The notes beneath the pieces are model-generated. The model was not told where the DNA came from. It saw only the letters and a list, made by a program, of their open reading frames with translations, and did not search any database. DNA of 64,000 nt from Candidatus Falkowbacteria bacterium (GTDB lineage Bacteria; Patescibacteriota; Patescibacteriia; Patescibacteriales; UBA12465), in NCBI GenBank assembly GCA_016432645.1, contig CP066698.1, positions 581,062 to 645,061 on the forward strand, given 5' to 3'. Within the stretch, counting starts at the first letter, position 1. The number at the start of each line of letters is the position of its first letter. Positions 1-64,000 of this stretch are shown here, one piece after another. Position numbers and translations under genes: made by a program.

Positions 1-657
1 TTTTATAAGCAAGGCGCTAATTAATTTAAAAGCCACCCCGACACCTGCTAAAAAGGGGCAGGGATAGGCATTGCGGCTATCAGCCGGATTAATCAACAAA
101 CAATCCGGCAAATCGCCGGGCTCAGGCAAAACATGATGGTCGGTAATTATAATGTCCAGGCCTTTGCTCTTAGCATAAGCGACTTCCTCTTTATTACGGA
201 CGCCATTATCAACCGTTATCACTAATTTAAAGCCGTTAGCCAAAATTTGATTAATGGCCATTTTATTTAGACCATAGCCTTCACTGACTCGATCCGGCAA
301 ATAAACTTCAACCTTGGCATGGAGAATTTTTAAAGTTTCCAGCAAAACCACCGAGGAAGTCACGCCGTCCGCATCATAATCGCCATAAACTACAATCCCA
401 TTACCCTGTTTAATGTGGCTGATTATCAAATCAACCGCCGCGGCCATATCTTTAAAAATGAAGGGGTCATAAAAACTTAAATCATTGCCAAAATTAACAG
501 TATTTTGGCTATTTAATTCCCCGCTTAAAAAATCTTTAATGGCCGCCTCTTCTTTTAAGCCGCGATTAAAAAGCAGCTGTAAAAAAATACGGCTGATGTC
601 AGGATATTTAACAGCTAGTTCCGAATTAAGGTCTGGCAAGACGCTCCATTCTTTCAT
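1..657 (-). CDS. recJ: RecJ single-stranded-DNA exonuclease, N-terminal 219 codons (rest lies beyond the left window edge)
   Basis: Absent from the ORF track because it is truncated. Minus-strand translation from ATG (657-655) stays open to base 1: MKEWSVLPDLNSELAVKYPDISRIFLQLLFNRGL...GIVVYGDYDADGVTSSVVL...LVITVDNGV...DIIITDHHV. These are the DHH-family motifs in RecJ order. Confidence 0.8.
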   Translation of the reverse strand, partial: MKEWSVLPDLNSELAVKYPDISRIFLQLLFNRGLKEEAAIKDFLSGELNSQNTVNFGNDLSFYDPFIFKDMAAAVDLIISHIKQGNGIVVYGDYDADGVTSSVVLLETLKILHAKVEVYLPDRVSEGYGLNKMAINQILANGFKLVITVDNGVRNKEEVAYAKSKGLDIIITDHHVLPEPGDLPDCLLINPADSRNAYPCPFLAGVGVAFKLISALLIK

Positions 658-672
658 AATTTTAACTTATTA

Positions 673-780
673 TTAAAATCCGCCCACGCCGCCCATCATG
701 AGCGGAAAAACAACCATGGAAATTGTCACTAAAATAGAAATTGCCAGCCAAATGGCGCGAATAATTTTTTTTCTTTTCAT
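673..780 (-). CDS. Small hydrophobic protein, 35 aa (below the ORF-track cutoff)
   Basis: ATG at 780-778 lies one base after the lepA stop; TAA at 675-673 lies 15 nt before the recJ start. MKRKKIIRAIWLAISILVTISMVVFPLMMGGVGGF has a basic N-terminus and one TM helix. Support is only the tight operon packing. Confidence 0.3.
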   Translation of the reverse strand: MKRKKIIRAIWLAISILVTISMVVFPLMMGGVGGF

Positions 781-781
781 A

Positions 782-2602
782 TTATCTTTTTAAAATTTTA
801 ACAAAAGTGTCCGGCGGTATTTCCACACTTCCCTTACCAGCAGCCATCATTTTCTTTTTCCCCTTCTTCTGTTTTTCCAATAACTTACGCTTACGGGAAA
901 CATCACCGCCATATAATTTAGCAGTCACATCTTTGCGCAACGCTGATAATTTTTCCGCGGCAATTACTTTAGCGCCAATCGCCGCCTGAATTTTAACGGC
1001 GAACATTTGGCGCGGCAAGCTATTCTTTAAAATATCAACTACTTCCCGCCCTTCACGGTAAGCATCGTCACGATAAACAATTGTGGCCAGCGCTTCAATG
1101 ATATCTTCAGCTACTAAAATATCCATCTTAACCACATCAGCCGGACGATAATCTAAATATTCATAGTTAATTGAGGCATAACCAGCGCTAACACTTTTTA
1201 CCTTATCATAAAAATCCGTCAAAATTGCCGACAGCGGTATTTCATAATGTAAAATAACGCGGCTGTCTTCGCCTTCCGCGGAAATATATTCAGTATTTTT
1301 ATAAACTCCCCGCTTCTCTTGCGCCAGCTTGATAATATTTCCCATGTAGCTCTTGGGGCTGACAATATCTAAAGCGACCCAGGGTTCTTCAATTATTTCC
1401 AATTGGTTTTGGTCTGGTAATTTCTGCGGCGTTCTAATAGTTATTTCTTCGCCGTTAGTTTTGACAACCTTATACGCGACGCTAGGGATAGTGACAATTA
1501 AATCCAAATTATATTCGCGGCGCAAACGTTCTTGAAAAACTTCCAAATGCAGCAGGCCTAAGAAACCGCAACGGAAACCAAAGCCTAAAGCATCAGAGCG
1601 TTCCGGTTCATAAGACAGGGCGGCATCATTCAACTTTAATTTGTCCATGGCCTCGCGCAATTCTTTAAAATCATTGCCTTCACGCGGAAAAATTCCGGCA
1701 AAAACCATCGGTTTTACCTCCTTGTAGCCTGGCAATTTATCTAGACTGTCAAAATCGGCGTTCGTGCCGGCAATTAAAGTATCGCCAACCCGACAATCGG
1801 CCACTTGCTTAAAACCAGTAACCACATAGCCGATTTGTCCGGCTTGCAATTCACCAGTGGAGACGTAGCCCGGCTTAAATATTCCGCAATCCAAAACTTC
1901 GCTTTCGGCGCGGACGGAAGCCAGCTTTATTTTATCGCCTTTTTTAATCTTACCGTTAAAAACGCGGATGTAAGCGACAACACCGCGATAAGTATCATAC
2001 TTAGAATCAAAAATAAGCGCGCGCGCATAATTACCGCCTCCGGCAATTGTTGGTTCTTTCGGCGCTTCGCTGCGCTTAATAATTTCATCTAAAACTTCAG
2101 CCACGCCCGCACCGGTTTTTCCTGAAGTACAAAAAATATCTTCTTCTTGGCAACCGATTAATTTAACAATTTCTCTCTTGGCTTTAGGAATATCGGCCGC
2201 CGGCAAATCAATTTTATTAACTACCGGAATAATCGTTAAATTTTGTTCCAAAGCTAAATATAAATTAGCGAGCGTCTGAGCTTGGATGCCCTGAGTAGAA
2301 TCAACTAACAACAAGGCTGTTTCTACGGCCGCTAACGAACGGGAAACTTCATACGAAAAATCAACATGGCCGGGGGTATCAATCAAATTCAGATTATAGC
2401 CCTTATATTCCATGTTAACCGGGGTCAGTTTAATCGTGATTCCCCGCTCACGTTCAATATCCATGCCATCAAGCAATTGCTCCTTCATCTTCCGCTTTTC
2501 AACTGTACCGGTAATTTCTAACATTCTATCGGCCAAGGTTGATTTACCGTGGTCAATATGAGCAATGATGGAAAAATTTCTAATTTTATTAATATCTAAC
2601 AT
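782..2602 (-). CDS. lepA: Translation elongation factor 4 (LepA)
   Basis: 606 aa. GTPase motifs AHIDHGKST, DTPGHVDF and NKIDL are present, and the domain order and length are typical of EF4. Confidence 0.95.
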   Translation of the reverse strand: MLDINKIRNFSIIAHIDHGKSTLADRMLEITGTVEKRKMKEQLLDGMDIERERGITIKLTPVNMEYKGYNLNLIDTPGHVDFSYEVSRSLAAVETALLLVDSTQGIQAQTLANLYLALEQNLTIIPVVNKIDLPAADIPKAKREIVKLIGCQEEDIFCTSGKTGAGVAEVLDEIIKRSEAPKEPTIAGGGNYARALIFDSKYDTYRGVVAYIRVFNGKIKKGDKIKLASVRAESEVLDCGIFKPGYVSTGELQAGQIGYVVTGFKQVADCRVGDTLIAGTNADFDSLDKLPGYKEVKPMVFAGIFPREGNDFKELREAMDKLKLNDAALSYEPERSDALGFGFRCGFLGLLHLEVFQERLRREYNLDLIVTIPSVAYKVVKTNGEEITIRTPQKLPDQNQLEIIEEPWVALDIVSPKSYMGNIIKLAQEKRGVYKNTEYISAEGEDSRVILHYEIPLSAILTDFYDKVKSVSAGYASINYEYLDYRPADVVKMDILVAEDIIEALATIVYRDDAYREGREVVDILKNSLPRQMFAVKIQAAIGAKVIAAEKLSALRKDVTAKLYGGDVSRKRKLLEKQKKGKKKMMAAGKGSVEIPPDTFVKILKR

Positions 2603-2610
2603 AATTTTTA

Positions 2611-4248
2611 TTAAACACCGCGCGCCTCGCCCTGGTCTTCAAGCTTAACTTTTTTAAACGGCAGATGCCTTTTCATAGTTGATACCAAAGAGAAGAACTC
2701 TTCGCTGTTGAGCAGGTAGCAAAAGAAGGCGTACATCAACAAACCGGAAATAAAGGAGGTCGTTAGCTGTATAAAAACACCGCTGAATTTGTCCATATTG
2801 ATAAACGGCCAAACAACCACTTTCATAATTTGAGCCGTCAAGCCGGCGGCAATGGCGGCAATTATAAATTTAGCGCTAGCGCTTAAAATATTGGCTAAAT
2901 CCAAGGCTCCCACTTTAACATAAAGCCAGCCCCAAAGCAAGATTAAATTTATTATTCCGGCGACAGAAAAAGCCAGGGCTAAACCGGCGACACCCATAAT
3001 TTTCCCCAAATAAAAAGACAGGATGATATTGATAACAATTGACACCAAGCCAAGATATAACGGAGTGTGAGAATTATGGCGCGCGTAAAAAACTCTGACT
3101 ACTAACGGAATTGTCGCCTGGGCAAATAAGCTCAGGGAAAAGAAAGCAAGGGCATCCATAGTCATAAAGGTGGAACGCCAATCAAAGTTCCCTGTTCCTA
3201 AAACAACACGGATAATCTGCGCCCTGAGAGTTATAATTAAAACGGTTGCCGGAATAATAAAAAAAAGAATTTGGCGTATCGTGCTCGAAAAATGAACCGT
3301 CAGCTGCTGTTTATTAAAAGCATTTTCGGCCAGAGCCGGGAAAGCGGCAATAGCAAAAGAAATTCCAAAAATTCCAATCGGAAAAGATTGCAAATTATTA
3401 GCAAAATTAAAAGCGGTCAAAGAGCCGCTGGGCAAGGTTGAAGCAATAATGGTAATTACCACTAAATTTATCTGGGAAATTGCCAAGCTCATCGTTCGCG
3501 GCACCATCATTTTACCAATCTTAATTGTATTAATATCGCGCCAGGATAATTTAAATAAATATCTAAAACCTAGATTATAAACAGCTGGCAGCTGGACAAT
3601 AAAATGCAGAAAGGCCCCCAAGACAACCCCCCAAGCTAAACCATTAATTCCAAAGTATTCGGTGAAGTATAGAGCGCCAATAATAATCCCTAAGTTATAA
3701 AAAATGGGGGCGAAAGAATAAACTAAAAAACGTTTAAAAGATTGCAAAACGCCGCCCAGAACACCGGACAAACCCAAAAAAACCGGCGACAAAAACATAA
3801 TTCTAGTAAGCGCCGTGGTTTTCAATTGTTCTTCCGGCCCGAACCCGGGCGTAATTAAACGAGTAAGCAAAGGGGCAAAAATTATTCCCAAGATTGAAAG
3901 GCAGGCGAGGCCTAAAACTAAAAAATTTAAAACGTTGCTAGCCAATGACCAAGCTTCTTTATTAGCCTGTCTTGGCTCGTTATGGCCGCCTTGCGAATCT
4001 TTAATTAAGCTGCTAAAAATTGGAATAAAGCCCGCTGATAATGCCCCTAGAACAATAAGATTAAAAATTAAATCCGGAATTCTAAAAGCGGCATAATAAA
4101 TATCCAAAGTTGAGCCTGCCCCAAAACTACCGGCTAAAATACGATCTCGGACAACCCCTAACAAGCGGGAAACTAAAGACGAAAAAGCCACTAAAGCGGC
4201 GGCCACGGTAATGCTATTTATTTGGCGGTTAAATATCCGTTTAAACAT
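2611..4248 (-). CDS. murJ: Lipid II flippase MurJ/MviN
   Basis: 545 aa polytopic membrane protein. The N-terminus SRLLGVVRDRILAGSFGAGSTLDIYYAAFRIPDLIFN is the MurJ family signature region. Confidence 0.9.
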   Translation of the reverse strand: MFKRIFNRQINSITVAAALVAFSSLVSRLLGVVRDRILAGSFGAGSTLDIYYAAFRIPDLIFNLIVLGALSAGFIPIFSSLIKDSQGGHNEPRQANKEAWSLASNVLNFLVLGLACLSILGIIFAPLLTRLITPGFGPEEQLKTTALTRIMFLSPVFLGLSGVLGGVLQSFKRFLVYSFAPIFYNLGIIIGALYFTEYFGINGLAWGVVLGAFLHFIVQLPAVYNLGFRYLFKLSWRDINTIKIGKMMVPRTMSLAISQINLVVITIIASTLPSGSLTAFNFANNLQSFPIGIFGISFAIAAFPALAENAFNKQQLTVHFSSTIRQILFFIIPATVLIITLRAQIIRVVLGTGNFDWRSTFMTMDALAFFSLSLFAQATIPLVVRVFYARHNSHTPLYLGLVSIVINIILSFYLGKIMGVAGLALAFSVAGIINLILLWGWLYVKVGALDLANILSASAKFIIAAIAAGLTAQIMKVVVWPFINMDKFSGVFIQLTTSFISGLLMYAFFCYLLNSEEFFSLVSTMKRHLPFKKVKLEDQGEARGV

Positions 4249-4252
4249 ATTA

Positions 4253-5716
4253 TTATCTTAACTGGTTTTTCAGAATAAGCAAATCCTGGAGATTAGCAAG
4301 CGCCCTATCATATCCGGGGTTAATTTCCAGCTCTTTTTTAAACTCCGCTTCCGCCTCATCCAGCTTGCCCTGCCCCAGATAAATAACCCCGATATTATTA
4401 TGAGCCATCGGTTCTTCAGGATTTAATTCCAGGGCGCGCGTATAGGCGGCGAGGGCTTCAGTTTGTCGGTTATTAAAATACAGCATGACGCCTAAATTAC
4501 GGACTGGCATTGGTGCCGACGGCGAGCTGGCAACCGCACTCTGCCAAAACGCCAAACGATTTTGAAAATTTGGCAAATGAAAGGCAGAAAGCATAAAGAA
4601 TAAAATTACCAATGCCAGTCCGCTGGCATACACGGACGGACGGCGATAATCCAAATCTTTCAAAAATTTAATTTGCGCCGTCATTATCAACAAACCGATA
4701 AACGGCAGATAAAGACGATGTTCTAGAAAATAATAAGCGTTTCTGGAATCGGGATTTATTAAAGATGGCAGCAAAAACAACAAATACCAGAGCAAGCCGA
4801 AAGCTAAATATTTTTTCGGTATACCCTTTTTATAAATAGCGGCTGCTGCCAGGATTATTACAGCCAATAACCCAAAAACTAAATTAGCATCTTTTAAAAC
4901 GGACATAATCGCTAAATCAAATGGTAAGAAAAATCTTCCCAAGCCGACAATCAGAGCCGGTGAATTAGCTAAAATTGAAGAAACCATTACCGACAAACCG
5001 CTGCCGCCATTAACCGCCAGACTGCGAAAAAAAGTCCAAATTAAAATTCCCGCAGTCGCGCCAACTATCCATGACCACTTATCGGCAATATTAATTTTTT
5101 TCTCAGAAATAAATAGATAATAAAATAACGCCAATACCGGAAAAACCAAGGCAGTTTCTTTAGTAAACAAGGCGGCTGAAAAAAATAAAAGGCTGGCAGT
5201 ATAATCGGCTAAACGCGGTTTTTCTAAAAATTTTAAAAAATATATAAAAGATGCCGTCACAAAAATAGCTAAAATAGAATCATTGCGCCCCGGTATCCAA
5301 GCTACGGATTGCACTAGAGCCGGATGGGCCAAAAAAATAAGGGTCAGCCAAAAAGCCAAGGCTGCCGGCGATTTTAATTTTTTAAGCAAGGCAAATAGCA
5401 AGCAAGCCGCCAAAATATGTAATAGAACATTGGACACATGGAAAAACCATGGCAGCTGTCCGGAAATAAGGGTATCAAAAAATAAGGATATGCTTAATAG
5501 CGGCCGATAATAAAAATCATTATCGGAAAAAAAGACGTCATTAGTAAAAAAACTGCCGATTTGGGAAGCCTGGCTGATAATCGAATAGTTATCTAAAATA
5601 AGCGTGTTATCATCCAAGTAGGAAAAATCAAAAAAAGCGGTGGCTAAATAGAGGGCCAACCCTAATAAAATAATCACTAAATACGGCCGATATTTATTCT
5701 TGAACATAAAACTCAC
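4253..5716 (-). CDS. GT-C fold membrane glycosyltransferase-like protein with C-terminal TPR repeats (PMT/TMTC-like)
   Basis: 487 aa. About 10 TM helices with an early loop FSYLDDNTLILDN (the acidic DD loop seen in PMT/TMTC-type enzymes). The C-terminal roughly 90 aa are TPR-like (ALAAYTRALELNPEEPMAHNNIGVIYLGQGKLDEAEAEFKKELEINP). Confidence 0.55.
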   Translation of the reverse strand: MSFMFKNKYRPYLVIILLGLALYLATAFFDFSYLDDNTLILDNYSIISQASQIGSFFTNDVFFSDNDFYYRPLLSISLFFDTLISGQLPWFFHVSNVLLHILAACLLFALLKKLKSPAALAFWLTLIFLAHPALVQSVAWIPGRNDSILAIFVTASFIYFLKFLEKPRLADYTASLLFFSAALFTKETALVFPVLALFYYLFISEKKINIADKWSWIVGATAGILIWTFFRSLAVNGGSGLSVMVSSILANSPALIVGLGRFFLPFDLAIMSVLKDANLVFGLLAVIILAAAAIYKKGIPKKYLAFGLLWYLLFLLPSLINPDSRNAYYFLEHRLYLPFIGLLIMTAQIKFLKDLDYRRPSVYASGLALVILFFMLSAFHLPNFQNRLAFWQSAVASSPSAPMPVRNLGVMLYFNNRQTEALAAYTRALELNPEEPMAHNNIGVIYLGQGKLDEAEAEFKKELEINPGYDRALANLQDLLILKNQLR

Positions 5717-5739
5717 ATCTCGGTGCGCGATATAAATAA

Positions 5740-6453
5740 CTATAATTTAAAGCCGAAAAAATATTTTAAACCAGTCCAGAAAGTGGCTAATCCATATTTC
5801 AAGCTGCGCCAAAAATTTATGGAAGATGCTTCCTTAAAATATCTGACCGGAACCGGAATCTCGCCGATTCGATAACGAGCACCGGCAATCTTAAATAACA
5901 TCTGGCTGTCAAAAACAAAATCATCGGAATTATGGAGCCAGTTTATTTTTTCCAACACTTCCCGCTTGTAGGCCCGCATGCCGGTATGCCATTCCGATAA
6001 ATTTAGGCCGCTGACAAAATTTTCAAAAACCGTTAAGGCGCGGTTGGAGATATATTTGTATAGAGGCATGCCGCCGGCAAGGGTTTCGCGCCGGCTGCGG
6101 ATACGCGTTCCCAGCATCACGTCAAAATAGTCGTCCGCAATAAATTCCGCAAAATATTTAATTAGTTTTGGATCATACTGATAATCGGGATGTATCATTA
6201 CAACAATATCTGCGCCTTTATCCAGCGCCAGCTGGTAGCAAGTTTTTTGATTGCCGCCGTAGCCTTTATTTTGCGGGTGTTCAAAAACCGTTAAACCCAG
6301 ACTGCGCCCCAGAGCGGCGGTTTTGTCCGCGCTCTTATCATCAACCAAAATAATCTCGTCCACAATTGCCGGAATATCGGCTACTGTTTGCCTTAAAGTT
6401 TGCTCCGCATTATAAGCCGGCATGACGACGATAATTTTTTGGTTATTATACAT
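5740..6453 (-). CDS. Family 2 glycosyltransferase (polyprenol-phosphate sugar synthase-like)
   Basis: 237 aa. [14 protein letters not shown] ... [11 protein letters not shown] ... HPDYQYDP is the GT2 / Dpm1-like DxD architecture. Confidence 0.8.
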
Positions 6454-6459
6454 ACTAAA

Positions 6460-8433
6460 TTAAATAATAGCGCGGACATCGCCGGCCAGCGCCCCCTCAA
6501 CTCTTAAAAATAAAGGATTAATATCAAATTCTTTAATTTCCGGATGCTCATTGGCTAATCGAGATAAGGCCACCAAAATATCAGCTAATTGCTTAATATT
6601 ATATTTCTTGCCGCCGCGGGCACCAGTTAAAATCGGATAAAATGGCAAACTCTTAATAAACTCTAGGGCGCGCGCCGTATTTAAATCGGCAATTACTGTC
6701 CGGAATTCCTTAAAAATTTCCGCATAAATGCCGCCGATACCCACCAAAATCAAGGGGCCAAAGGAGGCATCGCGTTTAAAACCTAAAATTATTTCTAAAC
6801 CGCCTTTAACTTGCGGCTGAACCACTAAATAATTATCGGGGTTGCTTAAAATCTTTTTATTATTCTTAGAAAAATTAACAGCGGCCTTATCTACAGCCTG
6901 GCGATTTTCCAAGTTCAGCATAATCGCTCCTTTATCAGTTTTGTGGAGAAAATCCGGACCCACCGCTTTTAAAACCGCCGGGTAAGAAACAGACACGGAA
7001 CTTGAATATTTTAGAGTTTTAACCGCCGGAAATTTATATTTATTTAATAAGTTAAATAAATAAAGATAATCCGACTTAGCCTTACCAGACGGAAATTCTT
7101 TCTTTAAAAATGGCTTTAAGGTTTTGAGAACCGACTGTCTATCAGCTAGTCTTTTAACCGCCCTAATCGCTCGTTCGGGGTAATTAAAGGCTGGGACATT
7201 ATTATCGGTTAAAAAATCTTTAGCTTTAGCTACCGCGACTTCTCCCAAAAAACTGGCAAGGACTAAACGCTTGGAATATTTTTTATCAACCTTAATAATC
7301 GATTGGGCGGTTAATAATGGTTCGGTCGTGGTCTGCGGTGTTAGCAAAACTAAAATATTATCATTGCCGGAAGTTTTAAGTATCTTATCTAAAGCCTCTT
7401 CATATTTCAAAGCACTGGCATCACCTAAAATGTCCAAGCTATCTTTTAAATTCAATTTTTGGCGAGAAATTTCATCAGCCGATAAAACAGCAATGCCGCC
7501 GGCATTGGTCAAAATACGCAAATCACCGGTCACTGGGCCAAAGGCGCCCCGAGCTTGAAAAATTAACATCAAGTCAAAAAGCTCCTCAAGATTTTCAATC
7601 ATAATCGCCCCCGCACGCTCCAGTCCGGCTTTAATGGCGGCCGCGCCGCCAGCCATAGCACCGGTGTGCGACTTGGCCATCTGGCCGCCGCGCTCGCTCA
7701 TCCCCGACTTTAAAACCACAATCGGTTTCTTGGGAGAAATTTTAGAAACTAAAGACATAAATTTTTGACCGTCTTTAATATCCTCCAAATACATAAAAAT
7801 AGCGCTCGTTTTTTTATCAGTTGCCAGATAAGTCAAAAAATCATTTTCATCAAGAGCGGCTTTATTTCCTAAGCTGATAAAATAACCTAAATTAAAATCT
7901 TTATTCCGCAACCAATCCAAAACTGCGCTCCCAATCGCCCCCGACTGGGAGAGAAAGGCGATTTGTCCGCCGCCCGTGCCGCTATCGGCAAAACTGGCAT
8001 TTAACTTTTTATTATTATTAATAAAGCCCAAACAATTAGGGCCGAGGATATTTAATTTATGCTTAAGGGCGAGTGCTTTAAGGTCAGCTTCTCTAGCTGC
8101 ACCCTCGTCGCCAGTTTCTTTAAAACCGGCGCTGATAACAATAATATTTTTCATTCCCAGGCGAGCACATTTCTCGAGCTCCGCCAAAACGAAAGGCGCC
8201 GGAATAACAATAACCACTAAAATAGTGGTTTTGTTTTTAAGCGGAATCATCTCTAAGCTCGCACAGGCTGGCAATCCGGCCACCATTTTATTATCGCGGT
8301 TAATCGGATAAATTTTTCCGGTATAGCCGTTCTTAATAATGCTGTCTAAAACTTGCCGGCCGACTTTAGTTTTATCAGAAGAGGCGCCGACAACCGCCAC
8401 CCCGGACGGATTAAAGAAATTTTTTAAATCCAT
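6460..8433 (-). CDS. Acetate--CoA ligase (ADP-forming), fused alpha/beta subunits
   Basis: 657 aa. N-terminal CoA-binding region (GVAVVGASSDKTKVGRQV), a succinyl-CoA-ligase-like middle with the phosphohistidine segment (MAKSHTGAMAG), and a C-terminal ATP-grasp part. Confidence 0.8.
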   Translation of the reverse strand: MDLKNFFNPSGVAVVGASSDKTKVGRQVLDSIIKNGYTGKIYPINRDNKMVAGLPACASLEMIPLKNKTTILVVIVIPAPFVLAELEKCARLGMKNIIVISAGFKETGDEGAAREADLKALALKHKLNILGPNCLGFINNNKKLNASFADSGTGGGQIAFLSQSGAIGSAVLDWLRNKDFNLGYFISLGNKAALDENDFLTYLATDKKTSAIFMYLEDIKDGQKFMSLVSKISPKKPIVVLKSGMSERGGQMAKSHTGAMAGGAAAIKAGLERAGAIMIENLEELFDLMLIFQARGAFGPVTGDLRILTNAGGIAVLSADEISRQKLNLKDSLDILGDASALKYEEALDKILKTSGNDNILVLLTPQTTTEPLLTAQSIIKVDKKYSKRLVLASFLGEVAVAKAKDFLTDNNVPAFNYPERAIRAVKRLADRQSVLKTLKPFLKKEFPSGKAKSDYLYLFNLLNKYKFPAVKTLKYSSSVSVSYPAVLKAVGPDFLHKTDKGAIMLNLENRQAVDKAAVNFSKNNKKILSNPDNYLVVQPQVKGGLEIILGFKRDASFGPLILVGIGGIYAEIFKEFRTVIADLNTARALEFIKSLPFYPILTGARGGKKYNIKQLADILVALSRLANEHPEIKEFDINPLFLRVEGALAGDVRAII

Positions 8434-8437
8434 ATTT

Positions 8438-8617
8438 TTATTTTTTGATTAATGAATAAATTCCCGAAACAACCAAAGCTAAGAATAAGTAGTTAAGATT
8501 GAAGTAGGCTAAGACAATATTCGGTGCCATAATTTCTAAAAAAACCAAAGTTAAGCTGAGCCAAAACAAAAAGTAGAAGGTTTCCCGCGCAATTATTTTT
8601 TTGCTTAATTTTTCCAT
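8438..8617 (-). CDS. Small membrane protein, 59 aa (just below the ORF-track cutoff)
   Basis: ATG 8617-8615, TAA 8440-8438. MEKLSKKIIARETFYFLFWLSLTLVFLEIMAPNIVLAYFNLNYLFLALVVSGIYSLIKK has two hydrophobic helices. It fills the gap between two minus-strand genes. Confidence 0.35.
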   Translation of the reverse strand: MEKLSKKIIARETFYFLFWLSLTLVFLEIMAPNIVLAYFNLNYLFLALVVSGIYSLIKK

Positions 8618-8626
8618 ATATTAAAT

Positions 8627-10117
8627 TTACTGGCCACGGCCTAATAATTTCTGCCAGAGCGTGCGGCCGGAAAATTCCATTTTTATCTCGCTAATTTCCA
8701 GATAATCATCTAGACCGTCATCATTTTTAAGGCCGGGGACAGAAATCATAAAATTATATTTCCCCTTTTCTCGATAAACGCCGATTAAGTTAAACTCCGC
8801 CGAGGCGATAGTGGTATTATCTTTAATTCGAGGCGCTTGATAATCGGCTAAAATATAATTAACCCCGTTATCTAAACTAAAAAACCGGTCAACCTTAGGC
8901 AGTAAAGGATTAAAAAGCATATTTTTAGAAAAAGAAAATACGCCGCCGGCTTCTAAGATGACATCGTCTTTAGTTAATTTTATTTCTTTAACCGGCGAAC
9001 CGCCATCAGCCTTAAAGTTAAATTGTTTATAAGGCTCAGACAGAACGAACGTCTCTCCATCAAAACTGATATTTTGTACGCTGGCCGGAACAAAAGCTTT
9101 AACTTGCAGATAGCTGGAATCAGTATAAATATTTAAGGCCCGGCCGCTAGAAACCGGCCAAATTCTCCCCGAAAAAACAAAACGGTCCAATGAACTTTGA
9201 AGGCTTTTAATAACGGTATCATCGCTAATCTTAATTTCTACCTTATATAATCCGGGGCTTAAATTTTTCTCTTCCAAAAGTAAAGATTTATTTTCTTCTT
9301 GGCCGCCTACCGGATTAGCATTTTCATCAGCCAGGCTGACTTGCTTAACAATTTTTCCGTCCTTAGACAAAATAATTGCCAAGGGGTCGGCCGCCTTGTC
9401 TTGATTTAAATCAACAAATTTAAGATCTAAGCGCAGGGGTTCGTTGTTAATATAAAAAAATAAAGTATGGGCGCCGCGCAAAGGCACATCCAATAGCGTC
9501 GGCAAAGAATCTTTAAGGCCCGGGAATTGAAAATTAAAATCCGGGTTATAATTATAGACCGCCAAACAAGAGGCGGTGCTGCCGGGGCAAGCCTCTAAAT
9601 TATTAGTTTTTAAATCAGCAAAAAAATCTGAAAAGCGCTGATAATTATTTTCTGCCTGCCATAAGGTGACACCATTTTCCGCCAAGGGCCTTCCCGGCAA
9701 GCGCAAATCATCTAAAATTTTATTATCAAGAGGCTGCAAATCATAACGCCAAACAATATTATCCGCGAGAACGCCAGCTTCCACTATCGGGGTACTGGAT
9801 GTTAGTTGAGATTTATAGGTGACAGTCATTTTAACTTTAGAAAAAGTTCGCGGGGTAAAAACCGAAAAATAAACCGGATCGCCGATTAAGCGCGGCAGCC
9901 GGCCGCTTTTTTCGTCAACGCGTTCAGCGGGCGTAAAACTATAGATAAAGCCCTTGCCGGATCTGAGCCGGCTTGAATAATCTTTGGAGTAAGCCATGCT
10001 TCCTAAAGGAACAATTTTTAAAAATAAAAAAACTAAAACAACCAACAAAATCAGCGCGATTTGCGCCGCCCGCAGCTTAAATAACAACGTCTTTTTTCGG
10101 AAAAATTCCATCATCAT
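8627..10117 (-). CDS. Hypothetical membrane-anchored protein (one N-terminal TM helix, large extracytoplasmic domain)
   Basis: 496 aa long ORF. The N-terminus LRAAQIALILLVVLVFLFLKIV is a signal-anchor. I recognise no motif in the rest. Confidence 0.6.
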   Translation of the reverse strand: MMMEFFRKKTLLFKLRAAQIALILLVVLVFLFLKIVPLGSMAYSKDYSSRLRSGKGFIYSFTPAERVDEKSGRLPRLIGDPVYFSVFTPRTFSKVKMTVTYKSQLTSSTPIVEAGVLADNIVWRYDLQPLDNKILDDLRLPGRPLAENGVTLWQAENNYQRFSDFFADLKTNNLEACPGSTASCLAVYNYNPDFNFQFPGLKDSLPTLLDVPLRGAHTLFFYINNEPLRLDLKFVDLNQDKAADPLAIILSKDGKIVKQVSLADENANPVGGQEENKSLLLEEKNLSPGLYKVEIKISDDTVIKSLQSSLDRFVFSGRIWPVSSGRALNIYTDSSYLQVKAFVPASVQNISFDGETFVLSEPYKQFNFKADGGSPVKEIKLTKDDVILEAGGVFSFSKNMLFNPLLPKVDRFFSLDNGVNYILADYQAPRIKDNTTIASAEFNLIGVYREKGKYNFMISVPGLKNDDGLDDYLEISEIKMEFSGRTLWQKLLGRGQ

Positions 10118-10193
10118 ATATCTATATTTTACGTTATTTGCGCCAAAAAAACAATCAGGACAAGAACGACTTTTTTTGCTATAATATTAGTAT

Positions 10194-11672
10194 ATGAAAA
10201 ATGAAAAAATAGCCAAATCACTTGCCCAAAGTTTTATTGACGACTTGAAAGGCGAAAAACCGGCCCCGCCTATCGCCGGCTATTCCCTTTTTATTTTCGG
10301 CTCCGGCTACAATACGGCTAAATATTTTCAAAAGGTCTTCAAAAAAGAAGCAAACTATAGTTTGATTAATTTTCGATTTAAGGGGCAAACAAATCTGTTT
10401 TTAGCCGAGGGGGCCTGGAAACAATATAATCAGGAAGTCTTCAGGCAATATCTGAAAGATAAAAGTTATGTAAAAAATGTAGAAAAAAATTTCTACCACA
10501 ACTTCCCGGAGATTAACAAACTATACCAAAAATACAGCTATAAATTCATCGCCGGCGGAAATAACAACCGTCTCTTAAAAATAGTACGCCATACTTTTGA
10601 TCTTTTTTGGAAAAGTAATGCCTGGTCCCATTTCTCAATTTATTTTGACATTGATACCTGTTTTAGCCTTGTTCAAGAAAGCTACCCAAAAACAAAATAT
10701 GCAGAAATAAAAAAAATTTGGCCTCAAGCGACCGAACTAGTTGCTGAATCTTTCGATAAAGAACAGAAACGGGATATTTTAAAAAAAATAGCGGCCGGCG
10801 CTGACTCTAATTTAACTGAATTCTGCCAATACTTCTGGACTTCATATAAAAATGTCCCGACGCTGGAAATGACACAAGAAAAAATACAAAAAACATACGG
10901 AAAATTCTTAAAAAACCCGCAAATAGCCGCCAAAGAATTAAAAATAATGGATAAAGAACGGGCGGCCAAAAAGAAAAAATTCTTGGCTTGGCGAAAGAAG
11001 CTATCGCCCGCGCAAAAAAAGGTGGCCGATTTCTGCCAGACAATCATGGAAATACGGGATAAGCGTAAAAACCACTTTGCTAAAGGCATCGCCGTTTCTT
11101 GGCGCATAGCGGAAAAAATATTTTCCGAGGCCGGGGTTGATAAAAATCTCATAGAAAACGTGTTGGTGTTTGAAGAGCTGACAAGAGGCGTTAAATTTAT
11201 TAAAACCATCGCCACTGATTTGAAAAAGAGAGAAAAAAGCTACCTTGTTTATGTTCCTTATCGCGGCGCTAAAAAAATATCTTATACTAATGCCGAAAAA
11301 AATCACGACTTAGTTAATAAATATTTCATGGCTGGCGGAGAACATGGCGGCCAGGAGATTAAAGGGCAAACCGGAAATAAAGGGACAGCTGTCGGAAGCG
11401 CCCGGATTATATATTCTTCCCGCGATTTTCACCTTTTTAAAAAGGGAGAAATACTAGTTACCGGCATGACTAGACCGGAATTTGTACCGCTAATGAAACT
11501 GGCCAAGGCCATTATAACCGATGAGGGCGGGATAACCTGCCATGCGGCTATAGTCTCCAGAGAACTTAAGAAGCCCTGTATTATCGGCACCAAATTTGCC
11601 ACCAAAAAAATAAAAGACGGAGATAAATTAGAAGTTAATGCTAATAAAGGAGTGGTGAAAATTTTGAGTTAA
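10194..11672 (+). CDS. Protein with a C-terminal PEP-utilising-enzyme mobile (phosphohistidine swivel) domain and an N-terminal ~390 aa of unknown fold
   Basis: 492 aa. The C-terminus ...ILVTGMTRPEFVPLMKLAKAIITDEGGITCHAAIVSRELKKPCIIG is the classic swivel-domain motif (TDxGGxxxHAAIvaREl.iPc). I see no ATP-grasp or PEP-binding TIM-barrel motifs. Confidence 0.7.
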   Translation: MKNEKIAKSLAQSFIDDLKGEKPAPPIAGYSLFIFGSGYNTAKYFQKVFKKEANYSLINFRFKGQTNLFLAEGAWKQYNQEVFRQYLKDKSYVKNVEKNFYHNFPEINKLYQKYSYKFIAGGNNNRLLKIVRHTFDLFWKSNAWSHFSIYFDIDTCFSLVQESYPKTKYAEIKKIWPQATELVAESFDKEQKRDILKKIAAGADSNLTEFCQYFWTSYKNVPTLEMTQEKIQKTYGKFLKNPQIAAKELKIMDKERAAKKKKFLAWRKKLSPAQKKVADFCQTIMEIRDKRKNHFAKGIAVSWRIAEKIFSEAGVDKNLIENVLVFEELTRGVKFIKTIATDLKKREKSYLVYVPYRGAKKISYTNAEKNHDLVNKYFMAGGEHGGQEIKGQTGNKGTAVGSARIIYSSRDFHLFKKGEILVTGMTRPEFVPLMKLAKAIITDEGGITCHAAIVSRELKKPCIIGTKFATKKIKDGDKLEVNANKGVVKILS

Positions 11673-11693
11673 ACTAAATTATTGCTAATATTA

Positions 11694-11729
11694 CAAAAAA
11701 ACACCACGGAATTGCCCGCGGTGTTTTTA
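11694..11729. terminator. Bidirectional intrinsic terminator between convergent genes
   Basis: An A-run, then stem ACACCACGG / CCGCGGTGT (one A-C mismatch) with a 6-nt loop, then a T-run. It sits between the stop at 11672 (+) and the rpoC stop at 11754 (-). Confidence 0.6.
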
Positions 11730-11753
11730 ATTTTCTATTTGTTTGCTACTAAT

Positions 11754-14700
11754 CTATTTCTCGTATTCAAAACGTTTTTTCTTACCCTTATAGCCAGTCC
11801 CCGCTGGAATTAAGCAACCGATAATAACGTTTTCTTTCAAGCCTTCTAAATAATCGATCTTGCCGTTAACCGCCGCGTCAATCAACACGCGAGAGGTTTC
11901 TTGGAAGGAGGCGGCTGATAAGAAGCTGTCGGTAGTCAGAGACGCCTTGGTAATACCAAGTAATAGCATTTCTCCGGTTGCTAATTTTTTAGCATTCTTA
12001 TTCGCTTGATAGAAGACTTCATCTTCAACCGTTTCTCCCGGTAATAAATTAGTGTCGCCGGCATCAGTGACGAAGAAACGAGAGAACATCTGGCGGGCAA
12101 TAATTTCTACGTGCTTATCGTTCAAAGGCTGACCCTGAGAAGAATAAACATATTGAATTTCACGAATAATATATTTTTGAGTTTCAAGCTGTCCTTTCAA
12201 CTTATAAAGTTCGCGCAAATCCAAGCTGCCTTCAGTTAGTTGGGTGCCTCTTTCAATTAAATCACCATCTTTAACCAACATCATCGTTCCCTTAAGAATT
12301 GAAAATTCTTTTACCTTTTCAACTTCCTTAGAAACGCTGACAAATTTTTCTGTCACCTTGGCTAAACCAGCGGCTTTAGCCTTAACCATTTCGCCGCCGA
12401 CGCTGAATAAATCAGTATTCTTAGAAACTTGCTCATTATCTTTAACAAGTACCTTAACTTCTAATTTTTTCTTGTCCTTAGTAGTTAAGCCGCCAGCCAA
12501 TTTAAGTTCATTAACTTTTTCTGAAAAATAATATTTATCGCTGTCTTCGCCTTTATAGAAAATGCTCAAAATCTTAGCCTGAGGATTATCAACTAGAATC
12601 TCTTTGCCGTCCTGGTCTTTAATTGTTTTCTGAGCAAACTCAACTTTAACGCGGCCGGAAACATCGGAAATCAAGGCTTTTTTCTTAGGGCTGCGTGCTT
12701 CAAAAATTTCTTCAACCCGAGGCAAACCCTGAGTAATATCATCTTGGCCGGCGACACCTCCAGTATGGAAGGTTCTCATTGTTAACTGTGTACCTGGTTC
12801 ACCGATAGACTGAGCGGCAATAACACCGACGGTCGAACCCAATTTAACCGGCTTATTATAAGCCAAGTCCCAACCATAACATTTAGCACAAATACCTTTG
12901 TGCATTTTACAGCTAAGAACGGAGCGGATTCTAACTTCAACTGCTTCGCTCGCCTTTAAAGTCTTGATATTTTCTTCGTCCAGCATCTCGCCGGCCTTCA
13001 AAACAGCCTTACCTTTAGCATTCAGGACATCGGCCGCCAAATAACGACCGGTAATTTTCTTGAAGAAATCTTCACCGGTAGCTTCGGCATCAGCCTTTTT
13101 CATAATAATACCCTCTTCATCGCCACAATCTTCTTCGGCAACGATAATATCCTGAGAAACATCGACTAAACGGCGGGTCAAATAACCAGCGTTAGCTGTT
13201 CTTAAAGCGGTATCAGACAAACCTTTACGCACACCGTGGGTAGAAATAAAATACTCCAAAACACCAAAGCCTTTCTTGAAATTTCCTTTAACCGGCAATT
13301 CAATAATGGCGCCGGAAGGTGAAGTTACCAACCCTTTCATGCCTAAAATCTGTACCGGCTGCGCCCAAGAACCGCGGGCGCCGGAATCAATCATAGAATA
13401 AACCGGCAAAACATTGGTTAAACCTTTTTTACAAATTTCCGCAATTTTGTCCTTAGTGTTAGTCCACTCTTCGATAACTTTAGCATAGCGCTCGCTCTCA
13501 GTTAGCAAGCCGTCTTCATATTGTTCTTGGATGACTTCAATTTTCTCATTGGCCTCATCAATTAAGCGGTCTTTCTCTGGTAAATTCGGCAAATCACCAA
13601 AGCCCCAGGATAAACCGGATTTGGTGATAAAAGAAAAAGCTCTATTTTTTAGACCATCAATAAATTTAACAGTTTCATCTTCACTATATAAACGCAGACA
13701 TTCTCTGATTAAATCTTTTAATTTGCTTTTACCGACAACGTCATTGATAAAGCGCAATTTTTCTGGCAATAAAGAATTGAAAATTAAGCGGCCCACAGTT
13801 GTCTTCAGCATTTCACCATTATATTTAACGGTTATCGGGGCGTGTAAATCAATGAAATTATTATTATAAGCCAAATAAGCCTCGTCTTCATTATAGAAAT
13901 AAGGCATCTCTTCGCGCTTCTTATCCGCGAAATCTTTGCTAATGGAAGTTAGATAATAAGTTCCCCAGACAATATCTTGCGCCGGAGCGATAATTGGATC
14001 GCCGGTTGCTGGCTTTAATAAGTTGTGGCTGGCAAGCATTAAATGTTCCGCTTCCCACTTAGCTTCCTTAGTTAAAGGAACATGGACAGCCATTTGGTCG
14101 CCATCGAAGTCGGCGTTAAAAGCTGTACAAACAAGCGGATGGATTTGAATAGCTTTACCTTCAATCAAAATCGGGCGGAAGGCCTGAATACCTAAACGAT
14201 GCAAAGTCGGAGCGCGATTTAATAAAACAAAGGCACCGCGGACAATTTCTTCCAAAATATCCCAAACTTCATCATGTCCAGCTTCAATATAACGAGAAGC
14301 GCTGCGGACATTATGAACTATTTCTCTCTTAATTAATTGAGAAATAATAAACGGCTTAAATAATTCTAAAGCCATAATCTTCGGCAAACCGCACTGGTCA
14401 AGATTTAATTTCGGATTAACTACAATAACGGAGCGGCCGGAGTAATCAACGCGCTTACCTAATAAATTTTGACGGAACCTTCCTTGCTTACCCTTTAAGG
14501 TGTCGGCCAAAGATTTCAATTGTCTCTTTTGACCGGTAGAAGCGGTAACCGTTTTAGTATGGCGGGCAGAATTATCAATTAAAGCATCAACTGCTTCCTG
14601 CAACATTCTTTTTTCATTGCGGCAGATAACTTCCGGAGCATTTAAATCCAATAATTGCTTCAAGCGATTATTGCGATTGATGACGCGGCGATACAAATCA

Positions 14701-15674
14701 TTCAAATCGGACGCGGCAAAACGACCGCCATCAAGTGCGACCATCGGACGCAAATCAGGAGGGACAACTGGCAAAACAGTCATAATCATCCATTCTGGGC
14801 GCAAATCGTTATTTCTAAAACTCTTTAAAAGCTTTAAACGCTTCACTAATTTTTCCTTCTTAGATTCAATTGCGTCCTGTAACTTCTCTTCCAAATTAGC
14901 GATGCTTTTTTCCAAGTCAATCTTGCTGAGCAGCTCTCTAATCGCTTCAGCACCGATAGAAGCTTCGAAAATATGGCCGAATTTTAAGCTCAGACTTTGG
15001 TATTGATGTTCTGATAAAATTAAGAGTGGCTTTAATTCCTTAAGTTCTTTTTGGGTAGAGGCAAAATCTTCATCCAAGCGGGCTAATTTTTCTGTCTTAT
15101 CCTTCAAAGCATCCTTAACATCGCTTTCACTCCCACCGGCATCTTTAATTTTCTTAAGTTCGTTGTTATATTCATTTTCAAAACCCTTAACCTTGCTTTT
15201 ATATTCCGCTTTGATTTGGTTAATGGTTACTTCTTTTAAATTCTCATCAACATCAGTCACAATAAAGCTGGCGTAATAAATAACTTTTTCCAAAGACTGG
15301 ATGCCTAAATTCAAAAGCAAACCAATCTTAGAAGATAAACCTCTTAAAAACCAAATATGGGATGCGGGCACTTGCAAGGTAATGTGGCCCAATCTTTCGC
15401 GTCTAACAATACTGCGAGTTACTTCCACGCCGCACTTATCGCAGACGATTCCCTTGTAGCGAATCTTTTTATATTTACCGCAAGCACATTCCCAGTCCTT
15501 AGTCGGACCAAAAATCTTTTCGCAGAACAACCCATCTTTTTCTGGCTTTTGGGTGCGATAGTTGATTGTTTCCGGACGCGTTACCTCTCCGTGAGACCAA
15601 GATAAGATTCCATCCGGACTGGCCAGTTTAAGGCGGATAGCGTCAAAGTCGCTGGTTTTAATTGGATTTAACAT
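11754..15674 (-). CDS. rpoC: DNA-directed RNA polymerase subunit beta'
   Basis: 1306 aa. Contains the catalytic FNADFDGDQMAVHVP motif, the N-terminal zinc-binding cysteines (CACGKYKKIRYKGIVCDKCGVEV), and a conserved C-terminal region. Confidence 0.97.
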   Translation of the reverse strand: MLNPIKTSDFDAIRLKLASPDGILSWSHGEVTRPETINYRTQKPEKDGLFCEKIFGPTKDWECACGKYKKIRYKGIVCDKCGVEVTRSIVRRERLGHITLQVPASHIWFLRGLSSKIGLLLNLGIQSLEKVIYYASFIVTDVDENLKEVTINQIKAEYKSKVKGFENEYNNELKKIKDAGGSESDVKDALKDKTEKLARLDEDFASTQKELKELKPLLILSEHQYQSLSLKFGHIFEASIGAEAIRELLSKIDLEKSIANLEEKLQDAIESKKEKLVKRLKLLKSFRNNDLRPEWMIMTVLPVVPPDLRPMVALDGGRFAASDLNDLYRRVINRNNRLKQLLDLNAPEVICRNEKRMLQEAVDALIDNSARHTKTVTASTGQKRQLKSLADTLKGKQGRFRQNLLGKRVDYSGRSVIVVNPKLNLDQCGLPKIMALELFKPFIISQLIKREIVHNVRSASRYIEAGHDEVWDILEEIVRGAFVLLNRAPTLHRLGIQAFRPILIEGKAIQIHPLVCTAFNADFDGDQMAVHVPLTKEAKWEAEHLMLASHNLLKPATGDPIIAPAQDIVWGTYYLTSISKDFADKKREEMPYFYNEDEAYLAYNNNFIDLHAPITVKYNGEMLKTTVGRLIFNSLLPEKLRFINDVVGKSKLKDLIRECLRLYSEDETVKFIDGLKNRAFSFITKSGLSWGFGDLPNLPEKDRLIDEANEKIEVIQEQYEDGLLTESERYAKVIEEWTNTKDKIAEICKKGLTNVLPVYSMIDSGARGSWAQPVQILGMKGLVTSPSGAIIELPVKGNFKKGFGVLEYFISTHGVRKGLSDTALRTANAGYLTRRLVDVSQDIIVAEEDCGDEEGIIMKKADAEATGEDFFKKITGRYLAADVLNAKGKAVLKAGEMLDEENIKTLKASEAVEVRIRSVLSCKMHKGICAKCYGWDLAYNKPVKLGSTVGVIAAQSIGEPGTQLTMRTFHTGGVAGQDDITQGLPRVEEIFEARSPKKKALISDVSGRVKVEFAQKTIKDQDGKEILVDNPQAKILSIFYKGEDSDKYYFSEKVNELKLAGGLTTKDKKKLEVKVLVKDNEQVSKNTDLFSVGGEMVKAKAAGLAKVTEKFVSVSKEVEKVKEFSILKGTMMLVKDGDLIERGTQLTEGSLDLRELYKLKGQLETQKYIIREIQYVYSSQGQPLNDKHVEIIARQMFSRFFVTDAGDTNLLPGETVEDEVFYQANKNAKKLATGEMLLLGITKASLTTDSFLSAASFQETSRVLIDAAVNGKIDYLEGLKENVIIGCLIPAGTGYKGKKKRFEYEK

Positions 15675-15700
15675 AAATATGTAAATGTTTATTTAATTAT

Positions 15701-18700
15701 TTATTCCGCTCGGCTATCTTTTTCTTCATCCAGGGAAACGATAATTTCCGGCTTCTCATAATCAAGCGCTTCCTCCTTTTCCATCTCTTCATCCAAATCA
15801 GTCATTACTTCAGAAGCAGTCATGCCGTTAGCGCCGTTCAAAAGCTCAACGTTCAAACCTAAACCTTTTAATTCTCTGATTAAAACGTTGAACGATTCCG
15901 GAACATTTAATTTTTCAATTTCTTCGCCCTTAATAATTGACTCGTAGGCTTTGCTACGTCCCGGAATATCATCGGATTTAATAGTTAAAATTTCTTGCAA
16001 AGTATGGGAAGCACCATAGCCCTCTAAAGCCCAGACTTCCATTTCTCCAAATCTCTGGCCGCCGAATTGCGCTTTACCGCCTAAAGGCTGCTGGGTAATT
16101 AAAGAGTAAGGACCAATTGAACGCTGGTGAATCTTATCTTCAACCATGTGGTTGAGTTTCAACATATACTTATAACCGACCGTAATCTGATTATCATAAG
16201 CTTCACCGGTCTTGCCATCATATAAAGTTATTTTTCCATTCTCCGGCAAACCGGCTTTTTTCAGCTCTTCTTTAATCTGTTCTTCGCTGACCCCGTTTAA
16301 AGCTGGGGTCATAATGCGATAGCCCAATTTCTTGGCCGCAAAGCCCAGATGAGTTTCTAATAACTGACCCAGGTTCATACGGGAAATAATACCAAGCGGG
16401 GACAAGATAACATCAATCGGTGTCCCGTCAGCCATATAAGGCATATCTTCAATCGGAACAATTTTTGAAATAACACCTTTGTTCCCGTGGCGGCCGGACA
16501 TCTTATCGCCAACTTGAATCTTTCTTAAATTAGCGACCGAAACTTGAATGGATTGCAAAACACCGGCAGATAATTTATCGCCTTCTTCACGGGAGAAAAT
16601 TTTAATGTCGACTACTTTGCCGTGTTCGCCATGTTCTAGATATAGAGAGGAGTCGCGGACATCTTTAGCTTTCTCGCCAAAAATAGCACGTAATAATTTT
16701 TCTTCAGCAGATAGGGTAGTTTCACCCTTAGGGGTAATCTTACCGACTAAAATATCGCCGGAAGAAACTTCGGCACCGATTCTAATAATACCTTCGTCAT
16801 CCAAGTTCTTTAATTTCTCTTCGCTGATATTAGGAATGTCATTAGTAACAACTTCCGGACCGAGCTTGGTATCACGGACATCAATTGTATAGTTTTCAAT
16901 ATGAATTGAAGAATAAACGTCTTCTTTGACTAAGCGTTCGGAAATAATCACGGCGTCTTCATAGTTGAAACCTTCCCAGGTCATAAAAGCCACTAGTGCA
17001 TTGCGGCCCAAAGATAATTCGCCATTATCAATTGCCGGCCCATCAGATAAAACTTGGCCCTTCTTCACTTTTTCGCCGACGTCAACTGTCGGATGCTGGT
17101 TAATACAAGTGGAGGAATTGGAGCGTAAAAATTTATTCAAATTATAAGTCACTACTTGGCCTTTCTTGGTTGTTAGTTCAATCAACCCGGCCTCGGATTT
17201 AGTAATGATACCGTCATCGGCCGCTAGTACAACGTGGCCGCTATCACGAGCGGCGCGCTCCTCAACGCCGGTACCGACAACCGGAGCTTCGCTTTTAACC
17301 AAAGGCACGGCCTGACGTTGCATGTTTGTTCCCATCAAAGACCGCTGCCCATCGTTATGTTCCATGAACGGAATTAAGCTGGTCGCAATAGAAATAATTT
17401 GATTGGCGGCTACACCGACAAAGTCAATCTTATCAACTTCTTCCATTCCTGGTTGGCCATATTTTCGACCTTCAAATTTAGATACTAAAAAGTACCCGTG
17501 TTCATCGGTCGGGATAGTGGAGTCAACGGTAATATATTTTTCTTCTTCAAAAGCGTCCAAATAAACAATTTCATCGGTGACGCGCGGACCTTTTTTATCT
17601 TTAACAACTTTACGATATGGGGTCTCTAAAAAGCCGTAGCTATTTAGTCTGGCATAGCTGGCCAAATGGCCGACCAAACCGATATTCGGACCTTCCGGAG
17701 TAGCAATCGGACAAATGCGGCCGTAGTGGGTGGTGTGTACATCACGGACATCAAAGCCGGCCCTTTCTCTAGTTAAACCACCAGGACCCATCGCTGATAA
17801 ACGACGCTTATGCTCCAATTCCGCCAGCGGATTGGTTTGATCCATGAATTGGGAAAGCTGAGAAGACATAAAGAATTCTCGAACTACGCCGATAACTGGA
17901 CGCGCATTAACTAACTTTGAAGGCGTAAGCGAAGTAATTTCGGAAGTGGACATCCTATCCTTAATAATTCTTTCCATTCTGGCTAAGCCGACGCGGAAAC
18001 GATTTTGGATTAAGCCGCCAATCGCGCGGATACGGCGATTGCCCAGGTGATCGATATCATCTTCCGGTTCTTTAGTAATATTTAATCTGATAACTTCTTT
18101 AATAATCAAGACTAAATCTTCCTTTCTTAAAATACGGTATTCTTTTTTAGTGGCCGGCAAGTCTAAAGAAAAACGGCGGTTAAGCTTATAGCGGCCAACG
18201 CGGCCGAAATCATAGCGGTCAAAACGGAAGAACATGGAATAAATTAATTGGCGGGCATTTTCGACTGAAGCCAAATCTCCCGGACGAATGCGGCGATAAA
18301 CCTCCTGTAAACCTTCCGCCTCATCTTTAGCGGCATCTTTTTCAATGGTCGCCTCAATAAAAGTTTTTTCGTCCTTGCTCTTTACCAAATCAACATCGGC
18401 AAATAATTTTAAAATCTCTTCATCGCTGGAATAACCGAAAGCGCGTAACAGCGAAGTGACGGCTACTTTTCGTTTGCGATCAATTCTTACCCAAAGGACC
18501 TTATTGGAGTCCGTTTCAATTTCCAGCCAAGCGCCGCGATTCGGAATAATTTTCGCACCGTAGCATTTCTTGCCTTTAATAAATTCCGCGGTAAACATTA
18601 CGCCGGCGCTGCGGATTAATTGGGAAACGACAACCCTCTCAATACCATTAATAATGAAGGTTCCCTTATCGGTCATCAATGGAAAATCACCCAAGAAGAC

Positions 18701-19003
18701 TTCTTGGTTGTTTGCTTGACCGGTTTTCTTATTTAATAAGCGCGTCTTAACGCGTAAAGACGCTTCGTAAGTAATATTTTTTTCCCGGCTTTCAACCTCG
18801 GAAAATTTTGGTTCGTCTAAATTATAATCTTCGAAATAAAGTTCTAAATCACGACCGATAAAATCAGTGACCGGATTAATTTCGTCGAATAGCTCCGCTA
18901 AGCCTTCTTTTAAAAACCAAGTATAGGAATCCTTTTGAATCTCTATTAAATCCGGCATCGGCAGGACTTCTCTAAGCTCGGAGAATGATTTGCGTTTAGA
19001 CAT
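15701..19003 (-). CDS. rpoB: DNA-directed RNA polymerase subunit beta
   Basis: 1100 aa. Conserved blocks include [17 protein letters not shown] and [18 protein letters not shown]. It lies immediately upstream of rpoC. Confidence 0.97.
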
Positions 19004-19210
19004 AGATATATAGTGTAATTATTTAACTATTTTTATCGAATTAAAATGACGAAAGAGCAAAAAAAGATAGCCAGATTAAGTGGTTTTTAACAAAAAAATC
19101 CCAATCCCAAATTGGCTTGAGTTTCGGTACGTATTAAATTAATTATTTTCTTTATATATCACTTTTTTTAAATAAAAAAGTGTTAATGTATCCTAATAAT
19201 ATGATAATAA

Positions 19211-20644
19211 TTATTTTTTGTCAATACACATTTTGTCCACAATCGCCTGACGCAGCCGCTCTCGGTCATCCCAAGGAATTTTAGAGCCATTAGGGCCACA
19301 GATATATTGTTCGGCGCCTTTACCGGTAATCAGCACTAAATCACCTTCTTTGGCTAATTCTAGAGCTTTTTTAATGGCTTCGCCGCGATCTAAAATTAAA
19401 AATAAATCCTGATTTTCCTTTTTACCAAGCATCTTGGACCCAGAAGCGACATCCCTAATAATCATTCCGGGGTCTTCATCATAAGGGTCTTCGTTGGTGA
19501 TAACTACAATATCGGCTTTTTCAGCGGCCATCTTGCCTAAAATCGGCCGGCGCGACTTATCACGGCCGCCGCCGGTAGAACCTAATATATGGATTAAACG
19601 GTTATAAGGCAGAATGGAAATTGTTTCATAAAGTTTTTCTAAAGCCCGGGGCTCAAAAGAATAATCAACCATGGCCGCAAAATCCTGGCCGGCATTAATA
19701 ATTTCCATTTTACCAGCCAGTCCGGAAACGCTTTCCAGTCCGACTTTAATTTTTTCGATTGCGATTCCCTGGCTTAAGCCAACAGCATAAGCAGCCAAGG
19801 CATTAAAGGTATTAAACTCTCCTAAAAGATTAAGATGAATATCTTGATTATTAATATTCAAATCCAAACCGGCGATGCCGGTCGATTTAAGCTCGCCAAC
19901 AACATTGGCGAAATCCAAACCGGCTGATTCGCTCCCCAGGTTAGCTTTAAATCTTTCCAGCTCCGCCAAACCGCGCATTGAATAAGCAATTTTAGATTCG
20001 CTCCAAAATTCTCCAAAATACTCGGCGTGTTCGTCGTCGCCATTGATAATAGTGGTTTTTTTAATGCGCAATAAATCTAATTTCTTCAAACCGCTTTTAG
20101 TCTGACAAACAATTTTATTATCACTGACATATTTATTTTTAAAGCGGCGCAAATGAGAAAATAACAAACCCTTGGCTTGTTTATATTTTTCAAAATTTCC
20201 GTGAGACTCAATGTGCTCCGGATACAATCCGGTAAAAACTAAAACATCGTAGTTGATAAAACGATGCCGGAATTGCTTAATACCCTCAGAGGTTGTTTCA
20301 ATAACCGCGTAACGACAACCGTTTTTAAGCATCTTTTTAATCAGTTTTTGAATAAAGACACGGCCGGGCATCGTCATTTTTTTATCATTCAGCCACTCTT
20401 GATTGCCGTCAGAAAAAATCGTCGTTGAAGTATAACCGGTCTTATAGCCGGCCTTCTCCAACATTTTAGCAATTAAATAAACGGTTGAAGTTTTGCCGGC
20501 CGTACCGGTAACGCCGATGACAATTAATTTTTTACTGGGAAAACCGCTGATAAGCGCTGCCAAAAAACTCATTAAAAAATGATAAATGGGCTGAAGCGCT
20601 TTAAATAAACGCTTAGGAATTAGTTTTTTAAGCTTATCCGCCAT
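19211..20644 (-). CDS. murE: Mur ligase, MurE-like (UDP-MurNAc-L-Ala-D-Glu : diamino acid ligase) lacking the canonical N-terminal domain
   Basis: 477 aa. P-loop GVTGTAGKTST at residue ~45; VDYSFEPRALEKL (compare MurE DYAHTPDAL); VVITNEDPYDEDP (compare MurE TSDNPRSEDP). Confidence 0.65.
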   Translation of the reverse strand: MADKLKKLIPKRLFKALQPIYHFLMSFLAALISGFPSKKLIVIGVTGTAGKTSTVYLIAKMLEKAGYKTGYTSTTIFSDGNQEWLNDKKMTMPGRVFIQKLIKKMLKNGCRYAVIETTSEGIKQFRHRFINYDVLVFTGLYPEHIESHGNFEKYKQAKGLLFSHLRRFKNKYVSDNKIVCQTKSGLKKLDLLRIKKTTIINGDDEHAEYFGEFWSESKIAYSMRGLAELERFKANLGSESAGLDFANVVGELKSTGIAGLDLNINNQDIHLNLLGEFNTFNALAAYAVGLSQGIAIEKIKVGLESVSGLAGKMEIINAGQDFAAMVDYSFEPRALEKLYETISILPYNRLIHILGSTGGGRDKSRRPILGKMAAEKADIVVITNEDPYDEDPGMIIRDVASGSKMLGKKENQDLFLILDRGEAIKKALELAKEGDLVLITGKGAEQYICGPNGSKIPWDDRERLRQAIVDKMCIDKK

Positions 20645-20646
20645 AA

Positions 20647-20988
20647 TTAATTGTTGAAGATTTTGGAATCAATTTTGTTTTTAGTCGGCTTGTCTTCTTT
20701 AGCTGAAAAACTGCCATCAGGATTAACTTCTTTAAGTAAGTCGGCCAAATCAGCTTCTGCCGCTTTAAGTTCTAAATTTTTTTCTTCAAGGCTCTGCCCG
20801 AGATATTTAGCATCGTCCTCGGCCATAAACATAATTTCTTTCTCCAGCTCCGCAACTTTAGCGCGCGCTGCATTGACGGCATCATCCAAAGCTTTCCGGC
20901 GTTCAGGTGGCAATTTAGCATCCTCCTTGCTTCCCAAGCGATCAAATTCATCATTGGGATAAACATTCTCAAAATGTTCAAATTTCAT
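20647..20988 (-). CDS. Hypothetical coiled-coil protein
   Basis: 113 aa, charged heptad-like sequence. It sits between ftsK and murE with gaps of about 2-30 nt. No recognisable motif. Confidence 0.5.
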   Translation of the reverse strand: MKFEHFENVYPNDEFDRLGSKEDAKLPPERRKALDDAVNAARAKVAELEKEIMFMAEDDAKYLGQSLEEKNLELKAAEADLADLLKEVNPDGSFSAKEDKPTKNKIDSKIFNN

Positions 20989-21016
20989 ATGGTTAGCGAT
21001 TAATTATTAATTTATT

Positions 21017-23578
21017 TTATTTGGCAAAAAACATTTCATCGTCATCATTCGGCGGAAAGGACGGTTTTTTAGACTCCGAAGCTGCGGGCAATTTTTTTTC
21101 TCGAGCGGCGTCTTCTCTTATCTCTTCTAAAATTTCGTCTTCATCATTTATAACATCTTCCTCCTCGTCAGGAGTAAGCGTTAATTCTTCCGCAGCCTCC
21201 TCTTCTATTTCCACCGCGGCCTCCTCACTCGTTTCATCTTCGGCACGGCCAAAATCTAAGACGCCGTCATCTCCCTCCTCATTATCTTCTTCGTCGGCGC
21301 TCTCGTTAGCGCCGCCAAAATAATTTTCTGGAGCCGGAGTAGTAGCGCGATTATGAATCGGGATGCCGCTTAAACCGCCCTGCTCATCATATTCTTCCTG
21401 GGAAAGCAAGACTTCACGTGGCTTAGAACCATTGGACGGCCCGATAATGCGTGCCTCTTCCAGCATATCTAAAATCTTAGCCGCCCGGCCATAACCGATA
21501 GACAAGCGCCGTTGCAGCATTGAAGTAGAAGCTTTGCCCGCACGCACAATAATTTCTTTAGCCTCTTCAAATAATTCATCTTCATCGCCATGATTACCGT
21601 CTAAACCAACGCCGGCCACGCCGCCAACTTTTTGACGGTCAGTAATTCCCTCCAAATATTCAGCAGCTCCGCTCTTATCTTTAATATAATTAACAACATC
21701 ATTAATTTCATTATCACTAAGATATGCTCCTTGAATGCGTTTCGGTTTCGCTAATTCAGCGGTCGAAAATAACATGTCTCCCTGGCCTAATAATTTTTCC
21801 GCGCCGGAAGCGTCCAAAATAGTTTTAGAATCAACTAGGGAGGCAACCGAAAAAGCAATTCTAGTCGGAATGTTAGCCTTGATTAAACCAGTAATAACAT
21901 CAACGCTCGGCCGCTGAGTGGCGAGAATCAAATGGATGCCAATGGCGCGAGACATCTGCGCTAAGCGGATAATTGCCGCTTCCATTTCTTTGCCGGCGGT
22001 CATCATAAAATCAGCCAACTCATCAATAATATAAACAATGTAAGGTAATTTTTCCTTGGCTACCAAATTATAAGCCTGGATATTTTTTTTGCCGGACTTA
22101 TTTAATAAGTCATAGCGCCTATCCATCTCATTTAAGCACCACTTAAGGGAGTTGATAGTTTTAGAAACCTCGGTAATAACTGGGGTTAACAGATGAGGAA
22201 TGCCATTATAGGTCGGGAGCTCCACGCGCTTAGGGTCAACCATAATAAAGCGCAAATCATCAGGATTATTTTGATAAAGCAGACTGACTATGATGGCATT
22301 TAAACAAACTGATTTACCAGAATTAGTCGCGCCAGCGACTAGCAAATGTGGCATTTTAGTTAAATCATACAGCCAAGCAGTGCCGGCCACGTCTTTGCCT
22401 AGAGCAATATACAAATTATTTTTACGCTGTTTGAAGGCTTCGTCTTCTAGAATTTCACGCAAGCCAACAATCGCCTTAGCACGATTAGGAACCTCCACGC
22501 CGACTAAGGATTTTCCGGGAATGGGAGCCTCAATTCTAATCGGATGGGCGGCTAAGGCCAGAGATAAATCGTTGCTTAAAGTTGTGATGCGCGACAACTT
22601 AACGCCTTCCGCTGGTCTAAATGTATACTGAGTAACTGTCGGCCCAACCTTAGTTTCATCCATCTCCACCTCAATGCCGAACTTATTCAAAGTATTATGA
22701 ATTTTTTGTTGGTTCAAATCAGTGTCCCCGCCAATTGCTTTGGAAAATTTATTATTTAAAAGCTCCAGGGGCATATCAATCTTAATGGAATTTTTCGGCC
22801 AAGTAATTTTTTCTTGAACCGGCTTTTGATTTTTATGTTTAACAACTGGTGCTAATTCTTCCTCATCCTCTTCTGCTTCCATTTCAGCGACCACACTGAC
22901 ATCGCGTTTTTGCCAAGCGCTCAAAACTTCTTCCCGTGCTGAAGTAATCAATTCCTCTCGCTCTTCAGCAATATCATTAGCTTCGGATTCCGATTTAGAA
23001 AATAAGGCTTTAAAAAACAAAGCAAAAGGTTTAAAAATTTTAGCTAAAATACTCTCCCGGCCGACAATTCTTTCCAGTGAAGTGTTGAAAACTAGAACCA
23101 AAGAAATAAGAAAAAAAGCAACCAGCACAATCACTCCGCCCCAAAATCCGACAACATACAAAAACAAGCGGCTTAAATAATAACCGACATAACCGCCGCC
23201 TTCTCCCAATTTAACTACCGCCAGCCAATTTTTCTGATCAATAAAAAAATGAAATAGGGTTTGATAAGAAACAAATAGAAGGCCGAGGCCGAGATAATCA
23301 CTAAATTTTAAAGTTTTTTTAGCCCCCCTAATTAGAACAAAAGCCCAATATAAAAATAGGAACGGAACTAACCAGCGTCCATAACCGAAACCCAGGGTCA
23401 GCATTTTAGAAACAAACTGGCCAAAATGGCCGGAAAGATTAAACAGGCCCAAAAAACTGATAATGCCCAAGGCTAAAATTACAACAATAATAATACTGCG
23501 CTTGGCACGGTCGTTGATTTCAAAATCCGGCAAAGCAACATAATCCATTGGATTGCGACTCTTCTTTTTTCTGCCCAT
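21017..23578 (-). CDS. ftsK: DNA translocase FtsK/SpoIIIE
   Basis: 853 aa. N-terminal TM helices, Walker A VAGATNSGKS, and a gamma winged-helix (TSMLQRRLSIGYGRAAKILDMLEE). An unusual acidic tail of about 150 aa follows the gamma domain. Confidence 0.9.
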   Translation of the reverse strand: MGRKKKSRNPMDYVALPDFEINDRAKRSIIIVVILALGIISFLGLFNLSGHFGQFVSKMLTLGFGYGRWLVPFLFLYWAFVLIRGAKKTLKFSDYLGLGLLFVSYQTLFHFFIDQKNWLAVVKLGEGGGYVGYYLSRLFLYVVGFWGGVIVLVAFFLISLVLVFNTSLERIVGRESILAKIFKPFALFFKALFSKSESEANDIAEEREELITSAREEVLSAWQKRDVSVVAEMEAEEDEEELAPVVKHKNQKPVQEKITWPKNSIKIDMPLELLNNKFSKAIGGDTDLNQQKIHNTLNKFGIEVEMDETKVGPTVTQYTFRPAEGVKLSRITTLSNDLSLALAAHPIRIEAPIPGKSLVGVEVPNRAKAIVGLREILEDEAFKQRKNNLYIALGKDVAGTAWLYDLTKMPHLLVAGATNSGKSVCLNAIIVSLLYQNNPDDLRFIMVDPKRVELPTYNGIPHLLTPVITEVSKTINSLKWCLNEMDRRYDLLNKSGKKNIQAYNLVAKEKLPYIVYIIDELADFMMTAGKEMEAAIIRLAQMSRAIGIHLILATQRPSVDVITGLIKANIPTRIAFSVASLVDSKTILDASGAEKLLGQGDMLFSTAELAKPKRIQGAYLSDNEINDVVNYIKDKSGAAEYLEGITDRQKVGGVAGVGLDGNHGDEDELFEEAKEIIVRAGKASTSMLQRRLSIGYGRAAKILDMLEEARIIGPSNGSKPREVLLSQEEYDEQGGLSGIPIHNRATTPAPENYFGGANESADEEDNEEGDDGVLDFGRAEDETSEEAAVEIEEEAAEELTLTPDEEEDVINDEDEILEEIREDAAREKKLPAASESKKPSFPPNDDDEMFFAK

Positions 23579-23672
23579 ATTAGTTAAATCTAATTGCCAG
23601 AGCCAAAAATGACTCAGATATGTGTTTATTATAGCACAAAATGAAAATTAGCTTTAAATCCACTAATTCCAA

Positions 23673-24698
23673 CTAATTAATCTCCATATCGATAAAAACT
23701 GCTTCCGGCACTTGGGCGCGGATTTTCTTTTCTAAATCATCAATTTTCTGGCCGACCAAGCGCGGCACCCGATCCATATAGTCAACGGAAAACTTTAAAA
23801 AATTCTCATAGCTTTCCTTAACTTCTTCATATTCATTTTCTAAAAAATGATGTTTGTTAAATTCTTTCATTAAAGCAGAAGCGTTGAATTCAATGTCACA
23901 TTTAATCAAATATTTATCAACATCTAAAACGGCCGATTTAAAATCCAAAACTTTTTCAATCGCCGGGTCGCTATTTAAGACGGCTAATACCATCTCCTCC
24001 GCTTCTACCGGGATGCACTTAGTAATTAAATAGTTACGGTTTTTTGCGATTAAAATTATGGCCGCGATGCCCAAAGAAGTGCCGATGGCGATAGAACCAA
24101 TGGCATCCCAAAAAATCTGGCCGGTGACTTGGGATAAAATAATGCTGAAGCCGGCTAAGGCAACACCGATAACCGCCAAGCCATCTTCATAAATAACGGC
24201 TAACGTAGTCGGGTCGGCTTTTCTAAAAATAGTTTTCCAGGTGTCTTCAGGAAAATGCCGGCGCACATCTTTAAAAGCTAGCCATAAAGTAAAGGATTCA
24301 ATAATAAAAGCGGCGAGCAGAATATAGAGGTTCCAAACATTAAACTGAATTTCCGGCTTATTGATTAAGGCTTCAACTCCATGATAAATAGTGACTCCGG
24401 CGCCGATAAAGAAAATGCCGCAGGCGGAAATAAGCGCCCAGATAAAACGCTCCCGGCCATAGCCATAGGGAAAAAGATGATTAGGCTGCTTTTTAGTTTT
24501 TTTAACGCCGATAATCAGCAGCGATTGGTTAGCGGTGTCAGCAAAACTATGGACAGCTTCAGAAAACATCGCGCCGGAACCGGTCAGGGCAAAGCCTAAG
24601 AACTTAGCGACACAGACGGTAGCGTTCCCAAAAAAGGCGGCAATTACCGGCAAAAGCCCGGAAATTTTACTATCTTCGGTCGTGGCGGAAGAAATCAT
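23673..24698 (-). CDS. Cation diffusion facilitator family transporter
   Basis: 341 aa. TM core with the CDF signature SGAMFSEAVHSFADTANQ, and a cytoplasmic C-terminal domain. Confidence 0.8.
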   Translation of the reverse strand: MISSATTEDSKISGLLPVIAAFFGNATVCVAKFLGFALTGSGAMFSEAVHSFADTANQSLLIIGVKKTKKQPNHLFPYGYGRERFIWALISACGIFFIGAGVTIYHGVEALINKPEIQFNVWNLYILLAAFIIESFTLWLAFKDVRRHFPEDTWKTIFRKADPTTLAVIYEDGLAVIGVALAGFSIILSQVTGQIFWDAIGSIAIGTSLGIAAIILIAKNRNYLITKCIPVEAEEMVLAVLNSDPAIEKVLDFKSAVLDVDKYLIKCDIEFNASALMKEFNKHHFLENEYEEVKESYENFLKFSVDYMDRVPRLVGQKIDDLEKKIRAQVPEAVFIDMEIN

Positions 24699-24701
24699 AA
24701 T

Positions 24702-25769
24702 TTAAAGATTATTTTTTATAAATTTTAAATAGCCGTTAAAATTATCGGAAATTTTTTGACGGCGCTGTCTAAATTTTGATTGATAGCTTTTTCGCTTTTT
24801 AAAAACTATTTGGGCGCGCTTGCGCAGCTCGCCGCTCTTAAGCTTATTTAAATCAACTACTAATTCCGGATGACCAATAAATTCCGCAAATCCGTAATTG
24901 CGGATATCATAAGCCACGCTAATTTCCGGAGTTAGAGCACCAAAAGACATCACGCCGACATGAAGCATCATGCCGATTATTAAATCCAGCTTCCCGTAAA
25001 TATATTTTTGCTCGCCTGGTTTTAAATCAACAATTTTTAAATTTTTTATTTTCAGCTCCGGATAAATATTTTCTTCCCCGGGATGATGTTTCAAATAATA
25101 AATCTCCGCACTAAGCTCTTGCTGAAAATATTCCGCCGTTTCCCGGTAAGCGCGCAAAATATCTTCCCGCCATTTACCAAAACCCAGCCAGCCGGAATAA
25201 TTAAGATTGAGACCGATTTTAAGCTTACGGTTTGGCAACTCCATTTTTTTCATGACCGCCGCAGCCGGTTTATTTTCCGACAATAAGACAGCCGGATCGC
25301 CGATAATTTTAATGGCGGCCGGTTTTATGCCGCCGGCAGTTAAAAACCGCTTGGTATTTAAATCGCGCACGCCCACGCCAGCGGCTTTGCTGGCTAAAGC
25401 AATAACACTTGCCGTCTTATCTGACGACCACAATGGAGCATCAACTTCCTTGATATAACCGAGACCGAACAAAAAAATCGGCTTCTTAATCGCAGCAGTC
25501 ATTTCCTGACTAAAAGGCAAAAAATAAGAATAAAAGATTCCGCCGCCGCCAATCACAATAAAATCAGCCTGATTTAATTTGGCCACTTGCGCCTGATTAT
25601 AATTTTTTAAGACTTCCACTGGGAAATTATTAATCACCGCTCCGGGAAATTTTTTAAGCAGCAATTCCTGCACTGCTAAAACGATGGCATAATCGCCTTT
25701 ATTGTTTTTATCCCAAACATGAATATGGGCAATGCGATAACGCTTTGTTTTTGCCGCTACTTTTTTCAT
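24702..25769 (-). CDS. Polysaccharide pyruvyl transferase family protein
   Basis: 355 aa. N-terminal HVWDKNNKGDYAIVLAVQELL (the NxGD motif of PS_pyruv_trans) and GGGGIFYSY further in. Confidence 0.65.
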   Translation of the reverse strand: MKKVAAKTKRYRIAHIHVWDKNNKGDYAIVLAVQELLLKKFPGAVINNFPVEVLKNYNQAQVAKLNQADFIVIGGGGIFYSYFLPFSQEMTAAIKKPIFLFGLGYIKEVDAPLWSSDKTASVIALASKAAGVGVRDLNTKRFLTAGGIKPAAIKIIGDPAVLLSENKPAAAVMKKMELPNRKLKIGLNLNYSGWLGFGKWREDILRAYRETAEYFQQELSAEIYYLKHHPGEENIYPELKIKNLKIVDLKPGEQKYIYGKLDLIIGMMLHVGVMSFGALTPEISVAYDIRNYGFAEFIGHPELVVDLNKLKSGELRKRAQIVFKKRKSYQSKFRQRRQKISDNFNGYLKFIKNNL

Positions 25770-26795
25770 CTAAGCAATGTTTAAATTAATTTTTACCTGG
25801 TTGAACAAAAGCTCCGCTTTATCGGGATCGCTGTCATGCTTCAAAAATAAAAAGGCGGAAGTTCTAATGGCTGTCCAGTTATAATACAGTTCAATTCTTC
25901 TTTCCAAATCAGCATCCAATTTTAAACCGGCTGCGTCCAAATAGGCGGTTAAAAATATATCTTTCAATTCAGCCGCGATTTGCCGGTCGCCATTTTTAAC
26001 AATCACTTTATATTCTAACTGCTGTAAAAATGTGCCTAAATCACGGGCAAAATCTCCTAAACAAAAATCGGTAAAATCAATCAAGCCAATCCGATTTTCC
26101 CCGGTTTTAATTAAATTCTCCGTATGGGCATCACCATGAATCAAACTAAGATTAAGTTCACGCGCCAGAAAGCTTTCCTCCTGAGAGATAAAATACTCAT
26201 ACATTTTTTTCAACGGTTTATCGAATTTGCCGTCATACCGCGCCGACATTTCTTTTAAAATAGTATCTGCGCCCGGAATAACGGTTTTAATGCGGGAGTT
26301 CATTGGGTTAAAATTAGCAGCGGTCCCGGCCGGCAATTGATGCAACTTGGCAAACAAACTGGCGGCTAACCGCAATAGTTTTTTCACCTCCTCGTAATCT
26401 TTATTTTTTATGTAATGCAGCAAATTTTCACCGTGCAAGCCGCGATAAAAAGTGCCGCGGAAATATTCCGAATAAAAAAGCGGATGCGGGATATCAATAT
26501 CCCCCTGATTTAATTTATGCTCCCAAAGATAGTGCATCGCTTCAAAAACATTTTCCCGCGGTTCGTCGCTATGAGCCGAACAAACAACTAAAATCTTGGT
26601 AGAATCTTGATTGCCTCCCGACAAATAGACATGGTAACCGACGACGACATGATAGGTGGTCGCCCAAATTAATTTTTTATAGGGGATGATTTTAATTTTT
26701 TCTATTTTAGAAAAAGCTGGATAAAGCGGTAACAGCTTGCGGCGGAACATCGCGAGCACGTATTCTTCATCAAATAACTGTAAAATTTTATTCAT
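25770..26795 (-). CDS. Aminoglycoside-phosphotransferase-fold (APH/ChoK-like) kinase; possible sugar or maltokinase-like role
   Basis: 341 aa. Catalytic loop LIHGDAHTENL and metal-binding IGLIDFTDFCLGDFARDL. The context is glycogen genes. Confidence 0.6.
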   Translation of the reverse strand: MNKILQLFDEEYVLAMFRRKLLPLYPAFSKIEKIKIIPYKKLIWATTYHVVVGYHVYLSGGNQDSTKILVVCSAHSDEPRENVFEAMHYLWEHKLNQGDIDIPHPLFYSEYFRGTFYRGLHGENLLHYIKNKDYEEVKKLLRLAASLFAKLHQLPAGTAANFNPMNSRIKTVIPGADTILKEMSARYDGKFDKPLKKMYEYFISQEESFLARELNLSLIHGDAHTENLIKTGENRIGLIDFTDFCLGDFARDLGTFLQQLEYKVIVKNGDRQIAAELKDIFLTAYLDAAGLKLDADLERRIELYYNWTAIRTSAFLFLKHDSDPDKAELLFNQVKINLNIA

Positions 26796-26812
26796 ATAGT
26801 TTAACGGTTGAA

Positions 26813-27994
26813 TTAATCAATATTTTTCCAATGATTCCGCCAATGTTCTTCCCAAATCAGCTTCTTGGCCTTTAAATAATATTTTTCGGCTTCTAACTTG
26901 GCTTTTTTAGTCTGGCGATTATTTAACGAACGCACTGAGCGGATTAAATCTTCCAGGCCTTTTTCAATGCCGTCCGGGTTCCAGGCATAGGGGCCGAAAA
27001 TTTTGGAAAAATCGCGCGCGCTCGCCCACCAAAAAGTACAGCTGGCAATTCCCCTCACTAGATGCCAATAATACCAGGCGTGATTTTTATCATTTTTATA
27101 CTTATCATGCAGGGACAAAGCCAGAGCCGTTAATTTCCAAAGATTATTATGAATTTTATTTTTCTTATCCTGCCAAAGCTTAAAGGGCTCGTTCTTTCCC
27201 AATTCTTTTTTATTAGACTCCCACGAACAAGCAACAATTTTTATTTTTTGCGGCTTGAGTTTTGTTAAAGATTTTAAAAACGAAGAAATAGTTTCAGTGG
27301 CTAATTTTTTATGGCCGGCTAGCTTCTCCATTTCCGCCGTCGGGTCTTCATGCCTTAAACCGTAAAGTTCGGCGTCAGTCGCGGTAATTATGGTTTCATT
27401 AATCGCGGTCTTCACTTTCAATTTAGCCATTAATTTATCTGGCGGATAGGCGCTGGAAGAGCTGCGGCTGCGGAAAATAACTTTTAATCCCGAATTAGCG
27501 TCAATATAATTGCCTAAATCATCGGGCCGATGATGGCCGCCGTCATAAGCAATCTCGTCCAAAATCAACCACTTATAACCCAGTTTTTTTACAATCAAAG
27601 CCACTGCCGGCGTATAAGCCATTTCTGGCAAGAAAAATCCTTGAGGTTTAAAATTTTTACCGAAATATTTTTTTAAAATTTTTTCATTAGCTTTTATCTG
27701 GCGAATCACTTCCGCTTCCGGCAATAATGGCAAAAATCCATGATAAGCCGCCGAGCCAACGAGCTCCACCCGTTCAGCTTTGACCAAGCGCGCCAAACGT
27801 TCCAAAAAATCTTTTTTATTTTCATCTTCCAGCCGCGCCAAAAGACAGCCAGAAACGTTCCAGGTCATCCGTAAACTAGGATGTTCTTCCATCAGGCGCA
27901 ACAAACGATAATAACTTTTATCAAGCGCTTTTATAACACTATAAGATTCAATATTGGCCGGCTGATAAAAATGCAGAAAATTTATCCATTTCAT
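26813..27994 (-). CDS. Glycoside hydrolase family 57 protein
   Basis: 393 aa. FLHFYQP (the GH57 HxP start), VELVGSAAYHGFLPLL, GFFLPEMAY (nucleophile Glu region), ATDAELYG. Confidence 0.7.
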   Translation of the reverse strand: MKWINFLHFYQPANIESYSVIKALDKSYYRLLRLMEEHPSLRMTWNVSGCLLARLEDENKKDFLERLARLVKAERVELVGSAAYHGFLPLLPEAEVIRQIKANEKILKKYFGKNFKPQGFFLPEMAYTPAVALIVKKLGYKWLILDEIAYDGGHHRPDDLGNYIDANSGLKVIFRSRSSSSAYPPDKLMAKLKVKTAINETIITATDAELYGLRHEDPTAEMEKLAGHKKLATETISSFLKSLTKLKPQKIKIVACSWESNKKELGKNEPFKLWQDKKNKIHNNLWKLTALALSLHDKYKNDKNHAWYYWHLVRGIASCTFWWASARDFSKIFGPYAWNPDGIEKGLEDLIRSVRSLNNRQTKKAKLEAEKYYLKAKKLIWEEHWRNHWKNID

Positions 27995-27998
27995 AAAA

Positions 27999-29459
27999 TT
28001 ATTTTTTTAAGACTTTGCGATAAAGTTCAACATATTTCTTGGCCGGGATTTCCCAGCTATTTGATTGTTTCATGGCTCGCTTTACTAAACTCTTCCAAAC
28101 AGTTTTATGCTTATAATTTTCTAAGGCCCTGATAATCGCCGCGTAAAATAAATTAGCATCCTCGGTTTTAAAGGTGAAACCGGTTCCCTGCTTGAGTGTC
28201 GGATTAAAATTATCGACCGTATCATACAAGCCGCCGATTTCCCGGACTACCGGGATGCAGCCATAACGCATCGCAATTAATTGATTAATGCCGCAGGGTT
28301 CATGATTGGAAGGCAATAAAAATAAATCACTGGCCGCATAAAATAAAGTTTCCAATTTTTGATCAAAAGGCAGCCAAATAATACGCTCCGGAAATTTACG
28401 CTGCAATTTTTTAATCGGCTTGATATATTCTTTGCTGCCGTCGCCCATAAAAATTAATTGGGCATCAGTTTTTAGCAGCAATTCAATAATCTTTAAGATT
28501 AAATTAAAGCCTTTTTGAAAAGTCACTCGCGAAGTAGTACAGAGTATCGGCACTTGCGCCTTTACCGGCAAACCAATTTTCTTCTGCAAATAAGTTTTAT
28601 TAACGGCTTTACGAGCAACAGTCGCCGCCGAATAAACCTCATGCAATGTTTTGTCCTTTTCCGGATTATAAGTATTATAGTCAATCCCATTGATAATGCC
28701 GAATAATTTGCCGGAACGATTTTTTAAAATGCGATTTAAATCCTGGCCGAATTTTTTCGTCATGATTTCTTGGCGATATTGCTCGCTAACCGTGTTGATA
28801 ATATCGGCTGACATAATCGCCCGCTTGGCAAAGTTAATATATTCCAATTTTGGATCTTCTAAATGAGGCAGGCGGCCACGGCCATAATCTTTATTTTCCG
28901 GGGCGACCTCCCACCAATTATGGCCGAATTGGAAAATTAAATTATGAATTGTAAAAACAGTTTTCGCTTTCTTTAAAGTTTTAGAATAACGAAAATCGGT
29001 TTTTAAATAATAAGGAATCAGCCCGGTTTGCCAGTCATGGCAATGAATAATATCCGCTGGAAATTTTAAAAGCGACAATAATTTTAAGGAAGCAACGTTA
29101 AATACTAAAAACCGGGCATTTTCTCGAGTAGAGCCGTAAAGTTTCTTATGTTTGGAAAAAAACTTTTTACATTCCACAAAATAAACAGGCAAATCTTCCA
29201 TTAAATAGCTCTGCCAATAATTAACTTTAATGCTTTCCTGGCTGTTAAGGCGCAAGCTAACATCGCTAAATATTAATTTTAAGCCCTTTTCCTTCTTATC
29301 AATTAAGCGCCCGTAAAGCGGGGTAATAATTATTACTTCGTGTCCGAGGCGTTTTAAAGCTTTAGGCAAACTGCGAGCCACGTCGCCCAAGCCGCCAGTT
29401 TTAGAAAAAGGAGCGACTTCAGAGGCAATATGAACAATTTTTAATTTTTTTTCTTTCAT
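27999..29459 (-). CDS. glgA: Glycogen/starch synthase (GT5)
   Basis: MKEKKLKIVHIASEVAPFSKTGGLGDVARSLPKAL is the GlgA KTGGL motif. I chose the ATG at 29459, which forms an ATGA overlap with the ruvC stop. The track start at 29480 is also possible. Confidence 0.9.
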   Translation of the reverse strand: MKEKKLKIVHIASEVAPFSKTGGLGDVARSLPKALKRLGHEVIIITPLYGRLIDKKEKGLKLIFSDVSLRLNSQESIKVNYWQSYLMEDLPVYFVECKKFFSKHKKLYGSTRENARFLVFNVASLKLLSLLKFPADIIHCHDWQTGLIPYYLKTDFRYSKTLKKAKTVFTIHNLIFQFGHNWWEVAPENKDYGRGRLPHLEDPKLEYINFAKRAIMSADIINTVSEQYRQEIMTKKFGQDLNRILKNRSGKLFGIINGIDYNTYNPEKDKTLHEVYSAATVARKAVNKTYLQKKIGLPVKAQVPILCTTSRVTFQKGFNLILKIIELLLKTDAQLIFMGDGSKEYIKPIKKLQRKFPERIIWLPFDQKLETLFYAASDLFLLPSNHEPCGINQLIAMRYGCIPVVREIGGLYDTVDNFNPTLKQGTGFTFKTEDANLFYAAIIRALENYKHKTVWKSLVKRAMKQSNSWEIPAKKYVELYRKVLKK

Positions 29460-29932
29460 AACCTTGAATTTAAAGCGCATATCGCCGCCGCCAGCGCATC
29501 CGCCGCATCGTCGGGATAAGGAAGCTCCTCTAAATTTAAAATTAACTTAACCATTTTTTGAATTTGTTTTTTATCAGCTTTACCATAAGCCGAAACCGCT
29601 TGTTTAATCTGAGAAGGCGTGAATTCTTTTATCGGCAGCTGATTTTGTTTCAGTGTGAGAAGGGCAACTCCGCGAGCTTGGCCGACAATCAGAGCCGTCC
29701 GGACGTTTTTATTAAAAAATAGTTGTTCAACTGAAGCAATCTGAGGGCGGTATTTTTTAATAATCTTATGAAGTTCTTGATGAAGGATTGCTAGGCGGGT
29801 AATTAGATCGTCTTGCGGTGAGGTTTTAATACTACCATAAGCCAGGCAGAATAGTTTTCCCTTCTCCTCTTTGACCACCCCGTATCCGGTATCGGCGATG
29901 CCCGGATCAATCCCGAGAATGATTTTGCTCAT
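29456..29932 (-). CDS. ruvC: Crossover junction endodeoxyribonuclease RuvC
   Basis: 158 aa. ILGIDPGIADTGYGVV ... ASVEQLFF ... DAADALAAAIC are the RuvC catalytic acidic residues. Confidence 0.9.
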   Translation of the reverse strand: MSKIILGIDPGIADTGYGVVKEEKGKLFCLAYGSIKTSPQDDLITRLAILHQELHKIIKKYRPQIASVEQLFFNKNVRTALIVGQARGVALLTLKQNQLPIKEFTPSQIKQAVSAYGKADKKQIQKMVKLILNLEELPYPDDAADALAAAICALNSRL

Positions 29933-29939
29933 TTAGATA

Positions 29940-30659
29940 CTAGATAAGATTAGTATAATAGTCGCTGACGTCTTCATTATCTTCCAACTCTTCAAAAAAC
30001 TTTTCCAATTTTTCCTGATTATCAGTCGGCATGGCAATTTTTTCTTTAGCCACATATTCAATATCAGAACTTTCGGCCTTCAACCCTTTAGCTTCTAAAA
30101 AATCCTTTATTTTTTGCAGGTCTTTAATCTCGGTATACACGGTTATGCCTTCGGTTTCTTTTTGAAAATCTTGAACATCCTGGTCAATCAATTCTAGTTC
30201 CAAATCTTCGTAGCTTAGATGCTTGGCTTTAATTTCTTCGCCGGCAACTCTGATTACGCCCAACTGGGAAAAATTCCAAGCTACAGCTCCAAAAGCGCCG
30301 CCATTTTTAGTAAATAGATGGCGGACGGTGGCGCCGCTGCGATTTTTGTTGTCGGTTAAGCACTTAACAATCACTTGGATGCCGGTTGGCACCATACCTT
30401 CATAAAATAATTCTTCAACCTGCTCGCCGCCCAGTTCGCCAGTTCCTTTTTTAATGGCACGTTCAATATTATCTTTAGGCATATTGGAACCGCGCGCCTT
30501 ATCAATCGCCGCTCTTAAGGAAGGGTTGGCGCTGGGATCGCCACCGCTTCTAGCCGCAATCGTAATTACATTGGCTAACTTGGTAAAAATAGCGCCGCGC
30601 TTGGCATCCACCAGCTCTTTTTGACGATGGGTGGTTGCCCACTTGGAATGTCCGGACAT
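29940..30659 (-). CDS. yebC: YebC/PmpR family DNA-binding regulator
   Basis: 239 aa. MSGHSKWATTHRQKELVDAKRGAIFTKL is the family signature. It precedes ruvC, as in many bacteria. Confidence 0.9.
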   Translation of the reverse strand: MSGHSKWATTHRQKELVDAKRGAIFTKLANVITIAARSGGDPSANPSLRAAIDKARGSNMPKDNIERAIKKGTGELGGEQVEELFYEGMVPTGIQVIVKCLTDNKNRSGATVRHLFTKNGGAFGAVAWNFSQLGVIRVAGEEIKAKHLSYEDLELELIDQDVQDFQKETEGITVYTEIKDLQKIKDFLEAKGLKAESSDIEYVAKEKIAMPTDNQEKLEKFFEELEDNEDVSDYYTNLI

Positions 30660-30785
30660 ATGGTAATAATTTTATAATTTAAAACACTGAAAAATATTCT
30701 CCTCCAGCCTACCGCCAGCTTAACGCAAATTGAAATAAAAATCAAGATGAATTATAATAAAAATATAATAAAATAAAGCAAAAAT

Positions 30786-31703
30786 ATGAAAATAACACAG
30801 TTGCCGAATCTTGATGAAAGCGTACTGAAGGCGCTTGATTTCTTTAAAAATAACCCGCCCGCCATTCTTAGGCTAAAAAAAGCAAACTTGCCATTTGTTG
30901 TCGGCAGCGGCAATGCCTATAACACCGGCAAAATCCTCTTTAAGGGCCAGGCAGCTATTTTTGCCAGTGAGAGCGATTTTCAAGAAAAACTTCAAGCTTA
31001 TTCAGGGTTAATAAAATCCGGGGTTATTAAAGAGGCCTTGATTATTTCCGCTTCCGGTGAAAAAGATGCCACCTGGGAAATCGCCGCCGCTAAAAAGAAG
31101 GGATTGAAAACGATTTTAATGACCTGTAGTCCTGATTCCAGCGGTGCCAAAATTGCCGACCAAGTAATGGCTTATCGTAAAATCCCTGAACCGCAAACTT
31201 ATAACATTTCCACCTACTTGGGCATGATTATGTCACAAAGTGGCGAAAAAGCCGTTAACATAAAAGCGGCCATTAAAAAATTACACCTGCCTAAAAATTA
31301 CACTGCCTATAACGCCTATACTTTTGTTTTACCTGATGAATTTGCAGAAATTACACCGATGTTAGAAATTAAAAGACATGAACTCTTCGGCCCGCATCTG
31401 TCTTTGCGTGCTTTTAGTGCCGGTGAAGCGCGCCACGCCAAATTCGTGATGCCCTGGGAAAAAGAATTAGTTATTAGCTTGGGAGAAAATAAATATTTCG
31501 GCTTGCCAGAACACCGCTGGCAAATTAAAATGCCAAAAAATTATGGACCAGGTTTAGTCATGGCCTTAACTTATTATTTAATCGGCCGGATTCAGAAAGC
31601 CAAAACGCCATATTATCAAAAAAATATTGCCAAATACTGCGTTGAGGGGCCGAAGGCTTACGGCAAGAAAGAACCCTTTGACGTAATTGTTCCGGGAAAT
31701 TAA
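30786..31703 (+). CDS. SIS-domain protein, possibly a bifunctional phosphoglucose/phosphomannose isomerase type
   Basis: 305 aa. VVGSGNAYNTG ... LIISASGEKDATWEIAAAKKKGLKTILMT resembles the SIS S-x-S-G-x-T-x-E segment. The assignment is tentative. Confidence 0.4.
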   Translation: MKITQLPNLDESVLKALDFFKNNPPAILRLKKANLPFVVGSGNAYNTGKILFKGQAAIFASESDFQEKLQAYSGLIKSGVIKEALIISASGEKDATWEIAAAKKKGLKTILMTCSPDSSGAKIADQVMAYRKIPEPQTYNISTYLGMIMSQSGEKAVNIKAAIKKLHLPKNYTAYNAYTFVLPDEFAEITPMLEIKRHELFGPHLSLRAFSAGEARHAKFVMPWEKELVISLGENKYFGLPEHRWQIKMPKNYGPGLVMALTYYLIGRIQKAKTPYYQKNIAKYCVEGPKAYGKKEPFDVIVPGN

Positions 31704-31723
31704 AAATTGACTTTTGTTAAACT

Positions 31724-31755
31724 AAAAAAGCCTCGCAATTTTCGCGGGGCTTTTT
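31724..31755. terminator. Bidirectional intrinsic terminator
   Basis: AAAAAGCCTCGC-aattttc-GCGGGGCTTTTT: an 8-bp stem with one G-U pair, flanked by A- and T-runs, between convergent genes. Confidence 0.7.
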
Positions 31756-31764
31756 ATAATTAAC

Positions 31765-32499
31765 TTATTTTTTTGTCCCTTGCTTCTTAACTTTATCAAT
31801 CGCCGCGGCTAAAGTTTTTTTATCGGCCAAATAATAATGTTTTACTGGTTTTAACTTTTTATCAAGTTCATAAATTAGAGGAATGCCCGTTGGTATATTA
31901 ACACCCGAAATTTCGGTGGCGGATATTTTATCAAGATATTTTACAATCGCGCGCAAACTATTACCGCTAGCAGCAATAATAATTTTTTTACCAGCCTTTA
32001 TTTGCGGAACAACTTCATCTTTCCAAAATGGCATCACTCTAGCCACGACATCCTTTAGACTTTCCGTTTCAGGCACTTTTATTCCTTTATATTTTGAATC
32101 ATTCTTTTGATTAAAAGGATTATTTTTATCAATCTTAGGCGGAGGCGTACTATAACTGCGGCGCCAAATCAGAATTTGTTGTTCGCCAAATTTAGCCGCC
32201 ATCTCTTTCTTATTTAATCCTTGCAAATTTCCATAGTGTCTTTCGTTCAAGCGCCAATCGCTAATAACCTCTGGCTTTTGCTTCATAGTTTTTAAAGTGA
32301 TAGCCAGGGTTTTTGAAGCCCTTTTTAAAAGAGAGGTAAATGCTAAATCAAACTTAAATCCCTTTTTAAAAAGCTCCGTGCCAGCATTTAAAGCCTCTTC
32401 TCTGCCTTTGGCGGTCAAATCAACGTCTGTCCAGCCGGTAAACAAGCCTTTCTTATTCCAAGTGCTTTCACCGTGACGAAGTAAAACAATTTTGTACAT
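31765..32499 (-). CDS. gpmA: 2,3-bisphosphoglycerate-dependent phosphoglycerate mutase
   Basis: 244 aa. LLRHGESTWNKKGLFTGWTDVDLT (RHGE motif with catalytic His) and SLLKRA. Confidence 0.9.
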   Translation of the reverse strand: MYKIVLLRHGESTWNKKGLFTGWTDVDLTAKGREEALNAGTELFKKGFKFDLAFTSLLKRASKTLAITLKTMKQKPEVISDWRLNERHYGNLQGLNKKEMAAKFGEQQILIWRRSYSTPPPKIDKNNPFNQKNDSKYKGIKVPETESLKDVVARVMPFWKDEVVPQIKAGKKIIIAASGNSLRAIVKYLDKISATEISGVNIPTGIPLIYELDKKLKPVKHYYLADKKTLAAAIDKVKKQGTKK

Positions 32500-32542
32500 A
32501 ATTTATAAAACTTATATTTTTATTTTTCCATTATATCATAAA

Positions 32543-32572
32543 TTGACTATAAAAGTTTAAAAATGATAGTAT
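32543..32572 (+). promoter_or_regulatory. Putative promoter of the LysM-M23 gene
   Basis: TTGACT (32543-32548), an 18-nt spacer ending in TGa (extended -10), then TAGTAT (32567-32572). Confidence 0.4.
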
Positions 32573-32944
32573 AAAGTATAGTCTAATAGCAATTATATAA
32601 AAAATACTAAGACTAGCCAATTTAAGAAAATAGCCATCGAAGGCGGCCTAATCGGCATTAAATCGTTAAATATCTTAGGAAATTTAGCGATTAGCGTTTC
32701 CCGACTTATTGCCGGCTTTTTTCGTTTATTTTTTCGGCTGTTTTTCTATAAAATACTGGTTAAAATATACTTCCAGATTTTCCGCTTTAAAAAGAATAAT
32801 CTGCAAGAAAGAAGCTCCGCGCAATTTATTAGAAACAATCAAGTTTTTGTTTTTATTTTAATTTTCGCGATTATTTTTATTATTTCCAACTTAAGCAATA
32901 AAAGTAAAATTAATGCCGCCGAAAGCCTGATTCCACAAACCGTC

Positions 32945-33976
32945 ATGTCCAACTTGGTAACTAATGAATTCAGTTCGGCCACGGAAGACGGCGAACTGAT
33001 TGAGGAATTTTATACGCCCGACACCTTAAAAGCGGCCGGCAAAGAAAAATATTTAGACTCGCTATCTATGGTTGATAAACAGGCCGCTCTAAATGCTAAT
33101 ACTGAAACAGAAGATTACGCCCCCTTAGTGTTTGTCAGCGAAGAAGGCATGGCCGTCAAGCCAATAATGATTGGCTCAAGCACAAATAGCGAAGGCGTTA
33201 CCCCTCAACGCGATAAGATTGTTTATTATACTGTTCAAAAAGGAGACACTATCAGTACTATTGCTCGTAATTTTGGCATTACTATTAATACTATTTTATG
33301 GGCCAACAATCTATCGGCTTATAGCTTAATAAGGCCGGGAGATAGCTTGACTATCCTGCCTTATAGCGGCGTAATCCATACTGTAAAAAGTGGCGATACT
33401 ATTTCCCGGATTGCTAAGTTATACGGCGTAGAGGACGAAAAAATACTCAGCAGTAATAATATTGGCGGCACTCTAAAAATTGGCGAAAAAATTATTGTTC
33501 CTGGCGGCAGTAAATTAACCACCTCTGTAGCTACTACCAGAACTGCCAATACCACCGGTCTTTCAATAATTAAAGATATCATTAAAGCCCCATCAGCCAC
33601 GGCAGCTGCCGGAGCCAAAATGGTTTGGCCGACTGTTGGCCGGCGCATTACCCAATATTTCTCTTGGAAACATAACGGCTTAGACATTGCCAATAAAGTT
33701 GGTACCGCAATTTATGCAGCCGATGCCGGAACGGTAGAAATAGCGGCCGGCGGTTATAACGGCGGTTACGGCAATACCATCTTAATTAATCATGGCGGCG
33801 GTAAAAAAACACGTTATGGACACTTGTCTAAACTATACGTCAAAGCGGGAGATAAAGTAGAGCGCGGTGAAAACATCGGCTTAATGGGTTCAACTGGACG
33901 TTCAACCGGATCGCATCTTCATTTTGAAGTCGTCATTAACGGATCAAGATATAATCCCTTAAATTATATAAAATAA
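32945..33976 (+). CDS. LysM-domain M23 family metallopeptidase (conservative ATG start; the true start is probably upstream near 32597)
   Basis: 343 aa. Two LysM repeats (YTVQKGDTISTIARNFGI..., HTVKSGDTISRIAKLYGV...) and the M23 motifs HNGLDIA and GSTGRSTGSHLHFEV. The frame stays open for 121 more codons upstream (see findings). Confidence 0.85.
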   Translation: MSNLVTNEFSSATEDGELIEEFYTPDTLKAAGKEKYLDSLSMVDKQAALNANTETEDYAPLVFVSEEGMAVKPIMIGSSTNSEGVTPQRDKIVYYTVQKGDTISTIARNFGITINTILWANNLSAYSLIRPGDSLTILPYSGVIHTVKSGDTISRIAKLYGVEDEKILSSNNIGGTLKIGEKIIVPGGSKLTTSVATTRTANTTGLSIIKDIIKAPSATAAAGAKMVWPTVGRRITQYFSWKHNGLDIANKVGTAIYAADAGTVEIAAGGYNGGYGNTILINHGGGKKTRYGHLSKLYVKAGDKVERGENIGLMGSTGRSTGSHLHFEVVINGSRYNPLNYIK

Positions 33977-33988
33977 AAAATAAAAAGT

Positions 33989-34249
33989 ATGGTGGGACAA
34001 ATCATTTTAGGCGCAATTATGATTGCGGCCGGAGCCGGAGCGGTTATCAAAACCGAATGGATAATTAATAATTTTGGACGCATGGCCTGGTTTGAAGAAA
34101 AACTAGGCTCCGAAGGCGGCTCCAGATTAGGTTATAAATTAATCGGAGTTGTAGTACTCGCCATTGGAATTATTGTGATGACCGGCAGTGGTGATGATTT
34201 TATGCGCTGGTTATTATCACCAATTATAAAGTACAGCCTGCCTAAATAA
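33989..34249 (+). CDS. Small membrane protein (two TM helices)
   Basis: 86 aa, MVGQIILGAIMIAAGAGAVI ... LIGVVVLAIGIIVMTG. No homology assessed. Confidence 0.5.
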   Translation: MVGQIILGAIMIAAGAGAVIKTEWIINNFGRMAWFEEKLGSEGGSRLGYKLIGVVVLAIGIIVMTGSGDDFMRWLLSPIIKYSLPK

Positions 34250-34257
34250 ATTAGCTC

Positions 34258-34286
34258 TTGACCGCGCGCCAAACAATTGATAATCT
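34258..34286 (+). promoter_or_regulatory. Promoter of tRNA-Ala
   Basis: TTGACC (34258-34263), 17 nt, TAATCT (34281-34286), about 27 nt upstream of the tRNA 5' end. Confidence 0.5.
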
Positions 34287-34313
34287 GGATTACAGTCACG
34301 CGTAGTTAAGTTT

Positions 34314-34387
34314 GGGCCCTTAGCTCAGCTGGCTAGAGCACCTGCTTTGCAAGCAGGGGGTCAAGGGTTCGAATCCCTTAGGGTCCA
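34314..34387 (+). tRNA. tRNA-Ala (anticodon TGC)
   Basis: Hand-folded cloverleaf: GGGCCCT/AGGGTCC acceptor with the G3-U70 Ala identity pair, anticodon loop CTTTGCAA, T-loop GGTTCGAATCC, discriminator A. CCA is not encoded. Confidence 0.95.
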
Positions 34388-34399
34388 CAAAATAAAAAT

Positions 34400-34430
34400 C
34401 CCCGTAACTTTTTTAAGCTACGGGGTTTTT
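34400..34430. terminator. Intrinsic terminator after tRNA-Ala (A-run upstream makes it potentially bidirectional)
   Basis: CCCCGTA (34400-34406) / TACGGGG (34419-34425) followed by TTTTT. Confidence 0.7.
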
Positions 34431-34462
34431 GTTTTCCAATAATACAAATGTTGTCTCTCAAA

Positions 34463-36160
34463 CTAATCAAAGTAAGTAATTCCATTTTCTTCATTAAAAT
34501 CACCGCCGATAAAAGCAGATGTAAGCGTCACTGGCGTTGGCTTGGTTTTTTGAAGCACTAACATCGTTCGCCGCAAATTATCAGGCGAACCGGCATTCTC
34601 CAGAGCGATTACTTTAAAATAATCGCGAGGAAAAAGTTTAACCAAAGTTTTCGGTCCAATCCGCCAAAAATCTACCGGCGCTTCATGCTTAGGGAATGAT
34701 TTGCCAGGAACGGTAATAAAAATATAACCGTCTACTTGGCAAATTCTAGCCATCTCGTTGATTACGCGCCAAGGATGCTTGGTGTGTTCCAGTAACTCAA
34801 CTGCCCAAACCTGATTTTGGCTTTCGTCTGAAAAAATTGTCTGTAAATTTTCAGCATCAGCCACCAAATTATCCATTCCAGGGACAGCTTCCAAATCAAG
34901 ATTAGAAAATTTAGCCATAGAAATTAATGACTTAAAATCTTCTTTTTGCTTTTCTTCAAGCAAACCCAAAACTTCACCTTGGGCCGAGCCTAAATTCACA
35001 ATTACATCACCTTCTTTAATTAAAGGAGCAACTTCTTGATAAAAGAAACTAATCACCTCGGGAATTCCCGGGCAATCTAAATCTAATTTATCACTTTCCT
35101 TAATTGCCGGCAGATGCTTTTCAGCATCAAAACGATTAATGTACTTATCAAACAATAGATGGCCATTTAAATCGGTGCTGATAAAATGAAAACCCATCCG
35201 CCACAACAAATGCTGGATGCTGGAATTGGCGGTTGAATTAACCAACTGTAGAAAAACTTTGGAAACACCCTGTTTCCTAAGTTTACCGAGTAAAATAGCT
35301 AAGGCTCGCTCTTCAAAGTTAAAGCCCATGGCACTGGAGGAAAAAGTAGCATTTTCAATAGTTGCTTCATCGCCATTAACGCTAACTATAAAAGAGCCAA
35401 TTAAACCAAAAGAATTCCCTTGTTGTGAGGCGGAAATGGCATAAATGACACTTCCGGAATTAACCTTCTGAAAAATTATTTCCAAAAGCTCACGCTCGTC
35501 ATTAAAAACAAAGGGATTGAAGTTTAATTTTTGAGTGGTAAAAAATAATCTAGCCAAACGATACAAATCATTAACCGAAGGCGAAGCTAAACAAATTTCT
35601 TGCCGCAAAGCTTTTTGCAACTCCAGGCTGGCGCTCTTCCCCCATGACAAAAACCATTTATCAAGTTTGGCTCGATAACGATTCTGCCGATGCTTAATGG
35701 ATGACAAAAGTTCAACCGAACGAATATCGACCACCGGAATGGCGCTCAAAAAAATAATTTGCTCCGGTTCCAAAACATGGAGCCGGGGAAAATTTTCTTG
35801 CGCCGCTTTACGCTTAGCAGGGTTGCTGTCAATAAATATTGCTGCTGATTGAGAAATCTGCGTTGCTTCCAAAAGCTGGGCAATATTTTTTACCTTGGGC
35901 TCCAAATTAGCCATAATGTAGGTAAATAGATTTTTATCAATTCCTAATGATTCCAAGGCTCGTAAAACTACGTCGCGATCATTTTTAGAGATAATAAAAA
36001 TTTGAATTCCCCGAGCATACAGGAACTTGATAGCTTCTAAGCGCTCTGGGTCCAGAACAAACTGGTCATCATTAATTGCTCCCTTCAAAAGGGTTTGACC
36101 TAGATCAACAATAACAGCGGCGATCTTTTTCGCCGTTAATAAACTCCTAGATAGTTCCAT
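34463..36160 (-). CDS. Three-part fusion: FkbH-like HAD-IIIC domain, GNAT-like domain, and class I SAM-dependent methyltransferase domain
   Basis: 565 aa. HAD-IIIC/FkbH pattern: VDLGQTLL ... IFIISKNDRDVV ... EPKVKNIAQLLEATQISQSAAIFIDSNPAKR. The middle part is GNAT-like (LLGKLRKQGVSKVFLQLVNSTANSSIQHLLWRMGF). The C-terminus is methyltransferase-like (GDVIVNLGSAQGE ... AVELLEHTKHPWRVINEMARICQVDGYIFITVP). Confidence 0.6.
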   Translation of the reverse strand: MELSRSLLTAKKIAAVIVDLGQTLLKGAINDDQFVLDPERLEAIKFLYARGIQIFIISKNDRDVVLRALESLGIDKNLFTYIMANLEPKVKNIAQLLEATQISQSAAIFIDSNPAKRKAAQENFPRLHVLEPEQIIFLSAIPVVDIRSVELLSSIKHRQNRYRAKLDKWFLSWGKSASLELQKALRQEICLASPSVNDLYRLARLFFTTQKLNFNPFVFNDERELLEIIFQKVNSGSVIYAISASQQGNSFGLIGSFIVSVNGDEATIENATFSSSAMGFNFEERALAILLGKLRKQGVSKVFLQLVNSTANSSIQHLLWRMGFHFISTDLNGHLLFDKYINRFDAEKHLPAIKESDKLDLDCPGIPEVISFFYQEVAPLIKEGDVIVNLGSAQGEVLGLLEEKQKEDFKSLISMAKFSNLDLEAVPGMDNLVADAENLQTIFSDESQNQVWAVELLEHTKHPWRVINEMARICQVDGYIFITVPGKSFPKHEAPVDFWRIGPKTLVKLFPRDYFKVIALENAGSPDNLRRTMLVLQKTKPTPVTLTSAFIGGDFNEENGITYFD

Positions 36161-36204
36161 TTTACTTTTATTTGAGGTTACACATATTTTTAAAGAACCC
36201 GTCT

Positions 36205-36233
36205 ATAATAAAATAAAAATAGATAAATGTCAA
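36205..36233 (-). promoter_or_regulatory. Consensus-like promoter of the FkbH-like fusion gene
   Basis: Minus strand TTGACA (36233-36228), 17 nt, TATTAT (36210-36205), about 45 nt upstream of the ATG at 36160. Confidence 0.6.
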
Positions 36234-36235
36234 TA

Positions 36236-36265
36236 TAAAAGCCCCGCAAAGAGGCGAGGCTTTTT
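36236..36265 (-). terminator. Intrinsic terminator after ddl
   Basis: Minus strand AAAAAGCCTCGC-ctcttt-GCGGGGCTTTTAT, 30 nt downstream of the ddl stop. Confidence 0.6.
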
Positions 36266-36295
36266 AAATAAATCTTATTTTTTACCTAATATTTA

Positions 36296-37474
36296 TTATT
36301 TTTGTGCTAACTTTAAACTTTTTAACTGGCTCAAAACTTCCGAGGAAAAACTGTGGACTGAAGTCTCTTTTTCTTCTTGCCGGACAAGGGCGTCGGCAAT
36401 CAACTGCCTGACAAGTTCGGCAATTTTAACGCCGCTTTTCTCCCAGAGATGGTGATATAAAGTTCCGGGAAGCGGGTTTATCTCATTAGCAAAATACTGG
36501 CCGGTTGCTTTATTATATAAAAAGTCAAAACGAGCAATACCGACACAACCGAGCGCCCGGAAAATTTTCAGCGATGTTTCTTGGATACCTTTAGTAGCAT
36601 TGGCATCTAAACTGGCCGGAATAATTATTTTCTTTTCTGCCTGCCCCAGCTGCGCGCCGCCATCGCTTAAATATTTATCTTCGTAACTAAATAAGCCTTC
36701 ACTAAAAGATGATTCTTGCAATAATGATGGTTGGGGCTTTTGATAACCTCGAACGGCACAAGTGACATCCATTAAATTTTCGACCCCCTCCTCAACCAAT
36801 AGCTGATCATCGTAATGCAAAGCCACCTCGCACGCTTGTTCCAAATCTTTAAAATCACTGACTTTAGTAATACCGATAGACGAACCGAGATGCGGCGGTT
36901 TTACAAACACCGGCAAGCGCAAAGAGGTCTTAATATTTTCCAGAACTTTTACCTTATCTACCTGCCACTCGGTGCGGCTATAAAAAACAAATTTAGTGGT
37001 CGGGATATTTAAGCCTTGGTAAAAAATCTTGGTTAAAACTTTATTCATCGCAATACTGGAAGCGGCCACGTCGCAGCCGGCATAAGGAATATTAAAAACA
37101 TTGAATAATCCCTGCATCGCTCCGTCCTCGCCCAGATTGCCATGAAAAGCCGGAAAAGCAAAATCAATTATTTGCTTTTTCGCCACCAGACCGGACTTTT
37201 TAAATACCAGGCAATCACGGGAGGTATCCAAATCTAAATTGTAAGCGCCCATATTCTTTAAGGACTCCTGATAATTACCGGTACTGAAAAAAGCCAGGCT
37301 GCCAAGTCTTTCATCAATAAAAAAATGTTCCTGCTTATCCAAATAAATAGGAATAACTTCATATTCCGGCATCTTTTTTAAGACCGAAATAATTAATTGC
37401 CCAGTGATAATTGAAATATCATGCTCCGGACTCTTACCACCAAAAAAAACTCCGATTCGTTTAATATTTTTCAT
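36296..37474 (-). CDS. ddl: D-alanine--D-alanine ligase
   Basis: 392 aa. IGVFFGGKSPEHDISIITG, HGNLGEDGAMQGLF, an ATP-grasp core, and EINPLPG at the C-terminus. Confidence 0.9.
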   Translation of the reverse strand: MKNIKRIGVFFGGKSPEHDISIITGQLIISVLKKMPEYEVIPIYLDKQEHFFIDERLGSLAFFSTGNYQESLKNMGAYNLDLDTSRDCLVFKKSGLVAKKQIIDFAFPAFHGNLGEDGAMQGLFNVFNIPYAGCDVAASSIAMNKVLTKIFYQGLNIPTTKFVFYSRTEWQVDKVKVLENIKTSLRLPVFVKPPHLGSSIGITKVSDFKDLEQACEVALHYDDQLLVEEGVENLMDVTCAVRGYQKPQPSLLQESSFSEGLFSYEDKYLSDGGAQLGQAEKKIIIPASLDANATKGIQETSLKIFRALGCVGIARFDFLYNKATGQYFANEINPLPGTLYHHLWEKSGVKIAELVRQLIADALVRQEEKETSVHSFSSEVLSQLKSLKLAQK

Positions 37475-37483
37475 ATAAGTAAA

Positions 37484-38854
37484 TTATTTATAATTATCCG
37501 GCCAATCATTCTGAAAAATAATGGTATCGCCTGCACGCAAAACATTAGCTAAATCTTGGTGTGCGGCAATAGCGTCGGGATATTCTTTAAAATTTAAAAA
37601 ACCAATTTTCCGAAATTCATCAGCAATGTAAGCGGTGGCGCTATTTTTTATTAATAGCACTAAATCAATTTTTTTTGAAGCATAGAGTCGGGCAATTTCC
37701 CGATGGCGTTCTTCTTTTTTATCACCCAGCTCTACCAAGCCCGGAGTAATGACCAGGCGTCTTCCGGTGGCACGACCCAAAACTTCCAAGCCGCTCTTAA
37801 AACCATCAAAATTACCATTATAACTATCATCAATTACTAATAGTTGAGAGGCTTTATTCCAAATCGGTTCCAAACGATTCTTAATAATTGGCATGGCGGC
37901 GATAGGCGCAATCGCTTTATTTAAATCCATTCCCAATTCTTGAGCCAAAGACAAAGACATCGCCAGTAAAATAATATTGTGCTTAGCTAATAATTTAGTG
38001 GAAAAAGTGATACCCGCATAGCAAAAAGATAGTCCGGAAAAATTCGGCAAAATGTTGAGCTCCTCAACCGAAGAATAGTCAATGCCGACAATGGACGGCA
38101 ATTTGAAACGAGAATAATTTCCTTTAACATTATCATCAACAAAATTTAAAACAACTTTTTTAGCGGTGCGTTCGGCTAATTCGAATTTGGCCTTAATAGT
38201 ATTCTGCAGGCCGCCAAAACGTTCTAGATGAGATTCATTAATGCCGGTTAAAAAAGAATAATCCGGATTTACCAAATCACAAATCTTAGCAATATCGCCG
38301 ATTTGATAAGCGCCCATTTCCACAATAAAAAAATCAGCAGCAGCTAAAGCGGCTTGATTAGTAATAATAAAGTAAGCAATTCCTAAATCGGTATTAATAT
38401 TATTCGGCGTCTTAACAATTTTAAAACCACTTTCTAAAACAACTGCTAAAATTTCTTTCAAGCTAGTCTTGCCGTAACTGCCGGTAATACCGATGACTTC
38501 AACGTGTTGAGCAGCTAAAATCTTTTTTGCCCGGCTAATTACCCTATTTTTTAAAAAATAATCCAGAGGTAAAAACAGCCAAAGGACCAAAACTGCCAAC
38601 AGCGGCAAAATAATTATTAGTAAAACCAAAAATACTAAAGTCCAGAGCTTAAACACGGAAACCGCCAAAGCAATTAAGCAAATAACAACCGCCAACAACA
38701 AATAATAAATAGCCCGCGCTTTCTGAGTCCAATCAATTACTTGGCGTTTTTCTAAAGACCACCAATGCCAATTAGAATAAACGAATGTTAAAAAACGTCG
38801 TACATCATACGACTCTCTTTGTAAAATATAAACTAAGCCGCGGATGATATTCAT
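37484..38854 (-). CDS. murF: MurF-like Mur ligase (UDP-MurNAc-tripeptide : D-Ala-D-Ala ligase) with a membrane-spanning N-terminus
   Basis: 456 aa. P-loop GITGSYGKTS at ~residue 122 and VIDDSYNGN (MurF DDSYNAN motif). It lies adjacent to ddl. Residues ~45-100 are two strongly hydrophobic helices. Confidence 0.75.
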   Translation of the reverse strand: MNIIRGLVYILQRESYDVRRFLTFVYSNWHWWSLEKRQVIDWTQKARAIYYLLLAVVICLIALAVSVFKLWTLVFLVLLIIILPLLAVLVLWLFLPLDYFLKNRVISRAKKILAAQHVEVIGITGSYGKTSLKEILAVVLESGFKIVKTPNNINTDLGIAYFIITNQAALAAADFFIVEMGAYQIGDIAKICDLVNPDYSFLTGINESHLERFGGLQNTIKAKFELAERTAKKVVLNFVDDNVKGNYSRFKLPSIVGIDYSSVEELNILPNFSGLSFCYAGITFSTKLLAKHNIILLAMSLSLAQELGMDLNKAIAPIAAMPIIKNRLEPIWNKASQLLVIDDSYNGNFDGFKSGLEVLGRATGRRLVITPGLVELGDKKEERHREIARLYASKKIDLVLLIKNSATAYIADEFRKIGFLNFKEYPDAIAAHQDLANVLRAGDTIIFQNDWPDNYK

Positions 38855-39591
38855 AGATACTTGGCAATAATTTTCTTAAACTCTTCCGGCTTATCTAAAA
38901 AAGCATAATGTCCGGCGTCAGGGATTGTTTCTAAAACCGCTTGGTAGCTTAAGCTTTTTAGTTTTTCGGCCTGCCGATAAGGCGTCGCCACATCATCTCG
39001 ACCCCAAATTAAAATAATTGGCAGTTGTAACTTGAAAAAGGCGATTTGCCGATCTTCACTAATCAATTTTTTATAGGTTCCAGCCATTTCCCCAGCTTCT
39101 AGATAATCGGCACTAAGTGCCTTGCCAGCCAAACGCCGCCGCCATTTCTGGTTAATAAAGGGAAACAAAATGCGAAAAATTTTAGCGCCGATAAATAACT
39201 TTTGTGAGCGCCCTAATCGCTCCCGAATAACTGCTCCGCCCAGGAGAATCAATTTTTGGGCCTCTCGGCCGGAACTCAAATATTCAACGGCCACTGCCCC
39301 GCCAACACTATGACCAATAATAATCGGGTTCACAATCTTTAATTTGTTTAAAAAATCGGCCACTAATTTTGAGTAATCGGCCAAACCCCAATCTTCTGGC
39401 GGTGCTTCGCTGCCGCCCCAACCAGGAAGGTTAATCGCTAACAAATTAGAAATCTTCCCCATAACCGAGCAAAACAAATCAACCGGCGATTTCCAGCCAG
39501 GTAAAAAAACAACCGCTTGATTGGGATTAAAATCGGAACTAATCAAATAGCTGATTTTTAGGCCATTAACAATGATTTCTTTTTTTATCAT
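38851..39591 (-). CDS. Alpha/beta hydrolase
   Basis: 246 aa. Nucleophile elbow GHSVGG, C-terminal IPDAGHYAF (catalytic His region). ATGA overlap with the murF start. Confidence 0.75.
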   Translation of the reverse strand: MIKKEIIVNGLKISYLISSDFNPNQAVVFLPGWKSPVDLFCSVMGKISNLLAINLPGWGGSEAPPEDWGLADYSKLVADFLNKLKIVNPIIIGHSVGGAVAVEYLSSGREAQKLILLGGAVIRERLGRSQKLFIGAKIFRILFPFINQKWRRRLAGKALSADYLEAGEMAGTYKKLISEDRQIAFFKLQLPIILIWGRDDVATPYRQAEKLKSLSYQAVLETIPDAGHYAFLDKPEEFKKIIAKYL

Positions 39592-39597
39592 ATAAAT

Positions 39598-39606
39598 ATT
39601 ATAGCA
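39598..39606 (-). promoter_or_regulatory. Extended -10 promoter (TGcTATAAT) placed 6 nt from the ATG of the hydrolase-murF-ddl operon; implies a leaderless mRNA
   Basis: Minus strand gaTGcTATAATatttatATG. The -10 is 39603-39598 and the start codon is 39591-39589. Confidence 0.45.
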
Positions 39607-39645
39607 TCCTAGCCCAAAAACAGGAAAAATTCCAGGGCCAAAATA

Positions 39646-39674
39646 TTGACGGCAAAAAGCGATTCCGCTAAAAT
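39646..39674 (+). promoter_or_regulatory. Promoter P1 of island unit U1
   Basis: TTGACG (39646-39651), 17 nt, TAAAAT (39669-39674). Confidence 0.5.
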
Positions 39675-39715
39675 AAGACCATAGTCCTTTTTATTAACAT
39701 CTAAAAATCAGCATC

Positions 39716-39847
39716 ATGAAAAAGAAAAATTTTGCATCATCGACAGCATTGACGACATCTGAAGTATTCGGCGACAACAAAACTGGTAAAAGCGAAATGG
39801 CAGGTTCTTCCGGACAGCAAAGAAGCGAAATGCAACAAAGGAAGTAA
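39716..39847 (+). CDS. Possible 43-aa hydrophilic peptide in unit U1 (this may instead be a non-coding RNA)
   Basis: ATG 39716 to TAA 39845-39847: MKKKNFASSTALTTSEVFGDNKTGKSEMAGSSGQQRSEMQQRK. No Shine-Dalgarno sequence; bounded by promoter P1 and terminator T1. Confidence 0.25.
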   Translation: MKKKNFASSTALTTSEVFGDNKTGKSEMAGSSGQQRSEMQQRK

Positions 39848-39872
39848 AAGATGCCGGGTTTTAAAAATGAAA

Positions 39873-39905
39873 AAGGTTGCCGCTGGTAGCCTTTTTTCTT
39901 TTTCT
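39873..39905 (+). terminator. Intrinsic terminator T1
   Basis: Stem GGTTGC (39875-39880) / GTAGCC (39886-39891) with two G-U pairs, flanked by an A-run and the tail TTTTTTCTTTTTCT. Confidence 0.5.
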
Positions 39906-39910
39906 CCTTA

Positions 39911-39939
39911 TTGACGGCTAAAAATAAAGTAACTACAAT
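39911..39939 (+). promoter_or_regulatory. Promoter P2 of island unit U2
   Basis: TTGACG (39911-39916), 17 nt, TACAAT (39934-39939). The ATTGACGGC context is the same as in P1. Confidence 0.55.
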
Positions 39940-39945
39940 ATAAAT

Positions 39946-40240
39946 ACATTTAAATTAAGCAGCGAAATGAATCTTCCTGGACCAATTTGGTCCTCTCAGA
40001 AAGAAGCGCATTGTTCTTTCTTAATTTGATAAGCCAAATTTTCCTAGCTTATCAAAACTACTTAACAGGCGAGGTGTTCAATTTTAAAAAATCATCAGTG
40101 ATGAGAAAATCATTCACAAGATTGTTTTAAGGCTGCTGAATTAATTTCGTTACGAGGATGATGACTACATAACCAAAAAATACTAAGCGTTATGTACGAA
40201 TCGGGAGGGGTTTCTTTTTAGGAACCCCTTTTTTCTTTTT
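39946..40240 (+). ncRNA. Candidate structured small RNA of about 295 nt (unit U2), class unknown
   Basis: Bounded by P2 and a strong terminator (GGGGTTTC 40207-40214 / GGAACCCC 40221-40228 plus T-run). No ORF longer than 20 codons. Five further hairpins: 39979-39993, 39998-40021 (8 bp), 40028-40053 (7 bp), 40092-40104, 40166-40196 (8 bp). Confidence 0.45.
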
Positions 40241-40276
40241 CTAAAGAGAGCAACGAGACCCTGTTGACAAAGACTA

Positions 40277-40304
40277 TTGACCTTTTTTATTCTTTTGCTA
40301 ATAT
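40277..40304 (+). promoter_or_regulatory. Promoter P3 of island unit U3
   Basis: TTGACC (40277-40282), 16 nt, TAATAT (40299-40304). Confidence 0.5.
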
Positions 40305-40329
40305 AACAGCATCACCAAAATTTCAGAAC

Positions 40330-40629
40330 ATGATAAAATTTGTTTTTCTTGTTTTGGTTCTGAGTTTTGGGCCGCACGTGTTGATTACCAACAATAATGG
40401 CAATCTAGAAATCCGCCAACGCCCCTGGGTGTTGATAGAACAAGGAGTTCAAAAAATTGCCTACCAACAATCTTACGGTCTTATTCCGAGGAGTGTTGAC
40501 ATATTGACTGTTAATCAGCAAGAAGAAAACGAGGCCCCAATTTTTGCCGGGGCAACCGACCCTGTCGATACTATCGACAACATCGCCTGGCAACGGCAAA
40601 AAGAAAAACTCGCAGGGCTTACCATTTAG
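40330..40629 (+). CDS. Small putative secreted protein, 99 aa
   Basis: The ATG at 40330 is in frame with track ORF 40264..40629. The TTG at 40264 is itself a TTGACA box upstream of P3, so I trimmed the ORF. MIKFVFLVLVLSFGPHVLI looks like a signal peptide. No homology known to me. Confidence 0.45.
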   Translation: MIKFVFLVLVLSFGPHVLITNNNGNLEIRQRPWVLIEQGVQKIAYQQSYGLIPRSVDILTVNQQEENEAPIFAGATDPVDTIDNIAWQRQKEKLAGLTI

Positions 40630-40801
40630 AGAACAATGGTTTGTCCCGTCGCAATGAAAGATGTTAAAACATCTAAATGTTCTCTGGCGTAACTATAACG
40701 CCGCAATCTATTCCATGTGCATCGTGGAACAACTCTCTTTTAAACGGATAATCTCCCGAAAACGACCCGACCGTGATCAGACGGTCTAGGGAGCTCTATC
40801 C
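40628..40801 (+). other. Hairpin-dense 3' region of unit U3 (candidate structured RNA element)
   Basis: Helices: AGAGAACA 40628-40635 / TGTTCTCT 40678-40685, enclosing GATGT/ACATC; GGCGT 40686-40690 / ACGCC 40698-40702; TTCCATG 40711-40717 / CGTGGAA 40723-40729; and a three-segment helix GGATA..CTCCC..GACCGT / ACGGTC..GGGAG..TATCC (40746-40801). Confidence 0.4.
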
Positions 40802-40829
40802 TGTACTAATTTTCTCAAAAAAAACAAAA

Positions 40830-40860
40830 AGCGCTTTCTTAACCGAAGGCGCTTTTCTCT
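40830..40860 (+). terminator. Intrinsic terminator T3
   Basis: AGCGCTTTC (40830-40838) / GAAGGCGCT (40845-40853), 9 bp with one G-U pair, then TTTTCTCTT. Confidence 0.6.
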
Positions 40861-40938
40861 TGGCAAAACCAATATTTTTAAATAAAAATCAAATTTAGTC
40901 AAATAGAAATTATTAGGACAATATGATAAAATTGAAGC

Positions 40939-43686
40939 ATGTCTAAACTAAAACCCAAGTTAATAATCATTGACGGCAACGCCATCATCCATCGCAGCTT
41001 CCATGCCCTGCCTCCAACTCTCCGAACCAAAGACGGAATTCTGGTTAACGCTGTGTATGGCTTTACCTCTTTTTTACTCAAAGCTTTAAACGAATTCCAT
41101 CCAGAATATGTAATTTTAACCTTGGATAAAGCGGGCAAAACTTTTAGGCACGAAGTTTATACGGAATACAAGGCGACGCGCGTTAAGGCGCCGGATGAAC
41201 TCTATGAACAAATTCCACTAGTTAAAAAAATAGCCGAAGCTTTTGATATTCCGATTTTTGAACTCTCCGGTTTTGAAGCGGATGACTTAATCGGGACTTT
41301 AAGCAAACAAGCAGGAGATGAAAAAAATCTAGAAACAATTATTATGACCGGCGATATGGACACCTTGCAGTTAATAGACGAAAAAACCAAAGTCTATACC
41401 ATGAGCCGCGGTTTATCGGACAGTGTTTTATACGACGTTGATAAAGTAAATGAGCGCTACGGCTTAAAACCGACACAAATTATAGATTACAAAGCTTTAC
41501 GCGGCGATCCCAGTGACAACATTCCGGGAGTACGTGGTATCGGCGAAAAAACCGCCGTGGAACTGCTACAAAATTTTAATGACTTAGCGGGAGTTTATAA
41601 GGCCGCCGAAAAAAATGATAAAAAAATCAAGGCGCGAACTTTAGAATTATTAGCCGCTTCCAAAGACAACGCTTTCTTAAGCCAAGAACTGGCAACGATA
41701 GACCGCGAAGCGCCAATTAAATTGCTGCTGGACAAAGCGCGCTTCGCCAATTTTAATTTAGAAAAAGTCTTAAAATTATTTAGCGACTTTGAGTTTCGTT
41801 CACTCTTAGGACGCGTCAAAGAAGTGCGCGACCGTTTAGAAAAAGCGCATCAAAGCGGCGAAGGCGGTGCCGAAATCGTGGAACAAAAAATTTCGGAGCG
41901 CCAAAAAAATGCGACCTACACTTTTTTAAAAACCGAAAAAGAATTTTCCGCTCTCATAGATAAACTGAGCAAAACTAAAGAATTTGCTCTAAAAATAGAA
42001 GCCACCGAAACCGACCCCTTAACAGCAGAAATTTTGGGCATCTCTTTTTGCTTAAAAGCCGGCGAAGCTTATTTTATTACCGGCGATAAAAAACAATTGG
42101 GCGCCTTGCAAGCTATTTTAGAAAATACCAACATCAAAAAAATCGGCCATAATCTAAAATTTGAATGGCGACTCCTTAATAAATTAGGTATTAATCTTCA
42201 AGGCGTTTATTTTGACGTCATGATTGCTTCCTATTTGTTAAATCCAGGTGAGAGGCGTCATGATTTAGACGCCCTGGCCTTTTCCGAACTCGGCATTGAA
42301 AAAATTAGTGCTAAGAACATTCAAGCTGCGGAACCGACGCAGATGAGCCTGGATTTCAGCGGTCCTGATCCAGAAAAATTAAGTTTATTTGCCTGCGAAA
42401 ACGTAGACTTAATTATTAAACTCAAAAAAATCTTAGCCAGCAAACTTAAACAAGAAGAGTTGGATGAAGTTTTCTCTAAAATTGAAATGCCGCTGACGGT
42501 AATTTTAGGCGAGATGGAAAACAATGGCATTAAAATCGATACTAAGCCGCTAAATAAACTCACTAAGGAAGTGGCAACTAAATTAAAAGGCCTGGAAACC
42601 GAAATTCATAAACTGGCCGGTTCAGAATTTAATATTAATTCTACCAAACAACTAAAAGAAGTTTTATTTGAAAAATTGGAAATACCGACCGAAGGCCTTA
42701 AAAAAACGAAGACTGGTTTCTCGACTGCTGAAGACGAATTAATAAAACTGAAAGATTTGCACCCGATAATCGCCTTGCTGCAAGATTATCGGGAACTAAA
42801 TAAATTAGAAACAACCTATTTAAACGCTTTGCCAAAAATGATAAATCCGGAAACTGGCAAAATCCACACGAACTTTAACCAAACGGTAGCGGCGACCGGA
42901 CGCTTATCATCCAATGACCCTAACCTACAAAACATCCCGACTCGAACTGAAGAAGGGCGGCGCATCCGTGAAGCTTTTGTCGCAACAACAGGCTATAAAT
43001 TAATAAGCTTTGATTATTCCCAAATTGAATTGCGTCTAGCGGCCCATATGTCCAAAGATGCTAAAATGATTGCCGCTTTTAAAGACGGCGCCGATATTCA
43101 CGCGGCGACCGCCGCTGGCATTAATGGCGTCAAAATTGAAGAGGTGACCAAAAAAATGCGTCAAGAAGCCAAGGCGGTTAATTTTGGAATCTTATATGGC
43201 CAGGGTCCGCACGGCTTAAGCCAAGGCGCCGGCATTCCCTACTACGAGGCTAACCAATTTATCAAAAAATATTTTGAAACTTATCCGGGAATCAAAAAAA
43301 TGATTGACGGTTTTATCAAACAGGCGCGCACTCAAAGCTATGCCATCACCATGTTCGGGCGCAAACGCCCTTTGCCTGATATGGAGTCTAATATTCCGAT
43401 GATTAGGAAGTCGGCCGAAAGAATGGCCATTAATACGCCGGTTCAAGGCTCAGCCGCTGATTTGATAAAGATGGCGATGATTAACATTGCCGAAACTATC
43501 GACGACGGCACCGACAACGCCAGAATGCTTTTGCAAGTCCATGACGAATTGATTTTTGAAATTAAAGAAGATAAGATAAATGGCTATACTGAAAAGATAA
43601 AGAGGTTAATGGAAAATGTTGCCAAGTTAAAGGTGTCGATTATCGCCGATGAACATCGGGGCGATAATTGGGGCGAACTGAAATAA
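40939..43686 (+). CDS. polA: DNA polymerase I
   Basis: 915 aa. The 5'-3' exonuclease N-terminus (LIIIDGNAIIHRSFHAL), a 3'-5' exo-like middle, and pol motifs DYSQIELR and LLQVHDELIFE. Confidence 0.95.
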   Translation: MSKLKPKLIIIDGNAIIHRSFHALPPTLRTKDGILVNAVYGFTSFLLKALNEFHPEYVILTLDKAGKTFRHEVYTEYKATRVKAPDELYEQIPLVKKIAEAFDIPIFELSGFEADDLIGTLSKQAGDEKNLETIIMTGDMDTLQLIDEKTKVYTMSRGLSDSVLYDVDKVNERYGLKPTQIIDYKALRGDPSDNIPGVRGIGEKTAVELLQNFNDLAGVYKAAEKNDKKIKARTLELLAASKDNAFLSQELATIDREAPIKLLLDKARFANFNLEKVLKLFSDFEFRSLLGRVKEVRDRLEKAHQSGEGGAEIVEQKISERQKNATYTFLKTEKEFSALIDKLSKTKEFALKIEATETDPLTAEILGISFCLKAGEAYFITGDKKQLGALQAILENTNIKKIGHNLKFEWRLLNKLGINLQGVYFDVMIASYLLNPGERRHDLDALAFSELGIEKISAKNIQAAEPTQMSLDFSGPDPEKLSLFACENVDLIIKLKKILASKLKQEELDEVFSKIEMPLTVILGEMENNGIKIDTKPLNKLTKEVATKLKGLETEIHKLAGSEFNINSTKQLKEVLFEKLEIPTEGLKKTKTGFSTAEDELIKLKDLHPIIALLQDYRELNKLETTYLNALPKMINPETGKIHTNFNQTVAATGRLSSNDPNLQNIPTRTEEGRRIREAFVATTGYKLISFDYSQIELRLAAHMSKDAKMIAAFKDGADIHAATAAGINGVKIEEVTKKMRQEAKAVNFGILYGQGPHGLSQGAGIPYYEANQFIKKYFETYPGIKKMIDGFIKQARTQSYAITMFGRKRPLPDMESNIPMIRKSAERMAINTPVQGSAADLIKMAMINIAETIDDGTDNARMLLQVHDELIFEIKEDKINGYTEKIKRLMENVAKLKVSIIADEHRGDNWGELK

Positions 43687-43691
43687 TAATT

Positions 43692-45011
43692 ATGAAAAAT
43701 GTCGAGCAAAAAACTAAAATCGCTTTATTGGGTCTAGGGATGGACAACCTGGCACTTTTGAAATTACTGGATGAAAACCGCGCGCCAGCGGACATTACAA
43801 TTTGCGATTTCCGTAATCCAGAACAACTGCCAAAAGTAAAATTAAAAAATTTAAAAGTTAATTACCGCTTAGGCGCAGAGTTTAATAAAAATTTAAGCGA
43901 CTTTTCTTTGCTTTTTCGGGCTCCCGGTTGGCCGATTGCTTGCCCGGGAATTCAAGCGGCGCTTAAAACCGGTAAGACTAAGTTATCAAGCCCTTTAAAT
44001 TTATTTTTAGAATTAGTTCCAACAAAAAATATTATCGGTGTTACCGGTACCAAGGGTAAAGGTACGACTGCCACTCTAATTTACAAAATTTTACAGGCCG
44101 CTAACCAAAAAACCGGCCGCCGCATTTTTTTAGGCGGCAATATCGGCATAACACCGCTTAGCTTTCTAAAAAAAGTGCGGCCCCAAGACTACGTTGTCTT
44201 AGAGCTTTCCAGTTTTCAGTTAGAGGATATAAAAACATCTCCCAGGATTGCGGTCATTACTAATCTTTTTAAAGAACACTTAGCGCCCGCTGACCCCAAT
44301 AATCCAAATTTTCATTCTTCTCTCAAAAAATACTGGGAAGCTAAATTAAATATTACGCGTTATTCGGAAAATAAATATTTAGTCGTTAACGAATCTTTAA
44401 AATCTCAAATCAAAAATGAACAGCTGCCTGGAAAAATAATTTATTTTAACGACAGTAATTTAAACTCCGGATTAGTCGGCGACTATAATAGACAAAACAT
44501 CGCTGCTGCCATAGAAGTATCTAAAATATTAAAAATCAAAGCGGAAATATACCAAGCAGCAATCGCCAAATTTAAAAATCTGGAACATCGTTTAGAATTC
44601 GTAACCAAAATCAAAGGCGTTAAATATTTTGATAATAGTTTTTCAACAACACCGGAAAGCACGGCCCTAGATTTACTATCCTTTAAAGAGCCCATTGTTC
44701 AAATTGCTGGCGGCGCCGACAAAGGGGCTGATTTCAAACCGCTAGCCAAAGTTATCAAGCAAAAAACTGACTTTTTAATTTTACTCCCCGGCAAAGGTTC
44801 AGATAGAATGGCCGCGGAACTTAAAAAAATAAACTTTCCTGACGATAGGCTCGCACTGGCGGAAGACATGAAAGAAGCGGTCTCCTTAGCAAGGCTGCAA
44901 GCAGGCCCGGACAGTGTAATTCTGCTTTCTACAGCTTGCGCCAGTTTTGGCATTTTCAAAAATTATAAAGAACGCGGCGACTTGTTTCAAAAATATGCCA
45001 AACAAAAATAA
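43692..45011 (+). CDS. murD: UDP-N-acetylmuramoylalanine--D-glutamate ligase
   Basis: Rossmann-like N-terminus (IALLGLGMDN) and P-loop GVTGTKGKGTTA. I chose the ATG at 43692, just after the polA stop, instead of the overlapping track start at 43668. Confidence 0.85.
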   Translation: MKNVEQKTKIALLGLGMDNLALLKLLDENRAPADITICDFRNPEQLPKVKLKNLKVNYRLGAEFNKNLSDFSLLFRAPGWPIACPGIQAALKTGKTKLSSPLNLFLELVPTKNIIGVTGTKGKGTTATLIYKILQAANQKTGRRIFLGGNIGITPLSFLKKVRPQDYVVLELSSFQLEDIKTSPRIAVITNLFKEHLAPADPNNPNFHSSLKKYWEAKLNITRYSENKYLVVNESLKSQIKNEQLPGKIIYFNDSNLNSGLVGDYNRQNIAAAIEVSKILKIKAEIYQAAIAKFKNLEHRLEFVTKIKGVKYFDNSFSTTPESTALDLLSFKEPIVQIAGGADKGADFKPLAKVIKQKTDFLILLPGKGSDRMAAELKKINFPDDRLALAEDMKEAVSLARLQAGPDSVILLSTACASFGIFKNYKERGDLFQKYAKQK

Positions 45012-45837
45012 TGAAGCCAAAAATATTATCGGCGTTTTTGATTCCGGCCTAGGGGGACTAACGGTCTTTAAACATTTTTTAGATTCTCTGCCCGACTATA
45101 ACTATATTTATCTGGGTGATAACGCCCGCCTGCCATATGGCGAAAAATCCCCGGAAACTATCTACGAATATACACGGGAAGCGGTGGAATTTTTATTGGA
45201 AAGCGGTTGCAACTTAATAATCATTGCGTGTAATACCGCTTCCGCCCAAGCCTTGCGAAAAATCCAACAAGAATATTTGCCGGCTCATTGGCCGGAGCGC
45301 CGTGTTCTCGGAGTTATCCGACCGCTAGCAGAGCATTTTGCCAATCCTAAATTTAAAAAAATCGGCGTCATCGGCACTAAATCAACAATCGCCGCCGGCG
45401 CCTACCGGACAGAAATTAAAAAATTATCACCGCAAATTAAAGTCTTGGAAAAAAACGCGCCGCTCCTGGTCCCTTTGATTGAAGAGGGCTGGGCAAAGAA
45501 ACCGGAAACTAAAATGATCCTTAAAAAATATTTACACCCGCTTAAAACCGAACAAATCGAGGCCCTAATTCTCGGCTGCACCCATTACCCATTTTTATTG
45601 CCGGAAATCAAAAAAATTATGGGCAAAAATGTGGAGGTGCCTGATCCTGGCGAAATTATTGCTGCTAGCTTAATATCATATCTAACCAAGCACCCGGAAT
45701 TGGAATTAAAGAAAACTAAAAATGCCAGCCGCCAATATTTAACCACTGATAACCCGCGGCTATTCAAAGAATTGGGTGAAAAATTTTTGAACCAAAAAAT
45801 GTCCAAAGTATCGCAAGTAAAAATTTCCGAACTCTAA
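44995..45837 (+). CDS. murI: Glutamate racemase
   Basis: IGVFDSGLGGLTV, IIACNTAS, LGCTHYPF. Start chosen at ATG 44995 (MPNKNNEAKNIIGVFDSG), overlapping the murD end by 17 nt. The track start is 44947. Confidence 0.9.
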   Translation: MPNKNNEAKNIIGVFDSGLGGLTVFKHFLDSLPDYNYIYLGDNARLPYGEKSPETIYEYTREAVEFLLESGCNLIIIACNTASAQALRKIQQEYLPAHWPERRVLGVIRPLAEHFANPKFKKIGVIGTKSTIAAGAYRTEIKKLSPQIKVLEKNAPLLVPLIEEGWAKKPETKMILKKYLHPLKTEQIEALILGCTHYPFLLPEIKKIMGKNVEVPDPGEIIAASLISYLTKHPELELKKTKNASRQYLTTDNPRLFKELGEKFLNQKMSKVSQVKISEL

Positions 45838-45845
45838 ATTAAACT

Positions 45846-46814
45846 ATGATTATTTTTTTATACGGGCCGGATACCTTCCGCTCACGCCGTCTATTGCATG
45901 AAATGAAAGATAAATTTATTAAAGACGCCGATCAAGAAGGCGATAGCCTTGATATTGTCGACGGACAAAATATAAGCATTTCCGAGATTAACGAAAAAAT
46001 AAATACCGGCTCCCTATTCACCAAAAAAAGAATGGTGATTATCAACGATATTTTTAAGAATAAAAAAACTACTATTTTTGCCGAGCTGCTAGAAATTTTG
46101 AAACGAGTAGCTGCTGATGATGAAAAAGTAATTATTATCCGCGACGGCGAACTGGGAACTAGTGGAGAGAGCCTTAAAGCTGATGCTAAAAAATTATTTG
46201 CCTTCCTATTAAAGCAAAAATATGTCCAGGAATTTAAATTTTTAAAAGACAACGCTCTCCTCAGTTTTATCAAAAAAGAAGCCAACTCATACAATAAAGA
46301 AATTTCCACCTCGGCCGCCACGGAAATCGTTAAGCGCAGCGGCGGCGACTTATGGCTCATTACTCAAGGAATAAAAAAAGCAGCTTTAGTTTCTGAAGAA
46401 AAAATTATCAGCCTAGAACTAATTAAAGAGGTAACGGCGGAAACTTTTTCCGAAGACATCTTTGCTTTAACTGATGCGCTCGGCGCTAGAAATAAAAAAC
46501 TGGCTTTGAAAATAATGGAAGAACAGTATCTGGCCGGGGCCAGTGATGAATACTTGATTGCCATGCTAACCCGGCAATTTAAGATACTTTTACAACTAAG
46601 CGAAGCAGCTAGTTCTCGATTAGCGCCGGACAAAATAGCCCAGGAATTGAAGCTGCACCCCTTTGTCGTTAAAAAAGGATTACAACAAGCGAAAAATTTT
46701 ACGAGCTCGCAACTCTTATCATATCTAAATCGCTTATTAAAATTTGATTTTAATAATAAAACCAGCGGCAGCGATTTGAAAACAGAAATTACTCTCTTAA
46801 TCGCCGATATTTAA
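45846..46814 (+). CDS. holA: DNA polymerase III delta subunit
   Basis: 322 aa. MIIFLYGPDTFRSRRLL N-terminus and the overall length and pattern of HolA. Moderate confidence without a profile search. Confidence 0.65.
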   Translation: MIIFLYGPDTFRSRRLLHEMKDKFIKDADQEGDSLDIVDGQNISISEINEKINTGSLFTKKRMVIINDIFKNKKTTIFAELLEILKRVAADDEKVIIIRDGELGTSGESLKADAKKLFAFLLKQKYVQEFKFLKDNALLSFIKKEANSYNKEISTSAATEIVKRSGGDLWLITQGIKKAALVSEEKIISLELIKEVTAETFSEDIFALTDALGARNKKLALKIMEEQYLAGASDEYLIAMLTRQFKILLQLSEAASSRLAPDKIAQELKLHPFVVKKGLQQAKNFTSSQLLSYLNRLLKFDFNNKTSGSDLKTEITLLIADI

Positions 46815-46859
46815 ATCGCGCGTCAGGACGCGGCTATCTAAAACTTAATAAAACTAAAA

Positions 46860-46888
46860 TTGACAAAATATAAAAACAATTATATTAT
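46860..46888 (+). promoter_or_regulatory. Promoter of purB
   Basis: TTGACA (46860-46865), 17 nt, TATTAT (46883-46888). A strong GGAGGA Shine-Dalgarno lies 9 nt before the ATG at 46963. Confidence 0.6.
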
Positions 46889-46962
46889 TTTTTGTTACCT
46901 TGTAACTTAAAAACAATAAATAAAAACGTAAAATTAATCTTAAAAATTGGAGGAACCAAAAA

Positions 46963-48447
46963 ATGTTGGAACGCTACGCAAATTCAGAAATTAACAAAAT
47001 TTTTACCGACGAACACAAACTGCAACTTTGGCAGGAAACCGAATTTGCCGTTATCAGAGCAATGCTTCGATTACGGATGATTGACCGAGATGATAGCGCC
47101 GCTATTATCACCACGTTACAGGAAAGCCCCATTGACGTTGAATGGTGGAAAAAAAGAGACAAAGAAATCCATCATGACCTTAACGCGTTCATTGACGAAC
47201 GCGTGCGTTATTTACCGACTGAATTACACCAGTACTTCCATAAAAACATTACCTCGTATGATACCGAGGAACCGGCTTTTGCCAGGATGTTATTGGAAGC
47301 GATTGAAGTTGTTCTACCACTATGTGGAATGCTTAAAGAAGAATTAATCACTCTGGCGCTCAAATATCGTTTCACGATTATGAACGCCCGCACTCACGGA
47401 CAAGAAGCCGAATTGCAAAGTTTCGGCGCCCGCTGTTTAAGCTGGCTGGCCGACTACGAAGTTGCCGCTCAGGCTTTAACCAGAACTCTGGAAAATCTTG
47501 GATATTCCAAATTATCCGGAGCGATCGGCAAATATGGAAGTTTGAATCCAGAAATTGAAAAATTAGCTTTAGCTGATTTGAAATTTAAACCCTTTACCGG
47601 AGCCACTCAAATCATGCCGCGAATTTTATACGCGCCTATTGCTCAAGCTTTAAGCAACTTGGTATCAGTGTTGGATAAAATCGCCGGTGATATCCGCTTG
47701 GCTGCTCGTAGTGGACGCCCGATTATGCAAGAACCTTTTCAGAAAAAACAGAAAGGCTCGTCGGCCATGCCGCACAAAAAAAACACCATCCGTACCGAAC
47801 AGGTTGAAGGAATGGCCAGAATGGCTCGGGGCTACGCTAATATGATTAGTGAAAGCATAAAAACGTGGGAGGAAAGAGCCATTGAACAATCTTCGGTAGA
47901 GCGCGTCGCTTGGCCGGATTTGTTCCACGTTACTGCTCAGGCACTCAAAGTTATGAATTTGGTTATGAGCGGTCTGAAAGTTTATCCAGACAACATGTTA
48001 AAAGAAATTCATGAATCGCGGGGAGTTTATGCTTCCAGTGAAGCCAAAGAATTTTTGAAAACTCAGGGGCTGGCCCATGAAGCGGCTTATCGCATCATAC
48101 AACTTGCCTGCTTCAATGTTTTTGAACCCAGCAGTGATCGTTTGGTAATTCGCGAAAACGTGCCGTCATCTTTTGGAGAAGCTAATGCTTACTTAAAAAT
48201 GATTTCACGCCTGAAAGCGGAAAAAATTACTTCTATTGAAGACTTTGTTCCGAGAGCCGAATTACGTGTATCAGACAGTTTGGATGCCAGTTGGGAAGAT
48301 GTACATAATTATAATGCCGTTCTGAAAAAACTATTTTCCGACAAGGAAACAGTTGGCAAATGGCATCGCCTCTTTACACCAGAGCATCTTTTGCAACACG
48401 AGAAAACTCTTTACGAACAAATGGGTATCACGTCTCAAACGACGTAA
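46963..48447 (+). CDS. purB: Adenylosuccinate lyase family protein
   Basis: 494 aa. MLERYANSEINKIFTDEHKLQLWQETE (PurB-type N-terminus) and the fumarate-lyase signature GSSAMPHKKN. Confidence 0.85.
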   Translation: MLERYANSEINKIFTDEHKLQLWQETEFAVIRAMLRLRMIDRDDSAAIITTLQESPIDVEWWKKRDKEIHHDLNAFIDERVRYLPTELHQYFHKNITSYDTEEPAFARMLLEAIEVVLPLCGMLKEELITLALKYRFTIMNARTHGQEAELQSFGARCLSWLADYEVAAQALTRTLENLGYSKLSGAIGKYGSLNPEIEKLALADLKFKPFTGATQIMPRILYAPIAQALSNLVSVLDKIAGDIRLAARSGRPIMQEPFQKKQKGSSAMPHKKNTIRTEQVEGMARMARGYANMISESIKTWEERAIEQSSVERVAWPDLFHVTAQALKVMNLVMSGLKVYPDNMLKEIHESRGVYASSEAKEFLKTQGLAHEAAYRIIQLACFNVFEPSSDRLVIRENVPSSFGEANAYLKMISRLKAEKITSIEDFVPRAELRVSDSLDASWEDVHNYNAVLKKLFSDKETVGKWHRLFTPEHLLQHEKTLYEQMGITSQTT

Positions 48448-48506
48448 AATCTCATTAATTGTTATCCGGGCGTCATCTTAACAGGTGGCGCCTTTCTTTT
48501 TAACAC

Positions 48507-48535
48507 TTGCCTTTTTATTTATTCTTTGTTATATT
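48507..48535 (+). promoter_or_regulatory. Promoter of the tRNA array
   Basis: TTGCCT (48507-48512), 17 nt, TATATT (48530-48535), about 50 nt upstream of tRNA-Ile. Confidence 0.5.
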
Positions 48536-48586
48536 TTTATTCAGAATTTCCAAAAGGAGAAATCTAGTTTTTTTTGTTTAAAAATC

Positions 48587-48660
48587 GGGCAATTAGCTCA
48601 GTTGGTTAGAGCGCAACACTGATAATGTTGAGGTCGGAGGTTCGAATCCTCCATTGCCCA
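48587..48660 (+). tRNA. tRNA-Ile (anticodon GAT)
   Basis: Cloverleaf: GGGCAAT/ATTGCCC acceptor, D-arm GCTCAGTTGGTTAGAGC, anticodon arm CAACA-CTGATAA-TGTTG, T-arm GGAGGTTCGAATCCTCC. No encoded CCA. Confidence 0.95.
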
Positions 48661-48688
48661 CTTTAGCCGTAATGTTAGAAAAATTTGT

Positions 48689-48764
48689 AGCGGGATAGAG
48701 CAGTTGGCAGCTCGCCAGGCCCATAACCTGGAGGTCGTCGGTTCGAGTCCGACTCCCGCAACCA
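48689..48764 (+). tRNA. Initiator tRNA-fMet (anticodon CAT), CCA encoded
   Basis: Near-colinear with the E. coli tRNA-fMet pattern. It has a 1-72 mismatch (A1 x A72), G2-C71/C3-G70, A11-U24, the loop CCCATAA, A73, and a 3' CCA at 48762-48764. Confidence 0.85.
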
Positions 48765-48779
48765 ACTTTAAAAATATAG

Positions 48780-49104
48780 GCCTCGGTAGCTCAGTGGTAG
48801 AGCAAAGGACTGGTTTTCGGTCCGCCTAATAGTAATATTGGGATGAAAATCGGGTGAATTCGGGGAAACCTTCCCTTTTATCTAAGTTGGGTAAAAGAAA
48901 GGCAATCCCGAGCCAAGCTTCAATCGGGTTTAAGATTGAAGAAGGCGTAGAGACTAGCAGGTGAGCCCAACAATAATCCTGCATTAGCGCCCGACTCCGT
49001 ACTTAATCTTTTAAGCGGAGATGATATAGTCCGATCCTTAAGGAAACTTAAGAAAAATTTCAAGGAAAATCCTTGTGTCGTCAGTCCGATTCTGACCCGG
49101 GGCA
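48780..49104 (+). tRNA. tRNA-Phe (anticodon GAA) interrupted by a group I intron; exons 48780-48811 and 49065-49104
   Basis: The joined exons give GCCTCGG-TA-GCTCAGTGGTAGAGC-A-AAGGA-CTGAAAA-TCCTT-GTGTC-GTCAG-TCCGATT-CTGAC-CCGGGGC-A. This is a complete cloverleaf with a 7-bp acceptor stem (one G-U pair). Confidence 0.9.
48812..49064 (+). ncRNA. Group I self-splicing intron (253 nt, no ORF) inserted between U33 and G34 of tRNA-Phe
   Basis: P1: exon GGACU (48807-48811) with GGUCC (48819-48823), giving a U-G pair at the splice site. P10: UUUUC (48814-48818) with 3' exon GAAAA (49065-49069). P2 48825-48842 has a GUAA loop. P3 48851-48856/48988-48993. P4 48860-48864/48907-48911. P5 48869-48872/48899-48902. 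P6a 48918-48925/48934-48941. P7 48950,48952-48955/49028-49032 with a bulged A. P8 48995-48999/49016-49020. P9 49037-49052 has a GAAA loop. The terminal G is at 49064. Confidence 0.85.
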
Positions 49105-49119
49105 CACAAAATAGATAAG

Positions 49120-49165
49120 AAATTGAACTTATGCTATAATTATACTTATGCCGTTAGTTCAATTT
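49120..49165 (+). promoter_or_regulatory. Extended -10 promoter embedded in a symmetric operator-like element upstream of the HTH/LAGLIDADG-like ORF
   Basis: A 9-bp inverted repeat AAATTGAAC (49120-49128) / GTTCAATTT (49157-49165). It flanks the direct repeat CTTATGC (49128-49134 and 49145-49151) around the palindrome TATAATTATA (49135-49144). TGcTATAAT at 49132-49140. Confidence 0.45.
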
Positions 49166-49172
49166 TTTATTT

Positions 49173-49856
49173 ATGCGTTTAGACAAAGATCAAGCTTTAA
49201 AATTAAGACTCTCAGGAAAATCTTATAACCAGATAAGCAATCTTTTAAAAATTCCCAAAAGTACTTTAAGCGTTTGGTTAAAAGATGTTCCCCTATCGGA
49301 GAAGGCTAAATCTGTAATAAAATCAAGAACCAACGAACTTGCGGTATCAAAGTTAATTGAAAGAAATAAAAATCAAACCGTATTAGCAAGCCAACGACAC
49401 GAAGTAATTTATAAACAAGCGACAAAGGAGGCAAAAAATTTATTGGATAATCCCTTATTTATCACAGGAGTATCGCTTTATTGGGCCGAGGGCTATAAAA
49501 AGGGCTGGACAGACAGTAAGTGGAAAAGTATTGATTTCGCCAATGCTGACTCCGAGATGATTGCAATCATGATGTTATTTTTCAAAAAATTTCTCAACAT
49601 CAAGGAATACAAGATAAAAATTCAGATAATGCTGCACGATGAACAAAACTCCCAGAAAGCACTAGATTACTGGCGAAACATTACCAAAGTACCAAAAGAA
49701 AATTTTTTTAAACCTTGCTGCGTAATTAGTAAAGCGAGTAATGGTAAAATAAAAAATAAATTGGAATACGGGACAGTCCATATTAGAATAAACGACGTAC
49801 AAGCATTTTTCCGTTTAGCCGGTTGGATAGATTCATTAAAAGCAAAATTTATATAA
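49173..49856 (+). CDS. Free-standing homing-endonuclease-like protein: N-terminal helix-turn-helix plus a single LAGLIDADG-like motif
   Basis: 227 aa. HTH SYNQISNLLKIPKSTLSVWLK. The LAGLIDADG-like helix is LFITGVSLYWAEGYK, followed by IDFANADSEMIAIMMLFFKKFL ... KIQIMLH ... ALDYWRNITKVP ... YGTVHIRINDVQAFFRLAGWI, a pattern I associate with LAGLIDADG_3-type enzymes. It is visibly more AT-rich than its neighbours. Confidence 0.55.
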   Translation: MRLDKDQALKLRLSGKSYNQISNLLKIPKSTLSVWLKDVPLSEKAKSVIKSRTNELAVSKLIERNKNQTVLASQRHEVIYKQATKEAKNLLDNPLFITGVSLYWAEGYKKGWTDSKWKSIDFANADSEMIAIMMLFFKKFLNIKEYKIKIQIMLHDEQNSQKALDYWRNITKVPKENFFKPCCVISKASNGKIKNKLEYGTVHIRINDVQAFFRLAGWIDSLKAKFI

Positions 49857-49931
49857 CGGGGTGTGGCCCAGTTGGTCTAAGGCGTCTGGTTTGGGACCAG
49901 AAGATCGAGAGTTCGAATCTCTCCACCCCGA
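49857..49931 (+). tRNA. tRNA-Pro (anticodon TGG)
   Basis: CGGGGTG/CACCCCG acceptor, anticodon arm TCTGG-TTTGGGA-CCAGA, T-arm GAGAGTTCGAATCTCTC, discriminator A. It starts at the base after the preceding ORF's TAA. Confidence 0.95.
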
Positions 49932-49949
49932 CTTTAACTTCGAAAAAAA

Positions 49950-49972
49950 AGGACCTTTGTGGGGTCCTTTTT
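49950..49972. terminator. Intrinsic terminator closing the tRNA array (bidirectional context)
   Basis: A-run, AGGACC (49950-49955) / GGTCCT (49963-49968), then TTTT. The convergent minus-strand gene ends at 50001. Confidence 0.7.
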
Positions 49973-50000
49973 GCATTTTGTGTTTTGAGCTTTTTTAGCT

Positions 50001-50912
50001 CTAAATTTTTTTACCTTTTAAATCAACCTTTAAGGTTTCATTGGCTGTAGAGAAGATGTAGGCTGAGTCGCCTAATTTTTGATAAGCAGTATAGGCGGCC
50101 GGGACCAGAATGACTCCATCCAAATTAATCAGGCCATAGCCTTTTTCCGAAGAAACTAAAGCATTTTTAGCGGCATTTACAGAAACGATTTTAGCATTAT
50201 AGCCAAAGAGATCTTTGAGTTTTGTTTCTTTTACTCCATTGCGATATTGAGTATCCATGCCATCGCTGTGAAGACCCGAGTAAGCTTTACCAAAAGAAGT
50301 CTTTTTAAAGAATCTAATATCCAAATGGGCATCAGACCAATTCTCGTATCCGCTAGAATTAGTGCTTAAGTCGGTAAAAAGGTAGTCGCCAAAGGGCAAT
50401 ACCAATAACTCTTCCTTAACAGCATAGCCAGTGGATAGCAATCCTTTCTGTCCAGATTTAGTTGTTAGCCAGTACAGGCTTTGATTGTGAGAATCTTGGT
50501 CAACTTTTGGATAGTTAAATAACTGTTGTTCGCCGTTTGAGTAGAGAAAACCATTCTTTTTGCGTCCGTCAACGCTGATTTTAATGTTTTTTTCATTAAT
50601 AATCAGAGCTTCATCAAAAGGCCCAAAAATTTTTTCCCTGGTTGTCAGAAAAACATATTTCTGCACCCCCTCTATTAATATGGGATATGTATTCTTAATA
50701 TTAATAGAGTCATATTTAAAAGAAGATGCGAGTCTCCCCTTAAAAAACAACGCATATTTTTCCGCTCTTTTTTCAACGGAAAATATCGGAATAGCAACTT
50801 TAGCAGGGGCGACCTTAGGAGCTTCGGCCTTTTCTAATTTGTGGCTTTTAAATTGACAACCGGAAACAGAAAAAGCAATAATTGCAATAAATACTAATAC
50901 TAAGTTTTTCAT
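50001..50912 (-). CDS. Lipoprotein with WG/KWG-type repeats
   Basis: 303 aa. Lipobox FSVSGC after a hydrophobic N-terminus. Repeated segments like KGYGLINLDGVILVPAAY and QKGLLSTGYAVKEELLVLPFG resemble WG-containing repeats. Confidence 0.55.
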   Translation of the reverse strand: MKNLVLVFIAIIAFSVSGCQFKSHKLEKAEAPKVAPAKVAIPIFSVEKRAEKYALFFKGRLASSFKYDSINIKNTYPILIEGVQKYVFLTTREKIFGPFDEALIINEKNIKISVDGRKKNGFLYSNGEQQLFNYPKVDQDSHNQSLYWLTTKSGQKGLLSTGYAVKEELLVLPFGDYLFTDLSTNSSGYENWSDAHLDIRFFKKTSFGKAYSGLHSDGMDTQYRNGVKETKLKDLFGYNAKIVSVNAAKNALVSSEKGYGLINLDGVILVPAAYTAYQKLGDSAYIFSTANETLKVDLKGKKI

Positions 50913-50942
50913 GATTGATTTGTTTTTATGGGTTAAACATTA

Positions 50943-50990
50943 AAATTCATAGCTAAAAACCGATTATTATCGGCGCTTGGCTATGAATTT
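50943..50990. repeat. Nested inverted repeat upstream of the lipoprotein gene
   Basis: An 11-bp perfect arm AAATTCATAGC (50943-50953) / GCTATGAATTT (50980-50990) encloses CCGAT (50960-50964) / ATCGG (50969-50973). Confidence 0.5.
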
Positions 50991-51101
50991 AATATTTAAC
51001 CAATTTTGTTAAAGGACGTGCTAATTAATAATAATATCATTTTATTTACTTTTTGTCAATATCAATAATGTACACCCGAGTACTGTAATCTGCTAGACTC
51101 C

Positions 51102-51130
51102 TTGACATACACTTGTTTTTTGCTTATTAT
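51102..51130 (+). promoter_or_regulatory. Promoter of rpsT
   Basis: TTGACA (51102-51107), 17 nt, TATTAT (51125-51130). The leader contains the hairpin AGAGAC-gcta-GTCTCT (51152-51167). Confidence 0.6.
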
Positions 51131-51195
51131 TATGTTAATGTTTTTATACAAAGAGACGCTAGTCTCTCATAATTTTATTTAATTTAGAACTAGTT

Positions 51196-51456
51196 ATGCC
51201 TAATAAGAAATCCGCGGAGAAAGAACTGCGCAAAACCGTTAAAAGAAACGCTGCCAACAAAAAAGTCGCCACCAAGTTGAAGACTCTAGTTAAGGCTAAT
51301 CTTAAACAAATTAAAGCTAAAGATGTTAAAGTTAAAGAAGACTTTTCTAAGACTATGCAAGCGATTGATAAGGCCGCTAAAAAAGGAATTATCAAAAAAA
51401 ATACCGCTAGCCGCCAGAAATCTCGTTTAATGAAGAAAATAAATACTGTAAAATAA
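51196..51456 (+). CDS. rpsT: 30S ribosomal protein S20
   Basis: 86 aa. MPNKKSAEKELRKTVKRNAANKKVATKLKTLVK is a typical S20. Confidence 0.9.
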   Translation: MPNKKSAEKELRKTVKRNAANKKVATKLKTLVKANLKQIKAKDVKVKEDFSKTMQAIDKAAKKGIIKKNTASRQKSRLMKKINTVK

Positions 51457-51542
51457 GCTAAAAATTAACAAATTTTATAATTAATTGTACTCTTTCCCGG
51501 ATGCGGACAGCTTAACCGCTTCTTAGATAGAGCAAAAGACGT

Positions 51543-51914
51543 ATGTTAGACAAAAAAGCAAAGGAGAAAATTATTAAAAAATTCCGGGTTCACGATACTG
51601 ATACCGGTTCTTCCCAAGTTCAAATTGCGATTTTAACCGAGGAAATTAAGGAATTAACCGAACACTTAAAGAAGCATAAGCATGACTTCTCTTCCCGCCG
51701 CGGTCTGTTAAAGAAAGTTGGCGAAAGAAGAAAATTGTTAAAATATTTACAAAAAGAAAACGCTGAACAGTTTAAAGAATTAGCTACCAAGTTAAAACTT
51801 AAAATTGCTCAGAGATTAGAAGAGGAAGAAGAGGAAGAAAAGAAAAAGGAAAAGAAATATATTAATCCCGAAGACGAAACCGAAGATATCAAAGAGGACG
51901 AGACAGAGGAATAA
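51543..51914 (+). CDS. rpsO: 30S ribosomal protein S15 with an acidic/lysine-rich C-terminal extension
   Basis: 123 aa. Core [49 protein letters not shown], then about 35 extra residues [31 protein letters not shown]. Confidence 0.9.
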
Positions 51915-51923
51915 ATTTTAACT

Positions 51924-52433
51924 ATGATAAAGCATAAGGAACAACGTGTAGGAATATTGGTGGACGTCTCAAACATGTACCACTCCGCGAAGAATTTGTA
52001 TAATCGCAAAGTCAATTTTAAAGAGATTTTAGTTAAAGCAGTGGCTGGTCGGAAACTTATCCGGGCCACTGCTTATGCTATCCGGACAGAAACAAAAGAA
52101 GAGCATCCTTTTACTGAAGCTTTGGAACAACAGGGTTTTGAAGTAAAAATGAAGGACTTGCAAATTTTTGCCGGCGGCGCCAAAAAAGCTGACTGGGATG
52201 TCGGGATTGCCATTGATGCCATTAAACTCGCGGATAAACTGGATGTTTTAATTATCGTGTCCGGCGATGGCGATTATCTGCCTTTGGTTTCCTATCTACA
52301 AAACAACAAGGGCTGTTTAGTAGAAGTCATGGCTTTCAGAAAAACCTGTTCTTCACGTTTGGTTGAAGAGGCAGATGACTTTACTGATTTAGGCGCCGAC
52401 AAAAAATATTTAATATACAATAGAAATAAATAA
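51924..52433 (+). CDS. NYN-domain (LabA/DUF88-like, PIN-related) putative ribonuclease
   Basis: 169 aa. RVGILVDVSNMYHS ... DWDVGIAIDAI ... LIIVSGDGDYLPLV matches the NYN acidic-residue pattern. Confidence 0.7.
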   Translation: MIKHKEQRVGILVDVSNMYHSAKNLYNRKVNFKEILVKAVAGRKLIRATAYAIRTETKEEHPFTEALEQQGFEVKMKDLQIFAGGAKKADWDVGIAIDAIKLADKLDVLIIVSGDGDYLPLVSYLQNNKGCLVEVMAFRKTCSSRLVEEADDFTDLGADKKYLIYNRNK

Positions 52434-52524
52434 CAAATTAATATAATTAAAGCGCTGACCGTTAAATAGATAGCACTGTAATCTGATTTACAGTCCTGTA
52501 ATTTAGCGGCCAGGCACCAAAATT

Positions 52525-54804
52525 ATGGAAAAAGTATTTTCAGGAGAGTGGCTTGGCCGTCCTCTCATCATCAAGACCGGCAAGGTCGCCAAACAAGCGA
52601 ATGCCGCGGTCTGGGTACAATACGGCGAAACTGTCGTGCAAGCGACCGTTGTGCAATCTAAAACCGAACGCGAGGGTGTTAATTTCTTCCCGCTGATGGT
52701 TGACTTTGAAGAAAAACTCTATGCGGCCGGCATCATTAAGGGTTCTCGCTGGGTAAAGCGCGAGGGTCGCCCGACTGACCAATCGGTTTTAACCGGACGC
52801 ATGATTGATCGTTCAATCCGTCCTTTATTTGTAACCGGAGATAACCGCGACATCCAAGTAATTATTACCGTATTGGCGATTGACCAAGAAAATGATTATG
52901 ATGTTGTATCATTACTTGCTGCTTCCGCCGCGTTGTCTATTTCCGGGATTAAATGGAACGGACCGATTGGCGGTATCCGCGTCGGTTTAATTGAAGATAA
53001 ATTTGTTTTCAATCCGACCTATGAAGAACAAGCTAAAAGCAGCTTGGATTTAATTGTAGCCGGCACCGACAAGAAAGTAATTATGATTGAAGCGGGTGCT
53101 AATGAAATTCCGGAAGACGTGATGTTAAAAGCAATTATGGCCGGACAAAAAGAAATGCAAGTCGCCATTAATTTAATCAAAGAATTACAAGCCGGTGTGG
53201 AAGTAAAAAATAATGAGAAACCGGTAAAAATAAAATCAGCCGAAGAACTGGAAGCAGAAAAAGATAAAGAAGCGCTACTCGAAATCGGCCGTAATTGGTT
53301 AAATGAAAACATTAAAAAAATCTTATTCGTTAAAGAATATTACACTAAAGGTGAACGTAAAGCGGCCGTCGGTGCCATCAAAGATGGTTTAGATGATTAT
53401 CTGACTACTCAAGGTTTAAGCAGCGACAAACGCGGTTACATCGCTAAAAAATTAGTTGAAGAAATGATTGATGCCGAAGTTACTCGCGCTATCATTGAAG
53501 AAAAGAAACGCGTTGATGGCCGGGAAATTGAAGAAATCAGAGAACTGATTGCCGAAGTTGCTATTTTACCACGCGACCACGGAACTTCTTTATTCTCTCG
53601 CGGCGAAACCCAAGTAATGTCCATCGTTACTTTAGGTGCTCCGGGCATGGAACAATCTTTAGAAGGCATGGAAGGCCAAAGCAAAAAGCGTTACATGCAT
53701 CATTATAATTTCCCACCATATTCCGTCGGTGAAGCTTCTCCTTTAAGAGGAACTGGCCGTCGCGAAGTTGGCCATGGTGCACTCGCTGAAAAAGCTTTAC
53801 TCCCTGTTGTCCCTAATCGTGAGGATTTCCCTTATACTATCCGCGTCGTCAGCGAGACTCTAGGTTCCAATGGTTCTTCCTCAATGGCTTCAACCTGTGC
53901 TTCAACTTTAGCCTTGATGGATGCTGGTGTCCCAATCAAAAAACCGGTAGTCGGAATTGCGATGGGACTTGCTTCTAACCATGATATGAGCAAATGGGTA
54001 GTTTTAACTGACATTCAAGATTTAGAAGATGGCGAAGGCGGTATGGATTTCAAAATTACCGGCACTGATACTGGTTTAACTGCAATTCAACTTGACACTA
54101 AGACTGATGGTTTAACTGAAGAAATTATTACTCAAACCTTAAGTCAGGGGCGTCGCGCTTTAAACAAAATTTTAGGCGTAATCACCGAAGCAATTCCTGC
54201 TCCCCGCGCTGAGTTATCAAAATACGCCCCAAGAATTATCAGCTTCAATGTTGATCCTGAAAAAATTGGTGCCATTATTGGTCCGGGTGGAAAAGTTATT
54301 AATCGCATCATTGATGAGACCGGCGTCAGCATTGATATTGAAGACAGTGGCTTAGTGATGATTTGCGGTACTGATGTTAATATGGTTGACGAAGCCGTCA
54401 GACAAGTTAAAGAAATTGTCCACGTTTTTGAAGCCGGAGAAATCTTAAAAGGCAAGGTTGTTAGAATGTTAGATTTCGGCGCTTTCATTTCTCTAAATGC
54501 TAACCAAGATGGTATGGCTCACGTCAGCGAGCTTGCTCCTTACCGCATCGAGAAACCAAGCGACTTCTTAAATATCGGTGATGAGGTAACCGTCAGAATT
54601 AAGGAAATTGATGACCAGGGGCGTATCAATTTAAGCTTAAAGGGTTTAACGGAAAACGAACACCTTTGGAAAGATGAAAAAGGTAAGTCCAACGGACAGG
54701 CTTCAGCCGGCGGATTCCGACCGAGCCGCTTTGGGAGCGGAAATAGTGGACATGGCGACCGCAACGGCTCTCGCCGACCTGGAGGATTTACCCCTAGAAG
54801 CTAA
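52525..54804 (+). CDS. pnp: Polyribonucleotide nucleotidyltransferase (PNPase)
   Basis: 759 aa. Two RNase PH-like domains, KH (IGAIIGPGGKVINRI), S1 (GKVVRMLDFGAFISL), and a Gly/Arg-rich tail. Confidence 0.95.
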   Translation: MEKVFSGEWLGRPLIIKTGKVAKQANAAVWVQYGETVVQATVVQSKTEREGVNFFPLMVDFEEKLYAAGIIKGSRWVKREGRPTDQSVLTGRMIDRSIRPLFVTGDNRDIQVIITVLAIDQENDYDVVSLLAASAALSISGIKWNGPIGGIRVGLIEDKFVFNPTYEEQAKSSLDLIVAGTDKKVIMIEAGANEIPEDVMLKAIMAGQKEMQVAINLIKELQAGVEVKNNEKPVKIKSAEELEAEKDKEALLEIGRNWLNENIKKILFVKEYYTKGERKAAVGAIKDGLDDYLTTQGLSSDKRGYIAKKLVEEMIDAEVTRAIIEEKKRVDGREIEEIRELIAEVAILPRDHGTSLFSRGETQVMSIVTLGAPGMEQSLEGMEGQSKKRYMHHYNFPPYSVGEASPLRGTGRREVGHGALAEKALLPVVPNREDFPYTIRVVSETLGSNGSSSMASTCASTLALMDAGVPIKKPVVGIAMGLASNHDMSKWVVLTDIQDLEDGEGGMDFKITGTDTGLTAIQLDTKTDGLTEEIITQTLSQGRRALNKILGVITEAIPAPRAELSKYAPRIISFNVDPEKIGAIIGPGGKVINRIIDETGVSIDIEDSGLVMICGTDVNMVDEAVRQVKEIVHVFEAGEILKGKVVRMLDFGAFISLNANQDGMAHVSELAPYRIEKPSDFLNIGDEVTVRIKEIDDQGRINLSLKGLTENEHLWKDEKGKSNGQASAGGFRPSRFGSGNSGHGDRNGSRRPGGFTPRS

Positions 54805-54816
54805 ATTAATAATTTA

Positions 54817-54845
54817 TTGACTTTTATAAAGTATTAAGTTAATAT
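54817..54845 (+). promoter_or_regulatory. Promoter of rpsP
   Basis: TTGACT (54817-54822), 17 nt, TAATAT (54840-54845). Confidence 0.55.
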
Positions 54846-54878
54846 CTACAATACTAAAATAATACAGAAAAAAACACT

Positions 54879-55304
54879 ATGTTAGCGATAAAACTATCCA
54901 AAACAGGAAAAACAAACAAAAAAATGTTCCGTCTGGTTATCTCGGAAAAAGGCCGCGATCCATATGGTAATGTCTTAGAAATTTTGGGTTCTTATAATCC
55001 TCATTCTAAAGAATTAGTTACCAAAGACGACCGGATTAAACATTGGCTAAGTAAAGGCGCCCAAATGACTGCCACTGTCAATAATTTATTGATTGGCAAA
55101 AATATCGTGGAAGGCAAAAAGGTGACCGCTTCCAAGCCGGGAGAAAAAAGTGAAAAGCGCGTTTCTCAACTAAAAGCTAAGGATGATAAAAAGAAGGCCG
55201 CTGCTCAAGCCGCTGCCGCTCCAAAAGAAGAGGCCCCGGTTGAAGAACCGGCAGTTGAAGAAGTTGCTCCAGAAGCAACCCCAGAAACTGAAGCTCAGGC
55301 TTAA
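54879..55304 (+). CDS. rpsP: 30S ribosomal protein S16 with an Ala/Glu/Pro-rich C-terminal extension
   Basis: 141 aa. MLAIKLSKTGKTNKKMFRLVISEKGRDPYGNVLEILGSYNP core, then tail AAAQAAAAPKEEAPVEEPAVEEVAPEATPETEAQA. Confidence 0.9.
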   Translation: MLAIKLSKTGKTNKKMFRLVISEKGRDPYGNVLEILGSYNPHSKELVTKDDRIKHWLSKGAQMTATVNNLLIGKNIVEGKKVTASKPGEKSEKRVSQLKAKDDKKKAAAQAAAAPKEEAPVEEPAVEEVAPEATPETEAQA

Positions 55305-55324
55305 AATAAAAAGTTAAAAGCAAA

Positions 55325-55353
55325 TTGACAAAGAAATGGTCTATTGCTAAAAT
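55325..55353 (+). promoter_or_regulatory. Promoter in front of the KH-domain gene
   Basis: TTGACA (55325-55330), 17 nt, TAAAAT (55348-55353), followed by a leader of about 100 nt. Confidence 0.55.
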
Positions 55354-55455
55354 TATCAGCATAAGGCTACCGACCGCCAGGTTGGCAGCCATCTAATAAA
55401 TCGCTTTCTTGGCTAAACAAACTTGTTTGTCTAACCGGAAAGACTAAGCAAAATT

Positions 55456-55788
55456 ATGGAAGATCAAGACAAGAAGTTTCTTGAAATTATCGTGAAGAAC
55501 ATCGTCGGTAATCCAAACGATGTAGTCGTTGACAGAACGATTGACGAAAGAGGTGTATTATTAACTCTTAAAATCAATCCGGCTGACATGGGCTACGTGA
55601 TTGGCCGTAAAGGTCAAACCGCACAAGCTATCCGCACCTTATTAAAGATTGTCGGAGCTAAAAACAATTCTCGCGTTAACCTCAAGATTTATGATCCAGA
55701 GGGAGGCAATCATCGCCCAGCAGAACGCCGTGAAAATAACAATCGTGAAGAAATTGATACTTCCGCGATTGATGACTTGAACATCTAA
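55456..55788 (+). CDS. KH-domain RNA-binding protein (UPF0109/YlqC family)
   Basis: 110 aa. VLLTLKINPADMGYVIGRKGQTAQAIRTLLK carries the KH GxxG motif. It occupies the canonical position between rpsP and trmD. Confidence 0.8.
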   Translation: MEDQDKKFLEIIVKNIVGNPNDVVVDRTIDERGVLLTLKINPADMGYVIGRKGQTAQAIRTLLKIVGAKNNSRVNLKIYDPEGGNHRPAERRENNNREEIDTSAIDDLNI

Positions 55789-55814
55789 TTACAAGCCATT
55801 TCAAATAAACAAGA

Positions 55815-55845
55815 AAGCCACAATTCTTAAAACGTGGCTTTTTTG
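55815..55845 (+). terminator. Intrinsic terminator after the KH gene
   Basis: AAGCCAC (55815-55821) / GTGGCTT (55834-55840) followed by a T-run. Confidence 0.65.
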
Positions 55846-55852
55846 TTATAAT
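55844..55852 (+). promoter_or_regulatory. Extended -10 promoter (TGtTATAAT) 8 nt upstream of the trmD ATG; near-leaderless
   Basis: TG 55844-55845, TATAAT 55847-55852, ATG 55861. Confidence 0.4.
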
Positions 55853-55860
55853 AGGTATAT

Positions 55861-56535
55861 ATGAAATTTCAAATAATCACAATTTTCCCCGACATCTTCG
55901 CTTCTTATTTTGGCGAGAGTATTTTAAAGCGCGCGCAAGAAAAAAAAGTCATTGATTTTAAGATTCATAACCTGCGCGATTGGACAAGCGATAATCATCG
56001 GACGGTTGATGACGCTCCTTACGGCGGCGGTGCTGGTATGTTGATGAAGATAGAGCCTCTGTATAAAGCCCTAAAAGACATCAACAAAAAATCGACTAAA
56101 ATAAAACCGACTAAACGTAAAATAATTTTACTCTCGGCGTCAGGTAAAAAATGGAATCAAAAACTGGCGCAAAAATATTCTAAACTTGAAGAAGTTGTTT
56201 TTGTCTGCGGACGCTATGAAGGCGTGGACGCGAGAATAAAAAAATTTATTGACGAAGAAATTTCTATCGGCGAATATGTATTAACCGGCGGCGAATTGCC
56301 AGCCATGGTAATGATAGACTCCATTACCCGCTTGCTTCCGGGAGTACTGGGAAATAAAAATAGCGTTATCGAAGAATCACATTCTGAAGAAGGTTTGGCT
56401 GAATATCCGCAATATACCCGGCCGGAAATATTTATTACTGATAAGAAAAAGTATTCAGTGCCTAAAATATTATTATCCGGCGACCACAGAAAAATTGAGG
56501 AATGGCGCAAAAAACAGCAAAAGAAAATTAAATAA
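55861..56535 (+). CDS. trmD: tRNA (guanine37-N1)-methyltransferase
   Basis: 224 aa. MKFQIITIFPDIF, CGRYEGVDARI, ISIGEYVLTGGELPAMVMIDSITRLLPGVLG. Confidence 0.95.
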   Translation: MKFQIITIFPDIFASYFGESILKRAQEKKVIDFKIHNLRDWTSDNHRTVDDAPYGGGAGMLMKIEPLYKALKDINKKSTKIKPTKRKIILLSASGKKWNQKLAQKYSKLEEVVFVCGRYEGVDARIKKFIDEEISIGEYVLTGGELPAMVMIDSITRLLPGVLGNKNSVIEESHSEEGLAEYPQYTRPEIFITDKKKYSVPKILLSGDHRKIEEWRKKQQKKIK

Positions 56536-56571
56536 AAAAAGACGTTCGTAGAAATACGAGCGTCTTTTTTA
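56534..56571. terminator. Bidirectional intrinsic terminator
   Basis: An 11-bp stem AGACGTTCGTA / TACGAGCGTCT with a GAAA loop, flanked by A- and T-runs, between convergent genes. Confidence 0.75.
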
Positions 56572-56591
56572 AAAGAACATTTTTTCAAAAG

Positions 56592-57191
56592 TTAGATGGA
56601 TTCTAAAACCGCAAATCTGGTGCGTGGCATAAATTCTACATGCCTGTCTGCCGGCTCATTAATAATAGTCGGAATCTTTGCTTTAAGGCCAAGTTTATAA
56701 CCAACTTTATAAAACTTTCCGGGTCTAACCAACCGAAAGGCGTTATATTTGTTATGAGGCAACTCCCTGTCTTCTGGCATATTGCCCAAAACAAGTATTT
56801 CCTGACTCTCCGCCAACTCGGGATAGCACTTAGCAAAAACTAAAAATTCAAAAATAGTAGCTGGCCGATAGCTACTAGTGCCGACGACATCCAAAACTCT
56901 GAAGGCATTAGTAGTACACCCACCAAATTCAATAAATCTCATCTTAAAGCGTCGTTTAGAATTGCCAATGGTATTGGAGATACATTCTTGGGCTTCGGCA
57001 CTTTCGATTTGAAAGCCGGTGGTCGGATCAATTGAATAATCCACTTCAATTTCATACCCCTTAGCTAAATAGGAGTATTCTAGACCAACTTGAGTCGTCT
57101 GAATAACATCCAATAGGCTGATTTTATTATCTCTAATCATTTCCCTGACTGTTTGCAGGGCTTTTTCTTCAAACCTTGTCATTTTTTCCAT
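56592..57191 (-). CDS. Hypothetical protein (orphan, no recognisable motif)
   Basis: 199 aa ORF with its own terminator and an AT-rich upstream region. The composition looks like a soluble protein. Confidence 0.5.
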   Translation of the reverse strand: MEKMTRFEEKALQTVREMIRDNKISLLDVIQTTQVGLEYSYLAKGYEIEVDYSIDPTTGFQIESAEAQECISNTIGNSKRRFKMRFIEFGGCTTNAFRVLDVVGTSSYRPATIFEFLVFAKCYPELAESQEILVLGNMPEDRELPHNKYNAFRLVRPGKFYKVGYKLGLKAKIPTIINEPADRHVEFMPRTRFAVLESI

Positions 57192-57437
57192 GATACTATG
57201 TGTTTTTTTTGGTTAATATTCGATTTTTAAGGTAATAGGTAAATGTAACATTTTTAAATACCTATGTCAATGACCAGAAATCGCAATGCGAAATCTGGCT
57301 CTTTTAATTTTATTACAAGAGTGCATTTTACTAACATTAGCAAAAAATTATAAAAGTTGAATATTTGTTAAATTTTTGCTAAAATATAAAAGAATAGATA
57401 GATAATGTTGGAATAAACATCAAAAATCACCACTATA

Positions 57438-57466
57438 TTGACTTTAACGTATATTTATGGTATAGT
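57438..57466 (+). promoter_or_regulatory. Promoter of the secreted orphan gene
   Basis: TTGACT (57438-57443), 17 nt, TATAGT (57461-57466). A second candidate (TTGAAT-17-TAAAAT) lies around 57355-57385. Confidence 0.5.
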
Positions 57467-57519
57467 AATTTGATAGTAAATATCTAAATAATAACTTATT
57501 AATTTATTCTTACAAGAAT

Positions 57520-58332
57520 ATGAGTAAATTTGAAATGGGGTTTTTTAAACCCAAGGCGGCTCAAGAGCCAAAAGAAACAAAAGAAAGTAAATTTACAGGG
57601 ATTAAAAACATGGCCAAGGTTTTAAGTTTGGCTTTCCTGGGATTATCCGCCACTCATTTAGAGTCTAGCGCGCAAGGCAGACAGGAGGGTCCAAGAGCCG
57701 ATTTAGCCAGAAGCGTTCATAAAATGGCCTATGAAGTAGCCGATAAAAACCCGGACATTATAAAACATCAAGGAAGAGGACCAGAAATTAATATTGGCCA
57801 TTACAACCAAGTTACTCATGCCATGCAAGAGGTAATCGTAGGCGGCTATGATAAAATGACGTATGTAACCAGCAGTGAAGATTTTCAAGACGGACAAGTC
57901 ACTAGACACAACACAATCATTATTGATAGCAACCAAGATGGTAGTCCCGACTTATTTTTAAATCAATCAATAAAACAAGACGGGCCGACGATGGCAGTTA
58001 AAGACGTAACTCCGGGCGTCGTGGAATATGCTGATGGAACCACGCGAGGAGATATAGTCGGCGATCCATCCTTCAGAAAACAACAGTCGAAGAAGGCGGA
58101 GCAAGACGACCAGTTCAGATACCAGGTTGATGGAATCTTAAGAGATATTAACATGGATTCAAAACAAGTCACTCTGGATGACATCAAAGAATCAATCGCC
58201 AGCCAGACCAAATTTGAGGTTTCAACCATTAATGAATTGAGCCCCGATGAACAAAAAGCGGCTAATGAAGGATTTGAAAAAGTTTTAAAAAGTGCCGAGC
58301 GGGCCTTGGAAAAAATGAACCAAAAAAACTAA
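57520..58332 (+). CDS. Hypothetical secreted protein
   Basis: 270 aa. An internal Met at 57610 begins MAKVLSLAFLGLSATHLESSAQG, a good signal peptide, so the true start may be 57610. No recognisable domain. Confidence 0.55.
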   Translation: MSKFEMGFFKPKAAQEPKETKESKFTGIKNMAKVLSLAFLGLSATHLESSAQGRQEGPRADLARSVHKMAYEVADKNPDIIKHQGRGPEINIGHYNQVTHAMQEVIVGGYDKMTYVTSSEDFQDGQVTRHNTIIIDSNQDGSPDLFLNQSIKQDGPTMAVKDVTPGVVEYADGTTRGDIVGDPSFRKQQSKKAEQDDQFRYQVDGILRDINMDSKQVTLDDIKESIASQTKFEVSTINELSPDEQKAANEGFEKVLKSAERALEKMNQKN

Positions 58333-58344
58333 CATAAGACCTAA

Positions 58345-58373
58345 CAAAAAAACCGGAGCAATCCGGTTTTTTT
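58345..58373. terminator. Bidirectional intrinsic terminator
   Basis: AAAAAAACCGGA-gcaa-TCCGGTTTTTTT between convergent genes. Confidence 0.75.
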
Positions 58374-59394
58374 ATTTAACCACTTTCCACCCGTTTTCCG
58401 TTTCCTCCAAATGACCATCTTGAATAAACCCGGCGGCCCGTTTATGGCCACCGCCACCAAATTTTTGCGCCAATTTAGCAACGTCAATCTCATCCGAGTT
58501 AGTTCTAAAACTTCCCTTCACGCGTCCATTTTCCTCGCGTAAAAATAAAGCTAATTTAGCGCCTGATAAATAACTCATAAATGAAGCGATGTCTCCATAC
58601 ACTTCCGCGACGCTATTTTTTTCTTCAGGCTTTAACAGTTCCGAAAAATCTTGGGACGTTAAGGCGGAGCAAACCAAACCAGTCTCTTGATTAAACTTTA
58701 TTTTTTCAAGCGCTCGCCCCCAAACTTTAAGCGCGGCCAGCGTTCCGGCACCGCGAACCCGTTCGCTAATTTTATTCAAGGAAGCGCCGCGCAGAAGCAT
58801 ATCAGATGAAGCGGCCATCACTTCAAAAGAAGAATTAGCGTGTAAAAAATTACCAGTATCCGCCATCAGCCCGATTAAAATACAATCGGCAATCGCCTTA
58901 TTCATCTCTAACTGATTAGCCTCAAAAAAATCATAAATTATTTCCGTCGTGGAAGCCTTACTAGGAATCCGCAGTTCTAAATCAGCAAAACTTTCTAGAA
59001 CTTCGTGGTGGTCGAATTCAATAATATAAGGAGTGGCCCTGGTTTGATTGGCTTCTGAGTCGCTAGACCGCGCCGCCAAAATAGCTCGTAATTCCGGTTC
59101 TAAACTAGTGCGAGAAATAGCGCCACAATCTAAAATCAAAATCACAGAAAAATCAGCCAAACGCCTTGGCTTTTCAGTCGTGATTAAATCTTCATTAGGG
59201 ATATAACTATAAATTTCCGCCAGCTTATTATCCGCATAGCCCAAACTCGGTATCTGCAAATTTTTTAAGAGCTCCAACATCGCCCCTATGGAAGCAAGCG
59301 CGTCCGGATCAGGCGAAACATGCCCCACCACTAAAACCGAAGCGGCACTTTTTATTTTTTCCCAAGCTAATTTTAACTTTTCTTGATTTTCCAT
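58372..59394 (-). CDS. nrnA: DHH/DHHA1 phosphoesterase (NrnA-like nanoRNase / pAp phosphatase)
   Basis: 340 aa. GHVSPDPDALAS, EFDHH, and the C-terminal GGGGHKRAAG (DHHA1). Confidence 0.8.
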   Translation of the reverse strand: MENQEKLKLAWEKIKSAASVLVVGHVSPDPDALASIGAMLELLKNLQIPSLGYADNKLAEIYSYIPNEDLITTEKPRRLADFSVILILDCGAISRTSLEPELRAILAARSSDSEANQTRATPYIIEFDHHEVLESFADLELRIPSKASTTEIIYDFFEANQLEMNKAIADCILIGLMADTGNFLHANSSFEVMAASSDMLLRGASLNKISERVRGAGTLAALKVWGRALEKIKFNQETGLVCSALTSQDFSELLKPEEKNSVAEVYGDIASFMSYLSGAKLALFLREENGRVKGSFRTNSDEIDVAKLAQKFGGGGHKRAAGFIQDGHLEETENGWKVVK

Positions 59395-59455
59395 AATCTA
59401 GAATTCTATTATAAATATTAGAAAAAGTCCAGCCTCTATTTATTCCGAGAAACAA

Positions 59456-59480
59456 TAAAAACCCGGCAAACACCGGGTTT
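59456..59480 (-). terminator. Intrinsic terminator after rbfA
   Basis: Minus strand CCCGG-tgtttg-CCGGG followed by TTTTTATT. Confidence 0.5.
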
Positions 59481-59503
59481 AAAACGCATATTTAAACTGT
59501 AAT

Positions 59504-59836
59504 TTATTCCTGATTAGCCACCTTAATCAGTTCTTCGATCTTGCTCGCTTCACGCTCCGTAGCATCAAACTCCCAAGTAATTTTCGGTATTTTGCGCAGT
59601 TTCGTACGCTTGCGCAGGACGGCTACTAATTCAGAAGTGCTGGCTTCTAATTTACGCATCGCGGTGCCGGCCAGCTTATCAGGCAGAACCGAAAAACCAA
59701 TTCTGGCTGTCTTTAAATCCGGCGAGCACTGAACATAAGTAATCGTAATTAGAGAGTCTTCAATCCTCACCTCGCGATTTATGGCCATGGCCACTTCTTC
59801 CAATATTAAATCATTAATTCGGTCAACGCTTGCCAT
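59504..59836 (-). CDS. rbfA: Ribosome-binding factor A
   Basis: 110 aa. RINDLILEEVAMAINREV ... ITITYVQCSPDLKTARIGFSV is a typical RbfA. It lies directly downstream of infB. Confidence 0.85.
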   Translation of the reverse strand: MASVDRINDLILEEVAMAINREVRIEDSLITITYVQCSPDLKTARIGFSVLPDKLAGTAMRKLEASTSELVAVLRKRTKLRKIPKITWEFDATEREASKIEELIKVANQE

Positions 59837-59837
59837 A

Positions 59838-61811
59838 TTAAATAGTGCCGGTTATTCTCTCTTCAATATAAGCTACTAAAATATCACCTTCTTCAATTAT
59901 CGGCTTGCCTTCAAAACGCAAACCCGCTTCCTGATCTTTTTCTACTTCCTTAACGTCTTGTTTACCAGATTGCAAACGGCTAATACTGCCAGCGACAATA
60001 AAATTATCGCCGCGATAGACTTCTATCAAACAATTGTTTTGCAAAACACCATCTAAAACTTTACCGCCGACAATCTGGCTGGCATTTTCCGTTCTAAAAA
60101 TCGCAAGTACTTTAAGGCGGCCTAAATTAACGCGATTAATTTCCGGCTTAACGAGCAGCTGCATTTCATCTTTAACGTATTTTATCAAATCGTAAATAAT
60201 GGAAAAAACTTTAACAGTTACTTGCTTTTCGCGCACTAAATTTTCGGTAACTGGCGACATGCGGACATTAAAACCTAAAATCTTAGCACCGGAGTCTTCC
60301 GCTCGTTTCACATCGCCTTCGGTAATATAACCTAAACCCTTAGAAATTATTTTCACTTTTACCTTTTCACCGTTTAATTTCAACAATGATTCCTCAATCG
60401 CTTCCGCCGAACCCAAAAAATCAGTCTTAATAATCACATTTACTTTTGGACACTTATCTTCAACATTATCATCGGAAACAGTCGGCGCAATTTCGTTATG
60501 GCCGGAAGCAGTTTTAATTTTTTTGACTCTTACCTTTTCCCCCAAGCCAACATTTAAAATATCGCCCACGGCCGGAGAAATTTTCAAGCCTAAAATTTTT
60601 GCGGGAGTGGAAGGTCCAACTTCCGCTACATCTTCGCCTTTATAATTTTTTAAAGCTTTAACTTTGCCATAAATGACCTCATTAAAACAAAGCTGGTCGC
60701 CAACATGCAAAGTCCCGTTCTGAACTAAAATTGTAGCTAGTGGTCCGGCCGCTTTATCAACATTAGATTCTACCACGGTTCCGGCGGCATCAGCATTCGG
60801 ATTGGCTTTTAAGTTAGAGGATTCGGTCGCCGCTACGAGCAAAACCATATCCAAAAGATCTTCGATTCCGGTTCCCTCTTTAGCGGAAATTGGCGCGCAA
60901 ATAATTTTTCCACCCCAATCTTCCGGAGTTATATTTAATTGAGTCGCTAATTCCTGCTTAGTTTTATTAACATCGGCTGTCGGTTTATCAATTTTATTAA
61001 TCGCGACAATATAAGGAATTTTAGCGGCCTCAATAATTCTAAAAGCTTCGGTTGTTTGCGGTTTAACCCCATCATCAGCAGCAACTACTAAAATCGCAAT
61101 ATCCGCGACCTTAGCGCCACGGCTCCGCATAGCGGTAAAAGCTTCATGTCCCGGAGTATCAATAAAGGTAATCATCTGGCCTTTGCGGTTAATCTGGTAA
61201 GCGCCGATATGCTGAGTAATGCCACCCGCTTCCCCGGCAACCACATCAGTTTGGCGGATAGAGTCTAAAAGTTTAGTTTTTCCGTGATCAACATGACCCA
61301 TAACGACAATCACTGGCGGTCTTTCTCTCAAATCGCCCTCTTCTTCTTTAGCTAAAATGGCTTCCAACTTTTTATCTTCCTTATCATCCTCCTCAACTTT
61401 TGATTCAGCCAATTGGACATCCAGATTCAAATTTTCACCAATAATCATAGCGGTATCAAAATCAATCTTTTCGTTTATTGAGGTAAAAACACCATTTTTC
61501 ATCAATTCCGCTAAAACTCGATTAACCGGGATGCCAGCTAATTCTGCATAATTACGTACAGCTAGTACTCTAGGAACAAAAATTGTCTTTTTTTCTTTCG
61601 GCAAAACCTCGTCTTGCTTTTTAATCGCTGCTGCCAGTTTCTTTTGCTCCCATTCGCGGCGTAAAAATGGCCAATCTTTCATTATTTTCTTAGCCGTATT
61701 ATTATCAACCTTAATCGCCTTCTGACCAATGGCAAAACCGAGTTCCGGCAACATATCGCGCAACTCTTGGGGGCTGATTCTTAAGATTCTCGCTAACTCG
61801 GTAATATTCAT
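59838..61811 (-). CDS. infB: Translation initiation factor IF-2
   Basis: 657 aa. GTPase motifs [22 protein letters not shown] and NKIDK, plus the C-terminal IF2 domains. Confidence 0.95.
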
Positions 61812-61858
61812 GTGATAAAATCAAAAAATTTATAAAATAAAGCACATCTTGTGTTTAA

Positions 61859-61887
61859 ATATTACTTTAATTTTCGCTTTAAGTCAA
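61859..61887 (-). promoter_or_regulatory. Promoter of infB
   Basis: Minus strand TTGACT (61887-61882), 17 nt, TAATAT (61864-61859), about 45 nt upstream of the ATG at 61811. Confidence 0.5.
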
Positions 61888-62195
61888 CCGAAGTCGAACC
61901 CCTTTTTCGGCTTTACAAAGCTCGAAAGACGTGCTAAAGTAAGCTTAGATAAATTAATAATCCTGTTTTTTAGAACCGCTGAGGAAAGAAAAGACGAAAA
62001 ACACCTTAGACAAAATTATTTTCGAAGATTAAAAGTTATGCCCCTTACTAGCATTTCGCTGAAATTAGCAAAAAACTTAAAAAAATTTAACACCATCTTC
62101 TAAAATAGCGCTTCTTGAAGCGTTTGTTGTCGCATTGAAAAACTTAATATTTGTCTTGTTTGCCGCCTCAGCTCTCTAGAATACAGCCAAATCAT

Positions 62196-63719
62196 ATGGA
62201 ATTTTTAAACTATGCCCTGTATCTCGTTTTGGCTGTCGGCGGTTTTTTTATTGGCTATATCTTCTTCAAAAAGTCGGCTGATGCTAAAATTAGCAGCGCC
62301 GGCGAGAAGGCCGATAAAATTGTCAACGAAGCCAAAATGAAAGAAAAAGAGCTGCTCCTCAAAGCTCAAGACAAAGCCTTAAACATTATTGAGGAATCCA
62401 AGCAAGAAGAAAGCCGCCGACGCAATGAAATCAACCAGTTGCAAAAACGTCTAGAACAGCGGGAAAACTCTTTTTCCCAAAAACTGCTTGATTTGCAAGA
62501 GAAACAACAAAAATTATACGACAAAGTAAACGAAGTTCAGGAGATTAAAGAAAAAATCAAAGGCATCCAAGAGCAGCAATCCGCTAAACTAGAAGAAATC
62601 TCGGGCATGAAGCGTGAGGAAGCCAAGGATATTCTACTTAAAGCCGAGGAAGAAAAATGCGCCGAGGATTTAATGGTCAGAGTGAACAAGCTGGAACAAG
62701 ACAACCAAGATAAAATTGATGAAAAGGCTAAAGATATGCTGGCCCTAGCCATGCAGAGAATGGTCTCTTCTTATACTGTTGAATTAACAACTACTACCAT
62801 TGATTTGCCAAACGATGAAATGAAAGGCCGTATTATCGGTCGTGAAGGCCGCAACATTAAAGCGATTGAAAGCATGACCGGCGTGGAAATTATTGTTGAT
62901 GATACGCCTAACGCAATTACCGTTTCCGGCTTCTCCCTTATCCGCCGCCATATCGCTAAAAAAACTTTAGACTATTTAATAAAAGACGGCCGTATTCACC
63001 CGACTAAAATTGAGGAAGCGGTTGAAAATGCTAAGAAAGATATTGCTGTTGATATTAAAAAAGCTGGCGAAGAAGCAATGTATGAAGTCGGAATCACCGG
63101 CTTTGATCCTAAATTAGTCTCCATTTTAGGCCGCTTAAAATACCGCACTAGTTATGGCCAAAACGCTTTGCGCCACTCCATTGAAGTGGCTCACTTAGCC
63201 GCTATGCTGGCTGAAGAATTAGGTGCTGATGTCACTTTAGCTAAGAAGGGGGGCTTACTCCATGATATTGGTAAAGCGGTTGACCACGAAGTTCAAGGCA
63301 ATCACACTGAAATTGGCCGTGATATTGCCAAGAAGTTTAACTTGCCGCCGGAAATAATCGCCCCGATTGAAACTCATCACGAAGACCACCCAGCTACTCT
63401 TATCTCTGTTATTGTTAAAGTGGCCGATGCGATTTCTTCCGCTCGTCCTGGCGCCAGAAGCGACAGCTTTGAGAACTACATTCAACGCCTAGAGGAGCTG
63501 GAAAAGATTGCCATGAGCTTTGAAGGGATTGAAAAATCCTTTGCTATCCAAGCCGGACGCGAAGTTAGAGTATTTGTCCAGCCAGAAATGGTAAATGACC
63601 TTAAGGCTCATAATTTAGCTAGGGATATTGCAAAAAAGATAGAAAATGAGTTAAAATACCCAGGGGAGATAAAAGTGAACGTTATTCGCGAAATGAGGGT
63701 CACAGAATACGCTAGATAA
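62196..63719 (+). CDS. rny: Ribonuclease Y
   Basis: N-terminal TM helix (MEFLNYALYLVLAVGGFFIGYIFF), coiled coil, KH (GRIIGREGRNIKAIE), and HD domain (LLHDIGKA). ATG 62196 is preferred over the TTG track start at 62151. Confidence 0.9.
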   Translation: MEFLNYALYLVLAVGGFFIGYIFFKKSADAKISSAGEKADKIVNEAKMKEKELLLKAQDKALNIIEESKQEESRRRNEINQLQKRLEQRENSFSQKLLDLQEKQQKLYDKVNEVQEIKEKIKGIQEQQSAKLEEISGMKREEAKDILLKAEEEKCAEDLMVRVNKLEQDNQDKIDEKAKDMLALAMQRMVSSYTVELTTTTIDLPNDEMKGRIIGREGRNIKAIESMTGVEIIVDDTPNAITVSGFSLIRRHIAKKTLDYLIKDGRIHPTKIEEAVENAKKDIAVDIKKAGEEAMYEVGITGFDPKLVSILGRLKYRTSYGQNALRHSIEVAHLAAMLAEELGADVTLAKKGGLLHDIGKAVDHEVQGNHTEIGRDIAKKFNLPPEIIAPIETHHEDHPATLISVIVKVADAISSARPGARSDSFENYIQRLEELEKIAMSFEGIEKSFAIQAGREVRVFVQPEMVNDLKAHNLARDIAKKIENELKYPGEIKVNVIREMRVTEYAR

Positions 63720-63776
63720 GCCGCCTCAAATCGATAACTTGCTTAATCAAACATAAAAAGCTAATATCATAATTAT

Positions 63777-64000
63777 ATGAACAAAGCACAACTCATCGAC
63801 AAAATTTATCATGATGTCGAGGGCTTGAATAAAAAGCAAGCCGAAAAAATGATTGATGTCTTTACCGACGCTGTCATTGAAGAGTTAAAAAATGACCGTG
63901 AGGTCACCATTGCTGGCTTTGGGACTTTTTTGGCTCGCGTGCGCTATGCCCGCGGCGGCGTAAATCCGCAAAAGCCAAATGAGCGGATAACCATTCCGGA
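63777..64000 (+). CDS. hup: DNA-binding protein HU (3' end beyond the window)
   Basis: MNKAQLIDKIYHDVEGLNKKQAEKMIDVFTDAVIEELKNDREVTIAGFGTFLARVRYARGGVNPQKPNERITIP is the HU/IHF fold signature. It is truncated by the right edge of the window. Confidence 0.85.
   Translation, partial: MNKAQLIDKIYHDVEGLNKKQAEKMIDVFTDAVIEELKNDREVTIAGFGTFLARVRYARGGVNPQKPNERITIP

Follow-up and report, generated by a model that had tools for sequence, protein, structure and literature searches.

The gap between Hyd and polA in this Candidatus Falkowbacteria genome (positions 39592–40938 of the window, as we call the whole 64-kb stretch of DNA analysed) holds three co-oriented promoter-to-terminator units on the + strand, U1, U2 and U3, which have the same orientation as polA. 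Judged from the sequence, these units are probably unrelated to one another: U1 would be a gene for a 43-aa protein, U2 would specify an RNA of ~295 nt, and U3 would be a gene for a 99-aa orphan protein. We also consider it rather likely that the gap is a variable slot within one clade of Candidatus Falkowbacteria. The content of three mini-genes is a modest, lineage-specific find, and there is no duplicated-gene family. The island has a coding density of ~32% over 1,347 nt. Its GC content does not differ from that of the flanks, so that composition gives no sign of a foreign origin. All features are listed in Table 1.

Table 1. Features of the Hyd–polA gap, with positions in the window
Feature	Position	Strand	Basis or remarks
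P1, U1 promoter-like site (TTGACG-17-TAAAAT)	39646..39674	+	10/12 consensus match
p43, gene for a small hydrophilic 43-aa protein (MKKKN...SEMQQRK)	39716..39847	+	ORF conservation
T1, U1 intrinsic terminator	39869..39905	+	13-pair hairpin and CCTTTTTTCTTTTTCT tail; scan (39869-39897), kept in relatives
P2, U2 promoter-like site (TTGACG-17-TACAAT)	39911..39939	+	10/12 consensus match
U2, candidate structured non-coding RNA, ~295 nt	39946..40242	+	fold, no shared frame, hairpin conservation
U2 hairpin H1	39979-39993	+	conserved structure
U2 hairpin H2	39998-40021	+	conserved structure
U2 hairpin H3	40025-40056	+	conserved structure
U2 conserved block AAATCATTCACA	40107-40118	+	predicted unpaired
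T2, U2 intrinsic terminator	40203..40242	+	13 pairs and T-run; scan (40203-40232)
P3, U3 promoter-like site (TTGACC-16-TAATAT with TG)	40277..40304	+	consensus scan
p99, orphan 99-aa protein gene	40330..40629	+	annotated hypothetical protein HY931_02905
Former p99 C-terminal extension, open in frame after TAG 40627-40629	40630..40695	+	homologous to RRIMACPVVSEDKYPRNSLA of L001, L002, L089, L093
U3 structured 3' tail	40659..40801	+	Ha 40659-40674, Hb 40685-40703, Hc 40711-40729, long Hd 40746-40801
T3, U3 terminator hairpin	40827..40862	+	inverted repeat 40827-40838/40845-40856; 12-bp hairpin in fold
polA promoter (TGATAAAAT)	40904..40939	+	ends 6 nt 5' of polA ATG; leaderless-type start; island's right border

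A preliminary description of this DNA had reported three + strand units, each with a promoter-like site and a hairpin/T-run terminator, together with ORFs of 43, 20 and 99 aa. The units and their signals were found in the same places, and all three ORFs are present (the 20-aa ORF at 39967–40029, within U2). The units had also been regarded as a small family of sRNA or micro-protein genes. This fits two of them individually, as U2 is RNA-like and U1 micro-protein-like, while U3 is a conserved gene for a protein of ~100 aa; with one coding unit, one non-coding unit and one gene of this kind, they do not form a family. The possibility raised there that the region is the remnant of an intact larger protein gene found no support from tblastx or from the relatives for U1, U2 or the U3 tail.

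Promoters and terminators were called as consensus matches at the sequence level. In a region of 2.5 kb, the consensus scan returned 13 promoter-like sites, compared to 5.1 ± 2.2 in shuffles, and eight terminator-like hairpins with T-runs, compared to 3.0 ± 2.0. Across relatives, the expression signals are the most conserved portions of each unit. The P1 -35 TTGACGGC is conserved, and the corresponding -10 reads TATAAT in two of the related loci (L001 and L002). TTGAC and the core of the -10 hexamer of P2 are invariant in all eight U2 homologues, and each of the eight keeps the T-run of T2. An alternative U3 promoter-like site (40264–40293, 10/12 match) overlaps P3, and a promoter near-identical to P3 precedes an ORF of 73–75 aa in L002 and L006. 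T3 was not listed by the terminator scan but is evident as an inverted repeat and in the fold; relatives retain it, with compensatory changes. Since T3 has an A-run on its 5' side and a T-run on its 3' side, it looks bidirectional.

The conservation of its ORF marks U1 as a genuine gene for a small protein (43 aa). The p43 ORF is retained in seven genomes at a length of 40–48 aa with conserved start and stop (among others in L001, L002, L089, L091, L092 and L094), and both the N- and the C-terminus of the protein are conserved. Indels within the ORF comprise 3 or 6 nt only; those after the stop are not multiples of 3. The fold of the U1 RNA gave no structure signal when compared to shuffles (z = -0.03). 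A word-indexed protein search yielded one database homologue of p43, and neither a Pfam domain nor an anti-phage defence system in PADLOC matched it. U1 would be read as a unit transcribed into a short mRNA for a hydrophilic, probably disordered peptide of 43 aa. A nonamer said to occur three times, AGCGAAATG, is indeed present at 39791, 39824 and 39961. The window contains four copies compared to 1.18 expected, a number reached by 4 of 100 shuffles, and two of the copies encode the (K/R)SEM internal repeat of the 43-aa protein. The third copy is not conserved in relatives and is therefore probably a coincidence.

The 99-aa ORF of U3 had been described as poorly supported. It is, in fact, annotated, and more than 12 genomes have a homologue in the region upstream of polA; loci with such ORFs are L001–L006, L008–L011, L089 and L091, and further copies lie on the short contigs L092 and L093. 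In the protein, a hydrophobic helix at the N-terminus is accompanied by the motifs FLVLILSFGP, APIFAGA and RQKxK. A profile search against 1.84 billion representatives matched only eight cluster representatives, the word-indexed protein search matched five proteins, and p99 had no match in Pfam or among the anti-phage defence models of PADLOC. The AlphaFold model is of low confidence (pLDDT 44), with the N-terminal helix alone modelled, and is too poor to justify a fold search. The dN/dS values of p99 (0.44–1.05) and p43 (0.33–0.95) are high (0.33–1.05 for the two together), indicating that constraint at the protein level is weak. Shine-Dalgarno sites are rare in this genome (1 of 41 long ORFs). 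Given that the genome hardly uses them, their absence 5' of p43 and p99 does not speak against translation. U3 would give rise to the mRNA of a fast-evolving protein of ~100 aa with a membrane-anchor or signal-like N-terminus. Both p43 and p99 resemble other small-ORF and orphan lineage-specific proteins in being short, without domain match, taxonomically restricted, fast-evolving and poorly structured. There is nothing unusual in this; the only striking trait of p99 is that it keeps its place upstream of polA across the Falkowbacteria.

Between p99 and its terminator lies a hairpin-rich tail of ~170 nt, part of which was once coding: the TAG stop of p99 stands for TGG in L002, and the former C-terminal extension overlaps hairpin Ha. 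The tail folds better than shuffles (z = -4.26), and 96% of the cells pair, compared to 43–59% in slid controls. Both sides change in 8 of 22 pairs, compared to 3.2 ± 1.2 in shuffles; here, as for U2, covariation is based on 7–8 closely related sequences, and the shuffle control is inflated by their relatedness. In the base stem of Hd, four of the six pairs change on both sides (GGATAA/TATCC, GGATGA/CATCC, AGAGTAA/TACTCT), and a conserved TGTAC follows directly after this hairpin. Distant relatives have a comparable hairpin-rich tail 3' of p99. The tail and terminator may stabilise or process the transcript, and they may insulate the downstream leaderless polA promoter. Structured 3' UTRs and 3'-UTR-derived sRNAs are known from other bacteria, such as CpxQ or SdhX in enterobacteria. 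The U3 tail is similar to them in that a stop codon and an intrinsic terminator enclose conserved, covarying hairpins, but differs in that it is partly coding in relatives and that neither processing nor a seed is evident.

U2 is the sole good candidate for an RNA gene among the three units, according to its predicted fold and its conservation pattern. Its fold is more stable than that of shuffles (z = -4.08). The 5' domain is conserved and the 3' third variable, and the length ranges from about 267 to 400 nt across copies. Within the hairpins, 96.4% of the cells pair, compared to 40–62% in slid controls. Compensatory changes occur in H1 and H3. Both partners differ in three pairs, and 6 of 500 shuffles reach this number; with only eight related sequences, the covariation is suggestive but not statistically firm. 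We found nine instances of U2 (the window and eight loci), all in a narrow Falkowbacteria clade, and no distant copies came up when 92 sources (0.97 Mb) were searched with a covariance model of the 5' domain. Across metagenomes, a degenerate 21-nt U2 pattern matched unrelated sequences and, apart from these, only contigs with the same U2 loci as L002/L003. At the gathering score, Rfam 15 matched nothing in the island of the window or of 10 related loci, and the E-value mode gave sub-threshold terminator look-alikes only (sroD, 21 bits; ctRNA_p42d, 20–32 bits; SpF01, 28 bits). A complement scan and duplex folding over the 55 start regions in the window revealed no targets of the conserved U2 block above background.

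Wherever the downstream sequence is available, p99 follows U2 directly and on the same strand, and only 88 nt separate the end of T2 from the p99 ATG. Moreover, a structured and conserved 5' domain followed by a variable 3' part and a terminator resembles the aptamer and expression platform of riboswitches and attenuating leaders. U2 could be a cis-acting leader of p99 of this kind (riboswitch-like or a protein-binding attenuator), with transcription from P2 either stopping at T2 or reading into p99 according to a signal sensed by the 5' domain. We regard this as unlikely. In contrast to such leaders, the gene has a conserved promoter of its own: P3 is located between T2 and the p99 ATG, and the DNA of the P3 region is conserved even where U2 is absent (L004, L005, L009, L010). 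The gene also occurs without the RNA (in L092, L004, L005 and L008–L011). No antiterminator was found, as a crude test with truncated folds identified no conserved upstream segment that would pair with the 5' arm of T2, and no known aptamer and no Rfam riboswitch or leader family matches U2.

It is quite improbable that U2 contains one or more micro-protein genes (the 20-aa ATG ORF or a 47-aa TTG ORF, p47, at 39987–40130) or a decayed protein gene. Several homologues do have open frames of 38–63 codons, and FLNLISQIFLAYQNY can be read in one frame in the window, L001 and L002. However, this shared frame is interrupted by a TAA stop in L006, none is common to the five U2 homologues examined, and the alignment columns spanned by open frames differ from species to species. 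Indels of 1 and 2 nt shift the frame of conserved blocks such as AATCATTCACA, and the ATG that starts the 20-aa ORF is replaced by TTG in L001 and missing from L002. The changes in the hairpins are compensatory at the RNA level, tblastx gave no protein-level match in more distant loci, and p47 has no Pfam or PADLOC match.

As predicted from these data, U2 would produce a non-coding RNA of ~295 nt with a three-hairpin 5' domain, a conserved single-stranded AAAUCAUUCACA stretch, a variable 3' third and an intrinsic terminator. Such an RNA may be free-standing and act as a trans-acting regulator or a protein-binding RNA. It is similar to intergenic trans-acting sRNA genes in having its own promoter, a U-tailed terminator, no conserved ORF, conserved hairpins, an unpaired stretch and a narrow clade range. 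It differs from them in that it is longer than most sRNAs, belongs to no Rfam family and is always found beside p99, and it is known from sequence alone. We also compared U2 with 6S RNA; the two have in common that the RNA is structured, looks abundant and has a gene of its own, a few hundred nt long, in a housekeeping neighbourhood. This assignment was rejected: MFE and consensus folds show several short hairpins instead of the single long, irregular 6S hairpin (~180 nt) with its large central bubble, the 6S models of Rfam do not match, the distribution is too narrow, and the length is 267–400 nt. A TIGR guide-RNA array was set aside, as U2 has no tandem repeats and no Tas gene is nearby.

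U1 and U2 had been described as diverged duplicates sharing a -35 context and an identical 16-nt terminator tail. Both shared elements are real. P1 and P2 have TATTGACGGCnAAAA in common, in a shared 15-nt block around the -35 (z = 5.8), and the tail CCTTTTTTCTTTTTCT (z = 7.0) occurs at 39890 and 40227, its only two copies in 64 kb compared to 0.04 expected. These elements are far beyond chance, and the units adjoin each other in the same orientation, as tandem duplicates of one ancestral unit would. Nevertheless, we consider it very doubtful that U1 and U2 arose in this way with one copy changed beyond recognition. Apart from these two elements, the units have nothing in common: in a local alignment, their bodies are dissimilar (z = 1.6; 46 of 500 shuffles do as well), and the one part of U1 matched by a U2 profile is its terminator (E = 0.24). 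L003 and L006 split off before the appearance of U1, yet their U2 orthologues are found without difficulty (E = 1e-16 and better); a duplicate made later should be at least as recognisable. Furthermore, U1 is coding and U2 is not, and the shared pieces serve as functional signals, of the type that may be retained or arise by convergence.

The three units are best read as separate genes, and their distribution across relatives was compared locus by locus. L003 and L006 contain U2 and U3 without U1, L092 contains U1 and U3 without U2, and many loci contain U3 alone. All three units are missing in L027, where the distance from Hyd to polA is only 98 nt. L092 corresponds to the window minus 39906–40242, and L003 to the window minus 39659–39923. 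The -35 block and the terminator tail form two short direct repeats of U1 and U2, and these bracket exactly the units missing in L003 (U1) and L092 (U2), indicating that units were gained or lost as whole cassettes. It is highly improbable that the gap is a non-functional spacer whose signals are due to chance or are relics: promoter-like hexamers arise readily in AT-rich DNA such as that of this genome, and the units are known here as sequences, but genomes with flanking proteins of just 70–87% identity have kept the promoters, terminators, ORFs and hairpins, with in-frame indels in the ORFs and compensatory substitutions in the hairpins.

A literature search on regulatory RNAs and micro-proteins in CPR/Patescibacteria returned nothing directly relevant, and little appears to be known about them. 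The findings on U1–U3 leave current understanding unchanged. U2 is conserved, carries its own signals and fits no known family, which makes this candidate RNA of ~300 nt a concrete sequence to search metatranscriptomes for. In a streamlined genome, the turnover of very small genes is illustrated by units that are precisely present or absent between short direct repeats. Tentatively, U2 might found a new class of structured non-coding RNA of this Falkowbacteria clade, the p99 tail might be a second new RNA motif, and the units might be swapped by recombination between their own expression signals. If this is true, cassette swapping would offer reduced CPR genomes an easy way to gain and discard tiny genes.

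The segment between Hyd, an alpha/beta hydrolase gene, and polA is best explained as three autonomous single-gene units, U1 to U3. Every feature reported for it in the preliminary description (promoters, terminators, a 16-mer, a nonamer and ORFs) was recovered by scanning, repeat search and folding. The best three plus-strand promoter matches in 39000-41500 lie at 39646-39674, 39911-39939 and 40264-40293 (10/12 each), the last overlapping the TG-extended P3 first placed at 40277-40304; the consensus scan gave 13 promoter-like sites vs 5.1 ± 2.2 in shuffles. The 16-mer CCTTTTTTCTTTTTCT occurs only twice in 64 kb, at 39890 and 40227 (0.04 expected). There are 4 copies of the nonamer AGCGAAATG where 1.18 are expected, a mild enrichment; two of them code for a (K/R)SEM repeat within the U1 protein, and the U2 copy is not kept in relatives L001 or L002. 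The -35 context common to P1 and P2, ATTGACGGCAA, recurs inside polA (40969-40979, encoding IDGN), so a match to this 11-mer alone can be chance here. The T3 region (40826-40862) has an A-run 5' and a T-run 3' of its hairpin. Read from the minus strand, it has the form of a strong terminator (hairpin and TTTTTGTTTTTTTT), and it may therefore be bidirectional.

Coordinates of features in the window and, where stated, in a related locus
Feature	Position	Strand	Remark
Ddl, Mur ligase, Hyd	Hyd 38851-39591	minus	left flank of island
p43 (U1 ORF)	39716-39847	plus	43 aa
T1	39869-39897	plus	13-pair hairpin, then T-run
H1	39979-39993	plus	conserved U2 hairpin
H2	39998-40021	plus	conserved U2 hairpin
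H3	40025-40056	plus	conserved U2 hairpin
T2	40203-40232	plus	13-pair hairpin, then T-run
p99 (U3 ORF)	40330-40629	plus	99 aa
Hd	40746-40801	plus	long hairpin of U3 tail
T3	40827-40838 with 40845-40856	plus	inverted repeat (repeat search, RNA fold)
polA, then murD	polA 40939-43686	plus	right flank of island
Leaderless-type starts (examples)	39591 (Hyd), 40939 (polA), 10194, 55861		hexamer upstream of ATG
Group I intron	48803-49053		Rfam RF00028, 83 bits
SF1 helicase ORF in L002	3557-5866	minus	AAA_11/AAA_12; counterparts in L006, L011

A scan of the PolA N-terminus against species-representative genomes yielded 80 loci, many of which retain the order Ddl-MurF-Hyd, gap, PolA-MurD. Hyd and polA are 98 nt apart in L027, and the slot has different content in L012, L013 and L017. 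In L002, L006 and L011 the slot carries an SF1 helicase of 770-782 aa, which has AAA_11 and AAA_12 domains and, in its C-terminal half, a match to the PADLOC Mokosh MkoA profile. The same loci also contain an ORF of 73-75 aa, preceded by a promoter almost identical to P3. These contents hint at a slot able to accept defence-type cargo.

Elsewhere in the window, the tRNA-Phe(GAA) gene (48780-49100) is split in its anticodon loop by a group I intron, also present in L012; the gene is uninterrupted in L001. A 227-aa ORF just downstream (49173-49856) gave weak HTH matches only.

The proposal that the units include a micro-protein gene fits U1, whose ORF is retained in relatives with in-frame indels only. 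U1 is a predicted small protein gene, with homologues of 40-48 aa in L001, L002, L089, L091, L092 and L094 that keep the start MKKKN and the terminus MQQRK-stop. Indels within the ORF are all 3 or 6 nt, whereas those just past the stop are not. The dN/dS of p43 is 0.33-0.95, indicating that selective constraint is weak. Its RNA folds no better than shuffles (z = -0.03), p43 matched no Pfam domain and no PADLOC defence protein, and a single homologue was found among 5.8 billion proteins searched. The missing Shine-Dalgarno site before p43 is uninformative, since only 1/41 long ORFs of the window has one; the genome is almost free of such sites. In 16/41 long ORFs, a -10-like TAnnnT hexamer lies 5-9 nt upstream of the ATG, which suggests that leaderless mRNAs are widespread in this genome.

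U2 is the RNA-gene candidate among the three, as its fold, conserved hairpins and lack of a shared frame suggest. The predicted transcript (about 39946-40242) folds at -75.9 vs -57.2 ± 4.6 kcal/mol in shuffles (z = -4.08). Profile and covariance-model searches found copies in L001, L002, L003, L006, L089 (L090 covers the same stretch of contig), L091, L093 and L094 (truncated at the contig end), and none beyond these eight in 0.97 Mb of related loci; a pattern scan across metagenomes added no further copies. The -35, -10 and terminator T-run are kept in 8/8 sequences, TTGAC being invariant. No reading frame is common to the five homologues examined: the open ones occupy different alignment columns, 1- and 2-nt indels shift conserved blocks into different frames, and a TAA in L006 interrupts the frame common to the window and L002. 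In hairpins H1-H3, 96.4% of cells are paired vs 40-62% with partners slid. Pairs with both bases altered occur in H1, where three sequences have A-U for G-C, and in H3 (G-C to A-U; A-U to C-G); coming from eight related sequences, this covariation is suggestive, not proof. The consensus fold leaves AAATCATTCACA (40107-40118), another conserved block, single-stranded. The 3' third falls into two versions that differ considerably.

In U3, a structured tail follows a conserved gene predicted to encode an orphan protein. This product, p99, identical to NCBI 'hypothetical protein HY931_02905 [Candidatus Falkowbacteria bacterium]' in a protein search, has homologous ORFs upstream of polA in L001-L006, L008-L011, L089 and L091, and on the short contigs L092 and L093, with the common motifs FLVLILSFGP, APIFAGA and RQKxK. 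The family is tiny (5 matches in a word-indexed search; 8 cluster representatives among 1.84 billion proteins) and fast-evolving (dN/dS 0.44-1.05). The structure model is poor (pLDDT 44), its predicted elements being limited to one helix at the N-terminus and a short one at the C-terminus. Compared across homologues, the C-terminus is evolutionarily unstable: the TAG at 40627-40629 is TGG in L002, and the L091, L092 and L003 versions terminate at other points. The 20 codons that follow the TAG (window 40627-40695, TAG included) contain no stop and retain homology to the C-terminal extension of L001, L002, L089 and L093, so the TAG would reflect a C-terminus that varies or one truncated recently.

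The 233 nt from the p99 stop codon through T3 also fold well (z = -4.26). In seven sequences, 96.4% of cells in the three consensus-fold helices (hairpin Hb, the Hd base stem and the terminator) are paired vs 43-59% when slid, and 8/22 pairs change on both sides vs 3.2 ± 1.2 in shuffles, including 4/6 at the base of Hd. In more distant relatives, too, p99 is followed by a 200-250-nt hairpin-rich tail, a GUAC-type motif and a terminator. The polA promoter TGATAAAAT ends 6 nt upstream of the polA ATG; the tail may be a 3' element that stabilises, processes or insulates, ahead of this leaderless promoter.

The main rival to three autonomous units would make U2 a cis-acting leader of p99, a reading that fits its constant position relative to that gene. 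However, the conserved P3 promoter sits between them, p99 is found without U2, and no antiterminator was detectable in a crude truncated-fold test. U2 would rather be a free-standing structured RNA; no target or partner was found within the 64-kb window.

U1 and U2 had been regarded as diverged duplicates in a small gene family. A 15-nt block at the -35 (z = 5.8) and the 16-nt tail of the terminator (z = 7.0) are all they share; the bodies are unrelated (z = 1.6; matched by 46/500 shuffles in local alignment). The supposed family dissolves into three different things: a protein gene, an RNA candidate and an orphan protein gene with its tail. The direct repeats of the -35 and terminator tail bracket exactly the segments absent from relatives. 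L092 aligns continuously to the window minus 39906-40242 (U2), and L003 to the window minus 39659-39923 (U1). Since L003 and L006, the more distant U2 carriers, both lack U1, we infer the direction: U1 is probably a later addition, and L092 probably lost U2.

The finding holds up, and its description is reasonably good. To this CPR lineage it adds an unclassified RNA candidate, a structured 3' element and a pair of small orphan proteins, and the island neatly illustrates how units are gained and lost in cassette-like fashion; overall significance is modest.

Follow-up and report, generated by a model that had tools for sequence, protein, structure and literature searches.

Unit U2 (39946-40240, plus strand, about 295 nt) lies in a 64-kb stretch of DNA, hereafter the window (GC content about 40%), from an uncultivated member of Candidatus Falkowbacteria (CPR). 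From comparison with its relatives, it may be the mRNA of a small open reading frame (ORF), cut to nine codons in this organism and preceded by a leader of about 130-150 nt whose structure is conserved; to this reading we give roughly even credence, and U2 is possibly a dual-function RNA. The initial annotation of this DNA had proposed a structured non-coding RNA of a new kind. The structure and the novelty have held up, but a conserved ORF with a coding-type pattern of change lies 3' of the hairpins, so that a purely non-coding structured RNA is unsupported. As neither the leader nor the peptide family matches anything curated, U2 is a new family, of a known kind (a structured leader with a small ORF, or a coding sRNA).

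To our knowledge, almost no regulatory RNAs or small proteins have been experimentally characterised in Patescibacteria (CPR), whose genomes, at roughly 1 Mb, have little room for non-essential sequence; a literature search on CPR non-coding RNAs and small proteins brought up nothing relevant. U2 provides a well-delimited CPR example, comprising a predicted RNA of about 290 nt, a covarying leader and a micro-ORF with a pattern of purifying selection. It could serve to test Shine-Dalgarno-independent initiation 3' of a structured leader, and could help in the annotation of small ORFs that gene callers miss (see the case of L088, below). Since U2 is limited to one narrow clade and close relatives can do without it, it probably has little to say on general open questions.

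Limits, neighbourhood and distribution of U2

The unit and its surroundings in the window comprise the following elements:

38851-39591, minus strand: alpha/beta-hydrolase gene, neighbour of U2
39646-39897, plus strand: unit U1, a cassette with promoter TTGACG-17-TAAAAT, a 43-aa hydrophilic ORF (39716-39847) and a terminator (39869-39897)
39911-39939, plus strand: sigma-70-type promoter of U2, with TTGACG (-35), a 17-nt spacer and TACAAT (-10), from a consensus scan
40203-40240, plus strand: intrinsic terminator of U2, GGGAGGGGUUUC-UUUU-UAGGAACCCCUUUU and then a T tract, from a scan
40241-40629, plus strand: unit U3, with a gene (40330-40629) for a 99-aa protein that has a signal-peptide-like N-terminus
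40939-43686: polA, its protein 91% identical to polA of Candidatus Falkowbacteria MAGs
48779-49107, plus strand: tRNA-Phe(GAA) gene split in the anticodon loop by a 253-nt group I intron (48812-49064)

Transcription is predicted to start near 39946, about 7 nt past TACAAT, and the terminator hairpin found by the scan has 13 pairs (40203-40232), with the arms GGGGTTTC/GGAACCCC at 40207-14 and 40221-28. Both ends agree with the initial annotation, which had drawn U2 from a predicted transcription start to a strong terminator, and the terminator arms and the five helices that it listed lie exactly where it had placed them. The promoter layout (TTGAC-N18-TAnAAT) is seen again in at least 10 homologous units, and a terminator hairpin with a T tract closes every complete one, its stems carrying compensatory changes. 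No part of U2 is better conserved than these two elements: promoter and terminator are each 95% identical to their counterparts in the related locus L001, compared with 60% for the third codon positions of polA. U2 would then be transcribed on its own, between signals for start and stop that are both conserved.

Related loci (denoted by L numbers) were gathered first by a polA-based scan of GTDB species representatives. U2 was located by BLASTN and nhmmer in L001, L002, L003 and L023; protein searches with the neighbouring genes and contig look-ups added L080/L081, L082, L084, L085, L087, L088/L089, L092 and L093, and one further copy (L090) is cut off by a contig end. The sample is small and closely related, comprising 13 complete copies and one partial copy, every one of them in close Falkowbacteria relatives. 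No second copy or paralogue was found by a covariance-model search of 36 related loci (368 kb), and an exact-pattern scan of JGI metagenomes for the P2/P3 core of the leader (described below) returned only two contigs, both already known. A looser P2/P3 pattern brought up 49 loci on viral contigs, which were set aside as chance matches because none of the 49 fitted the covariance model.

In every copy, U2 is flanked by the alpha/beta-hydrolase gene, in divergent orientation, and by U3, the gene of the small secreted protein. The initial annotation had pointed to the same order of hairpins upstream of polA in related genomes as something to look for; helices 1-3 do recur in relatives, without polA as a fixed neighbour. 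U2 lies about 3.5 kb upstream of polA in L003, and in L002 the interval between them holds other genes, including a 769-aa helicase-like gene: polA is an incidental neighbour, the constant companions of U2 being the hydrolase gene and U3. U2 is missing from three close relatives, L004, L005 and L083. U1 is upstream of U2 in some copies only, and the two units have been gained and lost independently of each other.

The flanking genes have features of their own. The U1 ORF is called as a gene of 40-48 aa in L002, L080, L082, L083 and L086-L088 and is absent from L023; its ends are conserved (MKKKN... and ...SSGQQ.S.MQQRK), and it has no Pfam or NCBIfam match. The U3 protein matches no family, its exact match being the hypothetical protein HY931_02905, and among 5.8 billion sequences there are only five protein clusters for it. 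The U3 promoter region (CTGTTGACAAAGAC..TTGACC-16-TAATAT) is very strongly conserved, also in relatives that lack U1 and U2. Between U3 and polA, some relatives have an inserted superfamily-1 helicase-like gene (769 aa, AAA_11/AAA_12) together with a 75-aa ORF (L002, 3557-5866, minus strand; L086, 1-838), so gene order 3' of U3 is variable.

The third codon positions of U3 are 87% identical to those of L001, as against 60% for polA, which suggests either recent exchange or unusual constraint. The modules of U2 are also mosaic: L085 combines a leader of the L002 type with a nine-codon ORF, and L088 a leader of the L001 type with a 40-codon ORF. From the high identity of U3 and this mosaicism, it appears that the region has recombined recently. 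Raw conservation therefore overstates selection, and our conclusions are based on covariation and on the codon pattern.

The structured leader and the segments behind it

From its 5' end to the terminator, U2 can be divided as follows (all on the plus strand):

39946-39967: variable stretch ahead of the conserved core (5' extension), missing or replaced in L003, L093, L023, L092 and L087
39968-39978: P0 5' strand, GAAUCUUCCUG, from minimum-free-energy folds, with 40068-40080 as predicted partner
39979-39993: P1 hairpin, GGACC/GGUCC (arms 39979-83 and 39989-93), from the alignment of 14 sequences
39998-40021: P2 hairpin, AGAAAGAA/UUCUUUCU (arms 39998-40005 and 40014-21), from the alignment
40025-40056: P3 hairpin, UUUGAUAAGC/GCUUAUCAAA, with a loop that varies in length, from the alignment
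40057-40067: A-rich single-stranded joiner after P3, from conserved alignment columns
40068-40080: P0 3' strand, GG.GAGG.GUUCA, predicted
40081-40100: A/U-rich linker before the start codon, with no Shine-Dalgarno sequence
40101-40130: mini-ORF, ATG AGA AAA TCA TTC ACA AGA TTG TTT TAA, giving MRKSFTRLF*
40131-40165: segment 3' of the mini-ORF, GGCUGCUGAAUUAAUUUCGUUACGAGGAUGAUGAC, homologous to the distal part of longer variants
40166-40196: hairpin 5, UACAUAAC/GUUAUGUA, from comparison with relatives

The 295 nt of U2 fold with a minimum free energy of -75.9 kcal/mol, against -56.9 +/- 4.8 for shuffled sequences (z = -3.99, a value matched by none of 200 shuffles). On the minus strand, folding is hardly less favourable (z = -3.66), so the strand is not decided by folding energy alone. 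It is the variation among copies that indicates the strand: about 19 G-U cells in P1 and P2 would become A-C mismatches on the minus strand, and the plus strand is therefore the functional one.

Covariation was assessed on 14 sequences, aligned under guidance of the model and fitted to its structure. In this alignment, 96.7% of the cells of P1-P3 pair, and six pairs have both partners changed. Column shuffling gave as many such pairs in none of 500 trials, and sliding the partner by 1-3 columns gave at most two. An independent MAFFT alignment of eight sequences gave the same picture of P1-P3, with less power.

In P1, 97% of cells pair, and three of the five pairs have changed on both sides (G-C to A-U, C-G to U-A). 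P3, of which the inner arms GATAAGC/GCTTATC lie at 40028-34 and 40047-53, pairs in 100% of cells, with compensatory changes in three of its nine pairs and the variants GAUAAGU/ACUUAUC, AAUAAGC/GCUUAUU, GCUAAGU/ACUUAGC and GAUAAAC/GUUUAUC. In P2 (92% of cells), variation is one-sided only, by way of G-U pairs that fit the plus strand alone. The 3' arm of P2 belongs to a near-invariant element, GUUCUUUCU (40013-40021), and L023, L087 and L092, which are without the 5' arm, still have GUYCUUUCU; its retention there implies a constraint beyond pairing. The joiner behind P3 has the consensus AAAA-N-UAYGYAA-N-A, its first three A's being the 3' end of P3 (a 3-nt overlap).

The outer parts of the leader are less regular. 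Some closing helix (P0) is predicted in every copy, in a register that differs between copies; when one register is imposed on the whole family, 75.6% of cells pair and there are no compensatory changes. A predicted pairing of the 5' extension (39946-39967) with 40132-40142 is confined to this window.

The five-helix structure of the initial annotation is thus kept across the family in its first three helices, which correspond to P1, P2 (arms given as AGAAAGAA/TTCTTTCT, 39998-40005 and 40014-21) and P3, and is not kept in helices 4 and 5. The check for compensatory changes that it had proposed came out in favour of helices 1 and 3; helix 2 varies by G-U pairs only, and helix 4 is not conserved. 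Helix 4 (TCATC/GATGA, 40092-96 and 40100-04), which overlaps the start codon, is specific to this window and absent even from the nearest relatives. Hairpin 5 (in DNA letters TACATAAC/GTTATGTA, 40166-73 and 40189-96) persists in the three nearest relatives, L001, L085 and L092, where its loop is shorter and one A-U pair has become G-C by compensatory change; the longer variants have another hairpin, GCUCC-CUUCACAAA-GGAGC, in its place.

The linker before the start codon is only 47% identical to that of L001, yet it is A/U-rich in every copy. In the predicted ensembles, the accessibility of the start region is the same as that of the rest of the RNA, neither clearly open nor clearly sequestered, which does not speak for a cis-regulatory role of the leader. 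Behind the mini-ORF, the four nine-codon copies have a predicted pairing between GAGGAUGAU and AUCAUUC of the ORF; changes in it are one-sided only, and pairing of this type is not maintained outside the nine-codon group. We considered a fold-back switch, in which the early ORF would pair with the P0 3' strand or with GAAUGA/GAGGAUGAU, and set it aside: such pairing can form in some variants, but its central pairs are broken in others.

The structure belongs to no described family that we could find. In the search of Rfam that the initial annotation had asked for, no family of Rfam 15 reached its gathering score inside 39946-40240; relaxed thresholds gave noise only for U2 (E >= 0.2), the best match being sroD with 21 bits (threshold 50; E = 0.24), and five homologous loci gave no match at E <= 0.1. 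ARAGORN found no tmRNA or tRNA inside U2, its only four tRNAs being elsewhere in the window. The annotation had likewise seen no sign of SRP, 6S, RNase P, tmRNA or T-box RNAs, and two of the outcomes that it had named as speaking against its proposal, a significant Rfam match and a lack of conservation or covariation, were not encountered. With regard to a riboswitch, the conserved multi-helix domain matches no known class, and the sole gene under its control is an ORF of 9-40 codons.

These searches also drew attention to the split tRNA-Phe gene. Its intron (48812-49064) matches Rfam RF00028 with 83 bits; ARAGORN missed the unspliced gene and recognised tRNA-Phe when the exons were joined. 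A 227-aa ORF (49173-49856) follows the split gene.

The mini-ORF and its peptide family

The initial annotation had found no plausible ORF in U2. Its longest ATG ORF, of 20 codons, is indeed present (39967-40029) and is not conserved in relatives; it is the nine-codon ORF at 40101-40130 that is conserved, with the substitution signature of a coding sequence. The ATG of this mini-ORF is present in all 13 complete copies, 75-88 nt past GUUCUUUCU. Across copies, codon 2 is AGA, CGC, AGG, CGG or AAA, codon 3 AAA or AAG, codon 7 AGA, CGC, CGT or AAA, and codon 8 TTG, CTG, TTT or ATT, so that in frame 0 the changes in all four variable codons are synonymous or conservative (R/K, L/I/F); in the other two frames, conservative variable triplets number none of six and three of seven. 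L092 has an additional synonymous change, of TCA to TCG. Read from the sequences, L084, L088, L093 and L023 differ in their first ten codons by in-frame blocks of 9 nt. Past codon 9, the reading frame is kept between L002 and L082/L080.

The peptides fall into groups of different length:

Window, L001, L085, L092: 9 aa, MRKSFTRLF
L002, L080, L082, L087: 21-30 aa, MRKSFTRFF[YC]QLQNQSASTLA...
L084, L088, L093: 35-40 aa, MKKSFLQN.TAD..RTL.L.VQ.IAG..KESQK.
L003: 20 aa, MKKSFTKIFFQANAMMLQKK
L023: 25 aa, MKKTTKSLKNSRNYRRIGAGRMANA

They align as MKKSF[TRFFYQ]LQNxxA[SD]..TL.., four of the groups making one family to which L023 belongs only loosely, and their C-terminal parts differ greatly between lineages. 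No Pfam or NCBIfam match was found for them. The 25-aa peptide of L023 seemed to resemble ribosomal protein L34 (MK.T...RN...RMA), an identification that we dropped because it had no Pfam or NCBIfam match even at E <= 10. In L088, the gene caller had annotated a 69-aa ORF (26-235, plus strand) opposite the small ORF of U2, and left the conserved 40-codon ORF uncalled.

The nine-codon form differs from the longer ones by a change of TAT/TGT to TAA at codon 10 and by a downstream deletion, the sequence after the stop still being alignable with the longer forms. The four nine-codon copies show five nucleotide differences within the ORF, all of them synonymous and reflecting few independent events; by a rough estimate, this would have a probability of about 0.001 under neutrality. 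The Ser-Phe-Thr codons (UCAUUCACA) have almost no third-position variation, which suggests an extra constraint at the RNA level. Taken as a whole, the pattern of substitution points to selection on the small ORF at the protein level, with a putative peptide as its product.

The lack of a Shine-Dalgarno sequence upstream of the mini-ORF is in keeping with the rest of the window, in which none of 46 long ORFs has one and upstream regions are A/T-rich. In several long ORFs, a TATAAT-like box lies 6-8 nt before the ATG (e.g. 10194, 39591 on the minus strand, and 55861), so several genes appear to be leaderless. In a genome that does not use Shine-Dalgarno sequences, the want of a ribosome-binding site does not count against the mini-ORF being translated.

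Possible roles of U2 and comparison with known systems

If U2 is a small-ORF mRNA, as we are about evenly inclined to think, transcription would begin near 39946, about 7 nt past TACAAT, and end at the terminator (40203-40240). The first 130 nt or so of the transcript would fold into P1-P3, probably closed by a weak P0, behind which would come the A-rich single strand and then the A/U-rich linker. This open A/U-rich stretch might act as the site of ribosome loading, from which the ORF would be translated, starting at 40101. In relatives, the product would be a hydrophilic peptide of 20-40 residues; in the window and its three near relatives, the nonsense change at codon 10 and the downstream deletion would leave MRKSFTRLF. 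Most likely, the leader would act in cis on the stability or the translation of the U2 mRNA.

The survival of so much around so short an ORF may be seen in other ways. A small-protein gene inactivated in this organism, and conserved only through recent divergence or recombination, would be a decaying remnant, in line with the nonsense change and internal deletion that set it apart from the 21-40-codon variants, with the dispensability of U2 (missing from L004, L005 and L083) and with the low synonymous divergence of U3 (87% third-position identity), which suggests recent exchange. A remnant seems unlikely, however, when five out of five differences among the nine-codon copies are synonymous, when no segment of the unit is better conserved than its promoter and terminator, and when hairpin 5 and the terminator stem have undergone compensatory changes within the nine-codon subgroup. 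It is conceivable, and deserves somewhat more serious thought although we are doubtful of it, that the RNA itself is the main product, a trans-acting riboregulator or dual-function sRNA with a secondary or vestigial ORF, in which the invariant single-stranded or semi-exposed elements GUUCUUUCU and UCAUUCACA make base pairs with mRNA targets or serve as protein-binding sites. Such a role would explain why promoter, leader, 3' hairpin and terminator have all survived in nine-codon variants despite the shortening of the ORF; the invariance of GUYCUUUCU where its P2 partner arm is missing (L023, L087, L092), that of UCAUUCACA at third codon positions, and the reappearance of the motif UUCACAA in the loop of the 3' hairpin of longer variants are further points in its favour. 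Yet the changes in the first nine codons track the genetic code and not any pairing partner, the 64-kb window offers no convincing or conserved complementary site near gene starts, and neither an RNA chaperone nor a target is known for the lineage. A more specific proposal, to which we attach little probability, is that the nonapeptide (M-R/K-K-S-F-T-R/K-L/F/I-F) and the three-hairpin leader make up an undescribed CPR regulatory RNA in which translation of nine codons is itself the function. In it, a sensor of the nascent peptide or of ribosome occupancy might, for example, remodel the RNA, which would then act on other genes; this, if true, would account for the survival of U2 after truncation of its ORF to nine codons.

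Two readings give U2 a role towards a partner close at hand. The position of the hairpins and terminator after the ORF, directly upstream of U3 and on the same strand, and the conservation of only some nine N-terminal residues with a stop at varying positions, as in arrest and leader peptides, would suit a leader-peptide attenuator, in which a ribosome on the nonapeptide decides whether the terminator at 40203-40240 forms or is read through into U3. This is very unlikely, because U3 has a strongly conserved promoter of its own between the terminator and its ATG, because L004, L005 and L083 carry U3 with that promoter and no U2, and because inspection of the sequence ahead of the terminator revealed no complement of either terminator arm, and so no apparent antiterminator; moreover, in the longer variants the conserved codons are more than 100 nt from the terminator. 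Even harder to credit is a system like the type I toxin-antitoxins, with U2 as a structured mRNA that is translationally inert, encodes a small toxic peptide and is kept in check by an antisense RNA. The long structured 5' leader before a very small ORF, the possible fold-back of the early coding region on downstream sequence and the patchy presence among strains are all reminiscent of such systems; but the fold-back pairing, as read from the sequences, is not maintained across variants, and the reading becomes extremely improbable because the peptides are basic or hydrophilic, none having a hydrophobic transmembrane stretch, and because a consensus scan saw no promoter-like site on the minus strand inside U2, which has no minus-strand ORF either.

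Some of these likenesses can be followed in well-known systems. The mRNAs of type I toxins such as hok, aapA1 and tisB have structured 5' UTRs; like them, U2 has a highly structured leader before a tiny ORF, of which the early coding region may pair at a distance, whereas the U2 peptides are not hydrophobic, no antisense promoter was seen, and at the end of the unit there is a terminator of the ordinary kind. Leader and arrest peptides (e.g. those of pheL/pheM, ErmCL and the CatA86 leader) resemble those of U2 in that only about the first nine residues are conserved and are rich in Phe (SFTRFF), with hairpins and a terminator to follow. Unlike the attenuators, U2 has no alternative antiterminator pairing, and U3 has its own promoter and occurs without U2; the long structured domain is upstream of the ORF in U2 and downstream of it in leader-peptide attenuators. 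Among dual-function sRNAs, represented by SR1/SR1P of Bacillus subtilis, RNAIII/hld of Staphylococcus aureus and SgrS/SgrT of enterobacteria, there is none to which U2 is related in sequence or through Rfam. U2 differs from them also in having no pairing target known or found in the 64-kb window, in the place of its nine-codon ORF 3' of a structured leader of about 130-150 nt, and in its CPR host without Shine-Dalgarno sequences. What it shares with SR1, RNAIII and SgrS is the general design: the RNA is short (about 200-500 nt), has a promoter and an intrinsic terminator to itself, folds into several stable hairpins and contains a tiny ORF, and conservation can be seen at the level of the RNA as well as that of the peptide.
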